The notes under the pieces: generated by a model | Seen by the model: only the letters and a program-made list of their open reading frames with translations | Told to the model about the DNA's origin: nothing | Database searches by the model: none | Virus record (IMG/VR): IMGVR_UViG_3300044736_000016 | Location: 45,769-109,768 of that record | Direction: 5' to 3' (one strand) | DNA from: a virus | DNA length: 64,000 nucleotides | Position numbers and translations under genes: made by a program | In this document: one piece after another, positions 1 to 64,000 of the stretch | Numbering within the stretch: position 1 is the stretch's first letter | Layout: each line of letters opens with the position of its first letter

Positions 1-3
1 GAG

Positions 4-1692
4 GTGTGGCGGGAGATGGGGCATGACGCCACCTTGGCGATGTGCCTCCACGCCACCATCAACCCGCTGCGCAGCGCCGACTGGTTCATGGAGCCCGCGA
101 GCGAAGACCCTGTCCACGTCGAGCAAGCTGACCTCGCACACTGGTGCCTGTGGGAGTTCGGCACCATGTCATACGACGACCTGTTGCGCCAGCAGATGCG
201 TGCCATGAAGCAGTACGGGATTGGATGCTCAGAGCTCTGCTATCGACCGATTCCCTCCGGTGAGTTCGCAGGCAAGTGGGGATGGGAGAAGTTGGCGTGG
301 CGTTCACCGCTGTCCCTCTACCGCTTCAACGTCGAGTCGGTGCAGACGGAATACGGTGGCACGCGTCGCGAACTCGTCGAGGTGGTGCAGCGTGATCCTG
401 CCAGCGGTGGGCTGTTCTACCTTCCCAAGGACAAGGTACTGCTGTTCATCAACGACCTCGAAGGTGAAAACTTCCTCGGCAATTCAAGCTTTCGCCAGTG
501 CTACGAGGCATGGCGGTACAAGCGTGCCATCGCGCGCCTGGAGGCCATCGCCCTAGAACGCTGCGGGATGGGACGCATGAAGGCCACGCTTCCGCAGGAC
601 TACTCCGACGAGGAGCGCAAGATGGCGCGGCAGATCGTTGAGAACGACCGCATCCACGAGAACGCCGGCATCGTCACCACCGAGGCGGTGCCGGTCGAGG
701 TCATCCACAACTCAATCGAGGGGGCGGCATTCCGGGCGGCGTGGGAGGCGTACGACGCGGCGCTGTGCTTCCCGTTCCTCACGCAGTACCTGCTGCTCGG
801 GCAGCGGGGCAACAGCGGGGCGTACTCGCTCAGCCAAGATCACTCGCAGATTCAGCTCACGCAGCTCAACGGTGATGCGAACCAGTTCGAGCAGGTGCTG
901 AATCTCAGTCCGGGCATCCCGCTGCTCATCGCCATCAACTACGCGAACGCCGACCCGAGCAAGATGCCGAAGTTGCAGCACGGAGACATCGGCCGCAAGG
1001 ACATGGAGCTGATGGGCAAGACCCTTCTCGCGCTGTCGCAGGGTGGGTGGGTCATGCCGACAGCGCAGGACGAGGACACGCTGCGCAAGTTCGTCGACCT
1101 CCCGGAGCGCGATCCGCTGCTCGGCCCCGAGGCGTTGGTGCCGCTCATCCAGCAGGTGCTGCCGCCGACGTGGTGGGGCACGCCGCACCAGGCTGGACAG
1201 GCGGTCAACCCTGCGGCCAAGGCTCTGGTCGGCTCTGGGACGCCCGTGTCGAGTGTTCAGCAGGCGACCGATGCGAAGGGGCAGTTTTCCGAGCGTGAGT
1301 GGGCCGTCATGGCTGAGCGATCGGTGAGGGCACGGATGCCGTGGCGCCGCCCTGCGGTCAAGGGTGGACGCGTCACCGCCGAGGACGCTGTGAGGGTGCG
1401 GATGGGGGAGTATCTGTTGGACTACTTCGAGCAGGCCGACCGACCACGTATGCAGAAGCCCGACTCGCCATCGGTGCGCATTGCCAAGCGGCGCAGGCCG
1501 TACCAAGTAGCGCGTATGGCACAGGATGCGGCCAAAGTGGTGGAGATCAACGCACGAGCCAAGGCGGGCGGCGGGAGTGCGAACGGCAAGCGCAAGGTGG
1601 TCGTGAGCCCAGCGGACATCGTAGCGAGGCAGGGGCGTAGGTCGGTGCAGGACGTGCTTGCGGGCCTCGGCGCGAACGGGAGCGGGAAGTGA
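4..1692 (+). CDS. Portal protein (Mu gp29/DUF935-like), 5' truncated, with basic C-terminal extension
   Basis: YG..ELCY, G.S.FR..Y..W.YK, ALERCG, GSYALS-like (SGAYSLSQDH) and EDTLRKFVDLP motifs typical of this portal family. Confidence 0.85.
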   Translation: MWREMGHDATLAMCLHATINPLRSADWFMEPASEDPVHVEQADLAHWCLWEFGTMSYDDLLRQQMRAMKQYGIGCSELCYRPIPSGEFAGKWGWEKLAWRSPLSLYRFNVESVQTEYGGTRRELVEVVQRDPASGGLFYLPKDKVLLFINDLEGENFLGNSSFRQCYEAWRYKRAIARLEAIALERCGMGRMKATLPQDYSDEERKMARQIVENDRIHENAGIVTTEAVPVEVIHNSIEGAAFRAAWEAYDAALCFPFLTQYLLLGQRGNSGAYSLSQDHSQIQLTQLNGDANQFEQVLNLSPGIPLLIAINYANADPSKMPKLQHGDIGRKDMELMGKTLLALSQGGWVMPTAQDEDTLRKFVDLPERDPLLGPEALVPLIQQVLPPTWWGTPHQAGQAVNPAAKALVGSGTPVSSVQQATDAKGQFSEREWAVMAERSVRARMPWRRPAVKGGRVTAEDAVRVRMGEYLLDYFEQADRPRMQKPDSPSVRIAKRRRPYQVARMAQDAAKVVEINARAKAGGGSANGKRKVVVSPADIVARQGRRSVQDVLAGLGANGSGK

Positions 1693-1991
1693 TGGATGTG
1701 TCGATGTCGTGTAGCGGAGTGGGTGCCATGCAAGTGGCGGATATCCACGCCGAGATGGTCGTTCGCTATGCGAAGGCGCGACGTGCTTACCGCGAGCCGC
1801 GAATCTCCGAGGCATGCGCCACGGTGGGCTTGTCAGAGCGCGAGTACTGCGAGCGGTACGTGGCACAGATGGGTGCTATCTACATGACGTGCAGCACCAC
1901 CAACCCTGCGGTCGTACGCGACGCCTTCATCGATGCTGGGCTGGTGCTCGCGCAGGAGGGACAGTGGGTAGATGAAGTGCGAGGAACGTGA
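1689..1991 (+). CDS. Hypothetical protein
   Basis: GTGA overlap with portal stop; continues operon. Confidence 0.5.
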   Translation: MMDVSMSCSGVGAMQVADIHAEMVVRYAKARRAYREPRISEACATVGLSEREYCERYVAQMGAIYMTCSTTNPAVVRDAFIDAGLVLAQEGQWVDEVRGT

Positions 1992-2191
1992 GCGTAATGC
2001 GGTGGGCTTGGGTCTGCCGGCTAGTCGGCCACGGCTGGCGTGCTGATGCACATGTGCGAGTACCCGGTGACCTCCACGCCGATGCGAGTGGGTTACGCAT
2101 AGCGAGTTACCGATGCGTACGTTGCTGGAAGCGCTGGCCTGTCCCGTACTATGGCGATTACCGACCGCCGAGCCGGTATGCACATGGCTGA
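1988..2191 (+). CDS. Small Cys/His protein (C-R-L-V-G-H...CxxC)
   Basis: Coupled overlap; CRLVGH + CVRC putative Zn motif. Confidence 0.5.
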   Translation: MSVMRWAWVCRLVGHGWRADAHVRVPGDLHADASGLRIASYRCVRCWKRWPVPYYGDYRPPSRYAHG

Positions 2192-2414
2192 GTATCCCGC
2201 GTTTCGCAGGTTCATGTTGCGTCGGCATGAGGATGTCACTGGGCTGAGCGGTACCGGGGACGTCGCATGGGGATGTGTTTTCCCGGACGGCAAGGCTGTG
2301 GTGCGCTGGCGGTCTGAGCACGGCTCTACGGTCGTGTGGGATCGCGAAGAGAGTATCGAGGCTATCCACGGTCATGTCGGGAAGACCGAGACCGTATGGC
2401 TGGATGAGGAGTAG
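2151..2414 (+). CDS. Conserved phage hypothetical protein (start probably ~2184)
   Basis: RRF.L.R.EDVTG.SGTG.VA.G..F.DG....RW motif recalled from actinophage proteins. Confidence 0.65.
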   Translation: MAITDRRAGMHMAEYPAFRRFMLRRHEDVTGLSGTGDVAWGCVFPDGKAVVRWRSEHGSTVVWDREESIEAIHGHVGKTETVWLDEE

Positions 2415-2467
2415 GGGATGCGCAAGCACAGTCCGTTCAACTGCACGCGGATCGGGGCGCACGCCGA

Positions 2468-2914
2468 GTGTACCAAGCAAGCGAAGACGCAGAAGGCGAC
2501 AAGGATCACACGCTTGCGAATCGAGAGCGCATCCCGTCGTCGGAACCGAAGGCGGCGCTAGTGTCCGGCGACCATCTTGCAGACCGTCTTGTTGCGCTGA
2601 TCGGCTCGTGGCCGTTCCTGCTCGCACAGGCTGTGGTGCTCATCCTATGGGTAGCTGTCAACGCGAGCGGGTATGCCCACAGTTGGGACAATCCGCCGTT
2701 CGTGCTGCTGAACCTGTGTCTCAGTGTGGAGGCCGCCTTCGCTGCTCCGCTCATCCTCGTCGCTGAGAGACGGTCTACGCAGGCGTTGCAACTCAAGCTG
2801 GACGAGATCATCAGGGCCATCCCGAGCGCGCGGGATGAGATCATCGCTGCGGAGAAGTTACCAGCCAAGGAGATCGACCGGTTGCGTGAGGAGGCTTGCG
2901 ACGTCGATGGCTGA
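2468..2914 (+). CDS. DUF1003-like membrane protein
   Basis: LADR...IGSWPF...W...N...D..PFVLLNL.LS..AA..APLIL; two TM segments. Confidence 0.8.
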   Translation: MYQASEDAEGDKDHTLANRERIPSSEPKAALVSGDHLADRLVALIGSWPFLLAQAVVLILWVAVNASGYAHSWDNPPFVLLNLCLSVEAAFAAPLILVAERRSTQALQLKLDEIIRAIPSARDEIIAAEKLPAKEIDRLREEACDVDG

Positions 2915-3100
2915 CGTGATCTGTCCACGCTGCGGTTGGCCTACGGCAGAAGAATGGATGTGGCACGATGTCTGTATCGCTTGCGCTAGCGATACTGGAG
3001 TAATCGGACCGGATCTCCGTGAGCACGGCAACGTTGAGATCGCCAAGGCGCTCAAGGTTGGTGACTTGGACCGCGTAGCCCGAATCCGTCGATCGCAGGC

Positions 3101-4345
3101 ATGCTGATGGACCGTCTCGAACTCGCACACCCCAGCGACACCCGGCAGGCCGCGCTCGACGCTCTGCCCGTCCATGGCTCGCTGCGCAAGACGGCGGCGG
3201 CGCTGGCTGGGCCTGACGGCAAGGGTCCGAGTAAAAGCAGCGTGCACCGATGGAAGCAACGTGCATCGGCAACCACAGACACTCCTGCACCGCCTGACAC
3301 GTCCGACCTACCCGAACCTGACACCACGCAGAGTGCCGCGGACGATCCCGTCGTGCAGGCTGAGGCCGAGTACATCGACCCGGCTGGCGCCGCACCGGAG
3401 CCCGGCCCAACCTTCGCTGACCGTCTGACCGACCCGACCTTCCTCCGCGCCTTACACCGTTACCTCGATCTCTGCGCCACAGGTACACGCCCGGACATCG
3501 CATGGGAAGGCGCGAAGGTGATCGACCCGTTCTTCTCGCTCTCCGACAGCGAGGATGCGGACCTACGGGCAGCAGTAGAGCGGTTCACAGGAGCGGAGAC
3601 AGAGCGTGCCATCTTCGCGCTGTCCGAGCCGCTGTTCGTCAGCCAGACCGCCAGCGCGTTTCACTTCGACCCTGCGTCCACCAACGACCTCCTTGACGCA
3701 CTGACCGCGGTGCGCACGGACGGGTATATGGCAGGCATCAACGCTGGCCTCACCGCGCATGGTCGTGATCCGCTCACGGATGTCACGGATGCTCGAACGC
3801 TGAGGTCGATCCAACTTGACGCGGCGGACGTCGTAAACAGCGTCACGAAGCAGTGGAACTCCGATGCCAGCGCCGCTGCGTGGAAGCAGTGGTCGGCGAT
3901 CAAGGATGACCCGTCGCTCACCACCGAAGCAGACCGGAAGGCAGCGCTAGAGGCTGGCATGTCGGACTGGCGAGACGGGCGGTCGCAGTGGAAGGCTGAC
4001 CAGTGGACGGGAGACAACGCGGCGGCAGGGTTGTTCGACGGGGCGAAGGACTTTCAAGACCAGAACCAGACAGGTACGGTCGGGTGGATCGAGCCACGCG
4101 AAGGTGTCTGCTCTGCATGCCAAGACGCGATCGACCTTGGCGACGAACAGAGCCCTGTGGATGCCGACACACTCTACGCACTCGACTGGCCACTCCATCA
4201 GTCGTGCGAGCACGGACCCGTCACGGTGCAGATCGATGTCCCACCTGATCAGGCGCTGTGGGGCGAAAACCTCGGCCCGACCGATGGCGGTGGAGACGCA
4301 GCACCAGCCGACGCATCGTCCAGTGGCGACGAGGCGGCGGCATGA
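3101..4345 (+). CDS. Head morphogenesis/minor capsid protein (Mu gpF-like) with N-terminal HTH
   Basis: C-terminal W...CxxC...PLHxxCxH motif; N-terminal SLRKTAAAL...SKSSVHRW HTH; follows portal. Confidence 0.65.
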   Translation: MLMDRLELAHPSDTRQAALDALPVHGSLRKTAAALAGPDGKGPSKSSVHRWKQRASATTDTPAPPDTSDLPEPDTTQSAADDPVVQAEAEYIDPAGAAPEPGPTFADRLTDPTFLRALHRYLDLCATGTRPDIAWEGAKVIDPFFSLSDSEDADLRAAVERFTGAETERAIFALSEPLFVSQTASAFHFDPASTNDLLDALTAVRTDGYMAGINAGLTAHGRDPLTDVTDARTLRSIQLDAADVVNSVTKQWNSDASAAAWKQWSAIKDDPSLTTEADRKAALEAGMSDWRDGRSQWKADQWTGDNAAAGLFDGAKDFQDQNQTGTVGWIEPREGVCSACQDAIDLGDEQSPVDADTLYALDWPLHQSCEHGPVTVQIDVPPDQALWGENLGPTDGGGDAAPADASSSGDEAAA

Positions 4346-4352
4346 GCGCGAC

Positions 4353-5441
4353 GTGAGGGTTCGCTACTACCCCGCCTCCCGCTATGACGGCTGCGCCATG
4401 TACCGTCTCGTCTTCCCTGCGACCGTCCTTGCAGCGCAGGGGCTGGACGTGGCCGAGGGGCGGCGCGAGGACATACAGGCCGTGTGGCGCCGCACTCAGG
4501 ATGGGCCGCGGGTGGCGTGGGCCGAACCGCTCGACTGCGACGTGGCTGTCTTCCAGCGGGTGTGCAGGCGTGACATCGTGGACTGCATCCCGTCTTGGCA
4601 GCGGCAGGGCACGGCGGTGGTGATGGACGTGGACGATCTGCTCTCGGCGGTCGACCCCGGCAACCCGGCGTTTGCGGCCTACCACCCGTCCAACCCAGCA
4701 GAGAACTGGCACCACCTTGAGCGGGCGTGCAGGATGGCGGACATGGTCACGGTGAGCACGCCAGCTTTGGCTGAGCGGTACGGGAGGCATGGGCGGGTCA
4801 GGGTGCTGCGAAACTGCGTGCCAGAGTGGTATCTTCGTGTGGCGGGGGCATGTCCGATGGACGGAGGGTCGCAACCTCAAGTCGTCGCGACCGCTGCTCC
4901 CGTACTTGGCTGGGCTGGACGGGTCGATGTCCACGCTGCCGACCTTGCCGTGGTTGGGACGGCCGTCGCTCAGGCACTACGGCAGACCAGCGCAACCTTC
5001 CGCGCTGTGGGGGATGAGGCCACCCTGACGGCGCTCGGGGTGCAGGGCGAGGTGGTGCCCTTCATGCCGTTCGAGGAGTACCCTGCGGAGGTGGCACGGT
5101 TGGACGTCGGGATCGCACCGCTGGCGTATACGGCGTTCAACCGCGGGAAGTCTGCCCTCAAGCCGCTCGAGATGGCCGCGCTGGGGGTGTCGTTCGTCGC
5201 CTCACCGCTGCCCGAGTACGCACGCCTGGCCGAGCTCGGTGCTGGCGACCTAGCATCCAGACCACGGCAGTGGCTCGCTGCTCTGCGCCGCCTGTTGACT
5301 GACGATGAGTACCGCGCTGAGCGTGTCGGTAGGGGGCGTGAGGTGGCCGCAGGGCTGACGTATGATGCGCACGCGGGTGGTTGGGCGGCAGTGTGGGGCG
5401 AGGCGCTGAGGGTGCGTCGGGGGGCGGCGTTGTGCCGGTGA
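4353..5441 (+). CDS. Glycosyltransferase, GT-B (GT4-like)
   Basis: VFQR, DVDD, VSTPALA, LDVGIAPL...FNRGKS.LK.LE.AA.G motifs; GTG start at 4353. Confidence 0.88.
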   Translation: MRVRYYPASRYDGCAMYRLVFPATVLAAQGLDVAEGRREDIQAVWRRTQDGPRVAWAEPLDCDVAVFQRVCRRDIVDCIPSWQRQGTAVVMDVDDLLSAVDPGNPAFAAYHPSNPAENWHHLERACRMADMVTVSTPALAERYGRHGRVRVLRNCVPEWYLRVAGACPMDGGSQPQVVATAAPVLGWAGRVDVHAADLAVVGTAVAQALRQTSATFRAVGDEATLTALGVQGEVVPFMPFEEYPAEVARLDVGIAPLAYTAFNRGKSALKPLEMAALGVSFVASPLPEYARLAELGAGDLASRPRQWLAALRRLLTDDEYRAERVGRGREVAAGLTYDAHAGGWAAVWGEALRVRRGAALCR

Positions 5442-6157
5442 CAAGGCTTGCGCACTACTATCACGCCTATCTCGCTCAAGGCTGGCGCTCCATCGTCACT
5501 GAGCATCTCGACGCCCTCACCCGCAGCGGCCTCGCCGAGCGCCTCGGCATCCTCCATCTCGGTCTCGTTGGAACCCCATCAGCGCGAGCAGCGTGTGCCC
5601 GGCTCTGTCAGGAGCGGATGCCCGTTGAGGTGACTGCCGAAGAAGACGAGGGATGGGAGCAGACGACCCTCACCGCCCTGCACCGTGCCGCAACGCAGTG
5701 GGACGCCGTCCTCTACGCCCACACCAAGGGCGTGTCCAACCCGAGGGACGAGTGGGCTGCGACGTGGCGGCGGTCGATGACGTTGGCACTCGTTGCTGGC
5801 TGGCAGGAGTGCGTGCGTTGCCTCTACACATGTGAGGCGGTGGGGTGTCACTGGCTGACACCGGGCTGGTACGACATCGTCCTCCCTCGCTACCGAGGAC
5901 GCATCGAGGTTCACGCCCCATTCTTTGGTGGCAACTTCTGGTGGGCACAGGCGTCGCTCATCCAGCGTCTCAACCCTCCCCTGAGCAACACTCGCCATGA
6001 TGCTGAGATGTGGATTGGATCTGCCCTGCCCATGCCGGTCCACGACTGCACGCCCGGGTGGCCGAACTGGTCGACGTGGCGCCTCCCTGGTGGAGTTGGT
6101 AACGAACCGGTGAGGGTTCACCTCGGCAGCGAACCTAGCCCCGTCCCGCCGCCATGA
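5438..6157 (+). CDS. Putative glycosyltransferase-like protein (HTKG / GNFWW family)
   Basis: VLYAHTKG, WRRSM, GGNFWW, RHDAEMWIG motifs; embedded in GT cluster. Confidence 0.55.
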   Translation: MTRLAHYYHAYLAQGWRSIVTEHLDALTRSGLAERLGILHLGLVGTPSARAACARLCQERMPVEVTAEEDEGWEQTTLTALHRAATQWDAVLYAHTKGVSNPRDEWAATWRRSMTLALVAGWQECVRCLYTCEAVGCHWLTPGWYDIVLPRYRGRIEVHAPFFGGNFWWAQASLIQRLNPPLSNTRHDAEMWIGSALPMPVHDCTPGWPNWSTWRLPGGVGNEPVRVHLGSEPSPVPPP

Positions 6158-6843
6158 TCGTCTGCGCGACCACCCTTACGCATTTCGCCATGGGTCACCC
6201 AGATATCTGGGGAGCGTGGCTGTACAACGCCGAGGCGATGCAGGCCAGTCACCCTGACGTGCGGTTCTTCTGCGCCATCGAAACGGACGCTCGCGGGCTG
6301 GCGCCGTTCGCCCCGCTGATGTCGCGCCTAGATGATGTCGGTGGGGAGTGGTGGACGTACCACCTTGACGACGGACGCAGCAAGGTGACCACGGAGAACC
6401 GCGGTCGCCATCTGGTATGCGGCCAGAACCTCGCCACCGACTACGCAACGTCCATCGGAGCGACGCACGTCGTGTTCCTCGCTGCAGACTGTGAGCCGCC
6501 ACCTGACACCATCCCCAAGCTGCTGGAGGTGAACTGGCCCATCGTCGGTGGTCACGTGCCGGGGTACTGCCTCGACGGCCCCGACGTGGTCGGCTATGAC
6601 TTCCCGGTGAAGCGCCACATGGCGACCGCGGCGTTTGTCATGCTGCAACGGTCTATCTTCCGCTCGATCCGCTGGCGCTGGGATATCGACCTTGGCCTCA
6701 CGGATGACCCATGCCTCTACTGGGATGCCAAACGACTGTACGGAGTGGACACCTACGTCCGTCATGATGTCGTGGGGCGACACTACCCCGAGGCGCTATG
6801 TGGCATCGAGGAGCGCGGGTACGACCTGAGCGTGGCGCAGTGA
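6154..6843 (+). CDS. Glycosyltransferase, GT-A (GT2-like)
   Basis: GQN.A...THVVFLAADC...IPKLL...VGG; TDD..L; D.V..H pattern. Confidence 0.65.
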   Translation: MIVCATTLTHFAMGHPDIWGAWLYNAEAMQASHPDVRFFCAIETDARGLAPFAPLMSRLDDVGGEWWTYHLDDGRSKVTTENRGRHLVCGQNLATDYATSIGATHVVFLAADCEPPPDTIPKLLEVNWPIVGGHVPGYCLDGPDVVGYDFPVKRHMATAAFVMLQRSIFRSIRWRWDIDLGLTDDPCLYWDAKRLYGVDTYVRHDVVGRHYPEALCGIEERGYDLSVAQ

Positions 6844-6938
6844 GACGCATCGACGCGCTGTTTCGAGCGTGGTTCTGGACACTGACCGTCATCACCGCTG
6901 CTGGCGTCGCGCTGGTGGTCTGTGCACTGCTCCAGTAA
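6840..6938 (+). CDS. Small membrane peptide (32 aa)
   Basis: Read manually: GTGA-coupled start, single hydrophobic helix. Confidence 0.4.
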   Translation: MRRIDALFRAWFWTLTVITAAGVALVVCALLQ

Positions 6939-6957
6939 TACTGTTCACTGCTGCGTT

Positions 6958-7470
6958 GTGAGACTCAACGTTGGGTGCGGGGAGTGGCGAGCCGAGGGCT
7001 GGCTGAACATCGACGTGGTGCAGAACGAGCATGTAGCCTCCGACCTCGTGGCGTCGGTCACCGATCTGCCGACGCACGTCACGTGTCTCACCGCGGTGTA
7101 TTGCGGCCATGTCCTCGAACACATCCCGCATGACGCCGTCGTCCCTGCCCTGCGTGTGCTGAGGGAGCGGATGGTGCCGGGGGCGCCCATCATGTGCGTC
7201 GGGCCGGACGTACACCGCGCTGAGGCCATGTTCCGCGCTGGAGAGATCGATGAGCCGACGTGCCGATCCTGCCATGCGGAGACCCGACCGCCGCGGTGGG
7301 CTGGCGACGCCCATCACTGGGACTGCCACGAAGCCGAACTCGTCACGCTGCTCACGGAGGCGGGGTTTGTCGATGTGCATGCCGTGGACGTGGGCAGTCG
7401 CTACCTGCTGACCGAGTGGCCGCTGGTATCCGGCGTCGGCTGGCAGTGTGCCGTGGAGGGGCGACGGTGA
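6958..7470 (+). CDS. Class I SAM-dependent methyltransferase (glycan-associated type)
   Basis: LNVGCG...GWLNID, HVLEH, R...PG motifs. Confidence 0.82.
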   Translation: MRLNVGCGEWRAEGWLNIDVVQNEHVASDLVASVTDLPTHVTCLTAVYCGHVLEHIPHDAVVPALRVLRERMVPGAPIMCVGPDVHRAEAMFRAGEIDEPTCRSCHAETRPPRWAGDAHHWDCHEAELVTLLTEAGFVDVHAVDVGSRYLLTEWPLVSGVGWQCAVEGRR

Positions 7471-7528
7471 GACGTCGCGCGGCTGACCGCAACTCAGACT
7501 ACCACCCCTACCAGCTCTGGTGCTGTCG

Positions 7529-7648
7529 GTGAGCAACGGCTTCCTGCCCATCGGAGGAGACATGCCGCCGCGGCTGTTCTGGGCGGTCCTTGCCGTCATC
7601 GCCGTCGGCGTGGGGACCATGATCGTCTTGGCGATGCTTCACCTGTGA
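7529..7648 (+). CDS. Small membrane peptide (39 aa)
   Basis: Read manually: hydrophobic helix; stop overlaps epimerase start (GTGA). Confidence 0.4.
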   Translation: MSNGFLPIGGDMPPRLFWAVLAVIAVGVGTMIVLAMLHL

Positions 7649-8526
7649 GGGCGCTGGTCACCGGGTCGGAGGGGTTCGTGGGTTCTCACTTCGTCATGCG
7701 CCTCCGAGCAGACGGGTGGGAGGTTTACGAGATCGACGTCGCCTCCCGGACTAGGCCGATCGACGTTCGCGTCCTCAACCAGTGGCAGGAGGGCGGCACG
7801 CATTTCGAACTCGCGATCCACTGCGCCGCCGTGGTCGGTGGTCGCGCGACGATCGACGGCAGCCCGCTGGACGTGGCTGTCAACTTCGAACTCGACGCTG
7901 CATTCGCGCGCTGGTGCCTGCGGGTCCGTCCCGAACACGTCGTGTACTTCTCCAGCAGCGCCGCGTATCCGGTCTGGATGCAGGGCGACATCCGCCACGG
8001 ACCTCTGCGGGAGGACGACATCAGCCTCGACCACCTACAGCAGCCCGATGCCATCTACGGCCTAGCGAAGCTGGTCGGCGAGACGCTGATGCGCCACCTC
8101 GAGCGAGCGGGAGTGCGGACGCATGTGTTCCGGCCGTTCAGCGGCTGGGGCGCAGACCAGAGCATCGCGTATCCGATGCCAAGCCTCCTCGACCGCGCTC
8201 GACGCCGCGAGGATCCGTTCGTGGTCTGGGGGGACGGGCAGCAGGTGCGCGACTGGGTGCATGTGGATGACGTAGTCGGGGCAGTGATGGCTGCGGTCGA
8301 CCAGGACGTCCGAGGCCCGCTCAACATCGGGTCAGGCGTACCGGTCAGCTTCGACGAACTCGCCGCCATGGTCTGCGCCGCCGCCGGCTACAGCCCGACC
8401 ATCCAGCACCTCACCGATGCCCCCACAGGCGTCCGCTACCGGGTGTGTGATCCGACGCGGATGCTGGAGGTCTACCAGCCGAGGACAACGCTGGAGGAGG
8501 GCATCAGGCGGGCGCTGGCGGGGTAG
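7645..8526 (+). CDS. NAD-dependent nucleotide-sugar epimerase/dehydratase (extended SDR)
   Basis: TGSEGFVG, SSSAAY, YGLAK, GDGQQVRDWVHVDD. Confidence 0.93.
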   Translation: MRALVTGSEGFVGSHFVMRLRADGWEVYEIDVASRTRPIDVRVLNQWQEGGTHFELAIHCAAVVGGRATIDGSPLDVAVNFELDAAFARWCLRVRPEHVVYFSSSAAYPVWMQGDIRHGPLREDDISLDHLQQPDAIYGLAKLVGETLMRHLERAGVRTHVFRPFSGWGADQSIAYPMPSLLDRARRREDPFVVWGDGQQVRDWVHVDDVVGAVMAAVDQDVRGPLNIGSGVPVSFDELAAMVCAAAGYSPTIQHLTDAPTGVRYRVCDPTRMLEVYQPRTTLEEGIRRALAG

Positions 8527-8535
8527 AATCGGGCT

Positions 8536-8928
8536 GTGAGGCTACTCATCGCCGGTTCGCGGTATTGGGACGACCCCGTGCCCATCCGGCAGGCGTTGGA
8601 GCGTGCGCGGCCCACGGTCCTCATCCACGGGGCTGCGAGGGGAGCCGACAGCATCGCAGCACGGCTGGCGTACGCTATGGGCATCGAGGTGCTGGCCTTC
8701 CCCGCGGACTGGGACCGCCACGGCCGTGGCGCAGGGCCACTTCGCAACCAGCGCATGCTCGATGATGGACGACCAGAGTGGGCGATCCTGTTCGCTGACT
8801 ACATCGCCACCTCATACGGTACGCGGGACATGCTCAGGCGGGCAGAGCGGTGCCCGGACGTGAAGCGGATCCACACATGCTCGCATGTCATCGGCTGGCG
8901 AACGGTGCGGGAGGCGGTAGCGGCGTGA
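8536..8928 (+). CDS. SLOG superfamily (YspA/DUF2493-like) protein
   Basis: LIAGSR, HGAARGAD, FPADW..HG..AGPLRNQ.M, GT.DM. Confidence 0.85.
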   Translation: MRLLIAGSRYWDDPVPIRQALERARPTVLIHGAARGADSIAARLAYAMGIEVLAFPADWDRHGRGAGPLRNQRMLDDGRPEWAILFADYIATSYGTRDMLRRAERCPDVKRIHTCSHVIGWRTVREAVAA

Positions 8929-9555
8929 ATCAGTACGCGCGTCTGGTCGGGTTGAGTGTTGGCGGCCATCAATGGGAGGTAACGTACGGCGCCAACACTG
9001 TGATGCTAGTGGTCGATGGTGTGACCGAGGCAGCCATGCTGGATCCCGAATCGCTGGACCGTGACGCTGGCTTGACCGCTCTGCGTGTCGAAAACGCCGA
9101 ACTTCGTGCTGCGCTGGACACGCTCGTTCCTAATCGCTGCGAGTGGGATAGCTACCCTTCAGGGCAGGCCCGAGTCTGCGCCCTCTCGTCCACAAAGGAG
9201 GTCACTTGCTGGGATGGCGAGGCCGAGTACCGACTGTGCGACGGACATGCGGAGGTCGCCGGCAAGTAAAGGCAGACGCTTGGTCACAGCACCCGAACGG
9301 TATCGAACTCATACCGCGACCTGAGCCATCGGCAGCCGACATGGACGGCGACTACCTCATGACGTGGCGCAACGAGCACATGCATGCTCGGATCTATGAG
9401 GCGAGAGTGGCTGGCCGTGTGGGGCAGGTAGTCATCCGCGATGTTGAGATCACGACCGCGCAATATCCAAACGACGTCTATCTCGAACGCACAAACAGGC
9501 TGGTCGCGTCGCTAGCCGCCGCAGCGCGAGTCGCCAGTCTGGATACTGGCAGCGG

Positions 9556-9783
9556 CTAGCGTTGCTGCTCCTCTCTGATGGCACGCATGACCCTGTCGAC
9601 CAAGTCCGGTGGCGGCGGTGGTGCCGCGATGCCGGCAAGGAGGCGATCCACCTCTGCTAGCGTGTCCGCGAACTCTACGCAGGCGGCGCAGGTAGCGAGG
9701 TGAGCGCGGACGGCAGTGTGATCAGCCCAGCCCTCCGCTAGGGCCTGTTGGCACTCGTCGTGGGACAGGGTTCCGACCGTCAT
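9556..9783 (-). CDS. Stand-alone ZAS (zf-HC2) anti-sigma-like protein
   Basis: HLATCAAC = HxxxCxxC; upstream Cys; PPPDLVDRVM tail typical of anti-sigma N-domains. Confidence 0.7.
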   Translation of the reverse strand: MTVGTLSHDECQQALAEGWADHTAVRAHLATCAACVEFADTLAEVDRLLAGIAAPPPPPDLVDRVMRAIREEQQR

Positions 9784-9868
9784 GGCTAGTTACTCCGGGG
9801 GCGTGGGTCCGTCACCCATATAGACGCATCGGCGAGGCGAAATGACGGGATGTGCGGCTCAGAGGTGA

Positions 9869-10213
9869 CTATGCGTCGGTTGACGAGGGCGTGGCCTGAT
9901 CTGTGAGTAGTGCGCGGCCCTTCTCGTTGATCTCGAAGTCACCGCGACACCCGCAAGCGCAGCCTTCGCTAAGCAGACCATGTGCGATTACTCGCTTAGC
10001 CTTGGCCAGGATGACCTTCTCGGGGAACGTTGGAAGCGCGGTGGCAAGGTCGCTCACGAGGCACCAGTGGCCACCCCTCACGAATGCCCCGCCGAGCATG
10101 GTGTGGCGATCATTGGTCAGTGTGCAGGTTCCATCGTTGCAGGCCGCGACCACTGCCAAGAAAGCTGCGTCGGTGATGTCCGAGGCCTTCGGCACGGTCC
10201 GGGGTTCACTCAT
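9869..10213 (-). CDS. Hypothetical phage protein (GCACGCRGDF motif)
   Basis: Coupled operon; FPEKVILAK...GC.CGCRGD motif. Confidence 0.6.
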   Translation of the reverse strand: MSEPRTVPKASDITDAAFLAVVAACNDGTCTLTNDRHTMLGGAFVRGGHWCLVSDLATALPTFPEKVILAKAKRVIAHGLLSEGCACGCRGDFEINEKGRALLTDQATPSSTDA

Positions 10214-10378
10214 GCTGGCATTCTACGGGCATCTCCGGCATCTGCGCGGTCCGGTACTGCTCCACGGCCGTGTCTCCACCGTCCCAGCATGCGAAGCACC
10301 ACATCTGCGGCGGTGTCGTCCAGACGATAGTGGCTGCGGCGGACCGCTGTATGGGCGCCCCACAGGCTGCGCACTGGC

Positions 10379-10615
10379 TCATCTCTTTGCGGACCTAGCG
10401 TAGGCTCGGCGGTCGATCCAGAACAGCACCAGCGGCTCACACCCGACACACGTAGCCACTGCGGCGAACACTGCGAAGGTAGAGCGGATCGCGCCTGTGG
10501 TCAGGATTGCCGATACTGCGTAGATCACCGTCAAGGCGAATCCCGCCGCGATCAGGCGTTGAGCCTGTGCTCGCCACTTCCACTCAGCCCACGTAAGCTT
10601 GGTGCCCTCAGACAC
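10379..10615 (-). CDS. Small membrane protein
   Basis: Two hydrophobic segments. Confidence 0.5.
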   Translation of the reverse strand: MSEGTKLTWAEWKWRAQAQRLIAAGFALTVIYAVSAILTTGAIRSTFAVFAAVATCVGCEPLVLFWIDRRAYARSAKR

Positions 10616-10624
10616 GCTCAGTGC

Positions 10625-10921
10625 TCACGGCAGCCACCCGGTCAGCCAGAGCCACTGACGGCGACGGCGGGATGGACGCGGACGTAGCAGCATGATGAGC
10701 CCCATCGCCTCCCACGTCCTGCCCATCTCTGCGACCACCTCGGAGGCGTGGCCGGTCTGCTCCACGGGGATACGCAAACTCGCCCTGTCCGCATCCAGCA
10801 TGAGTAGCGACGGGAACCCGCGCGTAGCCTCTGCGACGGCCCGCATGCGCTCGACTGCATCGCCAGACGTGATGACCCATGCGTCCGGATGTGGCAGGCG
10901 GAATCGGTCGTCCGTGGTCAT
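10625..10921 (-). CDS. Hypothetical protein
   Basis: ATGA-coupled to the upstream gene. Confidence 0.5.
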   Translation of the reverse strand: MTTDDRFRLPHPDAWVITSGDAVERMRAVAEATRGFPSLLMLDADRASLRIPVEQTGHASEVVAEMGRTWEAMGLIMLLRPRPSRRRRQWLWLTGWLP

Positions 10922-11247
10922 CTTTGGGACTCCGTCTTGGTGCGCTTACGGCGCGGCTTGCGGGGTGGTGGCAGATAATCTAACGCGACGTCCAGCGCCA
11001 CCTTCGCTGCGATGAGGTCATCCCGCGCGAGTGCTGTCCGTGCGTCGATGGCGGCTCGTGCAGTATCAACCAGCCAATCGCATGCTTCCTTGTCCACCTC
11101 ATACTCGGAGGAACCGGCCACGAACTCCTCTGCCACTGCCAGCCGCTCCTCTGCCGTGGTGGCAGAGTCAAAGGTACGCGGGGTGTATTCGACGTCAAGC
11201 GCTCCGGCCTCGTCACCCATATCCGAACTCGGTGCGGGATCGATCAT
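10918..11247 (-). CDS. Hypothetical protein
   Basis: Likely start MIDPAPS, overlapping the stop of 11244..11453. Confidence 0.45.
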   Translation of the reverse strand: MIDPAPSSDMGDEAGALDVEYTPRTFDSATTAEERLAVAEEFVAGSSEYEVDKEACDWLVDTARAAIDARTALARDDLIAAKVALDVALDYLPPPRKPRRKRTKTESQR

Positions 11248-11717
11248 CTGTATCCCCCTATCCTCAGCCAGCGGGCGAGGGTGAGTAGCCACGGACAGCG
11301 GCGGGCGGGGTTCGCGCACAAGACGAGTTCCTCGAAGGGCTCGTCTGGCCCGAGTTCGCGTCGCCGGGATGGGTCCCACGGTTTGCCGTCGTCTGTGCGC
11401 ACCTCGCCAAGCATGTTGCCTTCAAGGTCATACAAGTACTCGGGCTCATCCATGGCAGTGCGACCTCAGCGGAGAGGTATCGCCACAGATCAGCCACGTT
11501 GCTGCGCCAGCGTAGATGATGAATCCACCGATCACCTGCAAGAGCGGTGAGGAGGAGACCGTCCAGACAACGAGCGTCGACAGGATCGGTGCCAGCACTA
11601 CCAACAGGAAGCGGAGCCTCTCGGTGTGGTGTTCTTGCGAGTCGATGAGTAGATCCACGGCTGCGATCCTCTCCTCGATGGTGAAGTCGCGTATTGGTTC
11701 GGGATGCTCTGTCTCGC

Positions 11718-12119
11718 TCACGGCGTGAACCTCCGTACGCTCTCGCTGGCAGCCTTGCGTCGAGCGTGTGCCCATGCTATCGGAGTACCGTCAGGCAGGT
11801 GGCAGGGACGTCCCATCTCGGACCCACAGTGCGGGCAGGCTACGTCTCTCGGCGGCCCGCGGTAGAGCGGGTTGCGGCACACGTCGTCGGTGGTACTGAC
11901 CAGCCAGCCGCATCCCTGCCGCCCACAACGCACGTAGCAGCCGCAGGAGCCCATACCCTGTGCGCCGCAGGGCTCAGGACGTGCCGGCAGCAGGATGGTC
12001 AGCGATCCTGTCGTCGTGGTATCTTGGTCTGGGCTGCGGTGAGGGTGATGCCCCGGGCGGGACTGACGAGTTGCGCGAAGGGTGGGCGTTCCGATCCGCA
12101 GCCCATCAGTCGTGCTCAC
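11718..12119 (-). CDS. Zinc-finger protein (CPxC...GxPC...HxxR phage DNA-binding type)
   Basis: ACPHCGSEMGRPCH...AHARR. Confidence 0.55.
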   Translation of the reverse strand: MSTTDGLRIGTPTLRATRQSRPGHHPHRSPDQDTTTTGSLTILLPARPEPCGAQGMGSCGCYVRCGRQGCGWLVSTTDDVCRNPLYRGPPRDVACPHCGSEMGRPCHLPDGTPIAWAHARRKAASESVRRFTP

Positions 12120-12545
12120 TCTGGGCCGAGCTCCGTCAGCGCATCCCACATCTCCCGGCCGGCTGAGCACCATGCCTTGGGCTCCACGTTCCCGCTGTAG
12201 AGTAGTGTGGCTTCGGCGGCGGCACACTTCGGACACTCAGCGCAGTGTGCCGAGATAGCCTCATAGACGAGTTCGCGAACCATGGTGGTAGGGACGATCT
12301 CGCCCTTATTTATCTTGCTCATGGCAGCAACGCCTTGGCTTCTCTTAGGAGACGCTGTGCCTGAGAGATGATGCGACGTACCTCGGCACGTTCCTTCCTG
12401 CCGTGGGTCGACATAGCGCAGGCGTCGATGAGGAGATCCTTCGCCTCCCACACCTTGTCGTATGCCATGCGCTCTACGGTGACAATCGGCGCGACGGCCA
12501 CGTCGCAGGGCCTGTATTCGCCCATGTCGGGGTCTCCGTGTCCTC

Positions 12546-12932
12546 TCATATCGCATCTCCGTGTGTCGGTGCTGGGTGGTTCTCATGCCGAGGATCGCTG
12601 GGAGGGAGTACGCACCATCCGGGCATGCAGTCGGCGTGAGGGCGCTCTGCTCCGAATGCGCACAGCGGTGCGGGCGCGGCGTACCTGATCTCGGCAAGCC
12701 GAACGTTGGCGCGATCCATGGTGGCAAGGCGGGCAGGCGTCTCGTCCTCGCGGTAGCAGTTCACGTCCCAGCGGCTAGCCCAGAACTTTCCGCCAAAGCC
12801 TAGCGAGCCGCAGAAGCGGAACTCATCGCCAGACGCCCCCGTGTCGAACCACTGCGCGAAGTAGTCACGACTCGCTTCTCGGGCCGCGCACTCCTCAACG
12901 AGAACATCATAGATGCGGTTGGCGGCGCTCAT
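12546..12932 (-). CDS. Conserved phage hypothetical protein
   Basis: EFRFCGSLGFGGKFW...V.CY.EDETP motif. Confidence 0.6.
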   Translation of the reverse strand: MSAANRIYDVLVEECAAREASRDYFAQWFDTGASGDEFRFCGSLGFGGKFWASRWDVNCYREDETPARLATMDRANVRLAEIRYAAPAPLCAFGAERPHADCMPGWCVLPPSDPRHENHPAPTHGDAI

Positions 12933-13141
12933 GCTGGGTCTCCTTGGTGGTTGCGCCGATGTGCTGCCTTCCGGCACGTCGCCGAGCAGAAACGCTTTGT
13001 GCTCCGCTCCCCTGCCATCGGCTGACGGCACTGCTCGCAGACTTGGACGAGGTTGAGCGCGTCGAGGTCGATCGCCAACTCCGCGACGAGGTGGGAGCCG
13101 TCTATCCGCAGGCTGGTGACCTTCACGGAAAGCTCGGTCAC
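12929..13141 (-). CDS. Small zinc-finger protein (CxxC...RFCSxxC)
   Basis: CEQC...KRFCSATCRKAAHR. Confidence 0.55.
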   Translation of the reverse strand: MTELSVKVTSLRIDGSHLVAELAIDLDALNLVQVCEQCRQPMAGERSTKRFCSATCRKAAHRRNHQGDPA

Positions 13142-13458
13142 GACTGCGGATGCGAGCAGGGACGGATTGCGCCGACACTCCATCCCTGACCATCTTCACA
13201 CTCGATGACAAGCCAGCAGCACCGACAACTCCGACAGATGTAGCCAGCAGCACTGAGCAACGAGAAGCGGGATGACCCCGAGACTTCGCCGACCCAAGCC
13301 TGTCCGGGTGTGTGGCCAGCGCGTCGCATCCTGCCCATGAGTGCTGCACGGGCTGCATCAATGGACGAGGCGTGGGTCACGGTCTCAGGCTGAGCCGCGT
13401 AGGGTCGGCTGCCCTCAGTCCGCAGGGAGGTGATCCGCGCTCCGGTGAGGTCAGTCAT
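13138..13458 (-). CDS. Hypothetical protein, paralog of 13694..13972
   Basis: QPETVTHASSIDAARAALMGRMRRAGH shared motif. Confidence 0.55.
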   Translation of the reverse strand: MTDLTGARITSLRTEGSRPYAAQPETVTHASSIDAARAALMGRMRRAGHTPGQAWVGEVSGSSRFSLLSAAGYICRSCRCCWLVIECEDGQGWSVGAIRPCSHPQS

Positions 13459-13693
13459 TCGGTTCCTCCGTTGTCATCTGCGCCGCACTGAAAGCAACGA
13501 CGCCCGCGAGATGCTGACGGTGAAAGCCGCACGATGCGGGCACTGCTGCGCCAACCGGATGCCTCCCACTCTGCCCAAAGTTCATAAAGCTTCTGCTGGC
13601 ACGGGCCGCAGTGGATGATGCCAACAGGCTTGGAGCGGCCTGACGTGTACTCCCATTGCTGGTACCAACGGGATGGGTCTGCTGTGAGGTCGG

Positions 13694-13972
13694 TCATCGC
13701 GCGTCGCCTGTGCAAATCGTGATGGCATCGACGAGCCATCCATGGCCCATATCGCCGTACTCGATAACCATCGAACTACTACGGCAGCGTGCGCAAACAT
13801 ACCTTGCACCTCGCCATGGAAGAGAGGTGGGTGACACGCCCGCCCATTCTAGTTGCGGTACGTGGCCAGCGCGGCGCATCCGCCGCATGATGGTCGCGCG
13901 TGCAGCATCCATCGACGAAGCTAGGGTTATCGTCTCGGGCTGAACTGCTGGGGACTGCGCCGACTGTTCCAT
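13694..13972 (-). CDS. Hypothetical protein, paralog of 13138..13458
   Basis: QPETITLASSMDAARATIMRRMRRAGH; leaderless start after TATGCT. Confidence 0.55.
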   Translation of the reverse strand: MEQSAQSPAVQPETITLASSMDAARATIMRRMRRAGHVPQLEWAGVSPTSLPWRGARYVCARCRSSSMVIEYGDMGHGWLVDAITICTGDAR

Positions 13973-13989
13973 GCCAAGAGCATACCACG

Positions 13990-14355
13990 CTATTCGCCGT
14001 AGCGTGGCAACCCATCACGGCAATCTGCGTCAGGCGTCGCCAGACTGGATACTGCCCAGGGCGTAGGCGACGGGCTCTGGCTGGGCGGCGCTGAGGGACG
14101 TGGCTGCCGCTGTGCGTGGGGTTGGGCGGGGTGCTGGCCTCCGGGGCGGTACGGGGCGCTCGTAGCACGCTGGCGTGACCGTCCGCCGTTCGGTGCGGGT
14201 CGGCTGCTCGAGGATGGCGAACCTGTCCCGCCTCCGTGTCCTGCCGGCGACTCCGAGCAGGGCGGGGTGCAGGCTCGGGCCAGCTGCGTCGCCGTGGTGG
14301 GGATCAGGACGGCAGCGACGGTAGCGAGAGCCACCAAGCCGCGACGTGCGTGCAT
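13990..14355 (-). CDS. Putative secreted Pro/Ser-rich protein
   Basis: GGAGG RBS; MHARRGLVALATVAAVLIP...ARA signal-peptide-like N-terminus. Confidence 0.5.
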   Translation of the reverse strand: MHARRGLVALATVAAVLIPTTATQLARACTPPCSESPAGHGGGTGSPSSSSRPAPNGGRSRQRATSAPYRPGGQHPAQPHAQRQPRPSAPPSQSPSPTPWAVSSLATPDADCRDGLPRYGE

Positions 14356-14369
14356 GTCGGTCGCCTCCG

Positions 14370-15100
14370 TGCGTGGGTGTGACGCACGTATGACGATCCA
14401 CGGCGCGCGAATCCTGCCCGCGAACTCACGCGGCGCGGCGAAATTGGCACACGTAGGCTTTACGGTGTCCCCTCTACCTCGCGCGTGGTCTTGCTTCGGT
14501 TCTCTGGGGTTGGCCCGTGGTCCACAGCCCGTGCCGTGGTTGTTGCTACGCCCGTCCCCCACCCTGCCATCACCGGATCCAGCAGCGGAGTATCTGTCGC
14601 CCCCCCTATATCCCCCACACGGAAGATACAGAGAGGACGACATGCAGCATCACCGTCACCGTTGCGTGATCACTGCTACCGGGTTCCCTTGACCTTGCGG
14701 CCACCGCCTCATTTCACTCAGCGGCTTACCCGGATCGACGCGCCGCCTGCAACGGCCGTCGGCATGGGCTCGTTCAAGCCAACGTGTTTATGTGGCCCGC
14801 GCCTTCCTTACCCTGCATCCCGCATCCCCCGAGTAGCCGGTGGGCGGACCCTGGCCGGGAACTAGATGGGGCGGCGCTGCTGGGTGTGCGCGTCGTCGTG
14901 GCCGTAGCCACGGACCGAGGCTGGGCCTACCGGGTACCCATGGGGTCTCCGACGCGGTACGATGAGCCCGCGAGGCAGCGGCTTGGACGGTCTCATCTCC
15001 GTCCCCTCAGTGCTAGCTGAGGCGCTGGGAGTATTGTTACTCACGCAGGCCGCGCCTCGCAACCACCCGCCCCACGATGCCGTGGTATCTGAATGCCGCT
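14370..15100 (-). ncRNA. Candidate large structured non-coding RNA or long 5' leader
   Basis: No credible CDS; 22-bp hairpin with 6 G-U pairs on - strand; GCAA and cUACGg tetraloops on - strand; dense further stems. Confidence 0.5.
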
Positions 15101-15371
15101 GACCGTTCTACTCCGCGCTAGGTAGCAGAACCGCAGCCGTCTTGGCCAGCACCGCGGCCCGTCCACGGCTCATCGCAGGCCGAGCACGGCGGATGTGGCG
15201 CAGTACCGCTCCCGCATCCCCGACGAACACGCGGCAGCCCTCCAGCGTCACCACGTACCCACGTGCCCTTATCCCCGCCAGCGTCCTAGCCTGACTGCGG
15301 CTCATCGCAGCCGTGGGCGGCCCGCTTCTCTCCTTGGTCCCCAGTATCCAAGGGATACGGCTGGAGCCAAC

Positions 15372-15704
15372 CTACGGGGCTGCGGCGTCCACGGCTGCGA
15401 CGGCCTTCGCCAGCAGCTCACGAGTGTGCGTCCCGGCAGGCGTGCCGTAGGTGAGATCGGCGCGGGCGGCGAGCAGGACCGCCTCTAGGAGTGCCATCCG
15501 TTCTGCATCTGGCCATGGTCGGACGTACTCAGCGAGTCGGTCGTCGTCTAGCCATGCCCACTCAGCAACGAGGTTGATGTCGATCTCATGGTCGTGCATC
15601 CACGGCTCATCGATGCCCTTCTCCTCGGGCAGACTATGGTCGATCGCCTTGCCGCTGTACGCCGCGCGCACCGCCACCGCATCCCCATCCTTGTACTCGC
15701 TCAT
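15372..15704 (-). CDS. Hypothetical protein
   Basis: Coupled ORF with normal composition. Confidence 0.55.
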   Translation of the reverse strand: MSEYKDGDAVAVRAAYSGKAIDHSLPEEKGIDEPWMHDHEIDINLVAEWAWLDDDRLAEYVRPWPDAERMALLEAVLLAARADLTYGTPAGTHTRELLAKAVAAVDAAAP

Positions 15705-15901
15705 GGCTGGGGATGGTAGCGCGGATCGATCTCAGCCTTGCGTCGCCGTAGGTCCATGATTCCGCATGCCTTGGAGCAGAACAGAGCGTCAGAGCGCTTC
15801 GGCAGGAACCACACTCCGCAGCGAGGGTTGTGGCACTGCGTGAGGCCGTCTGGTAGGGCTCGGACGGTGACGCGAGGCCCAGTCTTGCGTGCCGCGGTCA
15901 C
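15701..15901 (-). CDS. Small zinc-finger protein
   Basis: CHNPRC...FCSKAC. Confidence 0.55.
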   Translation of the reverse strand: MTAARKTGPRVTVRALPDGLTQCHNPRCGVWFLPKRSDALFCSKACGIMDLRRRKAEIDPRYHPQP

Positions 15902-16884
15902 CGGGTGGGCGCAGTGTGCAGGCGGTAGTCGTGCTCTACACGGCCGATCTGTGCGTCGCCACGGGCATGCTGCGGTACCCAGAACTTGCCCTCGTGCCGC
16001 CCGAACAGGAGGCCACGCCCGTACTTGGGACCGTAGTGGTGGAAGGAGCCTCGGACGCTGGTGAGTGGTACGCCCCCGCCTTGGCCACCTACACCTCCGC
16101 GAGTTGATCGGCCAACGGGGAACACGTTGAGCGTCTTCACGGTCACACCCATAGCGGCCAGTCGTCGCCGCTCAGGGCGAGGACGCTGGGGCTCTACAAG
16201 TTCTACATTGCGGCACGCGAGGAAGTTGAACGTTCCGAGCAGAACGAGAAGCGCCTCGTCCCATGCGTAGTCGTGGTCGTGGATGATGTCGATAGAGCGG
16301 ATGTCCGCTGGGCTGCCGTCCTCATAAATATCGATCTGCCATGAGTGCAGCGGTCCTACAGTCGTGGCCAAGCCGCCCTGGCCCCTACCCCCGACCCACA
16401 TGAAGGCTAAGACGCGCCAAAACACATCGTCTTCCCTGACGACGTGGACCGGCTGGTTGTGGGGGATCGGCTTTCCAATATCATCCCAGGAATTCCCCAG
16501 CAGTTCGTCACGTTGAGTAGAGACGAGGTGGAGGACGAATACCGTGCCATATTCGTTGACAAAGCACACGGCTGCCTCGCGCCAGGGTTGAGCGATGCAC
16601 GGGTGGTCCTCGTAGACAGCCACTGGGCGAGCAGATGTTTTGAGCGATTCGTAGATCGCCGTAGCGTCGACCACGACTGGATCTTCAACTAGCTCAAGCG
16701 CTCGCTCCGTCACTTTGGCTCCTGCGGCCTGCTGCGGCGTGCTCGCTGTGGCCGGGCAGGGGTTGCCTGCGCGGTGCCTGCGGAGATCGCTTATGACCTT
16801 AGCGATGGGCTCTGCGGTCATCGGACAGTACTCATGCGAGCATGATACCGAAACCGAGTTGAGATCGGCAACATGGCTCGGCAT
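15898..16884 (-). CDS. Conserved phage hypothetical protein (lower GC; start uncertain)
   Basis: C-terminal VRG.F.HY...W.P.H.RG...G.V..DY motif. Confidence 0.55.
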   Translation of the reverse strand: MPSHVADLNSVSVSCSHEYCPMTAEPIAKVISDLRRHRAGNPCPATASTPQQAAGAKVTERALELVEDPVVVDATAIYESLKTSARPVAVYEDHPCIAQPWREAAVCFVNEYGTVFVLHLVSTQRDELLGNSWDDIGKPIPHNQPVHVVREDDVFWRVLAFMWVGGRGQGGLATTVGPLHSWQIDIYEDGSPADIRSIDIIHDHDYAWDEALLVLLGTFNFLACRNVELVEPQRPRPERRRLAAMGVTVKTLNVFPVGRSTRGGVGGQGGGVPLTSVRGSFHHYGPKYGRGLLFGRHEGKFWVPQHARGDAQIGRVEHDYRLHTAPTR

Positions 16885-16921
16885 GGTAGCGCCAGCCTCG
16901 GCCTGACGCAGCGGGTAGGCG

Positions 16922-16953
16922 CGGGCAAACCCACAGGCACGGCGATCCTGCGC
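16922..16953 (+). promoter_or_regulatory. Putative late promoter motif CGGGCAA-N15-GATCCTGCGC
   Basis: Same motif and spacing at 26040-26071; both directly precede a GTG start. Confidence 0.5.
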
Positions 16954-16955
16954 CC

Positions 16956-18662
16956 GTGGCGACCGATACCAAGACCACCGAGTCCGACGCCCAAGCTGTC
17001 GAACATTCGCATCCCAAGGCGGGCGGCGGGAAGTACACACACTCCCACGCCATCACGGGCACGAAGGCCCACGGGCACGCCGTAGACGCGAAGGACAACG
17101 GCTCCACGACCGAACTCCTGCCCACGGTCGCTGCGATGAGCGAGACCTCGCCCGGGGTGATGGCACTGCGGTTCCCCCAGCAGGCAAGGCTCTCTGAGGG
17201 GGCGCCGATCGACTACCTGTGCACTGGGGAGTGGACGTTCCCCGAGTTGAACCGCGGCAATCCGATCTGTGTGACCCGCGACGATCTCACCGATGTCAAG
17301 CGGCTGTGGGACGAGAACGCCTACGGGCAGAACCTGCCGATCATCGATGAGAACCACGATCCGAACCGCGCAGTGGGGTGGATCAAGCGCCTCGACTGGC
17401 ATCCCTCTGACCCCGACAGGCTGGTGGCGGTCCCTGACTGGAACGAGGGATGCGACAAACTCGTCGCTTCTGGCGCGTACGGGTACACATCACCGCTTCT
17501 GCTCCTGAACTGGCGCGACCCAGTGTCCGGCACGGTGTATCCCGTCGTCCCCGGCGGCCTCGGCCTGGATCCCAACGACCCCGAGGGCGATACGTCCGGG
17601 CTGGCCTTGGCGAACCACCCGAAAATCAAGAAGCTCAGTGCCAAGTTTGCGGCATCCGAGAGCGGTGATACGCAGGCTGCGCTGATTGCGTTCGGCGAGG
17701 CAGGCACGGTGTTCAGCGGCGTTGCGGCAGACACTGCCCGCGCACTGCTGGCTGAGGGTGACGGCGCACCGATCGACTTCGCTGCGGCCGACACCTCTGC
17801 GGACATGACCGATCTGCCGCCGTGCAGTTGGGCGCCGCCCTATGCGGAGTACAACCGCTGTCCGGGCTATACGCGGGTGCTCGCAGATGGTGACGGCGAT
17901 GCTCCAGGCGATCTGCCCGGATGCTGCCGTCTGGCGGCGCAGTGCAATGGCTACTCCCCGGTCCCAAACGGGACTGTTCCACCGTATCAGCGCTCCTACT
18001 ACAGCGAGGGACACAGCATGGCCGACAACCCGGCCCAGCCGGCCGGAGTGCCGGCCGCCAATCCGTCTCCGGTACCCAACGCGCCGCAGACCGCCCCGCC
18101 CGCGGCCCCGCAGCCACCGCCAGCACCACCGCCCCCTGCTCCCACCCCTGCCGCGCAGCACTCCGCGGACATGGGAGAGATGCAGCGCATGCTCGCTGCG
18201 GAGACCCACCAGCGCGAGACGATGCAGACCGAGGTCGCACGGCTCGGCGAGGAGCTGAGGCGGCGCGATGAGGACGACAAGATCCGCAGTGTGACGGTTC
18301 GGCTGTCAGAGCTCGCGAAGCGTTTTCCCCCCGCCGTCCTGGACAGTCTCGCCGGAGCCGCAAAGAACGGCGTGCGCGACCGCACCCGCCTGCTCAGGCT
18401 GAGCGAGCATCCGGTAGGGATCGAAGCGCTCGAGGCCATCCCGCAGGTGAAGGGTGGCGCGGTGTCGCTGAGCGAGATCGGCACTGGCGCAGAGGCTGAC
18501 CCGGAGACCTCCTACTCGCGGCTGCGGAAGTTCGCCGAGGAGCTGCGCGCGGCAGACCCGAAGCTCACCCGCGAGCAGGCGATGCTCAAGGCGAGCGAGG
18601 ACCACCCTGACCTCGTCGCTGCGTACCGCGCCGAGAAGTATGTGCCCGGCGCGGCTGGCTGA
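16956..18662 (+). CDS. Capsid maturation protease/scaffold (Mu gpI-like)
   Basis: LPIIDENH...AVGWI..L; W...V....YGYTSP; LALANHP; C-terminal helical scaffold. Confidence 0.82.
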   Translation: MATDTKTTESDAQAVEHSHPKAGGGKYTHSHAITGTKAHGHAVDAKDNGSTTELLPTVAAMSETSPGVMALRFPQQARLSEGAPIDYLCTGEWTFPELNRGNPICVTRDDLTDVKRLWDENAYGQNLPIIDENHDPNRAVGWIKRLDWHPSDPDRLVAVPDWNEGCDKLVASGAYGYTSPLLLLNWRDPVSGTVYPVVPGGLGLDPNDPEGDTSGLALANHPKIKKLSAKFAASESGDTQAALIAFGEAGTVFSGVAADTARALLAEGDGAPIDFAAADTSADMTDLPPCSWAPPYAEYNRCPGYTRVLADGDGDAPGDLPGCCRLAAQCNGYSPVPNGTVPPYQRSYYSEGHSMADNPAQPAGVPAANPSPVPNAPQTAPPAAPQPPPAPPPPAPTPAAQHSADMGEMQRMLAAETHQRETMQTEVARLGEELRRRDEDDKIRSVTVRLSELAKRFPPAVLDSLAGAAKNGVRDRTRLLRLSEHPVGIEALEAIPQVKGGAVSLSEIGTGAEADPETSYSRLRKFAEELRAADPKLTREQAMLKASEDHPDLVAAYRAEKYVPGAAG

Positions 18663-18673
18663 GGAGATAGGAC

Positions 18674-19042
18674 GTGGCTTACGAGTTGCAAGGCGCAGGG
18701 GGGATCATGTCCCTCCTCGCTCTCGCGGACATGACTGGGTCGCAGTACCTCGCCGTTGCGGGCGACGTGGCTAGCGGACAGGTGGTGGTGAATACCTCCG
18801 CAGGAACGCGCAGTCTCGGCGTGTTGCAGAACAACCCCCGCCTCGGACAGCCGTGTGCGATCTGGCGGGGGTCGAGCATCACGAAGTGGGTCGCGGGAGC
18901 CACCATCGCACAGTTCGCTGTGGTGACGACCGACACCGCAGGAAAGGCCAAAACTGCTACTGGCGGTGACATCGTCCATGGGGTAGCGCTGGAAGCCGGG
19001 GTCACAGGCGCCCTTGTGACCGTGGCGCTGGGAGGCATCTGA
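18674..19042 (+). CDS. Capsid cement/decoration protein
   Basis: GVLQN.P..G, G.A...GVALEAG..G motifs; between protease and MCP. Confidence 0.75.
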   Translation: MAYELQGAGGIMSLLALADMTGSQYLAVAGDVASGQVVVNTSAGTRSLGVLQNNPRLGQPCAIWRGSSITKWVAGATIAQFAVVTTDTAGKAKTATGGDIVHGVALEAGVTGALVTVALGGI

Positions 19043-19043
19043 C

Positions 19044-20036
19044 ATGCAGCCGAGCCCGAACAGCGTCTACGTCGACCCGCTGCTGAGCGACATGGCCGTT
19101 GCGTTCATGCAGGACGCGACATCATTCATCAGCGATCAGGTCTTCCCGACCGTCCCAGTACAGTACCAGACGGGCAAGTACGACTACTACGACCGCGGCG
19201 CGTGGTACAGCATCCGTGCCAAGCCGCGCGCTCCCGGAGAGGAATCGGCGGGCGGTGGGTACACCCTGCAGCAGAAGACCTACGCGGTCATCCCCTACGC
19301 GGTGCACTCCGACCTCGACGCGCAGACTGCGGCAAACGCCATGCCGCCCGAGGATCCGCGACGGAACAAGACCCGCTGGTGCACCATGCAGTTGCTCCTG
19401 CTCAAGGAGAAGCTCTGGGCCGACGGGTTTTTCAAGGCTGGCGTGTGGACCACCGACATGACCGGCGTGACCGGAACGTCGCCTACCTCCGTGCAGTTCA
19501 CGCAGTGGAGCAACCACACGTCCAGCACTCCGATCGAGGATGTCGAGGCTCAGGTCACGGCCATGGAGCAGTTGACGGGGTTCAGCCCGAACACCCTGGT
19601 CATCGGGCGGTCGACGTGGGCGGGGCTTAAGAACCACCCGCAGCTCGTCGATAGGATCAAGTACACGCAGCGCGGCATCATGACCGAGGATCTGCTCGCC
19701 GCGGTCCTAGGACTGGACAAGGTTCTCGTCTCACGGGCGACCATCGACACCGCTCCCGAGAGCGGCGCGTCGCCGCCCACGGGTGACGTGTACTCGTTTT
19801 TGATGGGCAAGGGTGCGCTGCTCTGCTACTCCGCACCCTCGCCGTCCACCGAGATGCCGAGCGCTGGCTACCACTTTACCTGGACCGGGTATTTGGGTGC
19901 GAGTGCGAACGGCAGCGTGGTGTACGAGATCCCCGCGCCGCTCCGCAAGTCCGTTCGCATCGAGGGCGAGCTGGCCACGTCGCCGACCATCGTGGCCCCC
20001 GACCTCGGTACCTTCTTCGCCTCTGCGGTCGCGTAA
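19044..20036 (+). CDS. Major capsid protein
   Basis: VDP.LS..A, FP.VPV, RAPG, PN.LVIG..W..LKNHP, PSAGY.F, D.G.FF. Confidence 0.9.
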   Translation: MQPSPNSVYVDPLLSDMAVAFMQDATSFISDQVFPTVPVQYQTGKYDYYDRGAWYSIRAKPRAPGEESAGGGYTLQQKTYAVIPYAVHSDLDAQTAANAMPPEDPRRNKTRWCTMQLLLLKEKLWADGFFKAGVWTTDMTGVTGTSPTSVQFTQWSNHTSSTPIEDVEAQVTAMEQLTGFSPNTLVIGRSTWAGLKNHPQLVDRIKYTQRGIMTEDLLAAVLGLDKVLVSRATIDTAPESGASPPTGDVYSFLMGKGALLCYSAPSPSTEMPSAGYHFTWTGYLGASANGSVVYEIPAPLRKSVRIEGELATSPTIVAPDLGTFFASAVA

Positions 20037-20293
20037 CAGTGCAGTACATCGTTAAGCGGCGCATCTCTGGGCTGTCTCACGCCGTGGGTGACGTGCTCAG
20101 CGATGCCGACGTCGGTGGGTGGAGCACATTGAAGTCGCTCGTCAACCTCGGCTGGCTGGAGGCGGTGCAGACCTGTCCGCGGTGTGCATGGCCGTCTTCC
20201 GAGGCACCACCTGATCCGCCTGCACACACACCGACGCCCCGCAAGATTCCGGCGAAACTGGACATCGACCTCAGCCCGGTCGGGAGGCGGTAG

Positions 20294-20467
20294 ATGGCCG
20301 CAGGGTTGCAGATCACCGTAGGGCCGTCGGTCGTCAAGGTGACGGTCGACAGCGTCAAGTACACGCTGTCTGCTGGTTCCCCTGGGTACGTGCCACTCGA
20401 GCACCGCCAAGGTGCGGTCGACGCCGCTGCGGTCAAGGGAATCACGCTGACGGCAGCCGTGATCTGA
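20294..20467 (+). CDS. Small hypothetical (possibly virion) protein
   Basis: Read manually: GGAGG RBS, 57 aa, beta-rich. Confidence 0.45.
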   Translation: MAAGLQITVGPSVVKVTVDSVKYTLSAGSPGYVPLEHRQGAVDAAAVKGITLTAAVI

Positions 20468-20614
20468 TGGCCATGTGATGTGCAGCCTCACCATCACCGC
20501 TGTGGCCGTCACCGTCTGCGTCGTGCTGGCGGTGTTCCGCGGTCCACGCTGGCTTCTCGTCGGAGCCGTCGTCGGAGTAGGCGGCTACACGATCAGCAGG
20601 AGAACCCGCGTTCC

Positions 20615-20770
20615 GTGATCCCGCTCCTCCTCGTTCTGCTGCTCATCGTCGTGCTGTTCGGCGCGGGGTCGTTGTTGAACCTGCTGTACTGGGTGGCGAT
20701 CATCGCGCTTGCGGTGTGGCTGGTCGGCTTCGCCATGCACGGCCCTGATGGTCGGTGGTACCGCTGGTGA
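20615..20770 (+). CDS. Small hydrophobic membrane protein (actinobacterial 'hydrophobic protein' type)
   Basis: IPLLLVLLL..LFGAG......W...GF....RWYRW. Confidence 0.65.
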   Translation: MIPLLLVLLLIVVLFGAGSLLNLLYWVAIIALAVWLVGFAMHGPDGRWYRW

Positions 20771-20969
20771 ACGCAACCGCACACTTCTGCAAGCGTTGCA
20801 ACGTTGTGCACTTCGCGGCGCAGTGCCCACGGGATCTGTGGGATGCCGACGAGGCTGAGCGTAGAGACGTCGCCGTCGCTCGCTCCACCTTCTCGCGGTG
20901 GGCGTCGGGATACGTCGCCAGTCTGTCCGGTCTCAGGGACGCAGGCGTGAAATTGGGGAAGGAACAGCC

Positions 20970-21380
20970 GTGAACGTCGAAGTCGGCAAGAAGCTGCGCC
21001 TGCGGGAGCACGTCGGATACATGCCAGAGATCAACCCGCACCACGACTATGAGAAGTATCTCGACCGGCACTATCCGCTGTTCGCCGGGCAAGAGGCCGA
21101 GGTGGTGGGACTGAGCCCCGCAGGCGAGCATGGCGCCGGGCCGCACGACCAGGACACCGTGGTGCTGCGTTTGGAGCACCGGCAACTCGTCGTGACACCG
21201 CCAACTCCGGCCGCAACTGCGCACGCAGCCGGACCGCCCGGACCGCTGCCCGAGGAGCATCAGGTGTTCCACCCGACCGACCCTGACCATGAGCCCACAG
21301 ATCCGCCGACGGTGCGTCACTGGTCGTGCACGCTGGAGCAGCTTGACGAACTGTTCGAGCCCATCGACGGGGAGGGCTAG
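20970..21380 (+). CDS. Hypothetical protein
   Basis: RBS plus GTGA-coupled start. Confidence 0.55.
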   Translation: MNVEVGKKLRLREHVGYMPEINPHHDYEKYLDRHYPLFAGQEAEVVGLSPAGEHGAGPHDQDTVVLRLEHRQLVVTPPTPAATAHAAGPPGPLPEEHQVFHPTDPDHEPTDPPTVRHWSCTLEQLDELFEPIDGEG

Positions 21381-21383
21381 GTC

Positions 21384-22064
21384 ATCGCTGGGGAATTTTC
21401 GCGCAACTCTAACTACCGCGGGCTCAATACTGCGCTGAGCATCGGCGGACCGTCTGGCGCCAACCTTGGCGATATCGTGGCGACCGTCACCACTGGCATC
21501 ACCGCCGGCACGACAGCCACCACGTCGATCGTCTGCTCGGGCGGTCTGTCACGCGCGCTCCCATCCGGTACGGTCATCATCTGCACGTCAACCACCGGCA
21601 CGAACACCGAGGCGTACATACTCAACGGCGCGCATGCCGCCGCGGTGACCACGCTGACCGTCACCTCGCAGACCGCCAACCGTGCACGCGTGAGCGGCGA
21701 TCTGGTGTGGGTCTTGCAGGTGCCGCAGCCATACCTAGCGCTCATCACCAACGCTACGGCGCCGCTGGACAACGTGCTCGGCTCCGAGTACACCGCGACC
21801 GGCTATGCACGCCAGCCGGTGACGTGGACGGCTCCGACCGCCGCCGACCCACCTGTGACCACGAACTCTGCGCTGATTACGTGGGGACCGATGACTGCAG
21901 GAACCGGCGCGGTGCTTGCCAGTCTCTCGCTGATGGAACTGCTCTCCGCGGGGACGGCAGCAAACCAGATGGCATGGTGGACGTTGGCCGCTACAAAAAC
22001 ACCTGGCACGGGAGACAGCGTGACCTCGGCGGCCACGACTGGCATTACGATGTCGCTCCTGTAG
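21384..22064 (+). CDS. Phage fibre/appendage base protein (possible ATC start)
   Basis: YLAL...E....GYARQ.V.W...N...ITW motif; frame open upstream of GTG 21477 to an RBS-preceded ATC. Confidence 0.65.
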   Translation: MAGEFSRNSNYRGLNTALSIGGPSGANLGDIVATVTTGITAGTTATTSIVCSGGLSRALPSGTVIICTSTTGTNTEAYILNGAHAAAVTTLTVTSQTANRARVSGDLVWVLQVPQPYLALITNATAPLDNVLGSEYTATGYARQPVTWTAPTAADPPVTTNSALITWGPMTAGTGAVLASLSLMELLSAGTAANQMAWWTLAATKTPGTGDSVTSAATTGITMSLL

Positions 22065-22313
22065 TGGCTAGACGTGGCGAGAACATGCGGACGGTTGCCA
22101 TGGACGTGATCGACGACGACGAGGCGGTGCAGACGATTATCGCGCTCGCAGACATGCTGAACGAAGGCTCGCATGTCGTCCTGCTGAGACGGCCCGACCT
22201 CCCTGCCGACGTGTGGAACGCCGTATCTCCGGTGCTCATGGCGAGGGCGAGTGCGGCGCTGCATGGCGCTCCGGTTGAGGCGCCTGCTCCCGAGTAACCC
22301 GGAGGGCTGACCC

Positions 22314-25271
22314 GTGGCGGCCCCAGTCCTCGTTCAGCACGTCGGCGGCACGGCGGTCAGCGGCACGTCGGCGATCTACACGGTCTCGGCCACGGGTGCT
22401 GCCGCCGGCACGGGGCTCGCCATCGTCATCGGCTGGCGCATCACCGCCGCCGCCAGCCAGACCATCACCTCGATCACGGACAACAAAGGCAACACGTGGG
22501 CGGTAGAGGACCGCGACAACGACGCGACGTCCACGCAGAAGGCCGATATCTGGTCGGTCAACCCCAGCGCCTACATCAGCGGCGTCACGACCATCACGGT
22601 CAACTTCAGTATCGCTGCCAGCTCGAACTTCGACTTCTACGAACTCTCCGGCGGCGACATGGGCGGCGCGTGGGCCGATACGGGCGGCGCCAACCACGCC
22701 AGTAGTACGGCACCCACGGTCACCTCTGGAACGCTCGCGGGTGCTACGGAATACGCCGTCGCAGGCATCGCATGGGCGTCGAGCGCCAACACCATCTCAG
22801 GTCTCACCGCCGGCTGGACGACGGAGACGCTACAGACCACGGCAGGCGCGCCGAACCAGCGACTCCAGTCCGCGCACCAGACCACGGCCGCCACCACAGC
22901 GCTGACCTACGCGGGAACGCTCTCGGCATCCACGCGCTGGGCTGCCGTCGTCTGTCCGTTCAAAGGCAGTTCTGGCTCGGCGCTTCCCGTGACCGCAACT
23001 GGGTCGTCGGCCGCATCCGGTTCGGCAGCGGCGGTCCTCGTTATGCCGGTGGCGGGAACGGGAGTGTCCGCGAGTTCCGGGGCGGCAGCGCCCAATCTGC
23101 TGATGCCTGCGGCGGCGTCTGGCGCATCCGTGAGCAGCGGGAGCGCGGCGTCAGTCCTGACCATGCCCGTCAGCGCAAGCGGGTCAGCGACTTCTGCGGG
23201 GACCGCGACACCCACGGCCACCTACGTCGTCACGGCTGCGGGCGCGTCGGCTGCGTCGGGGAGCGCGACTGCACGTCTCACGATGCCGGTGTCAGCAAGC
23301 GGCGCGTCGGTGGTGAGCGGCACGGCTGCGATCACGTCCGGCCAGCCACCGGCCCAGGTGCAGAACGTCGTACGCGTCAGCACCGTCAACAACGAGACGA
23401 CGACGGGCAGCATCAGCGTCACGTCGACCAACGCCGGGAATCTGCTGCTCATCAGCGTGGTGTTCAACTCGCTCACCTCTGGCCAGAGCGTCACCGCGGT
23501 GTTCGACAACGCGGGCCAGACGTGGAACAACGTCGTTGACATCACGTCCGGCACGATGAGTTGCGGGATCTGGGCCGCGACGAACTGCCTCGCCGGGACG
23601 ACGACCGTACAGGTCAACTACTCCGCGGGAGTCGCCGATATCGTCCGGTTTCAGGAGGTCTCGGGAGTACTGGCGAGTTCTCCGCTCGACGTGGTGGCCA
23701 GCAACAACGGGACGAGCACAACGCCGAACACCGGCACGACGACAACCACTGCGCAGGGGTCGGAGTGGGTCGCAGCGGTCTACGGGTTCACGTACACCGG
23801 CAGTATCCCATCGGAGAGCGGGTTCCCGTCAGGGTTCATCGAGGACACGGTCCAGCACACAGCGTTCGGGGCCGGGACGCAACTTGCAGAGCGTCACGGG
23901 TACGAAGCTGCGTCCGCAACCGGCACGTTCAACTTCTCCTCCACGCTCAGCACGTCGTCGCCGTGGATCGGCAGCATCGCGACATTCAAGGGCGCGGCGG
24001 CTGGCGGGCCTCTACCTGTTACAGCGTCGGGGGCGTCCATCTCGAGCGGCGCGGCATCCGTCGTACTGACCCTGCCTGCGACGACAGTCGGCGCATCGTC
24101 TGCCGCAGGTACCGCTGCTGTCGGAGTGGTCGCAAGGATCTCCGCTGCGGGTTCGTCCACGGCCGCGGGATCGGCGAACGCAGCCATCGCCATGCCAGTC
24201 ACGGGCGTCGGGTCCGCGAACGCGAGCGGTGTTGCGTCGGCAGTGCTGGTCATGCCTGCGTCCACGGTTGGCGCCTCCACGGCGAGCGGAACTGCGACAG
24301 CTGTGGCAACTCTCGCAGCAAGTACGTCTGGTGGTGCGGTTAGCGTCGGGTCCGCCATCGCGGCGATCTCCACGCCAGTCTCGGGCGTGGGCACCTCGGT
24401 AGCATCCGGGGCGGCAACGATCCGCCTGTCCATGCTGGTGTCCGGTGTCGGGGCGTCATCAGCCAGCGGCAGCGCGTCCTTGGTCGTGCTCGAGGCGGTA
24501 TCAGCGGGCGGGGCGTCTGCAACAGCAGGGTCGGCATCGGTCGTCTTGCTTATGCCTATCTCCGCGGCAGGGGCGAGCGCTGCGGCGGGGTCGGCGCTGG
24601 TGTCGTCGGGATCTATCTCTGCCGGTGGCGCGGCCGTATCGTCGGGCTCTGCAGTGGTGGCGCTGCGGCTCGTGCTGGCCGCGCCTGGAGCCTCTACGGC
24701 GGCTGGGAGCGCCACCGTCGCGATGCTCATGCCTGCGTCCGCTGTGGGGGCGTCCTCTGCTGTAGGGACGGTGTCTGCGGGCCTCGCGCTGCCGGTGGTC
24801 GTGCTCGGCTCGGCGTCCGCGGCCGGTGCGGCCAGCGTGGTCGTACTGCTGGCTGTCTCGGGGGCAGGCGCAGCGGTGTCTGGCGGCACGGCCGCGGCCG
24901 TTCTACTCCTGCCGGTGACCGGCATGGGTTCGGCGGTCGCATCTGGCACGGCCACGGCCCGCACCGTGCTGGTGGTCTCCGCTGGTGGTGCGGCGACAGC
25001 GTTCGGGGTGGCCTCGGTCGTGCTGCCGCTGCCCCTGTCGAGCGTGGGCGCCTCGCTGGCCACCGGCGCCGTCGCACTCGCCATCCTGCTGCCGCTGAGT
25101 GCCGCTGGTACGTCTCAGGCGTCCGGTTCCGCGGCCGTGCTCATCCTCATGTCGGCCAGCGGCGCGTCGGTCAGTGTAGGCTCGGCGACCGTGGTTCTCA
25201 TCCTGCGCATCCCGTATCTGGTCGTCTACGGGACGGCTAGGACACCTGTGGCGGTCGGATCAGCGTCCTAA
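22314..25271 (+). CDS. Large virion appendage protein: two beta-rich domains plus 20-aa repeats
   Basis: Repeats such as MPVSASGASVVSGTAAxxLx; duplicated S(I/V)T...DN.G.TW domain. Confidence 0.7.
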   Translation: MAAPVLVQHVGGTAVSGTSAIYTVSATGAAAGTGLAIVIGWRITAAASQTITSITDNKGNTWAVEDRDNDATSTQKADIWSVNPSAYISGVTTITVNFSIAASSNFDFYELSGGDMGGAWADTGGANHASSTAPTVTSGTLAGATEYAVAGIAWASSANTISGLTAGWTTETLQTTAGAPNQRLQSAHQTTAATTALTYAGTLSASTRWAAVVCPFKGSSGSALPVTATGSSAASGSAAAVLVMPVAGTGVSASSGAAAPNLLMPAAASGASVSSGSAASVLTMPVSASGSATSAGTATPTATYVVTAAGASAASGSATARLTMPVSASGASVVSGTAAITSGQPPAQVQNVVRVSTVNNETTTGSISVTSTNAGNLLLISVVFNSLTSGQSVTAVFDNAGQTWNNVVDITSGTMSCGIWAATNCLAGTTTVQVNYSAGVADIVRFQEVSGVLASSPLDVVASNNGTSTTPNTGTTTTTAQGSEWVAAVYGFTYTGSIPSESGFPSGFIEDTVQHTAFGAGTQLAERHGYEAASATGTFNFSSTLSTSSPWIGSIATFKGAAAGGPLPVTASGASISSGAASVVLTLPATTVGASSAAGTAAVGVVARISAAGSSTAAGSANAAIAMPVTGVGSANASGVASAVLVMPASTVGASTASGTATAVATLAASTSGGAVSVGSAIAAISTPVSGVGTSVASGAATIRLSMLVSGVGASSASGSASLVVLEAVSAGGASATAGSASVVLLMPISAAGASAAAGSALVSSGSISAGGAAVSSGSAVVALRLVLAAPGASTAAGSATVAMLMPASAVGASSAVGTVSAGLALPVVVLGSASAAGAASVVVLLAVSGAGAAVSGGTAAAVLLLPVTGMGSAVASGTATARTVLVVSAGGAATAFGVASVVLPLPLSSVGASLATGAVALAILLPLSAAGTSQASGSAAVLILMSASGASVSVGSATVVLILRIPYLVVYGTARTPVAVGSAS

Positions 25272-25293
25272 GTATCCAGCTGGCGACTCGAGA

Positions 25294-26013
25294 TCAGGCT
25301 GCCTCTAGCGGGAGGACGCCTTGCGCCAGCCTGCGCGCGGTCACCTCACACCAGCGCTCCTCTAGTTCGACGCCGATCGCTCTACGCCCGAGGTTCTTGG
25401 CTGCCACCAGCGTGCTCCCGCTACCAGCAAATGGGTCTAACACAATCTCTCCGGGATCGGATAGACAAGACACGATGCGTTGCATGAGCGAGACAGGCTT
25501 GGCGCTCTCATGCTCATGGCGAGCATATGAACCGCTCTCCTCGTGGACATACCACACTGATCCGGGGGCAGAACCTAACGGGTGTCGCTTGTGGTTGCGG
25601 CTCGGCTTGCTGGCTGGTGCATACGGAACCCGAACGCGATCCACCTTGGGGGCTGCGCGGGGCGGCAGATAGTGGATCGTGAACAACTCATGGCTACGAC
25701 CGAACCGCTCGCCAGCCGTCCCCAAGGTGCCACGCGACCACACCATCTCTTGCTCTAGTTCCAGCCCCGCCGCCTCAAGCGCTGCGACTACGGGAGCGAG
25801 CGTGCGCAAGAGGCCGAAAGCCACACAGAACCCACTCGGTTTCAGGAGTGGAGCTGCCAAGGCTTCCCAAGATACAGGGTTATCCCACCGCGCTATGCCG
25901 ATGCCGTAAGGCGGGTCAGTGATTATCGCGTCTATCTCGTGCAGCGTCGGTAACACCTCGCGGCAGTCGCCGTGATAGAGCGTTACGCTTCCGTCTTGGT
26001 AGTAAGGCTGCAC
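25294..26013 (-). CDS. DNA N6-adenine/N4-cytosine methyltransferase (beta class)
   Basis: TDPPY precedes LDPFAGSG; H...KP..LM. Confidence 0.92.
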   Translation of the reverse strand: MQPYYQDGSVTLYHGDCREVLPTLHEIDAIITDPPYGIGIARWDNPVSWEALAAPLLKPSGFCVAFGLLRTLAPVVAALEAAGLELEQEMVWSRGTLGTAGERFGRSHELFTIHYLPPRAAPKVDRVRVPYAPASKPSRNHKRHPLGSAPGSVWYVHEESGSYARHEHESAKPVSLMQRIVSCLSDPGEIVLDPFAGSGSTLVAAKNLGRRAIGVELEERWCEVTARRLAQGVLPLEAA

Positions 26014-26039
26014 AATCGCAGTCTAGCCTAACCACGGCA

Positions 26040-26071
26040 CGGGCAACCACCCGCACGCCGTGATCCTGCGC
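26040..26071 (+). promoter_or_regulatory. Putative late promoter motif (second copy)
   Basis: CGGGCAA-N15-GATCCTGCGC before GTG 26075. Confidence 0.5.
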
Positions 26072-26074
26072 TGA

Positions 26075-26419
26075 GTGAGTCGACTCAAGCTGAACAACGT
26101 TGGCGGGACCACGGGCGCGGCGCTCGGTTCTTCGTCGTCGGGCACGTCGCAGGCGATCACTGGACTCTTCGCGGTCGCCCCTGCCTTCGCCACCATCGTC
26201 GCACCTGACTACTACGTGGTCATCTTCGAGCCGAACACGGCGAACGAGGAGATCGCGTATCTGACCGTCTACACGTCGGGCGCGCTCGACGGAACCATCA
26301 CCCGTGGGCAAGAGGGGACGGGGGCACCCGCACACACATCGGGGGTCTCATGGACACACGGACCGACCGCGCAGGACTTCGCTCCGACGTACAAGCCCGC
26401 GGCGTTTTTCCTTTCGTGA
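26075..26419 (+). CDS. Small virion fibre-associated protein
   Basis: EI...T......TITRGQEGT.A..H..G motif typical of fibre N-domains. Confidence 0.65.
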   Translation: MSRLKLNNVGGTTGAALGSSSSGTSQAITGLFAVAPAFATIVAPDYYVVIFEPNTANEEIAYLTVYTSGALDGTITRGQEGTGAPAHTSGVSWTHGPTAQDFAPTYKPAAFFLS

Positions 26420-27138
26420 TGGCCCTATCCCGCCTGCTTCTACTGCTCGGGCTGGTCACGCTGATCGGTGGTTGTGGTTCAGGTACGTTCGCCGCAGGGA
26501 TCGCGCCTGCGTACACGGGGCACATCGTCGCTCTCGGCGACAGCCTGACGTACGGCCACGGTAACGGCGCCAACGACCAGTGGTTCGGTCCACCACAGCC
26601 GCACTCCTACCCGTGGGACATGGAAGCCGACCTTGGTATGCCCGTGGTCAACGCCGGGATCACCGGGACAACGGCGTACTCAGTCCTGCATCAGGAGACG
26701 CTGCCCTGCTGCCCACGGCCGGCAGAATATCAGCTACCCGCCCTGCTCGCTCAGCATCCGCGCCTGATCGTGGTCGGCTTCGGCACGAACGAGGCGAACT
26801 ACCGCCACCCGATCGCGCAGACGGTCGCTGACTTCCAACTCCTGCTCTACCAGATCGCGAACGCAGGCGTGCCCATCGTTCTGTTCGGCGTCCATGTCGA
26901 CTGCACCGTCCAGCCGTGCACCCCGCCCGGTCCGGGAGAGACGGCGCAGGTGTATACGACGGCGTGGGACCAGGCGCTGACCTCGCTCGCGGCGCAGTAT
27001 CACGCTGGGTTGGTGCTCGACATCCAGCATGGGTTCACCTCGGCCGACATGACGGACTGGATTCACTGCAACGCGCAGGGCTATCAGAAGATGGCGAACC
27101 AGATCGAACCGGCCGTGCGGTCGAAGTTGGGTATCTAG
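26419..27138 (+). CDS. SGNH/GDSL hydrolase, predicted lipoprotein
   Basis: GDSL, NAGITG, GTNE, DWIH blocks; LIGGC lipobox-like. Confidence 0.85.
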   Translation: MALSRLLLLLGLVTLIGGCGSGTFAAGIAPAYTGHIVALGDSLTYGHGNGANDQWFGPPQPHSYPWDMEADLGMPVVNAGITGTTAYSVLHQETLPCCPRPAEYQLPALLAQHPRLIVVGFGTNEANYRHPIAQTVADFQLLLYQIANAGVPIVLFGVHVDCTVQPCTPPGPGETAQVYTTAWDQALTSLAAQYHAGLVLDIQHGFTSADMTDWIHCNAQGYQKMANQIEPAVRSKLGI

Positions 27139-27329
27139 TTGGTGATCTGGAGCGACGCCGTGCACTGGCCATGGCGTACCGGGACGAGCGTCCATCGGAC
27201 CATCTACGGCTGCCCGCCCGGATCAACTCACCGCGCTGGCGAAGTTCTGATCGGCATGATGGACACTCCAGACCTCGCCCGCGAGGCTGTCGACGCTCAT
27301 AACGAACGTCTCGCCTCGGGCAGGCTGCC

Positions 27330-30300
27330 GTGATCACTCTCGCCGCTACCAACACAATTCAGGGTAGCGCGGGAACCACGACGGCGGTCACCTACACAAT
27401 CACCGGCATGACGCTGTCGAGCGCGCAGGCAGAGACGTACGCAGTCCTATCTCAGGGCCAGCTCGCCACATCCGCGGCAGCGATCTACACCGTGCCCGCG
27501 AGCACGTCGGCGCTCGTCAAGGAGATCCTGCTCGCCAACGTCACGGCCGCAGCCGTATCGGTCAAGCTCTACATCAACGGCACCACGGCGGCGAACCAGA
27601 TCACCTCGCTCAACATCCCTGCCAACGGCGAGGCGAAGTTCGATCACACGGGCTGGGCGGTGTACGACGGCAACGGTAGCCTGCAAGTCACGCCTGTCTA
27701 CATCACTGCGGCGGCGGGGTCGGTCCCGGAGGCGTCGGTCGCCAACCTCGGCATGGACCTGACCGTGCTGACCGCGGCCATCGCAGACAACGGCGTGGAT
27801 TCGGGCTGCGCCGTGACGTGGGTGTCAGGCCTGAACGTTGCCATCGCCACAGGCATCGTGCGCATCGGCGGTGGACGGTACAACATCGCAGCCGTCGCCT
27901 CGCAGGCGCTGAACACCGCCGACCCGAACTACGCGCGCTGGGACATGATCACCGCGAACACCTCGTCCGCCGTGGTCTACACAGCAGGCACCGCTGCGGC
28001 GTATCCGGTGGTCCCGGCCATCCCCGCGAACTCCGTCGTGCTGGCGATCATCCCCGTCTACGCTGGCAACAACCCGGCGCTGTCGGGCGCAGCCATCGTG
28101 GACAAGCGCATCATTCTGCCGACCACGAACCTGAACCTGCCGCCAGTGTTCGACCCGAGCGGTGGTTTGAAGACGTGGCGTGCCGCGGTGGCGAACAAGG
28201 AAAACAAGCCCGCGGACATCCTGTTCATCGGCGACAGCATCCACGAGGGCTACTACAGCAGCGACGATGCGCACCGGTACGCCTCGCTCGTCAGACGCAG
28301 GCTACAGAACTACTACAACCCGACGCACATTCCCGGAGGCGAGGGCTTCATACCCGGCACGCATGTGCAGGGTTCCGGCGCAGGCAACGGGTACATCGCG
28401 CTCGCGCAGCGGTGGACGGTCGTCGGACCAAGCCTACCTCCGACCGATCTGGGTTACGGGTTGGGGCGGCGGTCTGTTCCGCTCACCGCCGCAACGCACA
28501 CTGCGACCATCGGCGGACTGCTCGCGGACCGGTTCTGGATCTACTACACGGCCACCACGACGTCAGGCTGGATCGGCATCGCTATCGACGGCAAGCTGAC
28601 CACGGTGGCAACGCAGGGCGTTCTGTCCGGCACCGGCACGGGCACGTTCACGACGACGCTCGCGACAGGATGGCCGGGTGGCACGTTCACACTCACGGTG
28701 GACGACGAGGACATGACCGTCACGGCGAACGGCGCCACCATCACGATCACGGCACGAGGAGCGAACGCCACCACCGCAGTCACGCATGCCGTGGGCGCGA
28801 CTGCGCAGTGGGCTCCTGCGGGCGTGAAGCGCGCCAACACCCTCGGCGCCGCGATCAAGGGCGGTCGCATGTGGGATTCAGGCGCGCTGACCCGCGGTAT
28901 CCACTCAGTGACCGTCGTGCCGATCAACCGTGCCGGTGGCGGGTCGACCTACAACGTCAACCTCGACGGCGTCATGGTGTTCGACGGCGACGGTGGGCCG
29001 GGACCGGGCACGTTCACTGACGGCGTGCTCGTCGGCACGACCACCACAGGCGTCCAGACGCTCCCCATATCGACCATCAACGTCACATCCACGACGAACT
29101 TCCCTGCGTCCGGCCAGGTGAACATCGTGACCTCGTCGGGCGCGCAGACCGTCACCTACGCGGGCGTCACCGCCAACACGCTGACCGGATGCTCGAACGG
29201 CGTCGGCAACACCTCGGCTGGCGGGGCCGTCACATCCCAGACATTCCAGAGCGCCACGGCAGCCTTCACCGCGGCCGACGTCGGGCAGTACATCTACGCG
29301 GTCGGCATCCCCGTGCACACGACGATCACCGCCGTTGTGAGCGCGACGCAGATCACGCTGTTGCAGCCAGGGACTGCCACCAGCTCGGGAATCACCTTCG
29401 AGATCAACGGCAGATCCGCAGGAGTGCGCATGTGGGATGGCGCGCACTCGACCATGACATCTGCGGGCATGGCTGGTCCGGCGGGGGCGATCAACGGTTG
29501 GTGGGCTGACGCGCTCGACACCGTGGACCCTGACCTTGTGGTGATCGAGTTCGGCATCGTGGACTTGATTTTGTCCGTGACGGGTGCGACCTACTACGCG
29601 AACCTCACGTCGATGGTCAGCCTCATCAAGTCGAAGTGCCCCGGCAACCCGTCCATCTGCTTCTTCGTCGCGTGGCAGCCCGGAGATTACACGGCAGCGC
29701 AGTGGGGCGTGTTTACCAACGCGATGTACCTCGTCGCCCAGCAGCAGGGCTGCGCGGTGTTCGACTTCTCGCTCAGGGTCTCTGCGGCAGCGGCATCAGG
29801 TGCCGGTGCGGTGATGTTCACCGACACCATCCACCCGAACGATGCTGGTGCGCAGGACATTGCGCTCGAGTTCACCAAGTACCTCGTCGGGCACGAACTC
29901 GTGCAGCCGATCAAGAGTCCGTGGTTCGGGGACGGTTCGGACGGCGCGGTGGTGTTCGACGGCACGACGACCATCCTCGGCATGGCCCCAGCGTCGAGCG
30001 TCTACACCCTGACGCGCGATCTGTTCCTGACCAACATGACCGTGAACAACGGCGTGACGATCAAGACGGCATCGTTCCGCATCTACGGTACCGGCACCTT
30101 GATGACGCCGATACAGGCTGTCGCGTCCACGGGGATCATCGACTGTTCTGGCGGAAACGCAGCAGGACAGACTGCTGGGGCGGCAACCGCGAACCAGTCT
30201 CTGTCGGGTAGCGTCGGCGGCGGGGCTGGAGGCGCGATCGGTGGGGCGGGTGTGGCGGGTGGCACTCTCACCGCAGCGGGGACAGGACCGCTCATGGGAG

Positions 30301-30776
30301 GTGTCGGCGGGATCGGTGGTGCCTCGACGGGAGCCGCTGGTGCAGCGGGTGCAAACACCAACGCAGCGGCGCAGAACCTCCTCAACGCCCGCACGGTCCA
30401 CACGGCGACGACAGGCTGCGCCATGGGGTCGTTCGGCGCCTTCCAGAAGGTGCTGTACGTCCAGCCCGGTCAGGGCGGCGGCGGCGGCGGCGGTGGCGCG
30501 GCGGTCGGTGGTGGTGGTGGCGCTGGAGGCGGCATCGTCCTGCTCGCCTTCGCGACCATCAACTTCCTCGGACCCATCCTCGCGAACGGCGGCAACGGCG
30601 GCAACAGCACGGGTGGGGCGGGCGGCGGCGGCGGCGGCGGCGGGGCGATCTACCTCACCTGCGCCAACCTAGGACTGCTTGGCCCGGTTGCAGCAGCAGG
30701 CGGGTTCCCCGGCACGGGCACGGCCGGCGCACCGGCCTCGGGTGGCGCAGGCAGCGTCATCATCACCCGCGTGTAG
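27330..30776 (+). CDS. Fibre/spike protein with split SGNH esterase and Gly-rich C-terminus
   Basis: FIGDSI ... IEFG..D ... DTIHPN; poly-Gly repeats; FGDGSDG motif. Confidence 0.8.
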   Translation: MITLAATNTIQGSAGTTTAVTYTITGMTLSSAQAETYAVLSQGQLATSAAAIYTVPASTSALVKEILLANVTAAAVSVKLYINGTTAANQITSLNIPANGEAKFDHTGWAVYDGNGSLQVTPVYITAAAGSVPEASVANLGMDLTVLTAAIADNGVDSGCAVTWVSGLNVAIATGIVRIGGGRYNIAAVASQALNTADPNYARWDMITANTSSAVVYTAGTAAAYPVVPAIPANSVVLAIIPVYAGNNPALSGAAIVDKRIILPTTNLNLPPVFDPSGGLKTWRAAVANKENKPADILFIGDSIHEGYYSSDDAHRYASLVRRRLQNYYNPTHIPGGEGFIPGTHVQGSGAGNGYIALAQRWTVVGPSLPPTDLGYGLGRRSVPLTAATHTATIGGLLADRFWIYYTATTTSGWIGIAIDGKLTTVATQGVLSGTGTGTFTTTLATGWPGGTFTLTVDDEDMTVTANGATITITARGANATTAVTHAVGATAQWAPAGVKRANTLGAAIKGGRMWDSGALTRGIHSVTVVPINRAGGGSTYNVNLDGVMVFDGDGGPGPGTFTDGVLVGTTTTGVQTLPISTINVTSTTNFPASGQVNIVTSSGAQTVTYAGVTANTLTGCSNGVGNTSAGGAVTSQTFQSATAAFTAADVGQYIYAVGIPVHTTITAVVSATQITLLQPGTATSSGITFEINGRSAGVRMWDGAHSTMTSAGMAGPAGAINGWWADALDTVDPDLVVIEFGIVDLILSVTGATYYANLTSMVSLIKSKCPGNPSICFFVAWQPGDYTAAQWGVFTNAMYLVAQQQGCAVFDFSLRVSAAAASGAGAVMFTDTIHPNDAGAQDIALEFTKYLVGHELVQPIKSPWFGDGSDGAVVFDGTTTILGMAPASSVYTLTRDLFLTNMTVNNGVTIKTASFRIYGTGTLMTPIQAVASTGIIDCSGGNAAGQTAGAATANQSLSGSVGGGAGGAIGGAGVAGGTLTAAGTGPLMGGVGGIGGASTGAAGAAGANTNAAAQNLLNARTVHTATTGCAMGSFGAFQKVLYVQPGQGGGGGGGGAAVGGGGGAGGGIVLLAFATINFLGPILANGGNGGNSTGGAGGGGGGGGAIYLTCANLGLLGPVAAAGGFPGTGTAGAPASGGAGSVIITRV

Positions 30777-30779
30777 CCC

Positions 30780-33542
30780 ATGAGCTTCGGCGGGGATCGC
30801 TACGGCGTCGTCCGCTACGCGGGGCAGTCCACAACGGGTGTGGTCCTGCCAGTCACGTCGGCGGGTGCGTCCTCGAGCACGGGCACCGCCACCCTGACGC
30901 TCGTCATGCCCGTCTCGGCGATCGGTGCATCTGCATCTACTGGCACAGCGACAGCAGCGGTCACGTACGGGATCACGGCGTCCGGTTCTTCCTCGGCCAC
31001 CGGGGCGGCGACCGCGGCGCTGATCATGCCGGTTGCGGCCACCGGATCGGCTGCGAGTTCGGGCACGGGTTCGGTCGCGCAGGTTATGGCGGTCGCTGCG
31101 ACCGGCGCATCGGTGGCCTCGGGGACAGGCGCGTCGGCCCTGACCATGCTGGTCTCGGCCTCGGGAGCGAGTACGGCGGTCGGAACCGTCAGCGGCGCTC
31201 TGGTCTTGGCAACTACGGCGACGGGCGGGAGCGCTACTGCTGGCGCTGCATCCGTGGGTCTCTCGCAGCCCGTGCCGGCCGTCGGGGCAGCGGTCAGCAC
31301 TGGGGTCGGGTCAGCCGCTCTCGTCATGCCGATCGCCGGGACCGGTGGTTCGGTAGCTGGCGGTGCCGCGGCCGTTGCGCTGTCGATGGCGGTCACGTCC
31401 TCTGGCCAATCTGCCGCATCCGGTTCGGCCGCTGTGGTCGCGACGCTCGCCGTGAGCGCCGCCGGGGCGTGTACGGCTGGTGGCACGACCGTGATCACGC
31501 TGCGTCAGCCGGCCTCCGGGTCAGGGGCCGCGGTGAGTTCTGGCGCCTCTGCGGTCGTACTAGCGATGCTGGTCGGTGCAACGGGGAGTGCGGCGACCTC
31601 TGGCACATCAGCGGTCAGCCTGTCGTTGGCGGTTCTGGCTTCCGGTGCTGCTGCGGCCTCTGGCGGCGCTGTGGCGGTCCTGCTTCTCGCCGTGAGCACC
31701 GCGGGTACTGCGTCGTCGGCAGGGACGTCGACGGTGACGCTCGGCATGCCCGTCTCGACTGTGGGCGTGTCAGCCTCGGTGGGTGGTGCGGCGGTCGTAC
31801 TGCTCATGCCGGTCTCAGCGGTGGCGGCATCGACATCAACCGGCGCGGCGACCGTCAGCCTCCGCGCACCGATCACGGCTGTCGGGCTGGCCACATCAGC
31901 AGGGGGCGCCGCGGCCGTCCTGGTCATGCCAACGTCGGGAGTGGGAACCACGGTCGCGGCGGGGACGGCGACCGTGGGGCTGCTGCTGCTGATCTCCGCG
32001 TCTGGCGTGTCGGTGAGCATCGGTACGTCATCCGTCCTGCTCGTCCAGCCGATCTCCACCACGGGCTCAGCAGTGGTGTCCGGCGCGGCGGCGGTGATCC
32101 TCGTCATGCCTGCTGCTGCGCTCGGAACGTCCTCTGCGGCGGGTTCCGCGTCCCTTGCGGTGGTTGTCGTCGTGTCCACGGCGGGGTCGGCGTTGGCTGC
32201 GGGCGCGGCGAGTGTGGCTCTGCGTATCCCGGTCACCGCATCAGGGTCGGCGGTGTGTTCGGGCGTCTCGTCTGCCGTTCTGAGCCTGCCGACCATCGCT
32301 GCGGGCGGTTCTGCCGCGGGCGGAACGGCTGCGGTCATCCTGCGCGTGTCGACCACCGGTTCGGGTGCAGCGGCGGCGTCCGGTGGGGCTGTCGTCGTAC
32401 TGACCCTCGCCATCACCGCGTCAGGAACGACCGTGGCCACTGGTGGAGCGGCGGCGGTGGTCGTTCTGCCGGTGACCGCGGCCGGCGCGTCTACGTCGGC
32501 AGGGACGGGCTCTGTCCTGTCCGGCGTCCCCATCAACGCGGTCGGGACGTCGCTCGGTGCCGGGGTGGCCTCTGTGGCGCTGCGGCTGGCATCCTCTGGG
32601 GTAGGCGCATCGGTCGCCGCGGGCTCGGCTAGCGTCGTCTTGATCCTCGCCCTTGGCGCTACCGGCGTGAGCGTCGCGGCAGGGACGGCGGACGTCAACA
32701 CTGGCGCGCTCCGGGCCGCAGGGACAGCCTCGTCCTCGGGGACGGCGGTCGCCGCCCTCCTGCTGGTGGTCGCTGGCGTCGGGGCCGGGGTGTCGTCGGG
32801 ATCTGGCGCCATCGGTCTGACCATGCTGTCTGGAGCCTCTGGTGCGGCGGCCAGCTCCGGGAACGCTGCGGTGTGGCTGAGCCTTGCAGTAGTCGGTGCA
32901 GGAGCGTCGGCCTCGAGCGGCACAGCGGCGATCGTCGTACTCACGCCTCTGCGCGTGTCGGCTGCCGGGGTCGCTACATCGGCGGGATCGGCGCTGGTTG
33001 GCCTGACGCTCCCCTCGGCCGCAGTGGGTGGTTCGCTGGCGTCTGGCTTCGCTCTGGCAGGCATCCCTGCGCTGGTGGCAGGAGTCGGCGCATCGACGAT
33101 TGCTGGCGCTGCGACGGTCGTGGTGTGGCTCGGCATCGGCTCTGCGGGGGCGTCAGCAGGCAGCGGTGCTGCGTCGGTCCGTCTGTCTGTGGCGATCGTC
33201 GGTGTGGGTGCGGCAGTCTCCGCTGGAGGCGCGACAGTCGAACTCGGTGGTGGCCTGGTCGGCGTCGGCATCGCTATCAGCATCGGGTCCGCGACGCTAG
33301 TCCTCGTCTACCCCGTCATCCGGCACCTCGCCATGGGGATCAGCCTCACACCCGTCGCTACGGGGGCTGGGGTCAGCGGAGGAGCGCGTGGCGGGATGGC
33401 TGCTGCGGGGTCGGTCGGGATGGCGCGAAGCGGTGATGTTCGGGGCCTGACGGTCAGCGCTGGCGTTACGGGCTCGGCTCGAGGCGGTGACGCGGCAGGA
33501 GTGGTCAAGACGCCCGCCGTGGCAGGCTCGGTGCTGCCATGA
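30780..33542 (+). CDS. Large 20-aa-repeat Ala/Ser/Gly/Val/Thr appendage protein
   Basis: About 40 tandem degenerate 20-aa units; FGGDRYG..RY N-terminus. Confidence 0.7.
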   Translation: MSFGGDRYGVVRYAGQSTTGVVLPVTSAGASSSTGTATLTLVMPVSAIGASASTGTATAAVTYGITASGSSSATGAATAALIMPVAATGSAASSGTGSVAQVMAVAATGASVASGTGASALTMLVSASGASTAVGTVSGALVLATTATGGSATAGAASVGLSQPVPAVGAAVSTGVGSAALVMPIAGTGGSVAGGAAAVALSMAVTSSGQSAASGSAAVVATLAVSAAGACTAGGTTVITLRQPASGSGAAVSSGASAVVLAMLVGATGSAATSGTSAVSLSLAVLASGAAAASGGAVAVLLLAVSTAGTASSAGTSTVTLGMPVSTVGVSASVGGAAVVLLMPVSAVAASTSTGAATVSLRAPITAVGLATSAGGAAAVLVMPTSGVGTTVAAGTATVGLLLLISASGVSVSIGTSSVLLVQPISTTGSAVVSGAAAVILVMPAAALGTSSAAGSASLAVVVVVSTAGSALAAGAASVALRIPVTASGSAVCSGVSSAVLSLPTIAAGGSAAGGTAAVILRVSTTGSGAAAASGGAVVVLTLAITASGTTVATGGAAAVVVLPVTAAGASTSAGTGSVLSGVPINAVGTSLGAGVASVALRLASSGVGASVAAGSASVVLILALGATGVSVAAGTADVNTGALRAAGTASSSGTAVAALLLVVAGVGAGVSSGSGAIGLTMLSGASGAAASSGNAAVWLSLAVVGAGASASSGTAAIVVLTPLRVSAAGVATSAGSALVGLTLPSAAVGGSLASGFALAGIPALVAGVGASTIAGAATVVVWLGIGSAGASAGSGAASVRLSVAIVGVGAAVSAGGATVELGGGLVGVGIAISIGSATLVLVYPVIRHLAMGISLTPVATGAGVSGGARGGMAAAGSVGMARSGDVRGLTVSAGVTGSARGGDAAGVVKTPAVAGSVLP

Positions 33543-33569
33543 TGACGACGTGCGGCGTGGGCTGATCCT

Positions 33570-34451
33570 GTGTCGTTTTTGCTCGGCAAGGCCGCAGTTT
33601 TGCAGAGCGTTTTCAAAGACCTCGTAACCGGCCTGCCCAACGATCCTCCCGGCGTCGCCTTCTCTCTGGTCGATCCGCTTGGCGTGGTCACTGCCGCGAC
33701 GTGGGTCGGACCTGCGCCGGGTACGTTCGCTGGTGCATCTGGCCTCTCACGACTGTCGGCCGGTGCGTTCCAGTTCGTCACCATCCCCAGTTACGCGGGA
33801 TCCCCGTGGCGATGGTCGTTCCTCTCCACCGGAACCGCAACGCCCACAGAGTACGCGGCGTCGTTCTCGGTCATCAGCACCGCCTCATACCCCTACCCGT
33901 ACGGCTACTGCGACTTCGCCGACGTGCGCAACCGGATTGTCGGTGGAACATGGGACGAGACCGTCGCGGACAGTTCGATCATCCAGACACAGGTAGCGGC
34001 GTTCATCGAGGAGAGCACCGCCGAGATCGACATGTCGCTGGCCAAGCGGGGATACTCGGTCCCGCTCGTCCCCCAAGTCAACATGCAGATCAGCGCGACC
34101 GTCTGGAACCATCTGCGTGGGATCTGCGGCATGCTTGCTGCTGGTAGGGTGGAGCTCGCCCGCCACGGGTCGGGTGAAGCCGAGGTGGACAACGTCGGCA
34201 AGTCGCTCATCGCCATCGCTCGTGCGCAGTTGCAACGTATCGAGACCGGCGCCGACAACCTGACCATCTTCGGCGTAGCCGGACTGTCCGAGCCGCAGGT
34301 GGATTCGGGCGCAGGGATGTCCGAGGGGACGCTGGTCGGACTGAACGGCAACGCCTACCCGCCGCTGTTCACGATCAGCGGCGATGTGCCCACGGTCGGC
34401 GTCCCCATCCCGGGCGGTGGGATTCCGTCAGGTGGCGTACAGCCGTGGTGA
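33570..34451 (+). CDS. Head-tail adaptor (Mu gp36-like C-domain) fused to an Ig-like N-domain
   Basis: YC...DV...I....AEID..L..RGY.VPL. Confidence 0.7.
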   Translation: MSFLLGKAAVLQSVFKDLVTGLPNDPPGVAFSLVDPLGVVTAATWVGPAPGTFAGASGLSRLSAGAFQFVTIPSYAGSPWRWSFLSTGTATPTEYAASFSVISTASYPYPYGYCDFADVRNRIVGGTWDETVADSSIIQTQVAAFIEESTAEIDMSLAKRGYSVPLVPQVNMQISATVWNHLRGICGMLAAGRVELARHGSGEAEVDNVGKSLIAIARAQLQRIETGADNLTIFGVAGLSEPQVDSGAGMSEGTLVGLNGNAYPPLFTISGDVPTVGVPIPGGGIPSGGVQPW

Positions 34452-34969
34452 TGCCGCCGCCGGTTATCTCTGTCACCATCGTCGGTGCCCGCGAACTGTC
34501 TGGCCGATTCGCCACGATGCGGGACACTGGGTTGCAAGCCATCCTCACCGAGCGTGCCGACGCCATGGGGCAGGCCATCGTGCACATCTACGCCAACCAC
34601 GCTCCCAGATCCCCCGAGGGCGCCACCGCTCCCGCAGACGCCCGCACGCATTCCGCTCACTTCGCGGACAGTTTTTTCGCCACCACCACGGCACGGGCAG
34701 AGGGGTTCGAGGTCATGGTGGACACGTCCGAGCCTGACATCGAGGAGTTCATCCGCTTCGGCCACGGGGACATCTACCCGGTCAACGCCAACGTGCTGCG
34801 GTGGATCGACTACGCCTCGGGGAAGCCGGTTTACGCCATGCACGTCGGGCCGGTGGCGCCGAACCACTGGCAGGAGGAGGCGCAGGCCGAGGTGGATGCT
34901 GTGGTGGCGTTCGAGGGGCCGCGGATCGGCGTGGCGGTGTCGACGGCGCTCGGCGGGAAGTTGTGGTGA
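34445..34969 (+). CDS. Neck/tail completion protein
   Basis: FG...IYP.....LRW......Y...V....PN; position. Confidence 0.6.
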   Translation: MVMPPPVISVTIVGARELSGRFATMRDTGLQAILTERADAMGQAIVHIYANHAPRSPEGATAPADARTHSAHFADSFFATTTARAEGFEVMVDTSEPDIEEFIRFGHGDIYPVNANVLRWIDYASGKPVYAMHVGPVAPNHWQEEAQAEVDAVVAFEGPRIGVAVSTALGGKLW

Positions 34970-35088
34970 GGATGCCTGCTATGATCCCCCCTGCGGGTGC
35001 GGCGGCCTCCACCTCAGACGTGGTTGCCGGGGGACGCCTTGGGTTCGCTCGCCGAGCAACACCCGCAACACACACCGACGGGGTGTAG

Positions 35089-35673
35089 GTGGACGCTGGG
35101 TCTGCGACGCTCGATCAGGTGCTCAGCATGCTGAGCAGTGTCGCCATGAGCCAGAGCATGCAGGCTGAGATCGCGGCCTATCGTGCCACCCTGAGCGTAC
35201 CCGTAGCCTTCACCCTCGACGACGCCCACGGAGGGACGGAGACGGTCACGGTGGACGACACCCCCGCCGCAGCGTGGCTCCCGACCGCCTTGGCCCACGC
35301 CGAGACCGCTTTGAGCGTCAAACTACTCGCGCCCCTCCCAGCGATGATGGTCAGCCCAGATCCCGGCGGATTCCTCATGGCCGATGGTGGCGGGGAGTTC
35401 CGGCACGTCGGATACCGCGGATACCTCTACCACGTGAACTGTGCTGTCTTCGCCACCTCGGACTTCTCCGACATCGCCCAGCGTCAGGCCCGCATGCTCG
35501 TCCACTGTTTCGACAGCCTCGTGTGGAGAACTCATGAGGCCAGAGGATTCGGTAGTCTGGTGGCTAGTATCGAGGCTGACGGGCCGGTGGAGGAGAGCGG
35601 CGTGCGACCCTACAGGGGAGGCGGGCTGATCGCCGGGGCGAGGGTTCGGTACAGCGTGCGGACTATCGTGTGA
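35089..35673 (+). CDS. Putative tail terminator
   Basis: Position and size; PA..V.P motif. Confidence 0.5.
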   Translation: MDAGSATLDQVLSMLSSVAMSQSMQAEIAAYRATLSVPVAFTLDDAHGGTETVTVDDTPAAAWLPTALAHAETALSVKLLAPLPAMMVSPDPGGFLMADGGGEFRHVGYRGYLYHVNCAVFATSDFSDIAQRQARMLVHCFDSLVWRTHEARGFGSLVASIEADGPVEESGVRPYRGGGLIAGARVRYSVRTIV

Positions 35674-36569
35674 CCCAAGACTGGGACGACCTCGCCACCT
35701 CGACGCGGACCCGCGTGGTCCCCAGTATCCAGAAGGATCCGGCCGAGGACGATCCCGGACGACGACCGCGCATCCTCATCTCTACGCCCATCGTGGACTT
35801 CAAGCTCTACGCGCTGGACGAGTGGGTCGGGAGTATCCGCGATCAGGTGTGCGACATCGACTGGGATCTCACGCTCATCGACAACACCGACAGACCACGG
35901 CCCGGATACCTCGATTGGCTGACCGGCTTCGTGCGCTCCAAGCCGTTCGGCAGGGGACATAGGGTTCGGCTGATCCGCTTCGGCGAGAGTGTGGACGGCG
36001 AGCGGTACAAGCATCCGCACATGAAGATCACCAAGGCGCACCAGATGGGATGGGAGTGTGTCTCCGCGCGTGCGCATGCTCGCCGCCCTCGGGATCGCTA
36101 TGACGCGTGGTTGGCGTGGGAGTGCGACGTGCTCGCTCCCACGGACGCTGTACAGACGCTCTGGGACAGCGGGTACCCGTGGGCCGCGGCGTGGATGCTA
36201 TCTCGCAAGATGGCCGACCAGCGCGGTGGACTGCACGTCACCGAACTCCCCCTGCTCTGGCACAGCCTGACGCCCGAGACGTGGCGTGCAGCCCGAGGCT
36301 GGGATGACGTGATTCCCCTCGGGTACAAATCCCCCCCTGATGGCGTGACCCCATTCCCCTGCACTGTCACCCACCTCGGCCTGACCATGGTACGCAGTGA
36401 TGTGGTGCAGCGTGTTCCGTTCCAACTGACCACTGCCGGTGCAGATTGCAGTCAGTCGTGGGCAGTCACCGAGGGTGGATATCAGCCGATGTGTGTGCCG
36501 TCGATCCGCTGTGTACACCGCTGCGATTGGGAGGCGACGGCGTGGGGCAGACGTCCTAGCGCCTCCTAA
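35670..36569 (+). CDS. Glycosyltransferase GT-A-like within tail module
   Basis: ILISTP, LIDN, WECDV (DxD-like), LGLTMV, D. Confidence 0.65.
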   Translation: MTQDWDDLATSTRTRVVPSIQKDPAEDDPGRRPRILISTPIVDFKLYALDEWVGSIRDQVCDIDWDLTLIDNTDRPRPGYLDWLTGFVRSKPFGRGHRVRLIRFGESVDGERYKHPHMKITKAHQMGWECVSARAHARRPRDRYDAWLAWECDVLAPTDAVQTLWDSGYPWAAAWMLSRKMADQRGGLHVTELPLLWHSLTPETWRAARGWDDVIPLGYKSPPDGVTPFPCTVTHLGLTMVRSDVVQRVPFQLTTAGADCSQSWAVTEGGYQPMCVPSIRCVHRCDWEATAWGRRPSAS

Positions 36570-36640
36570 CGACGGGGCAACTCCTCTCGCCTGCGAGCGT
36601 GGCCGAGACATCTCGCCACTGACCCGGAGGCCCATCTTTC

Positions 36641-37195
36641 GTGCCGAACACCATCGTCACCAAGCGGTTCGAGCTCGGCGCGTTGGATTCGATGATCCTT
36701 TTCAATACCATAGACCTCGGTGCCACGAAGGAGGGCGGCGCCAAGATCACCTACACCAAGACCTACTACCCGTTCGAGATCGACCAGAGCCTCACTGCCC
36801 CCGACGTCGTGGCCACGAAGGAAGCCGCAGTCATGGCGCTGGGCGGCATCGTCCAGTACCAGATGAACCTGATCGCCGCAGCCTTCGCCGTCTCGCAGAC
36901 CGGTGTGGGGACGGTGAGCGGCACGCCGAACCTCGACTACCTGTACGTGGGTGGCGACCAGACCGTGCCGATCGGCACCTTCGACTTCTCGGGACTGCGG
37001 CGTGGCGGTGGAGGCCTGCGTCTGCGCGGGCAGTTGTTCGCCGTCTACTCTGCTAAGCCGTGCGCGATCCCCTTTACGCGCAACGCCCCGACCGAACTGA
37101 CCGGCGTGGAGTTCGAGTGCCTCGCCGACATGACCCGCCCGGTCGGACAACGACTCTTCGTACTGGGACGCGACAACACCATCGCTCAGCCATAG
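36641..37195 (+). CDS. Major tail tube protein
   Basis: DLGATKEGG..ITY....EIDQ; FECLAD. Confidence 0.75.
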   Translation: MPNTIVTKRFELGALDSMILFNTIDLGATKEGGAKITYTKTYYPFEIDQSLTAPDVVATKEAAVMALGGIVQYQMNLIAAAFAVSQTGVGTVSGTPNLDYLYVGGDQTVPIGTFDFSGLRRGGGGLRLRGQLFAVYSAKPCAIPFTRNAPTELTGVEFECLADMTRPVGQRLFVLGRDNTIAQP

Positions 37196-37225
37196 TCCCA
37201 CCGTCAGGCGCAGAGGAGACCCGCC

Positions 37226-37807
37226 TTGACAACCGCGAACGACCACATTGCCGCCGTCGCAGAACAGACCCTCGAGCGGCTGAGCGGCACACCCGTCAAC
37301 GTCGAGTGTCGCGATGGGACCACCGTCACCATCCACGTCGGCAAGCTGTACATCGACCAGCTCATCGCGCTGAGCCAGTTCGCCCGCCGTGCATGGGCAG
37401 CCTTCGCAGCCACGGGTGGCGACGGTGTGATGGCCGAGATGAAGGCCGCGGCCGTGAGTACCGTTCTGGACAGCGGGCAGACCGACGAGGAGAAGGCCGA
37501 AGCCAAGGTCAAGGCCAAGGCGGCGCTGGACAAGGCACTTGTGAACATCAGCGCCAGCCGGGTCATCGAGGCATTCCTCTCCATGCTCACGGTCGAGGAG
37601 GTGGGGACGCTGATGGGCGTGCTCTGCGATCGGCCTGGTCCATGGTGTGAGCGCAACCTCGGCATCGAGGACATCGCCAACGTGTGCGCTGCGGTCGTGG
37701 AGCACAACGACCCGGCGGTGATCTGGGCGGGTTTTCACCGGGCCGCGCGGGGCCTGAGAATCTCGCTGGGGAAGTCGGCCGCGCCATCGACAGCGCCCTC
37801 GTCGTGA
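37226..37807 (+). CDS. Tail assembly chaperone (short form)
   Basis: Between tube and TMP; slippery site near the 3' end. Confidence 0.7.
   Translation: MTTANDHIAAVAEQTLERLSGTPVNVECRDGTTVTIHVGKLYIDQLIALSQFARRAWAAFAATGGDGVMAEMKAAAVSTVLDSGQTDEEKAEAKVKAKAALDKALVNISASRVIEAFLSMLTVEEVGTLMGVLCDRPGPWCERNLGIEDIANVCAAVVEHNDPAVIWAGFHRAARGLRISLGKSAAPSTAPSS
37729..37735 (+). other. Programmed -1 frameshift site G GGT TTT (long TAC ends at 37953)
   Basis: X XXY YYZ heptamer in frame; -1 frame open to 37953; GC-rich stem downstream. Confidence 0.7.
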
Positions 37808-37940
37808 TCGGAAGGGTGGGTATCACGGAGCGCGAGGTGCGGCGCCACTCCATCGACTGGCTGCGAACGGTCGTCAGGGAATGCGCAGGCGTTGGAGAGC
37901 GCGACGCAGACGATCCCTTTGACGACCCGACACTGGAGTC

Positions 37941-40661
37941 GTGGAGCGCTTAGTGGGCGCCACCGCGGTCCAAATCCTGCTCGACATCGCCGGCAACAGT
38001 GCGGGTGCGCTCAAGGCGCTCGCCGAGATCGACACGGCATTGGTGGCGGCAGAGGCGAAGGCGAAGGCGCAAGCGACCAAGGCGGCGGCAGACAATCTCA
38101 TCAACCTGAACGGTGGCGTCGCAGCGGCGCGGACTGCACTTGCCGAAACTGCTAAGGCTGTGGCCACATCGGTCACGTGGTATCCACCGTCCAACCCCGC
38201 CTTGATCCAGTCTGCCGCGAAGGACGGTGAGAAGGCCGCGACCGGGTTCGTTGGCAAGTTTCAGTCGGTGATCGGCACGGGCATCAGCGCGGTTGCCGGG
38301 GCCATCGGTGGCACACTCAGCGAGGGGTTCAAGAAAACCGGCGAAAGTGCGGGGGAACTAGACGAGAAAACTCACAAGCTGTCCGAGACGTTCACCAAGC
38401 TCGGCGAGGCAGGGCTACAGGTGTCGGCCGGCCAGGGGTCGATCCTCGGGTTCCTCGGCAGCCTCGGTGCATCCATCCCGATGATCGGCGGCGTCGTGGC
38501 CGGGATGGGCCTGCTCGGTGGTCTGCTGGAACATGTCGTAACTGAGCAGGCTGACTACGCCTTCGCCATCGAGGAGCAGAACCAGCTACTCGGCATCGAC
38601 GTGACGATGCTGCAAACCCTTGACGCTATGGTGGCGCGCGTTGGACTGGACCATGACAACCTGACGAAGGTGCTTCAGCGGTTCTCAGCCAACATCAGCC
38701 AAGGTGGTCCGGCGCTCAAGGCATACGGGCTCACGCTGGCTGATGTTGGGATCACTACCAAGAGCCTGAACGACGCCATCCCCGAACTCATCAAGTGGAT
38801 GTCGTCGCAGACGGACAAAACATACGCCAACGCTGTTGCCACGGCGCTGATGGGCAAGGGTGCTACGGGCCTCATCGCCTCGTTCGACAAGGGCTTGCCT
38901 GCCTTCAAGGCGTTCACCGATGAGATGCAGCGCAACGGGCAGCTGATGTCTGATTCGGAGATCAAGGCGGGTGCGCTTGCCAAAATCTTCAAGGACGACA
39001 TGATGGCGAGTTTCCAGGGGGTGGTGCGTCAGTTGTCTGGCCCGCTGTTCACGGGCATGTCGCAGTTGTTCCACGCCATCACACTCGGCGCGCAGGGAGG
39101 CCAGGGCGCCTTCCACAACCTCGGCGAGGAGATCAGCAAGGTACTCACTCAGGTCGTCAGTTTCGTCGTGTCGCTGGTGGGTGGTAAGGCGGGCATCGAC
39201 GCCTTCAACAAGTCGCTCGGCGATTCCAGCGCGGCTTACAACAGCGACGCAGCAGCGACGGCCAGTGCAGCCGCGGTCACAGCACAAAAGAAGGTCACCG
39301 ACCTCGAAGCGAAGATCGCGCTCGACGCGCTCACGGAATCCACCGCCGACCAAACCAAGGCGCTCGACGCAAGTATCAAGACGCTGAACGATCGGCAGAC
39401 CGCCTTCGACAACATGATCGCGAAGGAGATCACTGGGTACACGGATGCGTCGACGGCCTTCACGAAGAATGCCGACAAGGAGATCGCTGACCTCAACAAT
39501 ACGGCGGCAGCGTACGTCAAGAACGCCGATGCGCTGATTCAGGCACAGCACGACATCGTCACCGCCATGGATCAGCGGATGGCGATGGAACAACTCCAAC
39601 AGCAACTCGCTGATGACGCGGGCACGAGCCAACTGGCCCTCCTCAAGGCGCAACTCGCTGCCACGCAGACCACGTACAGTGGCTTGCGGCAGTCTGGCGA
39701 GACCGTCAACGCCTACCTGCTACGTCTCAAGCAGCAGAGTTTGCAGGAGCAGATCACCGACGAGACGCAGCGTCGTGCCCTCGCCAAGGATACTGCCGAC
39801 ATCGCGAAGGCGCAGGCCACGGACGCCGCAGACGCAGTCATCAAACAACTGAACGACCAGAAGGCCGCGTACGCCGATGAGACCAAGGTCCGTGTCGACA
39901 CACTGACCGTTCAGAAGCAGGCGTACGCGGACGACACCGCCGCACGAATCGCATCGCTGAACACGCAGAAGACGGCGTACGACGATGACACGAAGGCGCG
40001 AGTAGCGTCGCTCGACGCGCAGAAGGTAGCGCTGCAGGACAACCTCACCGCAGCGCAGCGGAGTTACAACGACCTTACCAACACGATGGCGGACCAACTC
40101 GCCGCAGCGCAGTCGGACCTCTCCCAAGCGCAGGCTGGGTTCAACGCTGTTGTCGAGGGCAGCGCGAACAGCCTCATCGGTAACCTAGCGCTAACATTCA
40201 GCGACCCGGGCTCCTACCTGCAACGGTGGATCGACTGGCTCGGCGACACGCTGGGGCGGGCATTCATCGTCGGTTTGGGCCATGGCTTGGAAGCGGCTGC
40301 CGCCAGTCTGGCAAGTCCCGGAACATGGCTGGGGTGGCTCAAGGATGTAGCCCCCCGACTGCTCAGCCCCGGGACGGCCTTGCTCGGGCTAGCGGGTGGT
40401 GGACCGACTGTCCCCGGCCAACCCTACCTCGTCGGCGAGCAAGGCCCCGAGCTGCGCGTGTTCTCCCAGCCCGGGTCCATCGTCCCTCTGACGAAGGGCG
40501 GCATCGCGGCGCACGCCAGTGGAGGCGCAGCAGCAGGGACGACCATCCACCAGAACGTGTACATCACCGGATCGAGCGCGGAGATGCAGGACGTAGCGCG
40601 CCGCGAGATCGACCTCGCCAATATGCAACTCATCCAGCGCATCACAGCGACGGTCGCATAG
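37941..40661 (+). CDS. Tape measure protein
   Basis: Helical Ala-rich; 18-aa repeats (QKAAYADETKVRVDTLTV); C-terminal GG.V...YLVGEQGPEL. Confidence 0.88.
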   Translation: MERLVGATAVQILLDIAGNSAGALKALAEIDTALVAAEAKAKAQATKAAADNLINLNGGVAAARTALAETAKAVATSVTWYPPSNPALIQSAAKDGEKAATGFVGKFQSVIGTGISAVAGAIGGTLSEGFKKTGESAGELDEKTHKLSETFTKLGEAGLQVSAGQGSILGFLGSLGASIPMIGGVVAGMGLLGGLLEHVVTEQADYAFAIEEQNQLLGIDVTMLQTLDAMVARVGLDHDNLTKVLQRFSANISQGGPALKAYGLTLADVGITTKSLNDAIPELIKWMSSQTDKTYANAVATALMGKGATGLIASFDKGLPAFKAFTDEMQRNGQLMSDSEIKAGALAKIFKDDMMASFQGVVRQLSGPLFTGMSQLFHAITLGAQGGQGAFHNLGEEISKVLTQVVSFVVSLVGGKAGIDAFNKSLGDSSAAYNSDAAATASAAAVTAQKKVTDLEAKIALDALTESTADQTKALDASIKTLNDRQTAFDNMIAKEITGYTDASTAFTKNADKEIADLNNTAAAYVKNADALIQAQHDIVTAMDQRMAMEQLQQQLADDAGTSQLALLKAQLAATQTTYSGLRQSGETVNAYLLRLKQQSLQEQITDETQRRALAKDTADIAKAQATDAADAVIKQLNDQKAAYADETKVRVDTLTVQKQAYADDTAARIASLNTQKTAYDDDTKARVASLDAQKVALQDNLTAAQRSYNDLTNTMADQLAAAQSDLSQAQAGFNAVVEGSANSLIGNLALTFSDPGSYLQRWIDWLGDTLGRAFIVGLGHGLEAAAASLASPGTWLGWLKDVAPRLLSPGTALLGLAGGGPTVPGQPYLVGEQGPELRVFSQPGSIVPLTKGGIAAHASGGAAAGTTIHQNVYITGSSAEMQDVARREIDLANMQLIQRITATVA

Positions 40662-43172
40662 ATGCCATCGCCGCTCCTCCCCATCTGGCGCACGCCCGCG
40701 CAGGCTGGGTTGCTGTCGAACAAGTACGCCACGCCGGGGGAGACGTTCACGGTGCGCTGCCGGTCGTCGGGAGGCGGGACAGACCCGGTCGGCAACATGC
40801 GGGTCACGGCCACGCGCCAGAGCGACCAGCTCGCCCTGTGGGACAGCGGGATCATCGGCCGCGCCACGACCACCAACCCCCCCACCGGAGGCACGCCCAA
40901 GGCGTTCGGCGGGCAGATGCCGGTGAGCGCCAACGGCGCCCTGACGATCGTCGGAGGCAACCTCGGTGGTACGGCGTCGGGCGACACCATGTCATCCTCC
41001 ACTCTGGGCGGCACCAACGGCACATGGTCGCGCAAGGTGCAGGCGCTAGCACCCTTCATCTCGGGCGGGAATCAGGTCTCCGGTGTCTCTTTGGCGAGAA
41101 CCGGCCACCGATTGCTCACCGTCCCGTTCGACGCCAACACCACGTACGTCTACTCGATCGGCGGCAACGACGGGCTGGTGACCACCTCGCCGACCGTGTT
41201 CTTCGGCACAAACACGGGGTATGCCGAACTCAACCCTGACGGCAGTTACGGCCCGTGGCAGCCGACGACCCCCATCCCCATCTTCACCTTCACCTACATC
41301 TACCAGCAGTCCGTCGTCTACCACGGTGTGGCTTGCGCGAAGATTGGCGGTATCTGGTACGTGTACGTCACGGGTGGGATCAGCGGCGGCAGCGCTCAGT
41401 CGTGGACCTACTTCGCCGCGGTGAACGATGACGGCCAACTCGGGCCGTGGACAGCGGCGTCGAACCTCCCCACCAGCCTATGGGGTCACGCATGTGTGGC
41501 GTGGGGTAACAACATCTACTGCGTCGGCGGAACCGTCGCGGTCGGGTCGAGCACGTGCATCACCACCCTCTACGGGGCGACCATCAACACTGACGGCTCG
41601 CTCAACGCGTGGGGCGTCATCGGCGGCATCACGCTGGCCACGGCGTTGCGCAACATGGCACAGGTGTCGGTGGTCGCACCCGGAGGCGTGTTCCTCTGCC
41701 TCATCCTGCTGGGCGGCAGCAACGGCACCACGGACGTGACCACAAGCCAAGTGTTGCAGTTCAGCAACGCGGGCGGCCAGGCTGGACCGCTCACTCTGAC
41801 GGCCGCTCCGCAGGCAGGGTCGGAGGGCGGCGCAGGGCTCGTCGTGGTCGGGTCGGCCAACGCCATCTACTACTTGCAAGGCTCGGGCGTCCTGTACAGC
41901 GCTCCGGTGACGATGGCTGGAGGATTCCCAACCATCGGCACATGGGTCCATGGTGTTGGCGCCACAGCCCTGCTCACCGCTGATCTGGGAACCAACGGCA
42001 CGGTCACCACCAACGCGGACGGATCGCAGGATCTGGTCTTTCAGTTCGGGCGGTTCGGTCCGGCAGCGACCTTTCCCGTCGCGGGTGACACCGTGGTGCT
42101 CACCGTTCAGGTAGCCGGCAACGCATCTGGTAACCCATCCCCCACGGCTGCAACTGCTGTGCAGTTCGGTGACGCCCCCACCGCCACTACGCTGAGCCTG
42201 CCGACCAACGGTCAGCCCACGCTCGGGTTCGTCTTCGCGCAGGGAGTGGGCGGTGGGCCGGAGCAACAGTGGGAGATTCAACTTCTCAACGCCGCCGGCA
42301 ACACCATCTACGCAGACAGCGGCATCCAGCAGGGCTCAGCGAACGCGGTCACCTTCAACCAGATCCAGCCTCCCTTAGTAAGCGCCACGCAGTACATGGT
42401 GAAGGTGCTCAACACTCAGTCGACCAGTCAGCCCATGCCCGGTTCGAGCGGAGCGGTGGCCACCACCACATCGCTCATCACCATCGGCACTCTGACGCCA
42501 CCGACAGCGCCGACATTCACCAGCGTCACCGCCGACAACGTCAACGCCATCGTCACTCTCGCGTTCTCATGGGCGGTCAACACCAAGACGGTCCGCATGT
42601 GGTACCGGGCCACCGGCTCGACGACATGGGCGCTGCTTGCCGACTACACCACGGGCACCGCGTCGGCAGGGTCCTCCACGTACTCCACGGGCGCGCTGAT
42701 CTTCGGCGTCGGGTATGACTTCGCTATCAGCGCAGTCAGTACCACCGCCAACGCCGAGACCGCCCTCACCGCCGTCAAGACCGCGACCATCGCTGTTCTG
42801 TCGTGGTGGTTGCGCGACCCTGCCGATGCCACCGCAAGCGTCGCCCTCAACACCAAGCCGGGGATAAAGCAGCCGCATCTGGAAAGTCTCGCCACCCACT
42901 ACCCGCTCGGCAGTCAGTACCCCGTTGTGGTCGCCGATCGGGTCCACGGACAGGACGGCACGCTCACGGTGTGGACCAAGGCCGCGACGGATGACACCGC
43001 CCTGATGACCCTGCTACTCCGACAAGTGACCTTGCTCCTCCACCACCCCTACGGCGAGCTCCACTACGTGCGGATCAACACCACGCGGGAGGTCACCAAG
43101 CCCTACCCCGGCACTCCGACCAAGCCATACCGCGAGTATCTGTTCTCCTACGTCGAGGTCGCCTACCCCTGA
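40662..43172 (+). CDS. Minor tail protein with Kelch-like repeats and FN3-like domains
   Basis: YSIGG, YVTGG, YCVGG, LLGG repeats; follows TMP. Confidence 0.7.
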   Translation: MPSPLLPIWRTPAQAGLLSNKYATPGETFTVRCRSSGGGTDPVGNMRVTATRQSDQLALWDSGIIGRATTTNPPTGGTPKAFGGQMPVSANGALTIVGGNLGGTASGDTMSSSTLGGTNGTWSRKVQALAPFISGGNQVSGVSLARTGHRLLTVPFDANTTYVYSIGGNDGLVTTSPTVFFGTNTGYAELNPDGSYGPWQPTTPIPIFTFTYIYQQSVVYHGVACAKIGGIWYVYVTGGISGGSAQSWTYFAAVNDDGQLGPWTAASNLPTSLWGHACVAWGNNIYCVGGTVAVGSSTCITTLYGATINTDGSLNAWGVIGGITLATALRNMAQVSVVAPGGVFLCLILLGGSNGTTDVTTSQVLQFSNAGGQAGPLTLTAAPQAGSEGGAGLVVVGSANAIYYLQGSGVLYSAPVTMAGGFPTIGTWVHGVGATALLTADLGTNGTVTTNADGSQDLVFQFGRFGPAATFPVAGDTVVLTVQVAGNASGNPSPTAATAVQFGDAPTATTLSLPTNGQPTLGFVFAQGVGGGPEQQWEIQLLNAAGNTIYADSGIQQGSANAVTFNQIQPPLVSATQYMVKVLNTQSTSQPMPGSSGAVATTTSLITIGTLTPPTAPTFTSVTADNVNAIVTLAFSWAVNTKTVRMWYRATGSTTWALLADYTTGTASAGSSTYSTGALIFGVGYDFAISAVSTTANAETALTAVKTATIAVLSWWLRDPADATASVALNTKPGIKQPHLESLATHYPLGSQYPVVVADRVHGQDGTLTVWTKAATDDTALMTLLLRQVTLLLHHPYGELHYVRINTTREVTKPYPGTPTKPYREYLFSYVEVAYP

Positions 43173-44312
43173 ATGCAGGCGTACAACATCGCGGGCGGGC
43201 TGCTCTCGGCGAACTGGACGGCCATGCTGCAGAGCGACTTTCAGCGCATCGCCACGCGTATCGACATCCTCCAGGGCGGTGTTCCCGTCGCCACCAGTGT
43301 CGCGCCACGCATGGAGCCCGGATCGTCGGTCACCGTCGACAAGGCGCAGGCCAGTCGACGCACCTGCGCGATCAGTTTCACCGACCCCACGGGCACGCTC
43401 ACCCCCGCTGTGGCGAGCGATGTGTTCCACCCGATGTCAGGCTATGAGTTCCGCCTGTCTCGCGGGTTCACCTACGCCGATGGGTCAACCGAACTGGTCA
43501 GCCTCGGCATCTTCGCGCCGTCATCGGTCACTGTGGACGACACCCCCAACGATCTGGTCATCAACGTCACGGGGTTCGACCGAGCCAGAGCAGTGGGGCG
43601 ACGCAAGCTCTCGGATGTCTACTCCATCCCACGCGGTCTCAACGCAGCAACCGCCATCCAAGCGTTGATCACCTCGCAATACCCCGGTCTCACCTACCTG
43701 TTCATGCTCACGTCCCTCACTACCGCACTGATGGCGCTGAAGCCCGGCGCCGATCCGTGGACGGAAGCGCTCACGCTGGCGACCACGCTTGGGGCGCAAC
43801 TGTTCTTCGACGTCTCCGGCCGTTGTGTGCTCATCCCCGAACCTGATCCCACACAAACCCCCGTCGCGTGGACCTACAGCGAAGGCGCGCAGGCCATGCT
43901 CACCCACACCGTCCGCACCCTGACCAACGAGGCCGTCCCCTCGCACGTGATCCGCGACGGGCAGGGTTCCTCGACCGTCGCCCCAGTCCGTGGAGAGGCC
44001 AAAGATCTCAACCCAGCATCGCCCACCTTCATCGGCGGCCCGTACGGCGACGTGCTGGACTATAGTTCCAACTCGCTCTACACCACATCAGCCCAATGCC
44101 AGGTCGCCGCTCAGGCCGCCCTGAACAGACGCCTCGGTATCGCCGATGGTCTCTCCATCAGCCACATCGTCAATCCGGCCCATGATGTCGATGATGTGGT
44201 GGTGGTCAATCGTGCGCGCTCCAAGCTGGCCAACCTGTACGTGATCGACAGCATGACGGTTCCGCTCGGGCCGGACGGGGTGCTCCAGACGGTCTGCCGC
44301 CGGGTATCGTGA
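43173..44312 (+). CDS. Tail tip/hub protein (DUF5047-like)
   Basis: SVTVD....RRTC.I, G..Y.DG..E.V.LG.F, NPA.D..DVV. Confidence 0.75.
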   Translation: MQAYNIAGGLLSANWTAMLQSDFQRIATRIDILQGGVPVATSVAPRMEPGSSVTVDKAQASRRTCAISFTDPTGTLTPAVASDVFHPMSGYEFRLSRGFTYADGSTELVSLGIFAPSSVTVDDTPNDLVINVTGFDRARAVGRRKLSDVYSIPRGLNAATAIQALITSQYPGLTYLFMLTSLTTALMALKPGADPWTEALTLATTLGAQLFFDVSGRCVLIPEPDPTQTPVAWTYSEGAQAMLTHTVRTLTNEAVPSHVIRDGQGSSTVAPVRGEAKDLNPASPTFIGGPYGDVLDYSSNSLYTTSAQCQVAAQAALNRRLGIADGLSISHIVNPAHDVDDVVVVNRARSKLANLYVIDSMTVPLGPDGVLQTVCRRVS

Positions 44313-44974
44313 CGCCCAAGACCTCGCGCGATCTGACCACCGGGTTGCGGAAACTCGCCACCGCCTCCGTGCCCACCCAGAACCTAGAGCGGCATTGGGG
44401 GGTGATCCAAGGCGTGAGCGTCGACGGGACCGCGAGCCTGACCATCGGCGGCAGTTCGCAGACCGTCACGGGGGTGCAGTCGCTCGCCTCCTACTTTCCG
44501 GTGGCGGGCGACACCGTGCTGCTGGACGTCGTCGGGTCGGACGTCGTCGTTGTTGGGACGCTGGGGGCGTCGAGGGGGCCGCTGGGTGTGCTGCCGGGCG
44601 GTTACGCCGAGGTGCTGGTCAGCCAAGGCCCCATCACCACCGAAGTTGCGATTGCCGGCCTATTCGTGACCGTGCCCGTTTTTTCTAGCCGACGCATCCT
44701 GGTGACCCAGCAGACCTTCCCCGGCGCGGGCTCCGTGGCGAATCAGGTCATCACGACGAACATCAAAGAAGGCGTGACCTTCCTGATGCAGGCGAACACC
44801 ACGCTGTCCTTCTCCGGAGGCAACCAGACGAACCACTCGGCGGTGATCCTCAGACCTCCGGCCGGTATTCACACGTACTTCCTCTCCATGTCCACCGGTT
44901 CGGGGAGTTTCACCAACGCCGCCTCAGCCACGTTCAGGTCGTGGATCATGGCTGAGGATATCGGGCCAGCCTGA
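44309..44974 (+). CDS. Minor tail protein
   Basis: L.SY.P..GD.V...G...VVG OB-like N-domain. Confidence 0.65.
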   Translation: MTPKTSRDLTTGLRKLATASVPTQNLERHWGVIQGVSVDGTASLTIGGSSQTVTGVQSLASYFPVAGDTVLLDVVGSDVVVVGTLGASRGPLGVLPGGYAEVLVSQGPITTEVAIAGLFVTVPVFSSRRILVTQQTFPGAGSVANQVITTNIKEGVTFLMQANTTLSFSGGNQTNHSAVILRPPAGIHTYFLSMSTGSGSFTNAASATFRSWIMAEDIGPA

Positions 44975-44978
44975 TCCG

Positions 44979-45509
44979 TCAGCGTGCCATACCAAGATCG
45001 ACGATGCGCCAACTACCCTGCAACGTACATGTCTGCATCTGAGCGACCACGCCCGCATCGTGGGAGGGAGGAGTGTTGATCGGCTCGTCGTGGATCGCGG
45101 TGACCGTCCACGGATGTCGCATGCCTGTCGCGTCCGTGTAGGTGACCACATCGCCGACGCCCAGCAGCATCACGGGGGTAAACACGCCGAGGTTGTGGCC
45201 GACGAAGTAGGTCTGATCCGTGACGCACGTGTCGATCGCAGCCGCGGTGTCGGTCAGTTCAGTCTTTCCCGAGCAGTCGCGGTAGAGACCCACCGTGGTG
45301 TCGAGCCCGAACGGTCCGCTCAGGTGGCTACGGATGGAGACGGTCACAGGAGCGGCGGCGGCGGCCTTCGGCGAGGCGAGGAGCGCACCGCCCGCGGCCA
45401 GCATGGCCACGCCCGCAAAGGCAACGGCCAGCGTCTTAGCGCAGCGGTGACGGCGCGCTGGCGGACCACTCCACAGAGGGGCGGGGTGGATCGGCGCCTG
45501 GGTCTCCAT
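44979..45509 (-). CDS. Sortase-family protein (membrane anchored)
   Basis: N-terminal TM; YFVGHN, L.VGD.V, MQTC, downstream Arg = His/Cys/Arg triad. Confidence 0.7.
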   Translation of the reverse strand: METQAPIHPAPLWSGPPARRHRCAKTLAVAFAGVAMLAAGGALLASPKAAAAAPVTVSIRSHLSGPFGLDTTVGLYRDCSGKTELTDTAAAIDTCVTDQTYFVGHNLGVFTPVMLLGVGDVVTYTDATGMRHPWTVTAIHDEPINTPPSHDAGVVAQMQTCTLQGSWRIVDLGMAR

Positions 45510-45645
45510 GCGTCCATGGTGCGCCCGATCGGCACTCAGGCTCAGGACGGGGGTGGGTCGGGGCAGTTCCGTCACGGGCGCGTCACGCCCAGTATCCATT
45601 GGCGACACGGGGGGGCATAGGCTAGGCTGGGCTAGCCTCGGCTCC

Positions 45646-46140
45646 ATGGCTGATGGTGGCGGCATGGTCGCGGCTCACACGGCGAAGCAGTCGCACGCCT
45701 ATGTCATTCACTTCCCTCCGCATCCAGCGAGGACCGACGACCCGCACTACAAGGACTTCGACCACTACCACCGGACGACCCGTGGCGCGGCGCGTTGCTA
45801 CACGGGTGAGCGGGTCGGTTTTCAAGACTGCCGCGACGCTCAAGGCAACCCCTGCGCCATCGACGCTGCTGGTCAGCAGTCTGGCCTAGAGCTGCATCAC
45901 GCCCACGTCGAGTTCGCGCTCCAGCAGGGCATCAGCTTGGCGGCGCTCGAGCACGACTACCCCGGCATCAGCAACCCGGACGAGGTGGGGGCGTGGGTGG
46001 AGACAGCGGCTAACCTACGTTGGATCTGTGTATTCCATCATCGCACCAATGCTGGCGGCGCGCATTCCGTATCACATTCGGATTGGGAAGGCAGTCTGTA
46101 CGTTCGCGGGTTGACCGGAGACGTAGCGCCCAAGCCATGA
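45646..46140 (+). CDS. HNH-like His-rich protein
   Basis: LELHH...NL..IC..HH. Confidence 0.5.
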   Translation: MADGGGMVAAHTAKQSHAYVIHFPPHPARTDDPHYKDFDHYHRTTRGAARCYTGERVGFQDCRDAQGNPCAIDAAGQQSGLELHHAHVEFALQQGISLAALEHDYPGISNPDEVGAWVETAANLRWICVFHHRTNAGGAHSVSHSDWEGSLYVRGLTGDVAPKP

Positions 46141-46187
46141 GCGCCAAGATCGTCGCAGGCAGCGATGGTGGGCAGAGAGGGATCGGG

Positions 46188-46454
46188 ATGCCGCTCACGG
46201 ATGACGAAGGCAGGGAGTTGCTCGCGACCGTACGTACCCTGAGCGCTCGGCTCGATCAGTCCTTCGCCGACTTCAAGATGGAGGAGATCCCCAAGCGGCA
46301 TAAGGCCAACCTTCCCTCCGTCCTCGACTGGTGGGATGGGCGTGCCGACCGAGGTGAGAAGTCGCGGTATCTCCTACCGCTCCTTGTGACGGCCATCTGC
46401 CCCGTCATCGGCGGTGTCATCGTGGCCATCATCCTCAAGGCGCTCCACCTGTGA
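46188..46454 (+). CDS. Small coiled-coil plus C-terminal TM protein (holin-like A1)
   Basis: LPSVLDWW, C-terminal TM. Confidence 0.5.
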   Translation: MPLTDDEGRELLATVRTLSARLDQSFADFKMEEIPKRHKANLPSVLDWWDGRADRGEKSRYLLPLLVTAICPVIGGVIVAIILKALHL

Positions 46455-46855
46455 TGAACAAGTCGCCACTGCGGGGTATGCCGTTCCTGCTCAAGGTCTA
46501 TTACCACAAGATAGAACTGCTCTCGCTTTTGTTCACCATTCTGCTCGTCGTCGTCTTTTACATCTTGGCTCAGGAGGTGGTCGAGACGAGGCGGCAGGCT
46601 GGGGTCATCGCCGCCCAAGGTGTGCAGCAGAGGAAGGTGATGGAAGATGAGATCAGGTTCAACCGGTTCCTCATCGACAGAGAGACGGCGCGGACGGGGT
46701 CTGGCGGGCGGCAGGGACTCATCGACCAAGCCAACCTAGACAGGGCAGAGCTACGGCGGTTAGAGGCCGCGCTACGGGCCGCTGGGGTACGGCTGCCGCC
46801 CTCTGACGTGCTCGAGGGGCATCCTGCCAACCCGCCCCAACATGCACCGCCATGA
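46451..46855 (+). CDS. N-terminal TM, coiled-coil protein (lysis accessory B1)
   Basis: TM, coiled coil, Pro-rich tail. Confidence 0.5.
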   Translation: MMNKSPLRGMPFLLKVYYHKIELLSLLFTILLVVVFYILAQEVVETRRQAGVIAAQGVQQRKVMEDEIRFNRFLIDRETARTGSGGRQGLIDQANLDRAELRRLEAALRAAGVRLPPSDVLEGHPANPPQHAPP

Positions 46856-48066
46856 GTGCCCAAATCGTCGCTGACACTGACGGGCGCGTGATCTCGTGGG
46901 ACGCTGAGGCAGCGCGGCTCTTGGGGTATCCGGCGGACGAGGTTGTCGGGCGTCTGCTCGGAGAGACGATCGTCCCCCCACAGCATCGTGACCAGTACGA
47001 CCGTGGGCTGGATGACTTCCGAAAGACGGGCGCAGTGCGTTCGCTCGGGATGCGCTTGCAGGTTGATGCACTGCGCAAGGACGGCACCGTGATCCCGATC
47101 GACTTGCGGCTGACGAAACTCTCGGCCGATCCGCCAACTCTGCTCGTGCTCATCGACCCGCGAGCACCAGCCGACCAACCCGACCCATACACCGGCACCG
47201 AGCACCGTGACTACGCAGCAGACACCGAGGCAGCCCGTGCTGGTCGTGCTGAGGCGCTGGCTGGTGGTGTGACAGAGGTTGCGGCAGAGGTCGAGGCAGA
47301 GCGGGTGCAGCGCGCCAAGGGGCTCGCCGCTCAGTCTGAGCACAACGTTGCGGTGGCCGCCGCAGACGTGGAAGCGGAGCGACTGAGGATTGCTGCAAGT
47401 CTGGCCACGCAGTCCGCCCTGGGCGCTGCCTCGGCTGCTTCGATCTTGGAGGAGGAGCGCATCAAACGTGCAGTCGCCCTGGCTCTCGAATCCATCCGCG
47501 AGACGTCTGCCACGGCCGCCGGAGTTGAGGCAGAGCGGATCCACCGCGCCGAGACCTTGGCGGATCGTTCGGCACGGGGCGTGTCATCGGCAGCAGCAGA
47601 CGTCGAGGAGGGCCGGGTAGAACGAGCCACGAAGCTCGCCGTCGAGGTGGAGCGTGCGAAGCTGAAAGCGGAGGGCGTGGCTGTGGCGGTGAACGGACTT
47701 ACCACAGAGGTAACCGAACTACGAGGCGCCGCCGTGCGGATGGAAACGGCAGTACGGGAAATGAGCAGCCATCTTTCCGAGGTACTGAAGGCGACCGAAG
47801 CGCTGCACACCGGGTACGGCGTTGACGAGAGCACCATGACGGACCGCTCGCGATTTCCATCCCTGCTGACATGGTGGGGGCGGATGACGACGGAGATCGT
47901 CCCAGGTACAGGCAAGACGCGGCTGGCGATATTCGATGAGGTGATCGCCCAGCGCGCGAGCCGTATGCACGTCTCTACAAGCGGGCTCAAGGTGTTCGCC
48001 ATCCTCACCCCATTCCTGTGCATCATCATCGGCGCAATTCTCACGTTTCTGCTCACTCGAAAATGA
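46852..48066 (+). CDS. PAS-domain protein with 26-aa repeats and C-terminal TM (A2)
   Basis: D.DGRV..W...A..LLGY..DEVVG...IVP...LRKDG..IP.D = PAS/PAC. Confidence 0.8.
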   Translation: MSAQIVADTDGRVISWDAEAARLLGYPADEVVGRLLGETIVPPQHRDQYDRGLDDFRKTGAVRSLGMRLQVDALRKDGTVIPIDLRLTKLSADPPTLLVLIDPRAPADQPDPYTGTEHRDYAADTEAARAGRAEALAGGVTEVAAEVEAERVQRAKGLAAQSEHNVAVAAADVEAERLRIAASLATQSALGAASAASILEEERIKRAVALALESIRETSATAAGVEAERIHRAETLADRSARGVSSAAADVEEGRVERATKLAVEVERAKLKAEGVAVAVNGLTTEVTELRGAAVRMETAVREMSSHLSEVLKATEALHTGYGVDESTMTDRSRFPSLLTWWGRMTTEIVPGTGKTRLAIFDEVIAQRASRMHVSTSGLKVFAILTPFLCIIIGAILTFLLTRK

Positions 48067-48686
48067 CGACCTTACGCAGGATCTGGCAGTGGGCGTGGGG
48101 CTTGCGCCTCTATATCCTCGCTGCCTTGTTTGTAGCCCTAGTCATCGCCATGGCCGCATCGCTCGTGGGCTACGGGCAGCGACAGAACAGGCAGGATGCG
48201 CAGAGAGACCGAGACGAGGCTGCCGCGCGGGCGCAGATCGTCCGAATCACCGCAGACGAGGCGACGATCCAGACATTGGTCGACCAGAATCGAAGGTCAA
48301 TCAACAACAACTCGGCCATGCTCGGGACCAGCAGGCTGGACATCAGCGATCTGCGCGCCATCATCGCGCAGACCAAGGACGAGGTCGTGCGCCAGCTCGA
48401 TGGGCTCCCCAGCGTCGGGTTGCCTACGCCGACTGACACCGTGGCTGCCAAGCTCATCGCGCTGCTGGACCGTCTGGACAAGCTCGACGCGATCGTGGCA
48501 CGCCTCGATGCCCGCGTGGCCGCACTGGAGGCAGCCGCGTCCTCGGCTAGTGGCGAGCCCCGTCCCACGCCGACGGGAACGCCAGCACGCTCTCCACGGG
48601 CAGAGCCCGGACCACGCCCTGCGCCAGCGCCAGAGGAGCACTGCATCGTCCAGCATGTCGCTTTCTGTGCCAGCGCGAAGCCGTGA
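48063..48686 (+). CDS. N-terminal TM, coiled-coil, Pro-rich protein (lysis accessory B2)
   Basis: TM plus heptads plus Pro-rich tail ending C......C. Confidence 0.55.
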   Translation: MTTLRRIWQWAWGLRLYILAALFVALVIAMAASLVGYGQRQNRQDAQRDRDEAAARAQIVRITADEATIQTLVDQNRRSINNNSAMLGTSRLDISDLRAIIAQTKDEVVRQLDGLPSVGLPTPTDTVAAKLIALLDRLDKLDAIVARLDARVAALEAAASSASGEPRPTPTGTPARSPRAEPGPRPAPAPEEHCIVQHVAFCASAKP

Positions 48687-48868
48687 ACATGAGAGAGCCC
48701 CGGTGGTTCGGCTATGCCGCTCTCGCGGGTGCTGCGGTTGTCCCGTAGCAGACGATCCTACCGAGGCTCCTTCGCCTCTCAGTATAGCGCACAGGTTGGG
48801 CATCTACGTGCCACGCCTAGCCTGCGTGGGTGGTGGCGTCAGTAGAGCGCTACGAGCGGAGGGCGGGC

Positions 48869-49111
48869 ATGGGGACACTGAATCCGAAGGTGAAGGGACA
48901 GACGATCGCGCACCTTGCCGTATGGACGGCGGCCACTCTTGGGATGGCATGGCTGCAGGGCGGCAAGGCGGCGATGCTCACGGCTGGGACTGGGCTTGTC
49001 GCTACGCTCATGGGGTTCGGTACGGGCTACCAGATCTCCTCGCCTGAGCCTGCAGCGAGTACGATCGCACTGCCGAGCGGCGGGTCGATCACCGAGGTTC
49101 CGCCGGGTTGA
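48869..49111 (+). CDS. Putative holin
   Basis: NPKV, two short TMs, GY motif; upstream of peptidase. Confidence 0.55.
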   Translation: MGTLNPKVKGQTIAHLAVWTAATLGMAWLQGGKAAMLTAGTGLVATLMGFGTGYQISSPEPAASTIALPSGGSITEVPPG

Positions 49112-49119
49112 TGAGTACG

Positions 49120-49782
49120 CTACGAGCGTCGACAGTCAGCGCACCACCTGAGCTTGCTGGTGCCCTGACCGTTGGGCTTGAACTTGGCGCCGCAGCCCTC
49201 GCAGAAATAGTCCGGATGCCGCCGACCGGAGGCATTGCGCTCGCGCAGGGCGCTGAGCCGTCCGTCCTCCTCCATATGGCAGCGTCGGCACCGCCAGACG
49301 ACATTCGATGGAGAGTTGTCGAGGGTGTTTCCGTTCTTGTGGTGCCGATCGATGGCGCGTGCCCCGCAAGCACACACTGGCTCGACGTCTCGGTACAGCC
49401 TTCGTGCTCGCTGGTGTCCAGCGGGCATGGGATGCACGGGTATTCGCTTGCGGGGACGCGGACCAGCCAGATAACAGGCGCGGCACTTGACAGCAGAACG
49501 GCTAGTGAGAGGAGAGCCGCAGGCGCAGAAATGGTCTGCTGGCCTCCAGTAGGGTCTTTCGGGGGCCACGGGGCGGGCAGCCACGGCACAGGCGCGGCAC
49601 CGATTAGCCTGCCGGGTGATCGGTTTCCCACAAGCACACCGACGTGTCGGGTGCTGGGCGGATCGTTCGGCCAGCCGCTGCCTACGCAACTCGTGGTAGC
49701 AGGCACTGCATCGTTCGGTTGTCAAGCGTCGGGTACGCAACGGATCACCACAGTCGATGCAGTGCCTGACTGTTCTAGCCAT
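49120..49782 (-). CDS. HNH endonuclease with multiple Zn-finger repeats
   Basis: HHKNGN.LDN...N...C..CH; repeated CxCG...CxxC. Confidence 0.85.
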   Translation of the reverse strand: MARTVRHCIDCGDPLRTRRLTTERCSACYHELRRQRLAERSAQHPTRRCACGKPITRQANRCRACAVAARPVAPERPYWRPADHFCACGSPLTSRSAVKCRACYLAGPRPRKRIPVHPMPAGHQRARRLYRDVEPVCACGARAIDRHHKNGNTLDNSPSNVVWRCRRCHMEEDGRLSALRERNASGRRHPDYFCEGCGAKFKPNGQGTSKLRWCADCRRS

Positions 49783-49799
49783 GAAGGGATGGTACCACT

Positions 49800-50579
49800 T
49801 TGAGTGTGCTGCAACCCGCACTACTAACATGGCTGCAATTTTCAGAGCCTGGACCGGATCATTCCGAAAGTTGCGGGCAAAATGCAACCGCCTCGGCCCT
49901 CATCGGCGGTGGCCATCTTCCACCTAACGGCAACGCTCCTATTACAGTGGATCGGTGGATGCAAGCGCAAGGCTATCCTGGCCTGTCGACCCAAGGCACG
50001 CAGACGAACTGGCTACAGGACGTCTTGGAACACTTTGGCGGCACTCGTGGCCACGACCACGGTAACAACTTCGACGCCATTGTTCGCACGCTGGGCGCAG
50101 GTCGCTATGCCATCGTTCTGGTTGGCTCCGATCACGTAGGGCATCCAGTACCCAACAACCAAGCCGTCACGGGGCACTGGGTCGCAGTCTATGGATACGA
50201 CGGCACCAACTACCACATCGCCAACAGCGGCTCGGGTCGAGTCGAGGCGTACACCACAGGATATTTCCGGAGCGCGTACCGCGGCATCACGCTCGACACC
50301 GGGATCACGCCGACAGCGAACGAGGAGAGTGGACCGATGACGCAGGATGAGGCGCGCGCCGTCACATACGCCCTGGTAGGGCTGGGGCTCGGTGAGGGCG
50401 CCGACACTCCGGGCATCGGTGCCCAGATCGAGGCGTATGCCACGCCTATGACAGCGAACGTTGAGGGCGCTATCTCGACGCTGATCTCGGACATGCGCAA
50501 GAACCCCGGCTACGTGTGGAACGTCGTGAAGGCGCTGCAGAGTGATGTCGCCAGCCTGAAACAACACGCCGGCATCTAG
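49800..50579 (+). CDS. Putative endolysin, C39-like cysteine peptidase
   Basis: Q...SCG, GHWVAVYGYD, N; lysis position. Confidence 0.65.
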   Translation: MSVLQPALLTWLQFSEPGPDHSESCGQNATASALIGGGHLPPNGNAPITVDRWMQAQGYPGLSTQGTQTNWLQDVLEHFGGTRGHDHGNNFDAIVRTLGAGRYAIVLVGSDHVGHPVPNNQAVTGHWVAVYGYDGTNYHIANSGSGRVEAYTTGYFRSAYRGITLDTGITPTANEESGPMTQDEARAVTYALVGLGLGEGADTPGIGAQIEAYATPMTANVEGAISTLISDMRKNPGYVWNVVKALQSDVASLKQHAGI

Positions 50580-50590
50580 GGAGAGAACGC

Positions 50591-50983
50591 ATGGGTCTCG
50601 GAGACATCTTCCACAAGGTCGTAGGCGCGGCGACGGGTGCCGTCAGGGGCGTCGCGGAGGTCGTGCCCGTCGCGGTGAGCACGGTCGTGGCGAACGTGGG
50701 TAGCGGCATCGCCAACCCCCCCACGGTGCCGAATATCGGGGCAGTGCTCACGGGCGCGGCCACCACCACCCACGCCAGCGGCCAGGGCACCGTCCTCGAG
50801 CACTACGTGGCCAAGTACGGCGCGGCAGGGCTGGCCATGGTGACCGCGCTAATCGTGCCGCACCTCCCGCTGCCCGCAGGGATTAAGACTGCCGGGTCCG
50901 CTGCCCTCGTCGGCTTCGCGCTCAAGATGCTGCACGACACCGCCGCCCACATGGAAGCGCCCTACACGGGAACTGCGGCGTGA
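50591..50983 (+). CDS. Membrane-associated hypothetical protein
   Basis: RBS, hydrophobic C-terminal half. Confidence 0.55.
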   Translation: MGLGDIFHKVVGAATGAVRGVAEVVPVAVSTVVANVGSGIANPPTVPNIGAVLTGAATTTHASGQGTVLEHYVAKYGAAGLAMVTALIVPHLPLPAGIKTAGSAALVGFALKMLHDTAAHMEAPYTGTAA

Positions 50984-51150
50984 TCGACGTCATCCTGCAG
51001 ACGACCGCCCATGCCTCGTCCAACGCCGTGACCGTGCTCGCGGAGGGCCTGGCTGCTGGGATAACCGGCGCGGGAGCCATCGCTGCGCTCATCATGCACG
51101 GGCTACACGTCACGACGCCTGCGATCGGCGCACTCCTGCGCCTGCTCTAA
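50980..51150 (+). CDS. Small hydrophobic protein
   Basis: Read manually; GTGA-coupled. Confidence 0.45.
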   Translation: MIDVILQTTAHASSNAVTVLAEGLAAGITGAGAIAALIMHGLHVTTPAIGALLRLL

Positions 51151-51171
51151 TTGACGCCCCCACCCACGCTC

Positions 51172-51203
51172 GACCCCGGCGTCATCGGTACGGCGCCGGG
51201 GTC
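51172..51203. terminator. 12-bp GC hairpin between the convergent late and early arms
   Basis: gaccccggcgtc-N8-ggcgccggggtc. Confidence 0.65.
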
Positions 51204-51210
51204 ACTGCGT

Positions 51211-51693
51211 CTAGGCTGGAACGTCGGCACGCGGTAGCCGATACACAGCACGGCTGACACGCTGCACGTCGCCTTCCCTTGTCATCAGAGAGAGCAGGGT
51301 GGATACAGTCTCACTAGACAGTCCAGTGCGCGCGGTGATCTGACGAGAGGTGGCTTGGCCGCGGTACTCCGCGACGACCCTCAATATGCGAGCACGCTGA
51401 GTCGGCTTCCTCGCGGACCCCAACGCTGGCCCAACCAATACCTCCGCCGTCCGCTGTCTCCGAGGCTCCCATTGGATGAACCCGAGTTCACGCATCTCTG
51501 TGAGCAGATCAAAGATGGTGGCGACCGAACTGAACCCAACGTAGGCGCCAATCTCGGTCAGTATCGGACCTTTCCCGAACGTCTTGCGGTACTGCTCAAC
51601 CCACCCTGCAACGCGGCGCATGCGTAACTCGGCGGCGGTGATGACGTAGACGGGCGGGTCCTCTACGGGCTCCGGCTGCAACTGCGCGCTCAT
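51211..51693 (-). CDS. LexA-like wHTH plus second HTH, no peptidase domain
   Basis: G.GP..TEI...VGFSS.AT....L..M...GFI......R. Confidence 0.7.
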   Translation of the reverse strand: MSAQLQPEPVEDPPVYVITAAELRMRRVAGWVEQYRKTFGKGPILTEIGAYVGFSSVATIFDLLTEMRELGFIQWEPRRQRTAEVLVGPALGSARKPTQRARILRVVAEYRGQATSRQITARTGLSSETVSTLLSLMTREGDVQRVSRAVYRLPRADVPA

Positions 51694-52498
51694 CGCGCCT
51701 CCCTCTCGCGATCGAACAGGATCTCGCAGGCGTGCGGCTCACCCACCTCGCAGTCCAGACACACCTTGTGGGGCGTACGACGTCGCTTCCTCTCCTGCTT
51801 CTCCCATGCCACAAGTTCGGGCCAAGAGATCCGCATGACGACACTCAGCGCCACACAAATGAGGGTCATAATTGCAATGCCACACAACATCCCGGCTGGT
51901 GCGCACGGCCAGAAGTCGGAGCAGTGGAGAGGATCGAACACGTTGGTGTTCATCGCTGCCCATCCCCCGGTGCGTTGCCGTGCAGGAGCGTGGAGAGTTC
52001 GTCCAATTGCGCCTGCGTGGCGGGACGGCTCCACAACCGGCGGCGCTTGGGGACGATGCGGAAACTGCGGTCCCAGCGGCCGAGGAGTTGGAGCGCACGG
52101 CTCAGCCCCTCTGCCGGCTGCTGCGCTGGTGTCATCGTGGTGTACCGACCGGCTCAGGCTGAGGTTCGGGTTGGGGCTGTGGGAAGCGGATCGGCTCCGG
52201 GGCTCCGCGGCGCTCCTTGTGCGTGATTTCGTCGGGATGCATCGCCGTCTGGCTGTACATTCCCCACATCTCCCGAAGTTCACACACCCAGATTTCGTTC
52301 GGCGTCAGGTTGGGCGTCATGGGTTCGGCTCCTTGTCGATCAGGTACTGCACCAACGCCTCAATCCGCGCCAGTCGCGCATCGATCGTGTGCACGGTCAC
52401 CGGCTCGGCATCGCTATACCAGCGCGTACCGTCTGAGATATCGGGGGCGATATGGCTCGGCATAACCGTCACGGATGCGCTGCGCGGTCGGGGCGTTG

Positions 52499-52756
52499 TC
52501 ATCGCTTCATCTTGCGCAAGTCATCACGCAACCGCTTGCCCTCCAACTGCCAACCACGGAGCCGAGGCACCGTGTACAGAAGCAATATCACGGCAGCCCC
52601 GACCCAGAACGAGCCGAGGATCGACTGCGTCATATGCCACACCAGCAACAGGATCCCGGAGCCCAGCGTGAGCAGCAGGGCTAGGCCCCAGATCACGCCC
52701 GTCTCAAGGTAGCGGATGGCTGGCATGAGCGGGCCTTCTCTGTTCGGATCCGTCAT
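52499..52756 (-). CDS. Membrane protein
   Basis: Two TMs. Confidence 0.5.
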   Translation of the reverse strand: MTDPNREGPLMPAIRYLETGVIWGLALLLTLGSGILLLVWHMTQSILGSFWVGAAVILLLYTVPRLRGWQLEGKRLRDDLRKMKR

Positions 52757-53190
52757 CGTCCTCGCACCTCGTCCATACGGCCCTGCTCGGTCAGCATGCG
52801 CTCGATCCTGCGGGCGACGTCCAGCGGCGTGTCCTCGTCGTATCGCTCCACCTCCAGCCTCAGCGCGAAGATACAGCGGTCCACGGCGGTCCAGCCCATC
52901 AGCTCGGCCTTCTCCTTGTCTCGTCCATCCGTGATGCGGCGATGGCAGGAGCGGTGCAATGCCTCGGTGAACCATGACGTCGAGCAAAGCGGCTCAGCGA
53001 TGAGGTGGCCGCGCTTGAAGATGTGCTCCCATTCTGTCCGGTCTCCGCGGTCCACATCCAGACGTCCCTTGCAGGCTCCGCACAGACCCTTGGCACGACG
53101 CACCACGATGCGCTTCGTGGCTTGGTGGAACGGGGCGAGGGCTGCCGCACGGTCAGAGCGCTGCCGCATCGGGCGGGGGAGACTGGACAC
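52753..53190 (-). CDS. HNH-fold nuclease-like protein
   Basis: CxxC...EWEHI..R...L.RSCH. Confidence 0.55.
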   Translation of the reverse strand: MSSLPRPMRQRSDRAAALAPFHQATKRIVVRRAKGLCGACKGRLDVDRGDRTEWEHIFKRGHLIAEPLCSTSWFTEALHRSCHRRITDGRDKEKAELMGWTAVDRCIFALRLEVERYDEDTPLDVARRIERMLTEQGRMDEVRGR

Positions 53191-53191
53191 G

Positions 53192-53611
53192 TCAGTTCAG
53201 CCTTGCCGTGGCACCGTCGACCGTATCCGCGGACGGCATGACGAGGCTCAGCGCGGCAGGACGGTCGGCCGAGGACGCTCCCGCAGCCTTCGCCTTCGGC
53301 CGTGCGATGACGTTGAGCGGGGCCGCGCAGGTGCACCCCTCGTCCATCCCCATGACGCAACGCGCCTCGTCGTCCGCGTCCATCATCGCGTCCCACGCCT
53401 CATCCTGCGCCGGTACGTCGTCACGTTCCATGGCGACATCCCACGCAGCGTCAGCCCGCAGTCGGCGCATGTACGCGGTGGCAACGGCGACGAGCTCGCC
53501 CGCAGACATGCGCATCGCCGCGTCGAAGTCCTCCTGCCCCTGGCCGATAGGCTCGCGATCCTCGGTGTCGACCACGGTCAGCGTGTCCCGTACTCGCCGT
53601 CGGTTGGCCAC
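53192..53611 (-). CDS. Hypothetical protein
   Basis: Operon continuity. Confidence 0.45.
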   Translation of the reverse strand: MANRRRVRDTLTVVDTEDREPIGQGQEDFDAAMRMSAGELVAVATAYMRRLRADAAWDVAMERDDVPAQDEAWDAMMDADDEARCVMGMDEGCTCAAPLNVIARPKAKAAGASSADRPAALSLVMPSADTVDGATARLN

Positions 53612-54201
53612 GCATCGCCACGAACCACACCGGACTCCTCGAGCGCAGAGGCGTCATCCTCGGGCGCGGCAGTCTCCTCGGCGACGTGGTGCTCGACGTG
53701 CGTGCCGTTCTCTGCGGGCTGCTCGGAAGGTCGCATACCGCGCAGATCTGCCGCGATCCAGTATCCCTTCGGCGTGGTGGGGCGCACGGCCACAGTACCG
53801 AGGTTCGCATTGTGGAGCCGCTGGAGCGACTGGGACACGGCGCGCCCGTCGACGCTGCCGAACCCCTCCATTGCGGTGAGGGCCGAGGTGATGGTGCCCA
53901 CGCGCATCGCGCCGCCACCCGTGGGAGGATCGTGCAGGATGCGCAGCACCGCGGCATCGATCATGGCGGATGAGGGCTTGGGCTCAGCCGGCGTCGAGGG
54001 GATGGGAGCGAGCTTGGCCTCCTGCGTCGGCTGCACGACCGGAGTGCCGGGGTCGGTCAGGACGACCAGAGCGTCGGTGAGGTTGGTGATGGCCAGTTCG
54101 CACGTCAGGGCCAAGGCCGAGAGACGGGCCTCGGCGGCCTCCTTCGCAGCGACGAGCGCGTCCACCTGCTGCCCGATACTGGGGGCGGCGGTGTTGTCCA
54201 T
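53578..54201 (-). CDS. Coiled-coil plus winged-helix protein
   Basis: AVLRIL...I...L...VSQSLQRL...YW. Confidence 0.5.
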   Translation of the reverse strand: MDNTAAPSIGQQVDALVAAKEAAEARLSALALTCELAITNLTDALVVLTDPGTPVVQPTQEAKLAPIPSTPAEPKPSSAMIDAAVLRILHDPPTGGGAMRVGTITSALTAMEGFGSVDGRAVSQSLQRLHNANLGTVAVRPTTPKGYWIAADLRGMRPSEQPAENGTHVEHHVAEETAAPEDDASALEESGVVRGDAWPTDGEYGTR

Positions 54202-54928
54202 GTGTCTCCTGTGGTCGTGGGGGAGCGACGCCATCAGCAAACGCCGCCCCACATGTCTGTCAGTAGTTGGTGAGCACCGCCCAGAGGACGATGGCAAGGA
54301 TGCCGACCGATACAGCAACGATGGGGACAACACAATCCGGGACGTGCCACGTTGGGTTATCGGGCGGGCCGGTTCGGAGCGGGTCGAGGCGGACGATATC
54401 CATGTACCGACCGTCGTCGCGAGTGATCCGCCACACGGGCTGACGGTCTGCGGGCTCGGGCACGGCGCGCACGGGGCCTACGGACTGGCGAGTGATCACT
54501 GGCGGTGCTGCCAGCCGTAACGCTGTACGGCGGCTCTCTCCTTGTCGTCAGCCCACGTCGAGGACACCTTCATGCGTTCGACGAACAGGTGCAGGGCGTC
54601 CGTCGTGCAGTGAGCCCAGCGAGAGTGGACCCGACCACACTGAGAGCACGCCTTGGGTTGCGACTGACGGAACGGCGAGTCGTTCCAGTTCACGCTGCCG
54701 CCTCCGCTTTGGCCCAGATCGCGACCCGCCTCGTCGGCATCATCCCAGCCATGCCGGGGACAGCGAAGCGCTTGTGGAGCGGGCAGAACCGAACGTCTGC
54801 CACACCGTCACCCGCAGTTTGAGTGTCTTGGGATACGTGCATGCGGAAGGTGGCCGACTCTGCGCCCTCCCAGCAGTCGCGCCATCCGCAGTAGCCATCG
54901 GCGCACTTCGGGAGCATGCGGACGGTGG

Positions 54929-55252
54929 TCATGGCCAGCCCAGCCGATCGCGCAAAGGAGCGAGGCGTGCCATCGTTGCCACGCTCTCATCGGCCAATTC
55001 CCCAAACCAGACGCGTGAGCCTCGCTCGTGCTCAATGGCACGCAATGCAGCGATGGCCTCATGGAACTGCCTGACCATGCGGCCCACATCTTCCACCTCA
55101 GCAACGCTCAGCCACGGGCCTACATGCTCAGATGGCCACGCCCATATGTCGCCATCTGGGTCTGCAAGCGTGACGCGGCCATGCTCATCCAACGGATGCC
55201 CACTTTCCTCGGGCGTGCACCGCAGTGCCATAAACCTCGGCGTGTCGGTCAT
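54929..55252 (-). CDS. 'RLGW' family hypothetical protein
   Basis: C-terminal PLRDRLGWP. Confidence 0.55.
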   Translation of the reverse strand: MTDTPRFMALRCTPEESGHPLDEHGRVTLADPDGDIWAWPSEHVGPWLSVAEVEDVGRMVRQFHEAIAALRAIEHERGSRVWFGELADESVATMARLAPLRDRLGWP

Positions 55253-55818
55253 CGCCGCTTCCCTGCGGGCTTCGGCTTCTCCACGCCGATCTTGCCCTTC
55301 GCCTTATGGAACGGCCGGATCGCTGCGGCAGCCTCGCCATCCTCGCGGAGGACGCGCCCCGCCTCCTTCGTATCCACAACGCGCTGCGTCTCATACGTAC
55401 ACGTCGGCTCTGCGTCTCCCGCGCGGAACTCCTCGTCGAGGATGGAGCACAGCCGGTCTGCCCTCTCCATCGCGCCGACGAAGGTATCGCCCGCGACGAT
55501 GTGGCCCAGCGTCACCCTCACCTGCACGTTGGAGACGAGTTCTGGCATCACCTGCGCGACGCCATCGCTGTCCCACTCGTAGCCGTCCGGGATCTTGGTG
55601 ACCAGCCCTGCCGACGTGCGGATCGGGCCGTTGTCCTTGTACCACGCTCCCAGCGAGCGGATGAGATGCCAACACTCGAGGTTGAGGTCGGCGCCGTACT
55701 GTGCCCACCACTCTGCGCGCTCTTGGATCGGGGCGTGGCGCGGTGGCGGGGCCGGGATGAGGGGTTGAGCGGGAGCCGAAGCCCCCGCTCCGAGATGGGT
55801 GTGATTCGTAGTTGTCAT
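55249..55818 (-). CDS. Hypothetical protein adjacent to ERF
   Basis: Long ORF in recombination module. Confidence 0.55.
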   Translation of the reverse strand: MTTTNHTHLGAGASAPAQPLIPAPPPRHAPIQERAEWWAQYGADLNLECWHLIRSLGAWYKDNGPIRTSAGLVTKIPDGYEWDSDGVAQVMPELVSNVQVRVTLGHIVAGDTFVGAMERADRLCSILDEEFRAGDAEPTCTYETQRVVDTKEAGRVLREDGEAAAAIRPFHKAKGKIGVEKPKPAGKRR

Positions 55819-55825
55819 GTCAGAC

Positions 55826-56863
55826 TCAGAACGGGATCGGCGCGGGGTTGTCCCGCACGCCGCGGATGCATCCGGTGAGGTCGGAGATCAGGCTGACCAG
55901 CGGCCCCGTCTCCTCGAACGACCGCAGCCAGTCCGTCGACTTGGCCTTGCCGTCCCAGCCATGGTGGGTCATGACTGCCTTGCACGCCTCCGCGTCCATC
56001 TTGGAGAACTCAAGGGTCTTGCGAGCCGCGGTCTGGATGAGTTCGATAATGGTGACTGGCCCGTCCTCAGGCGGCGGTCCCTCATCCGTCATGGGTTGAC
56101 TCATCATCTCGGCCGCAGCCGCACCGGCCTCGGCGTCGCGGATCCACTGCGCCTGCACATCGAAGGCGGGGCGCCATCCGCACGAATCCTCTCCACGCTT
56201 CCACTCGGCGTGGCCGATGAACGGACGCTTGCCATCCGCGTAGATGATCGCCAAGGAGCCGCCGCAGTCTGGGCACCCCGGCTCGATGAGCACCTTGCGG
56301 GGCCGCTGACCCTCGCCTGAACCAGCAGGACCACCCTGAGTGGAGCGTGGCGCACTGCCCTGGTCGCGGGCCGCCGGCTTGCCTTCATCCTCGGCAGCTG
56401 CGAGATGGAACAGTGCCTTGTAAAACGCCTTGCGGGCGAACGACGATCCTGCGATGGGGTTGCTGCCGATGTCTGCCCACTCTGCCCAGTCCGTACGGTC
56501 TTCGGGGGTGTCCGCGTTGACGAGCCTAACCTTGAGCCTCACCATCCAGACATCGAAGGTACCGTCTCGTGCCGGTAGCGAGATCCGCTCAGGCGCCGCC
56601 GCCGAACTCCACTCCGTGACGACGCCATGCTCAGCGAGCAGCGGCCCAAGCACCTCCTCTACGTCATCGATACCGATGGCCTTCTTGCCGCCCGCCGTGG
56701 ACGCCGTCTTACTGGTCGCTTCCACGGGGCCGATCGCCTGCGTGATCGCGCTGATTCGCTGATAGAGGTTGCGGCCCGGATCGTGCTCGGGCACGTCCGC
56801 CGCTATTGCGCCGCTGGCCTTACGGCCTCGTGCAGTGCCGATGGGGATGGGCTGGTCGCTCAT
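55826..56863 (-). CDS. ERF-family single-strand annealing protein
   Basis: NLYQRI..I...I....K...DDV...L..LL.EHGV; LVNAD.PED; SFARK..Y..LF.L...ED. Confidence 0.78.
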   Translation of the reverse strand: MSDQPIPIGTARGRKASGAIAADVPEHDPGRNLYQRISAITQAIGPVEATSKTASTAGGKKAIGIDDVEEVLGPLLAEHGVVTEWSSAAAPERISLPARDGTFDVWMVRLKVRLVNADTPEDRTDWAEWADIGSNPIAGSSFARKAFYKALFHLAAAEDEGKPAARDQGSAPRSTQGGPAGSGEGQRPRKVLIEPGCPDCGGSLAIIYADGKRPFIGHAEWKRGEDSCGWRPAFDVQAQWIRDAEAGAAAAEMMSQPMTDEGPPPEDGPVTIIELIQTAARKTLEFSKMDAEACKAVMTHHGWDGKAKSTDWLRSFEETGPLVSLISDLTGCIRGVRDNPAPIPF

Positions 56864-57328
56864 GCTGTCTCCACCTTGACTAGGGCATCTGCGAACGCCA
56901 ACTCGTCAGCGACCGCCTCCCGATACCACGTCCACTCGCCGGCCTCACCCTTGCCAAGGCAGACAGCGTTGTCCGTGGCGATACTCTCGTGTCCGCGCTC
57001 GCAACGCCACATGTCCAGGCACGCTACCGTCGAGGTGACGCTGTGGCGGTGGGCGACAAAGATCAACATCTGGTCGCAGTGCTGGCAGTGGTGCATTACG
57101 CTGCGGCTCCCTTCGCGCCATGCCTTGCGGCACGCTCTGCGGCATCTGCGTCGGCGCACGGCCAGCACAAGTCAGCGTTCCGCCCCACACCGCCGATGGG
57201 CCAGTCCTGGCAGCGTCCGCAAAGCGATGGCTCCACGACGATGACACGGTGGCGCTGGCGGGCCTTGGGGAGCGTGCATACCGGGCAGTCCGTGCGGGAG
57301 CAGCCGGGGCAGCCGAGGACGAGGGTGG

Positions 57329-57637
57329 TCATGCCCAGCCCAGCCGATGACGAATGGGTTCAACTGCGGCGAGCGCATCGTGCATCGGTTGCCACGGGCG
57401 TCCGCAGTCATCAGCCAGATACTCGTCAGTCGCCACTGCGATGACGCGACGAATGGCCTCCCATTCCTCCGTGCTCAGTCTCGGTATCAGATGGCCAGAG
57501 GTGGCGATGGTCTCCGTCCCGTTCGGGCACTCCACGATGTACTCATCGACGCCAGTCACGCCGTCCTCGCTGTGTTCCTCGCGCACCACGGTAACCACCA
57601 TCAGCGCGTCCTGTCCTAATGTTGGCGTGTAGGTCAT
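57329..57637 (-). CDS. 'RLGW' family hypothetical protein
   Basis: C-terminal PIRHRLGWA. Confidence 0.55.
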   Translation of the reverse strand: MTYTPTLGQDALMVVTVVREEHSEDGVTGVDEYIVECPNGTETIATSGHLIPRLSTEEWEAIRRVIAVATDEYLADDCGRPWQPMHDALAAVEPIRHRLGWA

Positions 57638-57837
57638 GATGCTTTCCTTTCGGTGAACGCGAGGGAGAGCAGGCGGCGCGTCTCCTCGATGCTGGCGGCT
57701 TGCTCCGACCGCGACATGCCGAGGCATCGCGGGCAGACTTCGCCATCGGGCTGCTGCTCCTCGTGGCATTCGATGCAGGACGCGTCTAGGCTCATCGGCA
57801 GGATGGCGTCGCGGGTGGAACGCTGGGTGAAGGCCAT

Positions 57838-58200
57838 CTACCAGCCCAGCCGATCGCGGAGCGGTGCAAAGTCGCAGCGGGTATTCTCGGCGCGGTGGTG
57901 CGCGGTATTGATGCCGATCTCGTCGTTGGAGACAGGGTCGTCGTATGGACCACCGAGCAGGGTCAGGAGTTCGTCGATCTGCGTGTCCAACTCCTCTACG
58001 TGCCGACCGACGGCTTCCCATTCCTCGGCACTGGCCCACGGAGCGATGTGCTCCCGATCTACCTCAGCCGTCACATAGTCTTCGTCAGCACTATCGCCGT
58101 TACGCAGACAGACCTTGGCGCCAGCGTCAGCCTTGTAGCCCCAAAACTCGGCGCGGGCCGCCACGATACCGTCGATCTTGGGTTCCCACGTCATGTCCAC
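57838..58200 (-). CDS. 'RLGW' family hypothetical protein
   Basis: C-terminal PLRDRLGW. Confidence 0.55.
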   Translation of the reverse strand: MDMTWEPKIDGIVAARAEFWGYKADAGAKVCLRNGDSADEDYVTAEVDREHIAPWASAEEWEAVGRHVEELDTQIDELLTLLGGPYDDPVSNDEIGINTAHHRAENTRCDFAPLRDRLGW

Positions 58201-58550
58201 GTCTCCACGTTCGCGATGAGCGCATTGTCACGCGCCCAGCAGGCAACCTCACGAGCGAAATCGCGGTCAGCGCCATCGCCAACGCCAAGGAAGTAGTCCC
58301 ACGATGTCCACTGCTCAGGCTCGTAGCCAGCCTCGATGCGATGCTGCTCGTCCTGTGCCGCGTCGAAGTTGTCCTCGCGGTCGTTGCTCATACCAGAAGA
58401 CCAGTCGGTCACGAGCACACGCTCTGCGCCGATCACGACCAGCGGCATGCTGTGCTCGTGGCCCCACCCGCTGCGCCTCCACACGTCCGGGCCGAAGTGG
58501 TCCTCGATCTTTCGTGCGTCATAGATCGTGACTCCTCCCTCGCATCCCAT
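58191..58550 (-). CDS. Hypothetical protein
   Basis: Operon continuity. Confidence 0.45.
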   Translation of the reverse strand: MGCEGGVTIYDARKIEDHFGPDVWRRSGWGHEHSMPLVVIGAERVLVTDWSSGMSNDREDNFDAAQDEQHRIEAGYEPEQWTSWDYFLGVGDGADRDFAREVACWARDNALIANVETWT

Positions 58551-59317
58551 CAGCGTGGGCTCCTATCGCCGTCAGCGCGGAGGGTGGCCTGTGCCTCTCC
58601 GTGGATCGTCCATGGGTCGTCGGTGACGCGCCTGCTCGGCCATCCCTCGGTCGGCTCGTCAGTGATGCAGGACGGCTCGTCATAGCAGCCACGGTTGCAC
58701 TTGCCGTCGCCAATACCATCGAGCCACGAGCGATAGTAGGGGCAGTCGCTCAGATCAAGCTCAGCCATCACGCAACCTCCCCGCTCGCGCGGTGCAAATT
58801 ACCGGCGTCGATCAGCGCGAGACGGATACGCTCGGGGTGCAGAGCGTCGAGGACGGGCTCCATGATGGCGAACACCGTGTCCTGGACGCCCCCCGGCGCG
58901 CTGATGCCGGTGGCGTAGCAGATCGCTTTGCGCTCTGGCGGCGTCTTTCCCACCGACGTGAGGTAGGCGTCTGCGGTTGCCAGCGCGGCGTTGGCCTGCG
59001 CGGCGAGTTGTCGGCCTGCCCGCTTGCGGTCGATCAGGTTCAACTCCTCGCATGCACGGATCACCGCGTCGAGTTCGGGCACGACACGCTTGGCCAGCTG
59101 CGTCTGCGCCTCGACGTACGCCTGCCGTGCGGCGTGTACCTGCTCGGTGCTAGTGGCGATGGGGGCGAGAGTGGCGGCGGTCATGACGTGCACGCGCGTG
59201 TGCCGCACGCGTCCAGCGCGGCGCATACGATCAGCGCGATATTCCACGGATTCCACGCACTGAGCAGCCACGGGTGAGCGTTGAACATCCAGATGATGAA
59301 CCAGATCAGCGCCAGCA

Positions 59318-59875
59318 TCACTGGCCACCCGTGGTGCACACAGAGCAGCCCTCGACCAGAGGCACGGCGTGCTCGCAGATCGGCACCTGCAAGGCGATGT
59401 CCTCCCGTACGCCTCCGCGACCATCGGCGACATGCACCACCAGCCCGAACAGCAGGCCAGCATCCTCACGGCGACGGACGAACACGCCTCCGGAATGGTC
59501 CGCTCCCCAACCGAGGATGGCGAGCAGCGCGCTACGGGTGCCGTCTGGGACCGCCTCGTGCTCCACCGACCGCCAGTTGTCGGCGTGAAGGTCAGCGAAA
59601 GTGACGCGCTCCTCTGCGGGGATACGCTGGATGGTCGTGGCAGGGGTCTCGGAGTGCCGCCACTCGGGTGCCTCATCGTAGGGGTCCATCCCGGCGGCAC
59701 GTCCAAGTGCCGCCCAACGGTGCCACGCCTTCACCATCCAATCGCGAGCGTTGTGCACGGCGCTGACTCCCACGTCAGAGCGCGTGTGGAAGTTGGCGGC
59801 CATGGCCGTGGCGGTGCGAAAGTCTCGACGTGCCTCCTCAGCGAGCATCTGCTCACGGGTTGCCATGGCGCTCAT
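59318..59875 (-). CDS. Hypothetical protein (first gene of early arm)
   Basis: Follows intergenic control region. Confidence 0.5.
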   Translation of the reverse strand: MSAMATREQMLAEEARRDFRTATAMAANFHTRSDVGVSAVHNARDWMVKAWHRWAALGRAAGMDPYDEAPEWRHSETPATTIQRIPAEERVTFADLHADNWRSVEHEAVPDGTRSALLAILGWGADHSGGVFVRRREDAGLLFGLVVHVADGRGGVREDIALQVPICEHAVPLVEGCSVCTTGGQ

Positions 59876-60112
59876 CCGGGGTGCCTACACAGAACATACG
59901 CATCACCCGTAGCCTGCGCGGTATCCACGATGCCGTCAAGGGCACACGTCACCACACCGCAAGCTAGGCCGGTTCCGCCCGGGGTACGATCCATCCGCTG
60001 CCACCTCTCATCCAGGTGTCGGCCATGGGGCGGGCCGTTGCTGCGGCGCCGCCCTCCTTCGTGTGATCATTGAACCACGATGCCCGCGCGCCGTCAATAG
60101 GGGATGCGCACC

Positions 60113-60142
60113 TTGACCAGCCAGTCACCAGATCGCTACCCT
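60113..60142 (+). promoter_or_regulatory. Sigma70-type promoter TTGACC-N18-TACCCT for leaderless XRE gene
   Basis: -10 lies 7 nt before GTG 60150. Confidence 0.55.
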
Positions 60143-60149
60143 CGGCCTC

Positions 60150-60374
60150 GTGAGCCAGCCCAACCGCATCCGCGAACTCCGAGAGCTACGCAAGCGCGAG
60201 GAGCCGGGGCGGTTCACGCAGGCTGGGCTGGCGGCACAGGTAGGCGTCGACACAGCCACGCTGCGACGCTGGGAGGCCGGTACCACTGTCCCCACCAGAC
60301 GCAACGTCAAGGCGCTGGCACGGCGGCTGGGGGTCAGCGTGGAGGAGTTGGAGGTCGGCGCGAAGCCGTGCTAG
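60150..60374 (+). CDS. XRE/Cro-like HTH repressor
   Basis: TQAGLA..VGV...TLRRWE.G...P......LA..LGV. Confidence 0.85.
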   Translation: MSQPNRIRELRELRKREEPGRFTQAGLAAQVGVDTATLRRWEAGTTVPTRRNVKALARRLGVSVEELEVGAKPC

Positions 60375-60521
60375 GATCGCCCTAGGCTTGTGCGTCGCAC
60401 CAGTGGCTCTCCGGCACACTGGGGACCTGCAACTCTGAGTGCAGGCGCACAGCCTCCTTCCCTCTGACACATCTGCGCTTCACAGATACACTGTCAGGTG
60501 TAGGCTCCGGATCGACTGAGG

Positions 60522-60839
60522 ATGGGGACGATGAGGGCTGACGGGCACACGCTGGCGGCGCAGGAGTGGGTGGTCACCGAGGGCTGGGACGCCGGTCGAG
60601 GGCGGTGGTGCTGCCTAGAGTTGCGGCCGGCGACCTCTGGGGAGATCGTGGACGAGACCGAGCGCGAGAAGGTGGTCAGACAGCCGATCTACGTCATGGG
60701 CGACCCCAGCGACCCGCGATATGTGTCCGGGCATGGAGTCCTCGCTGAGACCGCCGAGACGCACCGGAGCCGATCACGTCAGCGCAAGGTGGGCGGGACC
60801 GAGGCCATGCAGATCCTGCGGCGGATGACGGGAGGCTAA
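60522..60839 (+). CDS. Hypothetical protein
   Basis: GAGG RBS. Confidence 0.45.
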   Translation: MGTMRADGHTLAAQEWVVTEGWDAGRGRWCCLELRPATSGEIVDETEREKVVRQPIYVMGDPSDPRYVSGHGVLAETAETHRSRSRQRKVGGTEAMQILRRMTGG

Positions 60840-60974
60840 CCTCGGGTCGGAGTCGCCAGCCTGGAGACTGCGGCTAGACGTGGAGAGAGCCCGCCAGACG
60901 TTCTGACGGGCTCCCAGCCTGCCGCAGATCGACAAGCCCAGCAGACGAAGCGTCACGTATCCTACCGCGTCAGG

Positions 60975-62177
60975 TCAGGCTGCGGCGATCCCCAACCGCT
61001 GACCGAGGCTGGCCGCGCCGGGGATGGACCGCGACCGCCGCAGGATCGCCCTGACGATGTCCCGCACGATCTGCTGGTGGCGGATCTCCTCGGGCACCAG
61101 CGCCTCGGCCTGTAGCAGCGCGTGGATGGCAGCCTCGTCCTTTCGCTCAGCGGCGGCGTAGCAGCGGGCCAGTTCGAGCGACAGGCGGGAGCGGCGTTCG
61201 ACCATCTCGGGCGGGAACAGGCTCACATCGACGTCCTTGGCCCGCTCCACCGCCAGCCCGGTCTCCCCGAGCTCCACGGCCACGCTGACCCGGTGCAGAG
61301 CGACGTTCGGGGCGCCAAAGACGGTCCACCAGTGGTTCTGCGGCTGGTCACCGAGCCGGACGGACGCATCACCGGCCTCGGTCAGACACTCCTGCGCCCC
61401 TGCCCGGTCGGACTGACGCGCCGCAGAGATGGCCCCCATGAGCATCAACGCCCCGTAGACCGACACGGCAGCCTTGTCCTGACCACCCGCGGTCGGCTCT
61501 ACCCTGATCGCCGCAGCGAGGCAGACGTCCTTGGCCTCGGCGTGACGTCCGGAGCGCAGCAGAGGTAGGGCGTAGCGGTAGGCGGCGTGGCCCTGAGCGA
61601 GCACGTCGCCTGACTGGTGGGCTGCGTCGTACCCGGCCTGAGCCGCGCTGTATCCGGTCTCCTGGTCGCCGACGATCTCAGCCACGCGAGAGACGAGGAA
61701 CAGGGCCTGCGAGAGCATCCCGAGCGCCAAGGCGCGCTCCTCTCCCTCGTGCTGCTCCACGGCTGCCCGCGCCTTGGCCACGATGCTGGGTAGGTCGGCG
61801 CTCAGGTCGCGGTACTGGCAACCCTGGCGGGCGAGCCATGCGGCGTCCACGTCGCGGCGCAGGGATGGGAGGTCGACGGGGCGGTCCTCGAGCACGCCGT
61901 AGGGGATCACCGACCGACGCAGGCCGGGTAGACCGGAGAAGTCGAGGGCGCCGTTGGGGGCGAGGTGGAGCGGACCGGGGACGAGTTCGCGCGGGTCGAC
62001 GGCCAGCGCCTCGGCGATCTTGACGATCCACGAGAAGCGGTCTACCTCGGTGTGCCCGTTCTCAATGTCCCGCAGCCAGCGTTCCTCGCGCCCGAGACGA
62101 CCTGCCAGCTGCGCCTGCGTCAGCCCTCGGCGGTGTCGGAAGGCCCTGATCCGCGCCCCGGTGCTCACCTCAGCCAT
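60975..62177 (-). CDS. XRE-family regulator with long helical (TPR-like) C-domain
   Basis: N-terminal HTH; FG..NV..H.V, PE...R.L..AR, A..L..AE...PE pattern. Confidence 0.85.
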   Translation of the reverse strand: MAEVSTGARIRAFRHRRGLTQAQLAGRLGREERWLRDIENGHTEVDRFSWIVKIAEALAVDPRELVPGPLHLAPNGALDFSGLPGLRRSVIPYGVLEDRPVDLPSLRRDVDAAWLARQGCQYRDLSADLPSIVAKARAAVEQHEGEERALALGMLSQALFLVSRVAEIVGDQETGYSAAQAGYDAAHQSGDVLAQGHAAYRYALPLLRSGRHAEAKDVCLAAAIRVEPTAGGQDKAAVSVYGALMLMGAISAARQSDRAGAQECLTEAGDASVRLGDQPQNHWWTVFGAPNVALHRVSVAVELGETGLAVERAKDVDVSLFPPEMVERRSRLSLELARCYAAAERKDEAAIHALLQAEALVPEEIRHQQIVRDIVRAILRRSRSIPGAASLGQRLGIAAA

Positions 62178-62347
62178 GCCATCTCCTCCTCGAACCCACG
62201 ACGGTCGGCCTCACGCTCGGCTTCGGCACCCTGTTCGTCGGCCGCCGTTCGCTCATCCACGCAGGGCTGGCAGATCGGCTTGCCGGCGATCCAGACACCG
62301 GGAAGGGCTGGGTGAACGTGGCAGTAGCCGCACAGGGTGGTCGTCAT
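62165..62347 (-). CDS. Small zinc-ribbon protein
   Basis: CGYC...CQPC; leaderless start after TACCGT. Confidence 0.5.
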   Translation of the reverse strand: MTTTLCGYCHVHPALPGVWIAGKPICQPCVDERTAADEQGAEAEREADRRGFEEEMAWLR

Positions 62348-62400
62348 GGAGAGGACGGTAGCACCGCGCCACGAGAGCGGCTAGGACGGCAGGCCAACAT

Positions 62401-62421
62401 ACCGGTGGAAAAATCACCGGT
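62401..62421. promoter_or_regulatory. Inverted repeat ACCGGTG-N7-CACCGGT (candidate operator)
   Basis: Between divergent HTH genes. Confidence 0.4.
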
Positions 62422-62652
62422 CTGGCGCATCTGTTCGGGGTAGCGTAGGCGCTGGATCCCCCGTCACGGGGCCGGCGAGCGGCGGTGGAAGGCGAGCAAG
62501 GCGACATCACCCCGCCGGCCCCACTCCTTGCGTTGGTCATTTCGTGACCATTGCCTTACACAGCACATGCGCACCACCACTATGCAACGCCACATGCCCC
62601 GTGCTACTGTGTGCATCCCGGTAGATAGTCGGGTTGACGGAGGGTTGGCTAG

Positions 62653-62910
62653 GTGACCAGCGGCGAAGCAGGGGAGAACGGCGCAGCGACCGGCTGGGTC
62701 ATCCTCGACCCTGAGCGCGTGCGTCTCGCGCTGGTCTGCAAGCAACTCACGCAGGCTCAGGTCGCGCAGGGCGCCGGGATCAGCCAGGACACCGTCCGCA
62801 AGATGGTCCACGGCCAGCGCGTCCAGCCTCACAAGGCCGCTGCGGTGATCCGCTACCTCGACGACCAGCCCGATTGCCCCGGGTTTGCTGAGTACGTGTC
62901 GTGCGCCTAG
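62653..62910 (+). CDS. HTH (XRE/Cro-like) protein
   Basis: LTQAQVA..AGIS..TV.KM..G. Confidence 0.7.
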   Translation: MTSGEAGENGAATGWVILDPERVRLALVCKQLTQAQVAQGAGISQDTVRKMVHGQRVQPHKAAAVIRYLDDQPDCPGFAEYVSCA

Positions 62911-63941
62911 TCCGTCCTGCGCTTCCACGCGGCGATGAGATCCTCGTCGGTCGCCTTGGCGTACCGCAGGCTCATGACCGGCGTGGTGTGGCCAAGGGCG
63001 CGCTGCAACTCGCTGACGGCAGCGCCCGCCTCGAGCGTCCGGGTGGCGAAGGTGTGGCGCAGCTGGTGCGGCGTGAACTTGACGCGCGGGCCGTGCAGGG
63101 CGGTCCTGCGGCTCAGGCGGGCGACCAACTGACCCACGCCGGAGCGGGTGAGCGGCTCGTACCCACCGCCTCGCTTGCGGGCGCTCAGGAAAAGTTCGCT
63201 CCGGTCGGTATCCTGCGGGCGGATGCGGCGGATGTAGTCGCGGAGCACCTTGCTCATGGCGTGCTTGGGAGTGTCGAGTGGGATCATCCGCTCCTTGTTC
63301 CCCTTTCCGAACACGCGCAGCAACCAGTCTCCGCGGCTGGTCTGGACGAGCGAGTCCAGCGTCATGAGCGGGATCTCGCAGCGCCGCACGCCGCAGCGCA
63401 CCATGAGTTCAACGATCACGCCATCACGGCCTCGGTCGCGGGAGTTGAAGGCAGCCGTGCCGTCAGCCGTGCGAGCGAACGCCGTAACGCTGAGCAACCT
63501 GCGCGTGGCTTCGGGGTCGATGGAGCGCGGCAGGAGTTGCGGTCCCTTCGGCGCCGGGGTGTCGAGCACGGCGCGGTTTTCGAGATAGCCGCGCTTGGCG
63601 CACCAGCGCAGGAACTGCTTCGTGACGCGGTAGTGGATGTTGATGGTCGATGCGCTGAGGCCGGCGGATCCCTGCGGACCACGCAGCGCGGCGAGTTCGG
63701 ACAGAAAGCGCTCGAACGCCGCCTCGGTCCACTCTGCAACGGCCCGGAGCCCGGCCTCCTCGGCGAACTCCTGCGCCCGACCACGCAGCACCCAGCGGTA
63801 GTTGCGCATCGTCCCCTCCTCGCGCATCAGGCGCATCTGCGCAGCGAGGAACTCGGTGACGGTCTCCTCCCATCCGCTCGGGCGGGGCTTCTCGACCGCG
63901 ACGGGCGCGGGGATGGGCGTGGGGCGCTGGACGGAACGCAT
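62907..63941 (-). CDS. int: Tyrosine recombinase/integrase
   Basis: R (GVRRCE), K (GKGNKER), HQLRH, LGH, Y catalytic residues. Confidence 0.92.
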   Translation of the reverse strand: MRSVQRPTPIPAPVAVEKPRPSGWEETVTEFLAAQMRLMREEGTMRNYRWVLRGRAQEFAEEAGLRAVAEWTEAAFERFLSELAALRGPQGSAGLSASTINIHYRVTKQFLRWCAKRGYLENRAVLDTPAPKGPQLLPRSIDPEATRRLLSVTAFARTADGTAAFNSRDRGRDGVIVELMVRCGVRRCEIPLMTLDSLVQTSRGDWLLRVFGKGNKERMIPLDTPKHAMSKVLRDYIRRIRPQDTDRSELFLSARKRGGGYEPLTRSGVGQLVARLSRRTALHGPRVKFTPHQLRHTFATRTLEAGAAVSELQRALGHTTPVMSLRYAKATDEDLIAAWKRRTD

Positions 63942-64000
63942 GCGGGCCTCCTACGGGGCCACGATCAGGCTGTGAGCGCCGTTGAGAATACGGAGGCTGC

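Follow-up and report, generated by a model that had tools for sequence, protein, structure and literature searches.

Large structured RNAs of the GOLLD and ROOL families, which measure 500–800 nt, are found in phage context within long gene-free stretches, and these two features are shared by the locus in the soil phage described here. The phage is represented by an IMG/VR record of 109,768 bp with direct terminal repeats and 65% GC, of which bases 45769–109768 were analyzed as the window (64,000 nt; coordinates refer to the window unless given as genome positions). Within a minus-strand gene island (approximately 10918–17040) that is surrounded by plus-strand structural genes, about 750 bases (15107–14356) with a GC content of 68% are free of genes. 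The original prediction for this stretch was a single structured RNA of about 700 nt, either a new large ncRNA or a long leader of the downstream gene for a secreted protein. The likeness to GOLLD and ROOL ends with the setting: neither these nor any other large RNA model of Rfam matches, the interior of the stretch is not conserved among close relatives, and the conserved structured part comprises only about 110 nt. The stretch is not one GOLLD/ROOL-like RNA of about 700 nt, and the proposed large RNA is not supported, whereas a conserved RNA at 15068–14959 and the assignment of the last ~180 nt to the upstream region of the secreted-protein gene can be retained. Judged by sequence comparison, the gene-free stretch is a mosaic of parts and not continuous. 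The parts and their neighbors are, in the direction of the minus strand:

15305–15108, minus strand: ORF of 65 aa, the gene upstream of the gap
15084–15097, minus strand: operator-like palindrome GGCATTCAGATACC, with one mismatch to the repeated motif GGCAT-N4-ATGCC
15074–15079, minus strand: −10-like hexamer CATCGT (TATCGT at other sites)
14959–15068, minus strand: four-way-junction RNA of about 110 nt (block A), recognized by 78% identity to the related locus L002, by RNAalifold and by the covariance model R1
15068–15049 with 14982–14959, minus strand: P1, the long closing helix of block A, about 20 bp
15042–15029, minus strand: hairpin P2 of block A (RNAalifold)
15022–15005, minus strand: hairpin P3 of block A (RNAalifold)
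15004–14985, minus strand: hairpin P4 of block A (RNAalifold)
14931–14945, minus strand: three-codon mini-ORF AUG GGU ACC CGG UAG behind GGAG, read from the sequence
14536–14940, minus strand: cargo of about 400 nt, with no credible ORF and no detectable relative in the related loci L002 and L005
14595–14642, minus strand: hairpin of 22 bp with loop GUGU and 6 G-U pairs, −35.7 kcal/mol, contained in the centroid as well as the MFE fold, 3'-terminal in the cargo
14356–14535, minus strand: block B of about 180 nt, aligned in the window, L002 and L005
14415–14410, minus strand: invariant AGGATT in block B
14398–14393, minus strand: −10-like GATCGT in block B, in CC-GTGG context
14368–14364, minus strand: Shine-Dalgarno sequence GGAGG in block B
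13990–14355, minus strand: gene for a protein of 121 aa that begins with a signal-like segment and ends in a proline-rich tail, downstream of the gap

The premise that 15107–14356 contains no credible gene was borne out when open frames of both strands were tested: none had a Pfam match or a credible relative in HMMER and word searches, and no conserved frame runs across this interval in the related phages. The longest open frame retrieved a single relative, P0006, from 5.8 billion proteins, and another one gave nothing but a spurious low-complexity match among 1.84 billion representatives. An ORF of at least 8 codons preceded by a Shine-Dalgarno sequence was not found on the minus strand of 14940–14560. 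Frames of 32–66 codons do exist on this strand, with an amino-acid composition that resembles out-of-frame high-GC sequence, and the GC frame plot is flat over the stretch. Codon-usage scoring of candidate ORFs was dropped as uninformative, since codon statistics fail to separate genes from non-genes in the island and a conserved gene of 271 aa also received a negative score. ARAGORN detected neither tRNA nor tmRNA in the window, and the cloverleaf of these molecules differs from block A by an acceptor stem much shorter than the ~20 bp of P1. With neither a conserved frame nor a credible homologue or a family to mark a protein-coding gene, the stretch is non-coding as far as testable.

All stems named in the original prediction proved to be real in the sense that they occur in the MFE fold of the minus strand and most of them also in the centroid fold. 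This includes the GNRA hairpin with its surrounding multiloop (14679–14733) and the cUACGg hairpin (14897–14912), which were present in both, and the stems at 14985–15004, 15005–15022 and 15029–15042, which are backed by compensatory changes. The suggested comparison of fold z-scores between the strands also came out as anticipated for the region 14370–15100 as a whole, with −348.1 kcal/mol and z = −3.0 for the minus strand versus −319.2 kcal/mol and z = −0.5 for the plus strand (20 shuffles each). The description of the entire stretch as dense in stems did not hold at higher resolution: only two 150-nt windows were exceptional, both of which contain the 22-bp hairpin (z = −3.2 and −3.0 on the minus strand versus about −0.2 on the plus strand, 60 shuffles), whereas the remaining 150-nt windows in 14375–15124 had z-scores from −1.4 to +1.3 on both strands (60 shuffles). 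A single hairpin therefore accounts for the folding signature of the minus strand over the whole region. No known RNA family was recognized: at gathering thresholds, cmscan of the whole window with Rfam gave no hits, and 14200–15400 remained without a hit at E ≤ 10. Rfam searches of the relatives' loci returned only chance matches to microRNA and snoRNA models, and blastn of the region against phage and plasmid collections gave no match. Besides the missing Rfam match, it is the replacement of the middle ~400 nt in L002 and L005 that argues against a single structured RNA of about 700 nt.

The comparison was made between the genome of the phage under study (G000) and three related contigs, namely G001, a single contig of 79 kb that holds L002, L004, L006 and L007, G003 with L005 and L010, and G002 with L003. 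The genes flanking the gap are mostly 82–98% identical to L002, whereas the gap itself contributes just two aligning blocks, A at 15067–14956 with 78% identity and B at 14417–14356, which together with the secreted-protein gene is 90% identical. Structure is likewise not conserved over the full length among the homologues, which keep only 15068–14959 and 14535–14356. In a three-way alignment, the segment that separates the blocks is common to L002 and L005 and absent from the window, and the Smith-Waterman score of 14940–14460 against both relatives lies within the range of shuffled sequences except at the 3' edge, where the similarity is accounted for by block B beginning near 14535. In place of the middle ~400 nt, both relatives carry a zinc-ribbon gene (L002 8980–9177, 65 aa; L005 652–891, 79 aa), the products of which are 51% identical and differ by an in-frame indel of 14 aa. 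Homologues of this gene, P0007 and P0008, have been called as genes in metagenomes. An upstream ORF of 10–12 codons precedes the zinc-ribbon gene in L002 and L005, and in L002 its stop codon overlaps the GTG start of the zinc-ribbon gene; the gene is followed, at the place equivalent to that of the 22-bp hairpin, by a hairpin with a U5 tail in L005 and by a long hairpin in L002. A decayed copy of the zinc-ribbon gene was sought in the window and gave no signal. The mini-ORF at 14931–14945 occupies the place of the relatives' upstream ORF.

Several further observations were made in these loci. The 14-codon in-frame deletion removes the second CxxC pair from the zinc-ribbon protein of L002. The 271-aa gene (12546–13361) is itself mosaic in comparison to L002/L004, with pieces of 95–99% identity between non-aligning stretches. 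Upstream of the gap, 95 nt at 15317–15411, which cover the end of a 110-aa gene and the spacer separating it from the 65-aa ORF, are 98% identical to L002, while the adjoining coding sequence is 78–86% identical. An inverted repeat of 15 nt (15305–15319 with 15386–15400) lies in a surrounding window with a fold z-score of −3.0 on the minus strand, and the similarity to L002 ends abruptly at 15317, so that this site resembles a mosaic joint that carries a conserved structured element. In the 65-aa ORF, the start context CTGCGATGAGCCG (minus strand) is duplicated 132 nt apart, at 15145–15178 and 15277–15310, which results in two in-frame ATG starts with the same surroundings.

Block A is a conserved structured RNA without a family in Rfam and hence a new motif. 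Its structure was derived from three sequences, from which the covariance model R1 was built, and base pairs were counted on the alignment fitted to R1. RNAalifold with the three sequences yielded P2, P3 and P4 at the positions of the three stems that had been noticed in the single sequence (15029–15042, 15005–15022 and 14985–15004, respectively). Compensatory changes were found in 12 of the 47 modelled pairs, compared to 4.3 ± 1.6 in column shuffles of the R1-fitted alignment, and 92.8% of the pair cells of the three sequences hold standard pairs, which fell to 36–48% when the partners were slid by 1–3 columns. P2, P3 and P4 are 100% paired in the three sequences with 2–3 compensatory pairs each, and one position in P2 is occupied by U-A, C-G and G-C in the three phages. 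Several G-U pairs of P1 are invariant or nearly so, which identifies the minus strand as the RNA strand. The covariation among homologues that had been named as a check for the whole region is thus present in block A with its 12 compensatory pairs; the cargo interior is not conserved in L002 and L005. The four-way-junction motif is rare, with three copies found, one each in G000, G001 and G003; it is absent from G002. Further copies were sought by pattern scans in IMG/VR, JGI metagenomes and GTDB genomes, which produced chance matches only, rejected with R1, and a protein-guided search for prophage relatives in GTDB genomes found none.

In L002 and L005, block A directly precedes the upstream ORF and the zinc-ribbon gene, and this position suggests that it most likely is a cis-acting leader, which might control what follows by binding a small ligand or a protein. 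Across the three sequences, compensatory structure on the sense strand upstream of a gene was found, as is typical of a cis-regulatory leader, and the assignment of this function relies on position and on analogy. Helix 6, a small hairpin that covers the Shine-Dalgarno sequence and the AUG, is 81% paired and has one covarying pair. A clear alternative pairing that could act as expression platform was not found in block A. We also considered whether block A might itself contain a promoter of the sigma-70 type (TTGCGA-N18-AACAAT), which was rejected, as its −35 element is the covarying 5' strand of P1 and its −10 element the loop of P2.

A candidate promoter was instead recognized immediately upstream in a genome-wide motif search. 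The minus strand of 15097–15074 reads GGCATTCAGATACC-acgg-CATCGT, and the genome positions 21084(−) and 28859(−) read GGCATTNNAATGCC-gtgg-TATCGT, with the same layout at 18238(+); at all four sites the operator and the hexamer are separated by 4 nt. At the three other sites, an ATG is located exactly 7 nt past the hexamer, as would be expected for leaderless mRNAs of actinobacteria, and the ORFs opened in this way measure 207 aa at 18238(+), 35 aa at 21084(−) and 67 aa at 28859(−). In the window's copy, each part of the motif contains one mismatch, and what follows is the structured RNA and not an ORF. Here, the +7 offset lands on 15066, the first G of GUGGUUGCG in the 5' strand of P1. The likeness to the three sites with an ATG at +7 leads us to predict the transcription start at 15066, and with this start the RNA would begin with the four-way junction. 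L002 and L005 do not conserve the operator motif in front of the leader.

The cargo contains the UACG hairpin and the GNRA multiloop, and apart from the 22-bp hairpin its fold z-scores are ordinary. It matched nothing in phage and plasmid collections and is not repeated within its own genome. The sole database hit is P0006, a called ORF on a JGI contig, which is 98% identical to one plus-strand frame of 14386–14571 and continues with 100% identity in a different frame over 14603–14692. As an opposite-strand ORF that changes frame relative to the window, P0006 is of interest less as a protein than as evidence that a near-identical relative carries at least the 14386–14692 end of the cargo region. 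On this contig the apex of the 22-bp hairpin is retained and a deletion of 31 nt at its base can be deduced; the deletion variant would refold via a similar downstream partner to 21 bp with one bulge. Because a deletion between similar repeats gives this 21-bp refold without selection, we do not count it as evidence of function. A 20-mer from the GNRA domain hit three contigs in IMG/VR, which were dismissed as chance matches of about 20 nt in unrelated sequence, and an exact 20-mer of the hairpin arm had no hits in IMG/VR. Within the window, 14631–14659 agrees with 23394–23422 on the same strand in 25 of 29 nt, a borderline similarity (E = 0.002) that may be due to chance. The latter segment is part of the gene for a repeat protein of 985 aa, to the mRNA of which a transcript of the gap's minus strand would run antisense.

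The 22-bp hairpin had been described exactly as it was found, with 22 pairs of which 6 are G-U. It is the longest uninterrupted hairpin of the whole genome on either strand, followed by one of 15 bp, and when the genome was shuffled 25 times with dinucleotides preserved, its longest hairpin measured 14.8 bp on average and 18 bp at most. On the minus strand, each of the six non-Watson-Crick pairs is G-U, where the plus strand would have A-C, and this strandedness, which had also been pointed out from the single sequence, points to the minus strand as the RNA. In this hairpin of exceptional length, the wobble pairs speak for selection at the RNA level. The hairpin is located about 60 nt before the homology with the relatives resumes, and it probably marks the 3' end of a transcript or a processing site. 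A canonical intrinsic terminator, consisting of a GC-rich hairpin and a U tract, is not present, as only 2 U occur in the next 10 nt and the terminator scan left the hairpin unflagged. The other gene-end hairpins of the phage likewise lack U tails. Among the gaps between ORFs, those at 51172–51203 and 60885–60915 hold GC-rich hairpins of 12–14 bp without U tails at or near the ends of genes, which are likely the ordinary terminators of this phage. The 22-bp hairpin, with its 6 G-U pairs and A-U-rich center, is longer and less GC-rich than these nearly all-G-C candidates, and without a U tract it may by itself fail to terminate transcription. In Streptomyces, the terminators identified by Term-seq have the longest stems and only 3–4 U (PMC12207403), and the hairpin described here is similar to such U-poor actinobacterial terminators in being long and stable, with few U and a position at the predicted end of a unit. 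With 22 uninterrupted pairs, the hairpin also reaches the length of RNase III substrates (~20 bp or more), and cleavage by this enzyme would be conceivable. Processing hairpins for RNase III are located between phage genes in the early mRNA of T7, in the lambda N leader and at sib. These hairpins of T7 and lambda similarly offer about two turns of uninterrupted double-stranded RNA between two expression units of a phage operon; the T7 sites differ in carrying internal loops that direct single cuts.

For the last ~180 nt, which are conserved in all three phages as an upstream region of the secreted-protein gene, the original idea of a regulatory leader of this gene is supported. This gene has 88% identity in L006, which belongs to the same contig as L002, and a homologue in L005, and its ATG and the Shine-Dalgarno sequence GGAGG are kept in the relatives. 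The likeness of the GATCGT hexamer and its surroundings to the CC-GTGG-TATCGT context of the operator-promoter sites suggests that block B contains the gene's own promoter followed by a leader of about 30 nt. The conserved stems close to the Shine-Dalgarno sequence show little covariation. An in-frame upstream extension of the secreted-protein gene to 217 aa was dismissed because the relatives have a 2-nt indel in the leader.

Taken together, we lean, with slightly more than even confidence, towards a composite minus-strand unit made up of a regulated promoter, a leader RNA, a swapped cargo that ends in a hairpin, and the region that controls the next gene. According to this model, the operator-plus-promoter copy at 15097–15074 would start transcription at about 15066, and the transcript would open with the ~110-nt four-way-junction RNA as cis-acting leader for whatever follows. 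In this phage, ~400 nt of unrelated sequence that lack a credible ORF would have taken the place of the zinc-ribbon gene. The unit would most likely end at the 22-bp hairpin, which could serve as a terminator lacking a U tract, a type common among high-GC actinobacteria, or as a double-stranded site for processing or stability. The final 180 nt (14535–14356) would comprise a conserved promoter and leader that belong to the secreted-protein gene. What is observed directly comprises the structures, the extent to which each is conserved, the borders of the mosaic, the copy of the promoter motif and the lack of a protein signal; from these we infer that the stretch is transcribed, as well as the start site, the 3' end and the roles of leader and hairpin. 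Among the points that count against the composite unit is that the leader has no evident target in this phage if the cargo is non-coding.

A first alternative is that the stretch encodes one functional, trans-acting ncRNA of about 470 nt (15066 to approximately 14590) or up to 700 nt, with the four-way junction at its 5' end and the hairpin as 3' clamp. A promoter copy at one end, a very strong hairpin at the other and no credible ORF in between would fit such an RNA, as would the minus-strand z-score of the whole region and the near-identical metagenome contig that shares at least 14386–14692. Since its interior is swapped for a protein gene in L002 and L005, folds no better than shuffled sequences once the hairpin is disregarded, and has no match in Rfam, we consider a single ncRNA unlikely. 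A more specific version, in which the four-way junction would be a new phage riboswitch or regulator-binding leader within a repressor-operator regulon and would head a hairpin-clamped trans-acting ncRNA of ~470 nt that would target, for example, host or phage transcripts, appears distinctly unlikely. Alternatively, the target of the leader could be one or several small proteins that were missed in the cargo because they start leaderless or without a Shine-Dalgarno sequence and that are regulated like the zinc-ribbon gene. The small gene in the equivalent slot of the relatives, the existence of minus-strand frames of suitable length and codon statistics that misjudge even the conserved 271-aa gene would allow for this, but no frame outside the leader has a Shine-Dalgarno sequence, the open frames tested have no credible homologue or family, and neither their composition nor the GC frame plot resembles that of genes, making missed proteins very unlikely.

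The opposite view treats the cargo as a scar of recombination or as decaying filler without function, so that only the leader and the control of the secreted-protein gene would matter and the hairpin would be a leftover. As at mosaic joints, the cargo lies between two conserved linker blocks and has no relative detectable in either L002 or L005; this, its ordinary z-scores and the 31-nt deletion deduced inside the cargo of a close relative are in line with decay. A 22-bp hairpin is far beyond chance, however, its six wobbles all favor the transcribed strand (a probability of about 1 in 64 for random transitions), and the deletion variant would still fold into a 21-bp hairpin, so that we regard mere filler as quite unlikely. 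Finally, a role at the DNA level, as a single- or double-strand replication origin, a packaging site or an attachment site, could be imagined for a long non-coding stretch in a window in which the first reading of the sequence recognized no replication initiator. Key pairings depend on G-U, which would be unstable as G-T in DNA, iterons and AT-rich stretches are missing at 68% GC, and the direct terminal repeats place the genome ends elsewhere. For the single-strand origin that had originally been put forward as an alternative, we found nothing in favor, and DNA elements of any of these kinds are extremely improbable.

The locus illustrates that an apparent large structured RNA can dissolve into a mosaic of small regulatory parts once relatives are compared. 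Neither the leader motif nor the hairpin alters the general view of phage biology, but a compact motif at the predicted start of a repeated operator-promoter set provides a handle on gene control in large uncultivated actinobacterial phages. Among known RNAs, block A is best compared with the four-way-junction leaders SAM-I, yybP-ykoY (Mn2+) and NiCo, with which it shares a long closing helix around three hairpins, a size of about 110 nt, conserved junction strands and covarying helices. Like riboswitch leaders, it would form the very beginning of a transcript, with a Shine-Dalgarno sequence and start codon following about 20 nt later. In contrast to SAM-I, yybP-ykoY and NiCo, block A has no sequence or structure match in Rfam even at E ≤ 10, its three members all reside in uncultivated phages, and the gene downstream of it in L002 and L005 encodes a zinc-ribbon protein.

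Follow-up and report, generated by a model that had tools for sequence, protein, structure and literature searches.

LysZ, described with LysY from corynephages and mycobacteriophages, is a post-holin lysis factor that is needed for lysis, a requirement that is relieved by loss of the LM/LAM lipoglycans (McKitterick, Lyerly & Bernhardt, PNAS 2026, PMC13123898). The definition of LysZ and LysY dates only from 2025-26, and LysZ is recognised by its architecture, namely a TM helix, a long helical body, a linker rich in Pro and, at the C-terminus, a helix; its authors do not ask for a sequence relation to a validated allele (PMC13123898). The definition is a loose one that many bitopic proteins would satisfy. 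The alleles of Corndog, Fury and Smarties have been tested for complementation of a lysZ deletion in corynephage Cog. The tail-anchored co-holins XhlA (PBSX) and gp24.1 (SPP1), both of PF10779, need a 2-TM holin in order to act (PMC6316719), and 1-TMD lysis regulators of mycobacteriophages work with 2-TMD partners (PMC13056207; bioRxiv 10.64898/2026.08.27.747656).

The locus compared here with these systems lies in a window of 64,000 nt (the whole stretch of DNA that was analysed, in whose positions all coordinates are given) from the complete genome (109,768 bp) of a soil virus, putatively a phage of actinobacteria. It contains two A/B gene pairs. B1 and B2 appear to resemble LysZ in their N-terminal TM helix, long helical body and Pro-rich flexible segment, and their position between tail genes and a C39-type peptidase, a tentative lysin, fits as well; B1 differs in having no C-terminal helix, and B2 in an extra Pro-rich tail that ends in a conserved Cys pair. 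Corndog lysY (gp74) and lysZ (gp75) overlap by 4 bases, as the A and B genes do. LysY is a 4-TM protein, whereas the A partner is predicted to be a tail-anchored cytoplasmic protein, and the pair is present twice here, with a PAS domain in one A partner. Aligning the B families to Corndog gp75 with hhalign gave probabilities of 1.2% (B2 family) and 0.3% (B1 family).

The mycobacteriophage proteins LysF1b, LysA2b and Ms6 Gp5 also have a single N-terminal TMD, the rest of the protein being extended and helical; their genes are coupled through ATGA to that of a membrane protein upstream, and efficient lysis requires them, but they are predicted to be N-out/C-in with a highly charged cytoplasmic tail, whereas B1 and B2 are predicted to be N-in/C-out with a Pro-rich tail. 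A1 is similar to XhlA and gp24.1 in being small, with a helical, presumably cytoplasmic part and one C-terminal membrane helix, and in lying near a probable lysin; however, no HMM match connects them, the host phylum would differ, and the A proteins would pair with a bitopic ectodomain protein instead of a 2-TM holin. The PAS domain of A2 has the same predicted alpha/beta fold as those of FixL and DosP, but A2 has no kinase or phosphodiesterase output and its PAS domain is tethered to a membrane helix. Phage PAS proteins in BFVD (from uncultured Caudovirales, and a histidine kinase of Agrobacterium phage Atu_ph07) match the fold at Foldseek E 1e-9 to 1e-3, but all of these are either kinases or PAS proteins that are soluble and stand alone; none combines stalk, WW motif and tail anchor, and none is reported beside lysis genes. 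No description of a phage PAS domain with a membrane anchor in a lysis region was found.

Gene order, conservation and duplication

The four genes A1, B1, A2 and B2 form a chain at 46188-48686 in which successive genes are joined by 4-base start/stop overlaps (Table 1). The B1/A2 and A2/B2 junctions read ATGA, as does that between a relic in front of A1 and the gene upstream of it, and the A1/B1 junction reads GTGA. A preliminary description of this DNA had reported the four ORFs and the translational coupling of each B gene to its A gene, and both were recovered. A single strongly hydrophobic segment occurs in each of the four proteins, C-terminally in A1 and A2 and N-terminally in B1 and B2.

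Table 1. Positions of the A/B genes, their protein features and the downstream genes in the window
Feature	Position	Strand	Description or basis
A1 relic	46137..46187	+	in-frame remnant of the start of an A2-type gene; genome-wide, the A2 5' end has no better non-self match
A1	46188..46454	+	88 aa; predicted tail-anchored, helical part predicted cytoplasmic
A1 LPSVLDWW motif	46311-46334	+	family alignment
A1 C-terminal membrane helix	46368-46451	+	hydrophobic segment
B1	46451..46855	+	134 aa; GTG start overlaps A1 stop
B1 N-terminal membrane helix	46511-46570	+	hydrophobic segment
B1 Pro-rich tail	46787-46852	+	after helical body
A2	46852..48066	+	404 aa; PAS, repeats, WW motif, C-terminal membrane helix
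A2 PAS domain	46852-47163	+	Pfam, 2.3e-12
A2 five 26-aa helical repeats	47290-47679	+	residue spacing
A2 FPSLLTWWG motif	47854-47880	+	family alignment
A2 C-terminal membrane helix	47977-48060	+	hydrophobic segment and AF2 model
B2	48063..48686	+	207 aa; membrane helix and long helical body, then a linker with Pro, a second helix and a Pro-rich tail
B2 N-terminal membrane helix	48102-48176	+	hydrophobic segment
B2 Pro-rich tail	48555-48632	+	sequence
B2 C-terminal E-x-C-x7-C motif	48636-48683	+	conserved in homologues
Papain-like C39-type peptidase, probable endolysin	49800..50579	+	259 aa; weak Pfam matches and Atlas clusters
Two small Gly/Ala-rich, weakly hydrophobic proteins	50591..51150	+	130 and 56 aa; after the peptidase

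Contigs from four other soil runs span the A1/B1/A2, B1/A2 and A2/B2 junctions, and contigs of matching length (2696, 3541, 5000, 7837, 8919, 75033 and 116225 nt) show the families to co-occur. Third codon positions account for 18 of the 23 natural differences listed, and for 10 of 13 in the case of B1. The sequences argue for genes that are real and under constraint. All four families are tiny and metagenome-only, with 8 to 13 homologue clusters each for A1, A2 and B2 and, for B1, only two other 50%-identity clusters among 1.84 billion representatives, and their range is limited to a single small soil-phage clade. Scans of IMG/VR with the A2, B2 and A1 families and two scans of GTDB species genomes returned no relatives, a search of 50,697 phage records with B2 (tblastn) gave no match, and neither B protein showed similarity to any cultured phage. 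A metagenome scan with the full A2 alignment returned only generic bacterial PAS proteins (L002, for instance, is a multi-PAS GGDEF protein), and an Atlas search with the C-terminal part of A2 reached at most 0.82, which is chance level.

A1 and A2 share a C-terminal signature (BLASTP E 0.003; in a profile-profile comparison, E 2.3e-5 and a probability of 76%, the 26 aligned columns lying around (L/F)PS(V/L)L(D/T)WW), and the HMM of each family finds the other gene as its best non-self match among 1635 six-frame ORFs of the genome, a similarity that exceeds chance. The 'C-xx-IG' pattern proposed for the membrane helices did not hold across the families: the Cys is replaced by W in two A1 relatives and by G, T, V or L in A2 relatives. 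B1 and B2 are less alike, with a BLASTP E of 0.14 and an hhalign probability of 18% (E 1.3e-3); the B1-family HMM finds B2 as its best non-self match, colinear over about 107 positions at E 0.38, and the B2-family HMM ranks B1 only 13th. The duplication of the two-gene module, as first proposed, thus stands firmly for the A genes, and a common origin of the B genes is weakly suggested.

The PAS domain of A2 and the ancestry of A1

The N-terminal PAS domain noticed earlier in A2 is real, scoring above the curated cut-offs of both PF00989 (47.3 bits against 22.6, E 2.3e-12) and TIGR00229 (39.7 bits against 22.9, E 4.5e-10). In the AF2 model, residues 1-104 form a PAS fold, 116-372 are helical and 376-403 make up a membrane helix; the modelled PAS part is a five-stranded antiparallel sheet (strands 3-8, 12-16, 69-74, 80-91 and 96-103) flanked by helices, with pLDDT of 70-88 over residues 1-100. 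The tandem helical repeats, put at about five in the preliminary description, were counted as five, exactly 26 residues apart (starting at 147, 173, 199, 225 and 251); a TRF scan of the DNA did not detect them because they have diverged at the DNA level. As had also been stated, A2 has no kinase or cyclase output domain, and none showed up in Pfam or NCBIfam. The PAS domain is the best-conserved part of A2, with 62-73% identity to the most distant relatives compared to 30-40% elsewhere. The stalk differs in length by 19 to about 115 residues among relatives, which argues against a rigid helical transmission of a signal from the PAS domain.

The closest solved relatives of A2 residues 3-91 are the haem-PAS domains of FixL and DosP (1d06, 1dp6 and 1v9y; E 5.2e-14 to 1.7e-6, with 5.2e-14 for FixL 1d06). 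The top 14 PDB matches are FixL, a multi-sensor kinase, YddU and DosP, the NCBIfam models of FixL (4.5e-7) and DosP (6.1e-5) both match locally, and the nearest relatives outside the family are bacterial FixL-type kinases at 37-41% identity. By sequence comparison, the domain belongs to the FixL/DosP haem-PAS lineage. However, A2 has no proximal F-helix His: HMMER, aligning A2 to 1d06, places Tyr49 opposite the His in '...YRHEHDGY...', which I take to be the proximal haem ligand of FixL. Across the A2 family, the residues at this position are Y, Y, Y, Y, L, Y, Y, H, H, H, with Leu in P0007 and His only in P0010-P0012. Sensing of ligands or redox state, which the first reading had attached to the PAS domain, should consequently not be assumed despite the lineage.

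A1 has an in-frame upstream ATG at 46137, absent from that first reading, which may be a second start giving a longer protein of 105 aa. A GAGGG Shine-Dalgarno-like site lies 6 nt upstream of the ATG of the 88-aa form, and the eight homologue clusters of A1, 87-90 aa long, start no more than 3 codons from 46188. The sequence following the upstream ATG resembles the 5' end of A2: on the two strands of the whole 110-kb genome, one match to the first 38 nt of A2 is better than any other, at 46134, with 28/38 identical positions and 24 for the next best; the relic peptide MSAKIVAGSDG parallels the A2 N-terminus MSAQIVADTDG; and the relic shares the ATGA junction type of A2 with the gene 5' of it. 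The relic encodes the first PAS strand only, which shows that A1 descends from a PAS-bearing ancestor; A1 is a deletion derivative of an A2-type gene from which PAS domain and stalk were lost.

B1, B2 and the surrounding genes

An N-terminal TM and a Pro-rich tail had been claimed for both B proteins; these are present, and the body between them is helical. B1 ends in its Pro-rich tail, with no terminal helix. The AF2 model of B2 has helices at 3-87, 94-113 and 127-164, a Pro-containing linker at 114-126 and then a disordered Pro-rich tail, and C194 and C202 are invariant across 13 homologue clusters. The N-terminal flank of the B membrane helix carries 3 K/R and no acidic residue, and the C-terminal flank is about neutral; together with a Pro-rich tail and Cys pair that look extracytoplasmic, these charges tentatively favour an N-in/C-out topology. 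Foldseek found no significant match of the B2 model among viral models.

Upstream of the module, tail protein genes run up to 44974 (phrog_1887 tail protein, 2.5e-49), and an antisense gene (44979-45665) and an HNH-like ORF (45661-46140, read by eye) follow. Downstream lie a small ORF with two weak hydrophobic segments (48830-49111) and a minus-strand HNH ORF (49120-49887, read by eye); this opposite-strand gene and the small ORF split B2 from the endolysin candidate, which weakens a LysY/LysZ-style reading. The candidate peptidase starts 1.1 kb 3' of B2. Its Pfam matches are weak and below cut-offs (BtrH_N 9.8e-4, Peptidase_C39_2 7.4e-3), its nearest Atlas clusters are all Peptidase_C39_2, partly viral, with scores up to 0.87, and none of seven canonical lysin families occurs anywhere in the genome; it is the probable endolysin. 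The 130- and 56-aa proteins behind it have no family match and are possibly holin-type or LysY-type membrane proteins. Of the lysis-cassette position claimed at the outset, the placement between tail genes and a probable C39-type lysin followed by small membrane proteins stands, but the cassette itself is conjectural, the lysin match being weak. Position and architecture are what would speak for a lysis role of the module.

Two other identities were considered and rejected. A defence system had only non-significant coiled-coil matches to LmuB, and PADLOC reported no defence match. A sortase substrate was suggested by LPSVL/FPSLL plus a TM near an antisense 'sortase-like' gene, but the motif is without T-G, the A proteins are without signal peptide, the bulk of A is a cytoplasmic-type PAS protein, and the neighbouring gene has no sortase family match.

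Possible roles of the module

The tentatively favoured explanation, plausible but somewhat short of probable, is that of two LysY/LysZ-style lysis-accessory pairs in which the upstream partner is a cytoplasmic tail-anchored protein, in one case with a PAS input. Tandem duplicated, translationally coupled two-gene modules would then stand at the tail/lysis junction of a soil actinophage; B1 and B2, as bitopic N-in/C-out proteins with a long helical ectodomain and a Pro-rich tail, would have the LysZ architecture, while A1 and A2, tail-anchored with their bulk in the cytoplasm, would be encoded where lysY lies upstream of lysZ in other actinophages, A2 having retained its N-terminal FixL-lineage PAS domain on a helical stalk of variable length. 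Each A may pair with its own B in the membrane, B may act at the outer membrane face, on a lipoglycan or wall layer, and so complete lysis, and the cytoplasmic A partner may control the assembly or timing of B. The PAS domain would be a regulatory input for one pair, with the PAS-less pair either unregulated or modulating the other. Counted against this reading is that B1 and B2 have no sequence or profile link to a validated LysZ.

The preliminary description was right about the module itself, and its interpretation as a sensor-gated holin/antiholin is supported in part, though no result marks A or B as holin or antiholin. A lethal membrane lesion formed by A and/or B, with the PAS-bearing and PAS-less paralogues (or the 105- and 88-aa forms of A1) as inhibitor and effector, is quite unlikely: the proteins are small and single-pass beside a probable lysin, co-holins such as XhlA and gp24.1 and the 1-TMD regulators of mycobacteriophages provide precedents, A1 has two in-frame starts, and the small ORF after B2 has two weak hydrophobic segments, but A1, B1, A2 and B2 have no holin or XhlA family match (in Pfam, PHROG or NCBIfam, and for the A1 family even at E 10), the Atlas similarity to an XhlA cluster, at 0.77, is no better than chance, and the predicted B ectodomain is large and conserved, unlike LysF1b, while B1 and B2 would fit the LysZ architecture instead. 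That B1 and B2 are inner-membrane spanin subunits (Rz-like), bridging to the outer mycomembrane of a host taken to bear one, is very improbable; the N-terminal TM, the two-segment helical ectodomain and the C-terminal Cys of B2 would suit such a role, but the PHROG 'Rz-like spanin' match (E 0.087) is not significant, the Foldseek search of B2 gave nothing to support it, and no lipobox ORF is embedded or adjacent on the + strand of 46100-49200.

Rather unlikely, too, is a non-lysis accessory membrane complex in a variable island, whose role may be superinfection exclusion, remodelling of the envelope or disturbance of host signalling (through PAS contacts with a host sensor kinase PAS). Mobile-looking flanks (the two HNH ORFs), the antisense gene, the kinship of the PAS domain to bacterial FixL-type kinases, the confinement of the families to one small clade, and a contig that may run straight from 44706 to 49657 and so lack the entire block are in keeping with such an island; yet this contig, at depth 2, is weak support, PADLOC was negative, and the genes are co-oriented with the late structural and lysis genes and translationally chained, whereas exclusion genes usually stand alone near a repressor or integrase. 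Unlikely as well is a form of the LysY/LysZ-style reading in which the FixL-lineage, tail-anchored PAS protein gates a LysZ-like effector across the membrane and the PAS-deleted pair is its ungated or antagonistic partner; if true, the last envelope-disruption step would be coupled to a cue from inside the cell, and the protein would stand for a new class of lysis regulator, one under sensor control.

Phage lysis timing responds to membrane energisation and, in T-even phages, also to superinfection, but I know of no phage lysis protein described with a dedicated cytoplasmic sensor domain, and to my knowledge the mechanism and regulation of LysZ and LysY have not yet been worked out. A natural LysZ-like variant would offer a handle on the control of such factors, and a PAS-bearing pair next to an internally deleted, PAS-less pair in one genome is a built-in comparison with and without sensor. 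Should the module not be lytic, a PAS domain that is anchored by a membrane helix and has no enzymatic output would still be an unusual one; should the lysis role be true, the bursting of the host may be linked to a signal within its cell.

Gene structure and setting of the A/B module

The four ORFs of the A/B module comprise A1 and A2, two paralogous genes for predicted tail-anchored membrane proteins, and B1 and B2, the genes coupled 3' of each. Start/stop overlaps chain all four, in keeping with the translational coupling proposed in the preliminary description. Every one of the proteins carries a single strongly hydrophobic helix where a transmembrane segment had been expected, in A1 and A2 at the very C-terminal end and in B1 and B2 close to the N-terminus. 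Since a GAGGG site precedes ATG 46188 at typical spacing and the eight clusters of A1 homologues (87-90 aa) all begin within three codons of it, the main A1 product is probably the 88-aa form.

Features of the A/B module and its surroundings (window positions)
Feature	Position	Strand	Remarks
A1	46188-46454	+	frame open from ATG 46137
B1	46451-46855	+	ORF
A2	46852-48066	+	ORF
B2	48063-48686	+	ORF
Major head protein	5' of A/B module		phrog_1005, 8.4e-73
Large tail proteins	5' of A/B module
Minor tail protein	5' of A/B module		phrog_1887, 2.5e-49
SGNH/GDSL esterase domain	26350-27138		262-aa protein, 2.2e-20
SGNH/GDSL esterase domain	27330-30776		within 1148-aa tail-like protein, 1e-16
Antisense ORF	44979-45665	-
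HNH-like ORF	45661-46140		assigned by eye: ...ELHHAHVEF...LRWICVFHH...
HNH-like ORF	49120-49887	-	between B2 and peptidase; assigned by eye: ...DRHHKNGNTLDNSPSNVVWRCRRCH..., several CxxC pairs
Small ORF	between B2 and C39-type peptidase
C39-type peptidase, candidate endolysin	49800-50579		259 aa; sub-threshold family matches
Two small Gly/Ala-rich hydrophobic proteins	3' of C39-type peptidase
Winged-helix protein	51211-51693	-	160 aa; directly after last small membrane gene

The virus record (109,768 bp, GC ~65%), of which the window takes up bases 45769-109768, has direct terminal repeats and is rated 100% complete. Its minor tail protein shares 30-34% identity with tail proteins of Rhodococcus, Streptomyces, Brevibacterium and Actinoplanes phages, so the host is probably an actinobacterium. 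Window DNA was present in soil metagenomes of several studies. Further homologue clusters, all metagenomic, numbered 11 for A2, 13 for B2 and 8 for A1; B1 had only two more at 50% identity among 1.84 billion representatives. Equal contig sizes placed A1, A2 and B2 together on shared contigs, among them 2.7-kb and 3.5-kb ones with little room for more, and contigs from four other soil runs spanned every internal junction, 18 of the 23 differences listed in them falling at third codon positions. Searches of 50,697 cultured-phage records, of IMG/VR and of 185,579 species genomes gave no similar sequences.

On either side of the module lies an ORF resembling HNH-type nucleases; Pfam gave no significant match for either, and the antisense ORF had no sortase match (E <=0.1) in Pfam, PHROG or NCBIfam. 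In X4, a low-depth contig (depth 2), 44706 is connected to 49657, with 7 unmatched letters between. This joint would omit the two HNH-like genes along with the antisense gene and the two A/B pairs and, if real, would point to some relative without the entire block, a signal too weak to use.

Duplication and the PAS-bearing copy

A1 and A2 matched each other by BLASTP (E 0.003), in a colinear global alignment (z = 3.6) and by hhalign (E 2.3e-5) around (L/F)PS(V/L)L(D/T)WW, the C-terminal signature they had been said to share, and their HMMs were reciprocal best non-self matches among 1635 genome ORFs. Directly 5' of A1 the start of A2 recurs as a 38-nt copy, ATGA junction included, which is the best non-self match genome-wide (28/38 against 24 for the next best). 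As this relic codes for the first PAS strand only, A1 derives by deletion from a gene that had the PAS, and not the reverse. For B1 and B2, the hhalign probability was 18%; B2 was the best non-self match of the B1 HMM (E 0.38), and B1 ranked only 13th in the reverse test. Their architectures agree, and a 173-aa B1 relative (P0037) retains a Pro-rich tail with two terminal Cys, as B2 does. The proposed duplication of a two-gene module thus stands for A, where the evidence is good, and is weakly evidenced for B.

Residues 5-90 of A2 match PAS (PF00989, 2.3e-12, over the cut-off; also TIGR00229), and the AF2 model shows a confident PAS fold (residues 1-104), an unbroken helix (116-322), short helices (327-372) and a membrane helix (376-403). 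Five repeats spaced exactly 26 residues apart start at 147, 173, 199, 225 and 251, and Pfam and NCBIfam profiles found no domain besides PAS, so that the N-terminal PAS, the roughly five tandem 26-aa helical repeats and the absence of a kinase or cyclase output were all recovered as first described. PAS is the best-conserved part of A2 (62-73% identity to distant members against 30-40% elsewhere). Relatives lack 19 to about 115 residues of the stalk, which, given this difference in length, behaves as a variable-length spacer rather than a register-locked signalling helix.

Against all solved structures, the A2-family profile matched best the FixL haem-PAS 1d06 (5.2e-14), followed by further FixL entries, YddU and DosP. 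Tyr49 of A2 sits opposite the His of 1d06 that is the proximal haem ligand; among 10 family members this column holds Tyr in six, Leu in one and His in three. The His is retained by the most divergent relatives (P0010-P0012), the window's clade having Tyr or Leu. The family may mix haem-binding and haem-free members, and from this column haem binding by this phage's A2 cannot be assumed.

B proteins compared with LysZ

The AF2 model of B2 shows a single helix (3-87), a membrane helix running on into a stalk, then helices 94-113 and 127-164 and a disordered Pro-rich tail; in the family alignment the ectodomain is well conserved and the C-terminal Cys pair invariant. Flank charges (N-flank +3, zero acidic; C-flank near neutral) favour an N-in/C-out topology for B. 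The predicted architecture would fit that defining the actinophage lysis factor LysZ, i.e., a TM helix, a long helical body, a flexible Pro-rich linker plus a helix at the C-terminus, and LysZ is required against the LM/LAM lipoglycan barrier once the wall is degraded (McKitterick et al., PMC13123898). In Mycobacterium phage Corndog, gp74 (lysY) and gp75 (validated LysZ) overlap by 4 bases, as in A/B. Neither B family showed profile similarity to gp75 (hhalign), which makes it less likely that B is a LysZ relative and leaves a LysZ-like function unaffected, because LysZ alleles are recognised through structure and position (McKitterick et al., PMC13123898). Corndog gp75 (11080-11520) carries NRNNNSAD immediately after its membrane helix, and B2 an invariant NR-x-x-INNNSA ~38 residues past its own; as hhalign leaves both motifs unaligned, the likeness is probably coincidence.

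Probable lysis region and readings of the module

None of seven canonical lysin families (Amidase_2, GH25, M23, NlpC/P60, CHAP, SLT, M15_4) was found in the whole genome. The nearest Atlas clusters of the candidate endolysin are all Peptidase_C39_2, several mainly viral. With these families absent and a C39-type peptidase and small hydrophobic proteins present, a lysis cassette at this site is probable but not proven: the position claimed earlier gains a candidate lysin 3' of B2, but the matches of the latter are sub-threshold and two ORFs intervene. X2, a contig from another soil run (record 7), is almost the same as positions 47440-49885 (3 differences in 2446 nt). Across the gene for the lysin its alignment breaks (joints 49885>50277 and 50311>50590), to return at 50590, from where it carries 28 differences. 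The pattern resembles a mosaic boundary where the probable endolysin begins and suggests exchange of the lysin independently of the A/B module. The winged-helix protein (LexA_DNA_bind 1.6e-6, residues 25-82; IclR/MarR-type HTH 1.5e-7, residues 102-145) is a possible repressor marking the late-operon end, and envelope lipids or glycans could be substrates of the SGNH/GDSL domains in this phage, which is without a recognisable LysB.

The preliminary description favoured a sensor-gated holin/antiholin and knew of no described example; literature searches likewise yielded no phage PAS protein tied to lysis, and other phage proteins also carry PAS folds. Position and the analogies with XhlA/gp24.1 (PMC6316719) and LysF1a/b (PMC13056207; bioRxiv 10.64898/2026.08.27.747656) speak for a holin/antiholin system, which is nevertheless judged improbable. 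A non-lytic accessory membrane complex, as the location of the block among mobile-looking genes would allow, is rather unlikely, and a spanin is very hard to credit, given that no lipobox ORF for a lipoprotein partner was found on the + strand of 46100-49200. Likeliest among the readings, though tentative, are two LysY/LysZ-style pairs, each of which would have a cytoplasmic tail-anchored protein (A) as its upstream partner; the PAS of A2 would then offer a regulatory input to one of the two pairs.
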